Positions 1-12,264 of a stretch of 12,264 nt of DNA are shown here, piece after piece (position 1 is the first letter of the stretch; each line of letters starts with the position of its first letter). The position numbers and the translations under genes were made by a program. This DNA is from Candidatus Omnitrophota bacterium (GTDB lineage: Bacteria; Omnitrophota; Omnitrophia; Omnitrophales; Aquincolibacteriaceae): the NCBI GenBank assembly GCA_043803685.1, contig JAZDJU010000074.1:1-12264 (forward strand), given 5' to 3'. The notes beneath the pieces were generated by a model. That model searched no databases. It was not told the DNA's origin and saw only the letters and a list, made by a program, of their open reading frames with translations.

Positions 1-1
1 C

Positions 2-121
2 CTGGAAGGCTTTTATTCCCGCTTAAAATCCAACTACCAGAGGCATCGCGGCTTATCGAAACAACACAGATTGAGCTACCTTAATTGGTATTGTTACTTC
101 CAAAATAGCAACACTTTTTGA
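2..121 (+). mobile_element. 3' end of a probable transposase (IS256-like DDE), truncated by the window edge
   Basis: Frame from base 2 reads LEGFYSRLKSNYQRHRGLSKQHRLSYLNWYCYFQNSNTF*. The E-G-x-x-S-R-L-K...H-R-G-L pattern resembles DDE transposase C-termini (recognised from memory, no search run). AT-rich relative to neighbouring genes. Confidence 0.6.
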
Positions 122-131
122 CTATTACACC
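109..131. mobile_element. Putative right terminal inverted repeat of the IS
   Basis: CAACACTTTTTGACTATTACACC overlaps the ORF stop; the reverse complement begins GGTGTAATAGTCAAAAAGTG (GG-type end). The partner end lies outside the window. Confidence 0.4.
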
Positions 132-163
132 CGCAATGACATGAGGGTCTGGAGCGATGAAGA

Positions 164-1315
164 TCAACGCCAGTGGGTCCGGCGTTTGAAGAGGGCCATC
201 TGGAGAGCGTCAACGAGGATGGCCGTGAAGACGAGCGCCGCGAGCGGGTGAAGAAAAGCGAAGCGTTTTCTGGCTCTGACGATCGCGTAGGCCGTGGCCG
301 CGGTGGCGAAAATAATAACAAGGATCAAGACGCAAAGAAGTAGAGAGACGACGCCGTGGCGCGGCAGCGCGGCAAGCGCCAGGAACGGGAGCACCGAAAA
401 GACGAAGACGCTCATGACGCATTTCAGGAGCGCTGCTGGTTTTTGTTCGAACGCGTGGAGGAAGATCCTCCGCCAGCCGCGCCAGATCGAGTCAAAGGAT
501 TCGTACATCCGGGTACCGTAGAGCTCCATGCCGAAGGCGCACATGCCCCGCGCGCCTGTCTCCTTGGTTTTTTTCATGAGCGCAAAGTCTTCGAGAAATG
601 CCTCTCTCACACCGTCATGGCCACTGATCTTCCGGTAGTGGTCCGCTTTGAGGAGCAGGTATTGGCCGTTGCCGAAATACACTTCAGATCTTGGGTCATT
701 GATCTTCTGGACGGGGAACCAGAGTCCCATATATCCCATGGCGCAGGGTTGGACCAACTCTTCCCAAAATCCGTGAGCGAGACAGCGAGGGAGGAGCGTT
801 AAAAGATCGAGCTTCTTTTCTTCCGCGAAGGAAAGCGCGGCGTCGAGGCTACCGGGTTCGTGGCGCGTGTCGGCGTCAGTGAAGAGGAACCAATCGCCCG
901 TGGCGTGCCGGACGCCGAGGTCGAGCGCGTAGTTCTTGCCCGTCCAACCCTCCGGAGTTTTCGGGGTATTCAGATATCCGAAAAAGGGGTCTGACCCCTT
1001 TTTGCCATCCGGGATCTCCACGGCGCCCAGTTCCTTCAGGATCGCTTCTGTCCTGTCCTCCGAACAGTTATTGATGACGATCAACTCGTCGCCCTTGCGA
1101 AGCTGGCACAGGAAAGGCTTCACACAGTCCGCGATGTTCTTCTCTTCGTTCTTGGCGGGGATGAGGATCGAGACTTTTCCCAGTCGCCGCGCGTTTCCTG
1201 TGAGTTCCAAGGTAGGCGCCTGTTTCAATTCGGAGAGTGATCGCCAGCTGCGATAGACCCACCCCGCGAGGATGAAAAGGAGGAAAAACAAGAGAGCATT
1301 CGAGGTGGTTTCCAT
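164..1315 (-). CDS. Membrane-associated family 2 glycosyltransferase (CrtQ/CruC/HpnB-like carotenoid or hopanoid GT subfamily)
   Basis: N-terminal TM, VSILIPAKNEE, GWTGKNYA, FTDADT (DxD), NGQYLL, LEDFAL, RMY..W.GW, C-terminal TM helices. Start placed at ATG 1315 because the ORF-track ATGs at 1330/1327 lie inside a -10 box. Confidence 0.85.
   Translation of the reverse strand: METTSNALLFFLLFILAGWVYRSWRSLSELKQAPTLELTGNARRLGKVSILIPAKNEEKNIADCVKPFLCQLRKGDELIVINNCSEDRTEAILKELGAVEIPDGKKGSDPFFGYLNTPKTPEGWTGKNYALDLGVRHATGDWFLFTDADTRHEPGSLDAALSFAEEKKLDLLTLLPRCLAHGFWEELVQPCAMGYMGLWFPVQKINDPRSEVYFGNGQYLLLKADHYRKISGHDGVREAFLEDFALMKKTKETGARGMCAFGMELYGTRMYESFDSIWRGWRRIFLHAFEQKPAALLKCVMSVFVFSVLPFLALAALPRHGVVSLLLCVLILVIIFATAATAYAIVRARKRFAFLHPLAALVFTAILVDALQMALFKRRTHWR
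981..1003. repeat. REP-like palindrome, copy 1, in frame inside the GT gene
   Basis: AAAAAGGGGTC-T-GACCCCTTTTT, perfect 11-bp arms; translated as KKGSDPFF. Confidence 0.9.
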
Positions 1316-1325
1316 AAGAGAGGGC

Positions 1326-1353
1326 ATCATAACAAAAGACCCAGACCGGTCAA
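1326..1353 (-). promoter_or_regulatory. sigma70-type promoter of the GT gene
   Basis: Minus strand TTGACC-N16-TATGAT with an extended -10 (TGT-TATGAT), 10 nt before ATG 1315. Confidence 0.6.
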
Positions 1354-1372
1354 GGCAAATTGAAGAGAACCC

Positions 1373-1400
1373 ATAGCCGATAGCTTATAGCTGAAAGCTC
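1373..1400. repeat. Degenerate heptamer tandem repeat
   Basis: ATAGCCG ATAGCTT ATAGCTG AAAGCTC. Confidence 0.7.
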
Positions 1401-1507
1401 TGGAACGGCGGAAGAGCGGGGCGTATACTTAGTCGCGCGAAGGGGGCAGGCGCCGCGCGGCACCTGACTCCCTTGAATGAAACGAGGGACAGGGCATGGC
1501 AAATAAT

Positions 1508-1524
1508 GGGGTCAGACCCCTTTT
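1508..1524. repeat. REP-like palindrome, copy 2 (intergenic)
   Basis: GGGGTC-A-GACCCC followed by TTTT; same core as 981, 4998 and 10524 in the opposite orientation. Confidence 0.85.
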
Positions 1525-1539
1525 CGCAGGAAATGACAC

Positions 1540-1568
1540 AAGCGGGCCCACGCCCGCTTTTTTCTTTT
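1540..1568 (+). terminator. Intrinsic terminator-like hairpin
   Basis: AAGCGGGC-CCAC-GCCCGCTT followed by TTTTCTTTT. Confidence 0.65.
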
Positions 1569-1574
1569 AATTCT

Positions 1575-1669
1575 GGGGACACATCACTTAATTAGCGCTT
1601 AATCGGGTAAGAAACGAAAAGGGTTTTGAGATGAAAAGACAAATGATCGCTGGTGTTTTTCTGGCTCTG
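1575..1669 (+). repeat. Direct repeat copy A: upstream region plus start of signal-peptide coding sequence
   Basis: Blocks identical to copy B: ACATCACTTAATTAGCGCTTAATCGGG (1581-1607), TAAGAAACGAAAAGGGTTTT (1608-1627), ATGAAAAGACAAATGATC (1631-1648), GGTGTTTTTCT (1652-1662). Confidence 0.95.
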
Positions 1670-4228
1670 CTGCTTGTAGCACCGGTTATGTTGTTGGCCG
1701 AGAGCTCTGATGCGAAATCCTCCTCCGTTCTTCCCGAAGTAGATTCGACGAGTTCGGCAAGCTCACCGCAGGCAGGCTCACTTCCCCAGGTTCAAGCTCA
1801 TGATCCATTGCCGGCGGCTTCCTTCCCGGCTCAGGCGGGGAGTCGTGAAATGGAGCATGTTTTGGTGCTCCACTCGTACCAGAAAGGGCTCACCTGGACC
1901 GACAGCGAGGACTACGGAATCCGATTAGCGCTCAAGAGACGCGCGGAGACCCTTGAGGTGCATACCGAATACCTGGACACCAAGACTATCTCTGGCGAGG
2001 AGTATTCTCGAAAGCTCTCTGAGCTTATGGCGCATAAATATGCGTCGATGGGTCTCAAGGTTGTTATCGCGACGGATGATGACGCCTATAAGTTTTATCT
2101 CAAGTATCAAAAGACCCTTTTCCCAGGGGTCCCTGTGGTGTTTTGCGGCGTCAACTACTTCAAGGACTCGCAGAGGGAAGGCAACGAGGACCTTGTGACC
2201 GGTGTTGTCGAGGCGTTTGATATCCTGAGCACGCTTCGTAAGGCTCTTGAGTTGCATCCCCGTGCCTCGCGAGTGATCGTGATCAACGATAAAACCACGA
2301 CCGGCATTGCGAACAAAAAAGTCATCACCGAAGAGGTCGCCCCGCAATTTGCCGGGAAAGTCGAATTCGTATTTTATGAAGATCTCACCATGCAAGAGCT
2401 GCTCGAAAAAGTGCAGACCGTTTCGCCCAACAACATTATTCTGCTGATGACCTTCAACAAGGACCGGGACGGCAAGGTATTCAATTATGACCAGAGTATT
2501 TCTCTCATTGCCGGGGCCGCCAGGGCGCCGCTCTACGGGGTCTGGGATTTTTATCTCGGCAAGGGGATCCTCGGGGGCATGCTGACAAGCGGTGTGGACC
2601 AGGGGAGGATGGCGGGCGAGATGGCCCTGCGCATTCTGGACGGAGAAAAGGTCCGGGCCATTCCTGTCGTCAAAGAAAGCCCCAACCGCTACAAATTCGA
2701 CTATCAACCCCTGAAACGTTTTGGCATCCCTACTTCGAAACTGCCGCTGGGCAGCATGGTCATCAACGAGCCGGCTTCCTTTTACTCCCAGTACAAGGGC
2801 CTGGTGTGGGGAGGCGTATTCAGCTTTCTGGGAATGAGCCTGATCATCCTGTTGCTCCTTCGGGTGATCGCGGGGCGCAAGAATGCGGAGAAAGAACTGC
2901 GAGAGAGTGAGTCGAAATACCGGCGCTTTATTGACACGGCCTACGAAGGCATCTGGATGTTGGGGCCGGATTTGATGACGACCTATGTCAACGAGCGCAT
3001 GGTCGGGATGATCGGTTATTCCGCCGAGCAGTTGCTGGGCCGGCCGTTTACGGACTTTCTGTTCGAGGAGGACGTGCCCGAGCACCACGCGAGGATGGAG
3101 AAACGCCGGCAGGGAATATCGGAAAGCTATGATCTGCGGATACGCCATAAAAATGGAAAGACAGTATGGGCTCATCTTTCCGCCACGGTTATCTTTGATG
3201 AGAAGCATTGCTTCCAGGGCGCCTTTGCGATGTTCACCGATATCACAGAGCGCAAGAAATCGGAGGAGTTGCTTCATCGCTTGAATCGGGAGCTGCGGGC
3301 TATCAGTGGTTGTGATCAGGTTTTGGTGCGCGCTGAAGACGAACAAGCACTGCTCAAAGAAATTTGCCGTATCATCTGCAACGAGGCCGGCTACCGGATG
3401 GCTTGGGTGGGCTATGCCGAAAATGATGACGCTAAAACCATTCGTCCTGCGGCCTGGGCTGGAGTCGAAAGCGGACATATTCCGAGTGATAATTTAAGTT
3501 GGGCAGAGGATGTGGAACAGGGGCGCGGACTCGCCGGCAGGGTTATTCGAAGCGGAGAGATGCTCTGCGTCCAGGATTTTACGACGGATCCACAAATGGT
3601 TCCATGGCGTCAAGCTGCTTTGCAACTGGGTTATCGCTCCGGGATAGCGTTACCGCTTAAAGCTGAGAGCGGAAGAACATTTGGCGTTCTTCTGATTTGC
3701 TCCAAAGAGATCAATGCCATCACCCCGGATGAAATACGCCTTTTGGGTGAGTTGGCGGGTGATTTGGCTTTTGGTATCGTTTCGTTACGTGCTCGCGTCG
3801 AACACAAACGCGCGGAGGAGGCGGTGAGAGAAGCCCATATGCTTCTGGCGCAGTCGTCGAGATTCACCGAGGCGTTGCTTTCAGCGATGCCCATCCCTGT
3901 GTTCTACAAAGACAGGGAAGGCCGGTATCTGAGTTGCAACCGTGCTTTCACCGAACTTATGGGCGTCACGTCCGGGGAGATAAAAGGAAAAACAGTTTAC
4001 GAGATCTGGCCCGGCGAGCTCGCCCAAGTATACCATTCCAAAGACCTGGAGTTGATGAGCCATCCCGCCCGGCAGGTTTACGATTTCAAAGTACAGGATA
4101 AAGACGGGGTGATCCGTCCGGTCATTTATGTTAAGGATGTCATTCGCAATGCGGACAATCAAGTGACGGGAATCGTCGGCGCCTTTCTGGATATCACTGA
4201 ACGCAAGCCCGCGGAAGAGCCGTTGTAG
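1631..4228 (+). CDS. Membrane sensor: signal peptide, periplasmic ABC-substrate-binding-like domain, TM, PAS, GAF, PAS; no output domain (possibly a truncated histidine kinase)
   Basis: Hydrophobic N-terminus; VLVLHSY..., APLYGVWDFYLGKGILGG, QGRMAGEMALRILDG; TM at ~2800-2872; two PAS/PAC units ending DITERK; GAF with YRMAWVG and YRSGIALPL. Ends DITERKPAEEPL*. Confidence 0.85.
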   Translation: MKRQMIAGVFLALLLVAPVMLLAESSDAKSSSVLPEVDSTSSASSPQAGSLPQVQAHDPLPAASFPAQAGSREMEHVLVLHSYQKGLTWTDSEDYGIRLALKRRAETLEVHTEYLDTKTISGEEYSRKLSELMAHKYASMGLKVVIATDDDAYKFYLKYQKTLFPGVPVVFCGVNYFKDSQREGNEDLVTGVVEAFDILSTLRKALELHPRASRVIVINDKTTTGIANKKVITEEVAPQFAGKVEFVFYEDLTMQELLEKVQTVSPNNIILLMTFNKDRDGKVFNYDQSISLIAGAARAPLYGVWDFYLGKGILGGMLTSGVDQGRMAGEMALRILDGEKVRAIPVVKESPNRYKFDYQPLKRFGIPTSKLPLGSMVINEPASFYSQYKGLVWGGVFSFLGMSLIILLLLRVIAGRKNAEKELRESESKYRRFIDTAYEGIWMLGPDLMTTYVNERMVGMIGYSAEQLLGRPFTDFLFEEDVPEHHARMEKRRQGISESYDLRIRHKNGKTVWAHLSATVIFDEKHCFQGAFAMFTDITERKKSEELLHRLNRELRAISGCDQVLVRAEDEQALLKEICRIICNEAGYRMAWVGYAENDDAKTIRPAAWAGVESGHIPSDNLSWAEDVEQGRGLAGRVIRSGEMLCVQDFTTDPQMVPWRQAALQLGYRSGIALPLKAESGRTFGVLLICSKEINAITPDEIRLLGELAGDLAFGIVSLRARVEHKRAEEAVREAHMLLAQSSRFTEALLSAMPIPVFYKDREGRYLSCNRAFTELMGVTSGEIKGKTVYEIWPGELAQVYHSKDLELMSHPARQVYDFKVQDKDGVIRPVIYVKDVIRNADNQVTGIVGAFLDITERKPAEEPL

Positions 4229-4290
4229 TCCGGGGCGCCCCAGTTCAGTTCGTGGGACCCTCTCGCGTTAAATCTACGCAAGGCGCATTC

Positions 4291-4415
4291 GGGGGACATC
4301 ACTTAATTAGCGCTTAATCGGGGAATCCGTTGTGCATCTCGTAGGTGAACAGGGTAAGAAACGAAAAGGGTTTTAGATGAAAAGACAAATGATCATGGGT
4401 GTTTTTCTTGTTCTG
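4291..4415 (+). repeat. Direct repeat copy B (32 bp longer than copy A)
   Basis: Same blocks at 4296-4322, 4355-4374, 4377-4394 and 4398-4408; extra segment 4323-4354 ends in GGG, matching the GGG before it. Confidence 0.95.
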
Positions 4416-5624
4416 ATAGTTGGGGTGCCAGGAATGCTCACGGCTGAAACGACCGCGGCGCCTGTTCCCAATCCCACAGGGACGGCTGAAGAGCGCCGTG
4501 AACAGGCGCGGCACAGTGACGCTTTAGGAAAAGCGTCTACTGTGTCCGTGGGACAATCGTCTACTGCGACCGTAACGACTTATGATCAATTGGTGGCGGC
4601 GATCCGAAAGGCGAGGGCGGCGAGTCAGGCGCGGGTGGAGCAGGCAGTGGCGCAGGAGAAGGTGCGCGAGTGCTGGGAGACCGGTAAGCTCATTGACGAG
4701 CACGTGCTTCAGCATAAAGAGAGAGCGGATTATGGAAAGCAGGTGATCCTGAGATTGTCCCAAGACTTGTCCATCAGTGATTCCGAGTTGTACTACATGC
4801 TTGAGTTCGCTCGCACCTACCCAATTTCCCAGCCCGCTGGAAAATTGAGTTGGAGTCACTATGTGGAGCTTCTTTCGCTTAAGGATGTGGAGGAGCAAGT
4901 TGCTGTCGCGGACATGGCTGAAAAAGGGAATTGGACACGCGACCAAATCCGCGAAGAAATAAAAAAGCGGAAAGCGGCGCGAGGGCTCACCGGAACAGAA
5001 AAGGGGTCTGACCCCTTTTCCGCGGAGAAGAAACTCACTGCGAAGCTGGGGAAGGTCGGGACTTACAGGATGGTCAAGGCGACCGTGGGCCCCGAGACCG
5101 GGAAGGTTGTGATCGATCTCGGGTTCTCGAACTATTACCGGACGTCGCGGCCGCTAGGGTTCAAGGAAGGGGCGATCATCGAAGCGCTGTTCGCGCTTCC
5201 GGAAGGCTCGTCACCCTCGGACAAGATCAAACTTTCGAAGCGGACCTCCGCCGATCTTTATACCTACCGCGCCTACGTCCACAGGGTTCTCGACGGTGAC
5301 ACGATCGAAGCCGTCATTGATCTTGGGTTCGGCGTCCGGAGTGTGCAGACTCTGCGCCTGCGAGGCATTGACGCGCCGGAGATGGTGAGCAAAGAGGGGA
5401 AGGAAGCGAAGGCATTCTTAGAAAAAGAATTAAGAATCACAGAAGCAGAGAAGCAAGAAAAATCTCTGCCTCTTGCCTCTGACCTCTCAGCTTCTCCCGT
5501 TCTTATTCGTACTGTGAAGTCAGACAAGTACGACCGCTACCTGGCAGATGTTTTCATGGATGGTCTTTGTCTGAATCAGGCGTTGGTGGAGAAGGGGCTT
5601 GCGGTTCGTGTACGCGATAATTAG
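4377..5624 (+). CDS. Signal peptide + DUF1016 (YhcG) N-terminal domain + thermonuclease (SNase-like) fusion
   Basis: DUF1016_N-like at ~4578-4965 (YDQLVAAIRK, WETGKLI, RADYGKQVILRLSQDL, LSWSHYVELL, NWTRDQIREEI). SNase at ~5260-5620 (RVLDGDTI, LRLRGIDAPE, DKYDRYLADV, LNQALVEKGLA). Confidence 0.85.
   Translation: MKRQMIMGVFLVLIVGVPGMLTAETTAAPVPNPTGTAEERREQARHSDALGKASTVSVGQSSTATVTTYDQLVAAIRKARAASQARVEQAVAQEKVRECWETGKLIDEHVLQHKERADYGKQVILRLSQDLSISDSELYYMLEFARTYPISQPAGKLSWSHYVELLSLKDVEEQVAVADMAEKGNWTRDQIREEIKKRKAARGLTGTEKGSDPFSAEKKLTAKLGKVGTYRMVKATVGPETGKVVIDLGFSNYYRTSRPLGFKEGAIIEALFALPEGSSPSDKIKLSKRTSADLYTYRAYVHRVLDGDTIEAVIDLGFGVRSVQTLRLRGIDAPEMVSKEGKEAKAFLEKELRITEAEKQEKSLPLASDLSASPVLIRTVKSDKYDRYLADVFMDGLCLNQALVEKGLAVRVRDN
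4998..5020. repeat. REP-like palindrome, copy 3, in frame in the inter-domain linker
   Basis: GAAAAGGGGTC-T-GACCCCTTTTC, perfect arms; translated as EKGSDPFS. Confidence 0.9.
5441..5495. repeat. Imperfect inverted/heptamer repeat in frame in the SNase domain
   Basis: Arms AGAAGCAGAGA...TCTCAGCTTCT; units TCTGCC TCTTGCC TCTGACC TCTCAGC; encodes EAEKQEKSLPLASDLSAS. Confidence 0.6.
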
Positions 5625-5647
5625 CGTACGGCGTACGGAGTACGGCG
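5624..5647. repeat. Heptamer tandem repeat at the nuclease stop codon
   Basis: GCGTACG GCGTACG GAGTACG GCG. Confidence 0.75.
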
Positions 5648-5767
5648 AAAAGGGGACAGGGGCGATTTTAAAAATCCTTCTCAGTCCACCATTCCAAGAC
5701 CGGGTTCTAGAACCGGGTCTTGGAATCGGGTAAGAGCCAGCCCCTGAAAAGTAGCCTGTCCCCTTTT
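5648..5767. repeat. MITE/REPIN-like element with 13-bp terminal inverted repeats and a central 36-bp palindrome
   Basis: AAAAGGGGACAGG (5648-5660) and CCTGTCCCCTTTT (5755-5767); centre ATTCCAAGACCGGGTTCTAGAACCGGGTCTTGGAAT (5691-5726, one mismatched pair). Confidence 0.75.
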
Positions 5768-5783
5768 TCAATTCCGACGTCAA

Positions 5784-5812
5784 TTGACCCTGCTAGCGAA
5801 CTAACATATAAT
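5784..5812 (+). promoter_or_regulatory. sigma70 promoter of the lysS operon
   Basis: TTGACC-N17-TATAAT. Confidence 0.8.
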
Positions 5813-5818
5813 GCGCCC

Positions 5819-6016
5819 TAACATGTTTTTATCATTTCAGTTAGGGCCATCCTGCCCTGGCCTTTTTGATTTTTAAATTAAGGGTGGTCAGGGCTGCACT
5901 TGCAACCTATGAATCTTAACAAATGCAAGTGCTGAAGTGAGCCCAGAGGGGCGAACAAAGGGTCTCTTTAATTTCCGTCTTAAATCATTCAGTAACAAGG
6001 CATAAGGACAACATCA
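5819..6016 (+). ncRNA. Candidate structured 5' leader or ncRNA upstream of lysS (family unassigned)
   Basis: Hand-folded stems: 5832-5839/5933-5940, 5854-5871/5876-5894 (several G-U pairs) and 5896-5904/5924-5932 (perfect 9 bp). Confidence 0.4.
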
Positions 6017-7444
6017 ATGACCACTTCGGATTACGGGCACAGGTTCCTTCCCAAGGATTCCCTCACGGAGATCCTGGCGAATTTCCAGGACGGGCGCAAA
6101 GTGCGCGTGGCGGGGCGAATGATGACACGCCGGGACATGGGGAAGAGCGCGTTCGCGGACCTGAAGGACGAGGGCGCGCGCATGCAGATCTATGCCAAGA
6201 AGGACATCTTGGGCGAAGAGAACTACAAGTTCTTCACGGGGCTTTCGCTGGGGGACATTATCGGTCTCGAGGGGGAGCTTTTCAAATCCAAGACCGGGGA
6301 GCCTACGATCAAGATCGAGAAATTCGAGCGGCTTTCCAAGATCGTACGGACCCTGCCTGAGAAATGGCATGGCTTAAAGGACGTGGAGACGCGCTACCGC
6401 CACCGCTACGTGGATTTGATCTCCAACGACGAAGTGCGGGCGACCTTCAAGGCTCGCAGTCGCATTATTCGTGAGATCCGCGCGTTTCTCGACAGTAAGG
6501 ATTTTATGGAAGTTGAAACGCCCATGATGCAACCCCTGGCCGGCGGCGCGCGCGCGAAACCGTTCGTGACACACCACCATACGCTCCACACCGACCTTTT
6601 CCTTCGCGTGGCGCCGGAGCTTTATCTCAAGCGCCTTCTTGTGGGAGGTTTTGAAAAAGTCTATGAGATCAATCGCAACTTCAGGAATGAAGGCATCTCG
6701 GTGCGTCACAATCCCGAATTTACGATGATGGAACTTTACCAGTCGTACGCGGATTATGAAGACATGATGAATATCACCGAAGAGCTGACGCACCACCTCG
6801 TGACAATGCTCTACGGAAAAGATGAGATCCCGTACGGAGACAAGGTGTTGAACTTCAAGCGGCCCTGGAAACGCATTTCCTTTTACGGCGCGCTCGAGGA
6901 AGCGACGGGGATGGACTTCCGGAAGGTGAATGTTCGCGAAGCGGCGAAGCAACTTCACGTGGAAATTGCCGATAACATGGAGGACATCGATGTCCTGAAT
7001 GAGATCTTCGGGGAAAAGGTTGAGAAGGATTTCTGGGACCCGGTGTTCGTGATCGATTATCCGACCGTTATGACGCCTCTGGCGAAGGCCAAAGCCGACG
7101 ACCCGGAACTCGTGTACCGTTTCGAGCTTTTCGTCGCGAAGATGGAGATCGCCAACGCTTTTTCAGAGTTGAATGACCCGTCGGTCCAGCGCGAGCGGCT
7201 CACGGAGCAAAAGGAATTGATCGGCGAATCGAAAGAGATCGACGAGGATTTTCTCATGGCGCTCGAGTACGGGATGCCTCCTGCCGGGGGATTGGGGATT
7301 GGCATTGACCGGCTGGTCATGTTGCTCACGAACCAGGCTTCGATCCGGGATGTGATCCTGTTCCCGCAGTTGAAGCCGGAGAAGAAGGCTGAAGGAAATG
7401 CAATGCAGGATGATCAGCTTCCCCCTTTTGTAAAGGGGGAGTGA
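6017..7444 (+). CDS. lysS: Lysine--tRNA ligase (class II)
   Basis: OB-fold VRVAGRMM..R.MGK..F, LPEKWHGLKDVETRYR, FMEVETPMM, FRNEG..HNPEFTMMELY, LEYGMPPAGGLGIGIDRLVMLL; SD AAGGA at 6004-6008. Confidence 0.98.
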   Translation: MTTSDYGHRFLPKDSLTEILANFQDGRKVRVAGRMMTRRDMGKSAFADLKDEGARMQIYAKKDILGEENYKFFTGLSLGDIIGLEGELFKSKTGEPTIKIEKFERLSKIVRTLPEKWHGLKDVETRYRHRYVDLISNDEVRATFKARSRIIREIRAFLDSKDFMEVETPMMQPLAGGARAKPFVTHHHTLHTDLFLRVAPELYLKRLLVGGFEKVYEINRNFRNEGISVRHNPEFTMMELYQSYADYEDMMNITEELTHHLVTMLYGKDEIPYGDKVLNFKRPWKRISFYGALEEATGMDFRKVNVREAAKQLHVEIADNMEDIDVLNEIFGEKVEKDFWDPVFVIDYPTVMTPLAKAKADDPELVYRFELFVAKMEIANAFSELNDPSVQRERLTEQKELIGESKEIDEDFLMALEYGMPPAGGLGIGIDRLVMLLTNQASIRDVILFPQLKPEKKAEGNAMQDDQLPPFVKGE

Positions 7445-7496
7445 GGGGGATTTTCAAAAATCTCCCCCAGCCCCTCTTTGTGAAAGAGGGGAGAAG
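7418..7496. repeat. Inverted doublet of CCCCCTTT-N3-AAAGGGGG-type palindromes spanning the lysS stop
   Basis: TCCCCCTTT-TGT-AAAGGGGGA, GGGGGATTTT-C-AAAAATCTCCCC and CCCCTCTTT-GTG-AAAGAGGGG, bounded by CTTC...GAAG. Confidence 0.8.
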
Positions 7497-7519
7497 TAAC
7501 ATGATGATGAGGAGTTCTT

Positions 7520-8827
7520 ATGGGATTTGAGACATTTATCGCGGGAAGACATTTAATGCGGCGCCGGAAGACGGGGTTCATTTCGCTCATTTCCCTGATC
7601 TCGATCAGTGGTGTGGCGATCGGTGTCATGGCCCTCATTGTGGTGCTGGCGGTGATGAGCGGTTTTGACCGCGAGCTCAAGAACAAGATCGTGGGCGTCC
7701 AACCGCACCTGAGGATCGAAAAGGTGGACGGGATCGAGGACGCGGAGCATGACCTTGCCGCGATCCGCAGCCACAACATTCCGGGACTTGTTTCCGCGTC
7801 GAGGTTCGTCGAGGGGCAGGCCATTCTCCGGAACACCAAGAACGCGACGGGCGTGCTGGTCAAGGGGGTTGATCCTGTGACCGAGGATATGAGCATCTTT
7901 GAGAAGAACATGATCTCGGGCACTCTCAATTTCAAGGACTCGGTGCAGATCGAACGCAAGCGGTTCCTGTGGTTCTTCAAACGGAAGATCGAGACGCGTC
8001 ACGGCAGTGTTTTTATCGGAGAGAACCTGGCGGCTTCACTTGGCGCGCAGGTGGGGGATGTGATCTATATGATCACCCCTATTCCCGAGCCTGAGAATCC
8101 GTTCGTTCCGCTTCCGATGCACGTGCGGACCTGGCCATTTCTGGTGCGTGGCATTTACCGCGTGGGGATGAACGATTTTGATACGTCGCTCGCGCTTGTG
8201 ACGATCGAACAGGCGCAGAGGGTTTACCAGATGGGCAGTAAGGTGACCGGGATCAGTATGCGCTTCAAGAACGTGGACGACGCGGAGAAATGGAAGTGGG
8301 TGATCGCCGGAGATTTCTCGAGCCAGTATTATTTCCGTTCCTGGTATGACATGAACCAGAATTTCTTCCAGGCGCTTAAAGTCGAGAAAAGCGTAATGAC
8401 GATCCTCCTGGCGCTGATCATTTTGGTGGCGTCGTTCAACATTATTTCGACCCTCACCATGGTCGTGATGGAAAAGACCAAGGACATCGGGATCCTCAGA
8501 GCGCTCGGCGCGACGCGCATGAGCGTCCGCCGTATTTTTGTCCTCGAAGGGTTCAGCATCGGGTCGTTGGGGATCGTGCTCGGGGCGGTGGCGGGGCTTG
8601 CGCTTGCGTACAACCTGAATCCCGTGGCGGATTTTCTTAAGAAAACGACGGGGCTCGAGGTGTTCCCGAGTGACATTTATCTTTTTGACCGCATTCCTTC
8701 CGAGGTGCATATGCCGGACGTTGTCATGATCGTGGGGTTTGCCTTGATCGTGGCAGTAGTGGCGGGTTTTTACCCCGCGCACCGGGCGGCCAGTCTTAAT
8801 CCTGTGGAGGCGCTTCGCTATGAGTAA
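7520..8827 (+). CDS. lolE: Lipoprotein-releasing ABC transporter permease (LolC/E/F family)
   Basis: FISLISISGVAIGVMALIVVLAVMSGF, ASFNIISTL.MVVMEKTKDIGILRALGA, YPAHRAASLNPVEALRYE; SD GAGGAG. Confidence 0.93.
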   Translation: MGFETFIAGRHLMRRRKTGFISLISLISISGVAIGVMALIVVLAVMSGFDRELKNKIVGVQPHLRIEKVDGIEDAEHDLAAIRSHNIPGLVSASRFVEGQAILRNTKNATGVLVKGVDPVTEDMSIFEKNMISGTLNFKDSVQIERKRFLWFFKRKIETRHGSVFIGENLAASLGAQVGDVIYMITPIPEPENPFVPLPMHVRTWPFLVRGIYRVGMNDFDTSLALVTIEQAQRVYQMGSKVTGISMRFKNVDDAEKWKWVIAGDFSSQYYFRSWYDMNQNFFQALKVEKSVMTILLALIILVASFNIISTLTMVVMEKTKDIGILRALGATRMSVRRIFVLEGFSIGSLGIVLGAVAGLALAYNLNPVADFLKKTTGLEVFPSDIYLFDRIPSEVHMPDVVMIVGFALIVAVVAGFYPAHRAASLNPVEALRYE

Positions 8828-9554
8828 TATTGTGGAAGCTCCGCTTCTCAGCGCGTTTGACGTTCGCAAAGAATACGAAACGCCCGCCGCGACTCTCGAG
8901 ATCCTTCGTTCGGTGCAGTTGATCGTCCGTAAGGGGGAGATGGTTTTTATCACCGGAAAATCGGGTTGCGGAAAATCGACACTGCTTCACATTCTTGGAG
9001 GTCTCGACCGGGCAACGGACGGGAGGATCTTTTTCGGGGGTCAGGATATGGTCGAGATGTCCGAAAGGGAATTGGCGCATTTACGCAGTCACCAGATCGG
9101 TTTCGTGTTCCAGTTCTACCATTTGTTGCCCGAGCTTACCGTTTATGAGAATGTGCTTCTGCCGACCCTGATCGCGGGCAAGCCCAACAAACCGTGGGTC
9201 AAGGAAATGCTGAAGCGCGTGCGTCTCTGGAACCGGAGGACTCATTACCCGTCCGAACTTTCCGGAGGCGAGCAGCAGCGTGTGGCGATCGCGAGGGCGC
9301 TTGTGAACCGTCCGGCGGTCGTGCTTTGTGACGAGCCTACCGGGAATCTGGACGCCGAAACCGCGAGTTCGGTGATGACGCTCCTCACCGAACTGAATCA
9401 GCAGGAAGGCCAGGCGTTCCTTATCGTGACGCACGACGAGGAGATGGCGTCGCAGTACGCGCGTTCCTATCGTTTGCAGGACGGCGTGCTCGTGCCAGGG
9501 CAATCCAAGGTCCCGGGGCCTGACAAGATCATTAACAGCAGACCGGCTTTATAA
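8820..9554 (+). CDS. lolD: Lipoprotein-releasing ABC transporter ATPase
   Basis: Walker A GKSGCGKST, IGFVFQFYHLL, LSGGEQQRVAIARAL, DEPTGNLD; start overlaps the permease end. Confidence 0.93.
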   Translation: MSNIVEAPLLSAFDVRKEYETPAATLEILRSVQLIVRKGEMVFITGKSGCGKSTLLHILGGLDRATDGRIFFGGQDMVEMSERELAHLRSHQIGFVFQFYHLLPELTVYENVLLPTLIAGKPNKPWVKEMLKRVRLWNRRTHYPSELSGGEQQRVAIARALVNRPAVVLCDEPTGNLDAETASSVMTLLTELNQQEGQAFLIVTHDEEMASQYARSYRLQDGVLVPGQSKVPGPDKIINSRPAL

Positions 9555-9577
9555 TCGTGAGAAACCAGGAGAAAAAA

Positions 9578-10483
9578 ATGGAACCTCAGATCTACCTCGA
9601 CGGCAAGTGGTATCCCAAAAGCGAAGCCAAGATCTCGGTCTTCGACCACGGACTTTTGTACGGCGACGGCGTTTTTGAAGGGATCCGCGCTTATGACGGA
9701 CTGGTTTTTAAATTGGACGAACACTTGGAACGGCTTTGGGAATCGGCGCACACGCTGATGCTCACGATCCCGATCGACATGAAGGAAATGAAAGCCGCGG
9801 TTATCGGGACGCTCAAGAAGAACGGCCTGACGGACGCCTACATTCGCGTGGTGGTGACGCGCGGAGTGGGGGATCTGGGGCTCTCCCCCTGGCTCTGCAA
9901 AAAGGCCACGGTCTTCATTATCACGGACAAGATCACGCTCTACCCGAAGGAGCTTTATCAAAAGGGGCTTGAGATCATCACCGTGCCGACGGTCCGGAAT
10001 CTGCCGGAGGCGGTGAATCCTTCGATCAAGAGCCTGAACTATCTGAATAACATCATGGCGAAGATCGAGGCCAAGAACGGCGGTTGCATGGAAGCGCTCA
10101 TGCTCAATCATCAGGGCTACGTGGCGGAATGCACCGGCGATAATGTGTTCATGGTGAAAAAGACCGGCAAGGGAAAGACCGTGAAGGACTACATTCTGCT
10201 CACGCCGCCCACTTATCTTGGCGCTTTGAAGGGCATCACCCGTCAGGCGATCCTCGACATCGCGGCGAAGATCAAGTTGCCATCCGAGGAACGGATCATC
10301 ACAAGACATGATCTTTTTAACGCGGACGAAGTGTTTCTCACGGGGACGGCGGCGGAAGTCATTCCTGTCGTGAAGATCGACGGCCGTGGGATCGGTGAAG
10401 GCAAACCGGGAAAGATCACGAACAGGCTTCTCAAGGAATTCCAGGAGCTGACCCGCAAAGACGGCGTGCGCTTCACTCTTTAA
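9578..10483 (+). CDS. ilvE: Branched-chain amino acid aminotransferase (class IV PLP enzyme)
   Basis: SVFDHGLLYGDGVFEGIRAY, KSLNYLNN (PLP lysine), ECTGDNVF, LKGITR, ADEVFLTGTAAEV. Start set at ATG 9578 (SD AGGAG 9567-9571) rather than GTG 9557. Confidence 0.95.
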   Translation: MEPQIYLDGKWYPKSEAKISVFDHGLLYGDGVFEGIRAYDGLVFKLDEHLERLWESAHTLMLTIPIDMKEMKAAVIGTLKKNGLTDAYIRVVVTRGVGDLGLSPWLCKKATVFIITDKITLYPKELYQKGLEIITVPTVRNLPEAVNPSIKSLNYLNNIMAKIEAKNGGCMEALMLNHQGYVAECTGDNVFMVKKTGKGKTVKDYILLTPPTYLGALKGITRQAILDIAAKIKLPSEERIITRHDLFNADEVFLTGTAAEVIPVVKIDGRGIGEGKPGKITNRLLKEFQELTRKDGVRFTL

Positions 10484-10523
10484 AAGATCGTAAAAATCCC
10501 CTGAGTCATTCTCGTGACAAGAA

Positions 10524-10542
10524 AAAGGGGTCTGACCCCTTT
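10524..10542. repeat. REP-like palindrome, copy 4 (ilvE-mcsA spacer)
   Basis: AAAGGGGTC-T-GACCCCTTT. Confidence 0.9.
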
Positions 10543-10578
10543 ATTAAAAAATCAGGGATAAAAAGGTAATACCCATAA

Positions 10579-11097
10579 ATGATCTGCAATGTCTGCGGTA
10601 CCAAAGAGGCGACCATCCACCTGACCGAGATCGTTAACGGGAAGATGGCCGAAGTCCACATCTGCGAAGCCTGCGCCGAAGAAAAAGGCACGGAGTTCAA
10701 GACCTATTTCAATTTCGGAGACCTGCTGGCGGGGATCCCGGGTCTTGAAAAGAGTGACGCTTCGGGTAAGAAAACGCCGCTCGTCTGCAAGGAGTGCGGC
10801 ATGAATTACGAGGATTTTGCGAAGAACGGGCGTCTCGGCTGCGCGGGTTGTTACACCTCATTCCAGAAGCCGCTCGCGGTCGTGATCAAACAAGTCCAGC
10901 GATCGGGTTTCCACGTCGGGAAAAAACCGTCCCGTATTCCCAAAGAGACTCGCAGCGTCCACGACCTGCGCCAGCTCCAGGAGAGGCTCCGCAAGAGCAT
11001 CCAGGACGAGGCGTTCGAGGATGCGGCTCGTTTACGGGACGAGATCAAACAGACCCTGGACAAATTCAAGAAACCCAAGAGGCCGAAAAGTGAGTGA
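10579..11097 (+). CDS. mcsA: Protein-arginine kinase activator McsA
   Basis: Four CxxC motifs (CNVC, CEAC, CKEC, CAGC), GRLGC, HVGKKP, C-terminal UVR motif EAFEDAARLRDEIK. Confidence 0.95.
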   Translation: MICNVCGTKEATIHLTEIVNGKMAEVHICEACAEEKGTEFKTYFNFGDLLAGIPGLEKSDASGKKTPLVCKECGMNYEDFAKNGRLGCAGCYTSFQKPLAVVIKQVQRSGFHVGKKPSRIPKETRSVHDLRQLQERLRKSIQDEAFEDAARLRDEIKQTLDKFKKPKRPKSE

Positions 11098-12154
11098 GAT
11101 CGATCGTTTCATTGGTCAGCCGGTGAATTGGCTCCGCGCCACGGGTCCCGAAAGCGACGTGGTCATCAGCTCGCGCCTGCGTATGGCTCGCAACCTCGCC
11201 AATTTTCCTTTTCTGAGCCGCCTCGCGGCGGAGCAGCGCGACGCGATCATTCACGAGGTTGGGGAAGTGGTCAAGAGGTCGAATTTCCTGAAAGAAGCTT
11301 ATTTTTTGTCCTCACCGGAACTCTCCGAGATCGACCGGCAATTCCTGTTGGAGCGTCATTTGGTCAGCCGGGAACTTTTTTTGGAGGAAGGTAAAAGCGC
11401 GGTTGCCATTACTCCGGATGAAACCGTGAGTCTCATGGTGATCGAAGAAGACCATCTCCGGCTTCAGGTGTTCCAGTCGGGACTGAATCTGGCCGAGACG
11501 TGGCGCATTGCTGACGAGATCGACACGGAGCTTGAAAAAGACCTGGATTACGCTTTTGACGGGACACTCGGGTATCTCACGGCCTGTCCGACGAACCTCG
11601 GGACCGGGATGCGGGCTTCGTGCATGTTGCATTTGCCAAGTCTTGTGCTTACCAAGCAGGTCCACAAAGTCCTGCAGGCGCTTTCCAAGCTCAACCTCGC
11701 GGTGCGCGGACTTTACGGCGAGGGAACGCAGGCGAGCGGGAATTTTTTTCAGTTCTCCAATCAGATCACATTGGGTCAGCCCGAGGACGAGATCATCTCG
11801 AACCTTGAAGGGGTGATCCGCCAGGTCATCACGCACGAACGTGAGGCGCGGGAGTACCTCAAGAAAAAACGCAAAGGCAAAATGGAAGACCAGATCTGGC
11901 GCGCGCTGGCGGCGCTCAAGGCGGCGCGGCTTATCTCCTCCTCGGAGGCGGTCCAGCTTCTGTCTCTCGTGCAGGTCGGGATCGACGTCGGGGTCCTGGA
12001 AGGGCAGGTCACGCACACGGACTTGAATCAGCTTTTTCTTTTGATCCAACCCGCGCATCTCCAGAAGATGAACGGAAAAGAACTGAGCGCCACGGAACGC
12101 GATGCCCGTCGCGCTTCCCGTATCCGTGAATATTTCTCAAAAGTCGTTCTTTAG
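11090..12154 (+). CDS. mcsB: Protein arginine kinase McsB
   Basis: SSRLRMARNL, EEDHLRLQ, GYLTACPTNLGTGMRAS, VRGLYGEGT, QPAHLQ, RDARRA. Start set at GTG 11090, overlapping the mcsA stop and preceded by AGAGG. Confidence 0.95.
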   Translation: MSEIDRFIGQPVNWLRATGPESDVVISSRLRMARNLANFPFLSRLAAEQRDAIIHEVGEVVKRSNFLKEAYFLSSPELSEIDRQFLLERHLVSRELFLEEGKSAVAITPDETVSLMVIEEDHLRLQVFQSGLNLAETWRIADEIDTELEKDLDYAFDGTLGYLTACPTNLGTGMRASCMLHLPSLVLTKQVHKVLQALSKLNLAVRGLYGEGTQASGNFFQFSNQITLGQPEDEIISNLEGVIRQVITHEREAREYLKKKRKGKMEDQIWRALAALKAARLISSSEAVQLLSLVQVGIDVGVLEGQVTHTDLNQLFLLIQPAHLQKMNGKELSATERDARRASRIREYFSKVVL

Positions 12155-12264
12155 GGATTTGCATAAAACTCCGTTATTATAGGCAGTCATGGTCTTCAAT
12201 GCTTTTCCATTAAGGTGACCATGACAGCCCCAATTTCAACTTCGTTGAATTTGATAAGTATTGT
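12155..12264. mobile_element. Possible IS end (IS5/IS1182-like) directly after the mcsB stop
   Basis: Abrupt shift to AT-rich sequence; TTAG followed by GGATTTGCATAAAAC resembles a YTAR target plus IS terminus; hairpin GGCAGTCATGGTC...GACCATGACAGCC (12182-12229). No transposase is visible. Confidence 0.3.

Follow-up and report, generated by a model that had tools for sequence, protein, structure and literature searches.

How did two neighbouring genes that encode unrelated proteins, a sensor and a nuclease, come to carry almost the same upstream region and the same type of signal peptide? The window analysed here is the whole stretch of 12,264 bp, a contig of a metagenome bin with a 2.89-Mb genome and an estimated contamination of 6.6%. 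The gene pair sits in the spacer between a GT2 glycosyltransferase gene and lysS, a position that is variable between relatives. The main features of the locus are:

164-1330, minus strand: GT2 glycosyltransferase, left conserved neighbour (Pfam PF00535, E = 4.3e-21)
1368-5778, no strand: lineage-specific insert of ~4.4 kb, from the GT2-proximal conserved spacer to the lysS promoter; its flanks align with the spacers of relatives G005, G007 and G004
1631-4228, plus strand: sensor ORF of 865 aa, probably chimeric (ORF call and Pfam)
4377-5624, plus strand: DUF1016_N-SNase nuclease of 415 aa, predicted to be exported; putative signal peptide 1-25, linker 26-67, DUF1016_N 76-198, SNase 295-411
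5784-5812, plus strand: promoter-like site of lysS (TTGACC-17 nt-TATAAT) at the right edge of the insert, kept in relatives
6017-7444, plus strand: lysyl-tRNA synthetase (lysS), right conserved neighbour, 83-94% identity across genus relatives

Orthologues of the GT2 gene were found at 68-78% identity in 14 of the 15 genus relatives searched. Regarding the 10 relatives with a contiguous locus, the spacer is ~106-143 bp long and free of genes in three (G005, G007 and G004) and carries other cargo in five. The insert has an even G+C content (0.52-0.57), and composition therefore offers no independent hint that it is foreign.

The similarity between the two genes is a direct repeat that covers the following tracts:

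1581-1663, plus strand: leader copy 1, high-identity tract with the 5' UTR, ATG and codons 1-11 (BLAST/MAFFT alignment)
4296-4409, plus strand: leader copy 2, high-identity tract that contains 32 additional bases at ~4320-4351 (alignment)

Four exact blocks make up the repeat: 1581-1607 = 4296-4322 (27 bp in BLAST, 24 bp in the MAFFT alignment), 1605-1627 = 4352-4374 (23 bp), 1629-1648 = 4375-4394 (20 bp, containing the ATG and five codons) and 1652-1662 = 4398-4408 (11 bp). The copies are split by two indels, one of 32 bp (extra in copy 2) and one of 1 bp (copy 2 is one G shorter). The first-pass annotation had described blocks of 27, 20, 18 and 11 bp; the repeat itself stands, and its 18-bp figure becomes 23 bp. 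It had also proposed counting copies by BLAST of the genome. Against the whole 2.89 Mb, the pieces of the repeat gave E values of 1.7e-18 and 4.1e-7, with E ≥ 0.03 for the remaining 11 of 14 matches, and three 18-19-mers from the leader occur exactly twice each, giving two copies of the exact leader in the genome. Because these are in direct orientation, a crossover would remove ~2.7 kb, and what remained would be a leader-nuclease gene, as had been pointed out. Both encoded N-termini have one 26-residue hydrophobic stretch (residues 3-28), then a Ser/Thr/Ala/Pro-rich linker and then unrelated domains. This homology had been quoted correctly; the identity along it, however, is not uniform. Codons 1-11 of the sensor and the adjacent nuclease are identical at 29 of 33 nucleotides, whereas codons 12-25 match at only 22 of 42 nucleotides and 6 of 14 amino acids. 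For those same codons the sensor shares 11 of 14 residues with a nuclease of another species (G018:C153), and its linker is closest to the C116 paralogue of its own genome. The sensor leader is a mosaic.

The owner of the leader can be sought in the nuclease family. Pfam assigned both domains of the nuclease above the cut-offs (PF17761, 73.1 bits; PF00565, 38.3 bits), and most of its 1373 relatives in the database have the same two domains. Aligned to the PDB thermonuclease chains, it keeps DGDT, RL..D.PE and DKY.R.LA, which we take to be the calcium-binding and catalytic positions of SNase. It shares these motifs, and predicted export, with the exported staphylococcal nuclease (thermonuclease, PF00565), but differs by an additional N-terminal DUF1016_N, a middle domain, a variable linker and the large number of paralogues in each genome. 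The family is multi-copy in Omnitrophota, with 13 matches in this genome and members in 31 of 41 genomes searched. Five further paralogues in the genome have their own signal peptide and linker followed by a conserved TYDQL core; the basic start and an L-x-A/E motif of the N-terminus are common to paralogues, and a signal-peptide-like hydrophobic N-terminus is present in 99 of 120 database homologues. Relatives in other species have an identical architecture, and two of them (G018:C153 and G012:C40) are preceded by near-exact copies of a box that also lies at the left edge of both leaders:

1569-1593, plus strand: short form of the dispersed box (AATTCTGGGGAC + ACATCACTTAATT), start of the shared sequence (genome/genus search)
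4254-4308, plus strand: long-form-like box upstream of the nuclease gene, aligning with ~50-bp copies on C28, C31 and C57

This box, which ends in ACATCACTTAATT, was found as 17 exact copies spread over 8 of the 20 genus genomes, against none for the reversed control, and three nuclease genes and the chimera are among these 17. Its conservation upstream of nucleases in other species suggests a function. Judged from these comparisons, the upstream box, signal peptide and Ser/Pro linker are the native 5' end of the nuclease family.

The sensor ORF can be divided into four parts:

1631-1807, plus strand: nuclease-derived module, putative signal peptide (residues 1-25) and Ser/Pro linker, ending at an HDP that matches YDQ of the nuclease core
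1808-1849, plus strand: what remains of the signal sequence native to the sensor family (residues 60-73, LPAASFPAQAGSRE; alignment with 12 homologue N-termini)
1850-2881, plus strand: periplasmic ABC_sub_bind-like domain and second membrane helix, residues 389-417 (homology, hydropathy)
2915-4207, plus strand: cytoplasmic PAS-GAF-PAS region without a transmitter domain, the ORF ending directly after a DITERK motif

Residues 1-59 match the C116 nuclease paralogue (43.5% identity over 62 aa, E = 5.6e-5) and the database nuclease P0007 (48% over 62 aa), and the DNA at 1749-1806 aligns without gaps to the C116 linker as far as the YDQL codons. Homology to the sensor family starts only at residues 60-74. 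In all 12 aligned sensor homologues the N-terminus differs, and the ends of their signal sequences match residues 60-73. The direction that these alignments show is from nuclease to sensor, because the module is native to nucleases and sensor-family homology begins only at about residue 60. Regarding the remainder of the protein, a periplasmic ligand-binding domain between two membrane segments, followed by cytoplasmic PAS/GAF, is the topology of the periplasmic-sensing histidine kinases and diguanylate cyclases with PF04392. The PF04392 match itself scored 23.1 bits, under the cut-off of 25.9, and the periplasmic domain and second helix are 59-70% identical to homologues carrying PF04392, with 66% identity in PAS-GAF. 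Those sensors have a native N-terminus and an output domain, whereas here the N-terminus is replaced and no Pfam match to HisKA/HATPase_c, His_kinase or GGDEF was found, although HisKA/HATPase, His_kinase or GGDEF is present in all 119 other listed homologues. The body of the sensor looks foreign on sequence grounds. Its periplasmic part has no match among 40 related genomes, and of the 78 related loci in species representatives none bears an Omnitrophota title, the best being titled Deltaproteobacteria, Desulfuromonadaceae, Elusimicrobia and Nitrospirota (56-62%). The chimera and its nuclease neighbour are both singletons in a collection of 5.8 billion proteins.

The reading that we favour, with a probability of roughly 60%, is that the sensor gene is a one-off recombinant chimera wearing the 5' end of a nuclease-family paralogue; the evidence for it is one example. 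A sensor gene fragment, probably acquired horizontally, would have lost its entire transmitter domain and the first half of its native signal sequence. At about nt 1807/1808 it would have been fused in frame to the 5' end of a nuclease paralogue, which would have brought along the upstream box and 5' UTR, the start codon with a cleavable signal peptide, and the Ser/Pro linker as far as the third codon of the core. Directly downstream lies a complete paralogue with a like leader. The borrowed module would provide a start for translation, allow Sec export of the periplasmic domain and probably contribute signals for transcription, and a later short gene-conversion tract between the adjacent leaders would have made 1581-1663 and 4296-4409 near-identical. 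We infer this order of events, with the conversion, and likewise that the chimera is expressed and exported. The near-identity of the leaders most likely comes from gene conversion rather than from a single decayed duplication. Alternatively, the high-identity tract could have been kept by selection on a shared regulatory or translation-start region; the box, too, is conserved across species.

One rival is a simple local tandem duplication, in which the 5' end of the resident nuclease was duplicated with or before insertion of the sensor and then decayed, the UTR and first codons being held by selection. The adjacent nuclease is indeed the closest match of the sensor UTR and first 11 codons, and both the presence of only two exact leaders and the conserved box fit such an origin. 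We nevertheless find it improbable: identity falls abruptly past codon 11, the rest of the sensor signal peptide and linker is nearer to G018:C153, C116 and P0007 than to the neighbour, and the other paralogues differ in their UTRs and first codons, so that strict conservation is not the rule of the family.

Another explanation, which we also consider unlikely, is that the sensor was captured between directly repeated mobile or recombinogenic nuclease units and delivered to the GT2-lysS spacer, where it is still excisable, much like the cargo of a composite element; either the nuclease genes or their 5' box would then be part of mobile or highly recombinogenic elements. This was the cassette idea of the first-pass annotation. 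Much about the family agrees with it. Its positions are non-syntenic between species, and the region of the C31 paralogue is conserved in relatives only to ~0.3 kb past the 3' end. Many family matches are fragments or lie at contig ends, a second nuclease N-terminus survives as a relic ahead of the C117 paralogue, indicating that 5'-end relics recur, and the box is dispersed. Nuclease-derived sequence lies on both sides of the sensor fragment, and the target spacer is a hotspot. On the other hand, the nine main ORFs scanned on the contig include no transposase or recombinase, the edges of the insert (1368 and 5778) show no recognisable terminal inverted repeats or target duplication, and exact identity between the repeats does not exceed 27 bp. 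Moreover, the cargo at the same spacer in five relatives lacks the box, which has no match on those contigs, and no second unrelated cargo behind the leader was found across the 20 genus genomes. The idea of a capture or shuffling site therefore holds for the variability of the locus in relatives but not for an active site, given the short exact block and the absence of a recombinase among the nine ORFs. The nuclease-only state that had been proposed as the empty site is absent from all 10 relatives with a contiguous locus. An integron-type cassette site was considered separately and rejected, as those nine ORFs have no recombinase domain.

A broader proposal is that the nuclease 5' module, with its dispersed box, UTR, signal peptide and a Ser/Pro linker taken to be disordered, may act as a recombination-prone 'expression and export adaptor' that repeatedly captures foreign gene fragments at variable spacers. 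The cargo may thereby be put on the cell surface or in the periplasm, and the nuclease copies on either side may provide the homology by which it is gained and lost. The mosaic leaders, the relic at C117 and the hotspot location are compatible with this proposal; the single cargo is incompatible with it, and we judge it very improbable. The first 60 residues of the sensor gave 11 non-self matches with E ≤ 0.03 in the 20 genus genomes, of which 10 are nuclease N-termini and one is a small unrelated frame, and within the genome the lone other weak match is an unrelated 65-aa lipoprotein-like frame. The claim of a leader module grafted onto different cargo is thus borne out as grafting, since box, 5' UTR, start, signal peptide and linker stand on an unrelated sensor, and finds no support in the sense of a portable cassette with many cargoes; the module is the native 5' end of one family. 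As a parallel, the 'upstream homology box' of the Borrelia burgdorferi erp (OspE/OspF/Elp) genes also joins a conserved promoter/operator and leader peptide by recombination to unrelated mature parts, and the adaptor may be a chromosomal, enzyme-family-based counterpart of the erp leaders. However, the erp leader is common to many genes, is a lipoprotein leader and lies at allelic sites on cp32 prophages, whereas here the leader of one enzyme family is found on a single unrelated cargo, the contig is chromosome-like and cysteine is absent from the signal peptide. Membership of an erp-type leader-sharing family was rejected, with only one unrelated cargo in the 20 genomes.

An assembly artefact, with a chimeric contig joined via the repeated leader or via sequence shared between organisms of the metagenome, would agree with the contamination estimate of the bin, the shortness of the contig and the nearest relatives of the sensor in other phyla, but is highly unlikely, as the copies differ by indels and share at most 27 bp exactly, which should not be enough to confuse the usual assemblers. 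Moreover, the sequence at both junctions is unique, the left junction lies in frame in an uninterrupted ORF of 865 codons, 10 relatives show synteny of the flanks and G+C content does not shift.

Returning to the recombinant chimera, its mechanism is ordinary gene fusion plus gene conversion, and by itself it reveals no new mobile or cassette system. It would be a natural example of an incoming exported-protein gene, truncated at its N-terminus, that is rescued by the start, export signal and spacer of a resident family, with a junction that can be located to a precision of a few codons. In a barely studied phylum, it further points to an expanded family of nucleases predicted to be exported, to the conserved box that precedes many of these genes and to small intergenic spacers whose gene content turns over between species.

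Small dispersed REP-like or MITE-like repeats are known upstream of genes, for instance the Correia elements of Neisseria. The box resembles them in its size (25-55 bp), its short and long, hairpin-bearing forms and its position beside varied genes, and differs in that it occurs preferentially upstream of nuclease paralogues. The GGGG(G)ACA start of both repeats had been likened to the palindromes of the locus; it is the left part of this separate box and not the GGGGTCWGACCCC palindrome. Further small repeats in the window are:

1502-1524, no strand: palindrome copy of AAAAGGGGTCWGACCCCTTTT, with 20 copies in the genome and four on the contig
1540-1559, plus strand: hairpin resembling a terminator, with a T run after it; it is also a small dispersed repeat, with copies of 91-96% identity on C116 and C31
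4997-5018, no strand: palindrome copy within the nuclease CDS, translated in frame to KGSDPF and located in a variable inter-domain linker
5691-5726, no strand: perfect palindrome (18-nt arms) beyond the 3' end of the nuclease gene (repeat search)

A REP/RAYT system was ruled against for the GGGGTCWGACCCC palindromes, none of which lies within 1.5 kb of any of the three Y1_Tnp matches in the genome. Palindromes related to the one at 5691-5726 are also found near other nuclease paralogues.

The window is one entire contig (C74, 12,264 bp) of a metagenome bin of 2.89 Mb in 133 contigs, 91% complete, with 6.6% contamination and a GC content of 52%. No recombinase was found among the nine main genes scanned on the contig, which are ordered as follows:

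164-1330, minus strand: GT2 glycosyltransferase gene
1631-4228, plus strand: sensor gene (865 aa)
4377-5624, plus strand: DUF1016_N-SNase nuclease gene (415 aa)
After the nuclease gene: lysS
After lysS: FtsX/MacB-type permease and ABC ATPase genes
After the ABC ATPase gene: class IV aminotransferase gene
After the aminotransferase gene: small ORF without Pfam match
Last: ATP:guanido phosphotransferase gene

The first-pass annotation described a leader (upstream region, start and signal peptide) common to the sensor and nuclease genes, and this repeat is real. Its two copies, at 1581-1663 and 4296-4409, share four exact blocks broken by one 32-bp and one 1-bp indel:

27 bp: 1581-1607 and 4296-4322
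23 bp: 1605-1627 and 4352-4374
20 bp: 1629-1648 and 4375-4394
11 bp: 1652-1662 and 4398-4408

Against the whole genome, the leader matches have E values of 1.7e-18 and 4.1e-7, with no further significant match, and each of three 18-19-mers taken from the leader is found at exactly two places. The similar N-termini were also seen in both proteins, as a 25-residue signal-peptide-like segment followed by a Ser/Thr/Ala/Pro-rich linker.

The nuclease, with its DUF1016_N and SNase domains, belongs to a family with 13 matches in this genome, up to 18 in one relative, and matches in 31 of the 41 genomes searched. Among 7999 database proteins scored, 1373 match the nuclease at E ≤0.001, and its named relatives are nearly all from Omnitrophota. 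In five further paralogues of the genome (contigs C116, C31, C129, C117 and C123), a separate signal-peptide-like segment and a variable linker precede a conserved TYDQL core. The same arrangement occurs in the inspected nuclease genes of relatives and, by a hydropathy criterion, a signal-peptide-like segment and linker are present in 99 of 120 database homologues. Among the papers listed by a literature search, none was on the Omnitrophota DUF1016_N-SNase family; published DUF1016 work concerns the canonical PD-(D/E)XK form, found near restriction and defence genes. In PADLOC, 22 models of the phage-defence candidate PDC-S02 also match the DUF1016_N part (best E 2.1e-25). An ORF6N-domain gene (PF10543; locus L075, 13204-13728; G001:C32 and G017:C30) adjoins nuclease paralogues in two relatives and, in the genome studied, lies 6 kb from the C31 paralogue.

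The sensor has an ABC_sub_bind-like domain as its periplasmic part, followed by a second membrane helix and PAS-GAF-PAS; the ORF ends directly after PAS, with no transmitter domain detected by Pfam. All 119 other sensor homologues among the matches listed carry HisKA/HATPase, His_kinase or GGDEF domains. Its periplasmic part has no match at E ≤1e-10 in 40 related genomes, where the best matches cover PAS domains only. Among species representatives, a single-protein query found no close relatives and an alignment query found 78 related loci, none titled Omnitrophota; the best (56-62%) carry Deltaproteobacteria, Desulfuromonadaceae, Elusimicrobia and Nitrospirota titles. The chimeric sensor is a singleton in the protein collection, and GC content shows no contrast.

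The N-terminus of the sensor is nuclease-like. Residues 1-59 match the N-terminus of the C116 nuclease (43.5% over 62 aa, E 5.6e-5) and the database nuclease P0007 (48% over 62 aa), and nucleotides 1749-1806 align with the C116 linker DNA as far as the YDQL codons. Homology to the sensor family begins only at residues 60-74, residues 60-73 are similar to the C-terminal part of the homologues' signal sequences, and the N-termini of all 12 aligned homologues are unrelated to that of the sensor. Because residues 1-59 are nuclease-like and sensor-family homology starts only after them, the 5' module originated in a nuclease gene and was transferred to the sensor, with the joint at about nucleotides 1807/1808. 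On contig C117, directly 5' of a paralogue that bears a signal peptide (16387-17439, locus L077), lies a short frame corresponding to the first ~22 residues of a nuclease without signal peptide (MSVPALATYAALRDRVRQTLLL...). This locus adds a second example of a nuclease 5' relic ahead of a complete nuclease gene.

The sequence comparisons also indicate that the leader is a mosaic. Over codons 1-11, the sensor and the adjacent nuclease are identical at 29 of 33 nucleotides, and over codons 12-25 at 22 of 42 (6 of 14 aa). In this second stretch the sensor shares 11 of 14 residues with a sequence in a related genome (G018:C153), and in the linker its nearest matches are C116 and P0007. Such a sharp break in identity fits better with a short stretch of gene conversion between the two adjacent leaders than with a single duplication that decayed evenly. 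The high-identity stretch may alternatively reflect selection on a regulatory sequence common to both. A promoter scan found no sigma-70-like site in either leader, RNA folding of the two leaders gave z-scores of 0.09 and 0.66, with no unusual structure, and no terminator was found between the two genes. When the window and six loci that bear the dispersed box (described below) were scanned with Rfam at E ≤1, the only matches were three eukaryotic ones at chance level, all outside the leaders.

The proposal of a portable cassette grafted onto many cargoes was not supported. A search of 20 genus genomes with sensor residues 1-60 gave 11 matches at E ≤0.03 besides the query; ten are nuclease-family N-termini, and the other, in G001:C7, is a small secreted frame of uncertain relation. 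The module was found on no other unrelated protein in the genome studied; a weak tblastn match of the nuclease signal peptide on contig C28 lies in a 65-aa lipoprotein-like frame that is unrelated. Since ten of the 11 N-terminal matches are nuclease-family, no other unrelated protein of the genome was found with the module and the nine genes scanned include no recombinase, the sensor gene is best read as a one-off chimera. Of the systems described so far, the Borrelia erp family comes closest, with one promoter/leader module joined to many unrelated mature parts (PMC10016077); in the genomes searched, the leader of the sensor and nuclease genes does not show this defining many-cargo feature.

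GT2 and lysS lie on one contig in 10 of the 15 genus relatives searched, with these spacers:

106-143 bp (G005, G007, G004): empty
About 430 and 536 bp (G003, G012): no clear gene
1.7-4.1 kb (G002, G009, G001, G014, G010): a secreted protein, two metabolic-looking genes, or response-regulator and kinase genes

None of the relatives with a contiguous locus has the nuclease-only state that excision between the leaders would leave. The spacer between these divergent genes (window 1331-6016; loci L039-L048) is a gene-content hotspot in the genus, empty in three species and holding five different cargo sets in five others; in every case the cargo sits immediately 5' of the conserved lysS promoter. 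In the genome studied, the insert spans about 1368-5778. The lysS 5' untranslated region (5813-6016) is ~150 bases longer than in most relatives and includes a hairpin at 5840-5861 without Rfam match.

Both leader repeats start at a dispersed box ending in ACATCACTTAATT. Exact copies of this box number 17, spread over 8 of 20 genus genomes (reversed control, 0), and six of them are in the genome studied. It occurs in a 25-bp short form and a ~50-bp form with an internal hairpin-like insert, the sequence to its right being variable, and had no match in the Rfam scan. The box lies upstream of three nuclease paralogues in the genome, with near-exact copies preceding nuclease genes of two further species, and also beside unrelated genes. 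The long-form inserts (contigs C28, C31, C57 and C129; loci L049-L065) differ in sequence between copies, and their self-complementary ends, read by eye, are seemingly kept, which suggests a structured element. Compared as a possible decayed relic of the N-terminus of a nuclease without signal peptide, the long form resembles the C117 upstream region over too short a stretch to decide for or against this idea. Several copies in other species run on into a common CTATTCCCTCACCC stretch.

The 2.9-Mb genome carries the palindrome AAAAGGGGTCWGACCCCTTTT 20 times, four of them on this 12-kb contig:

980-1001
1502-1523
4997-5018
10521-10542

Two of these lie in frame inside coding sequences, reading KGSDPF; the copy in the GT2 gene fills a hypervariable loop whose length is unchanged relative to nine orthologues. 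They were considered as REP elements served by a RAYT transposase and rejected, as the three Y1_Tnp genes have no copy within 1.5 kb. Downstream of the nuclease gene, at 5691-5726, lies another palindrome, perfect over arms of 18 nt; it is similar to dispersed ATTCCAGACC...GGTCTGGAAT palindromes found elsewhere in the genome, for instance near C129 and C31.
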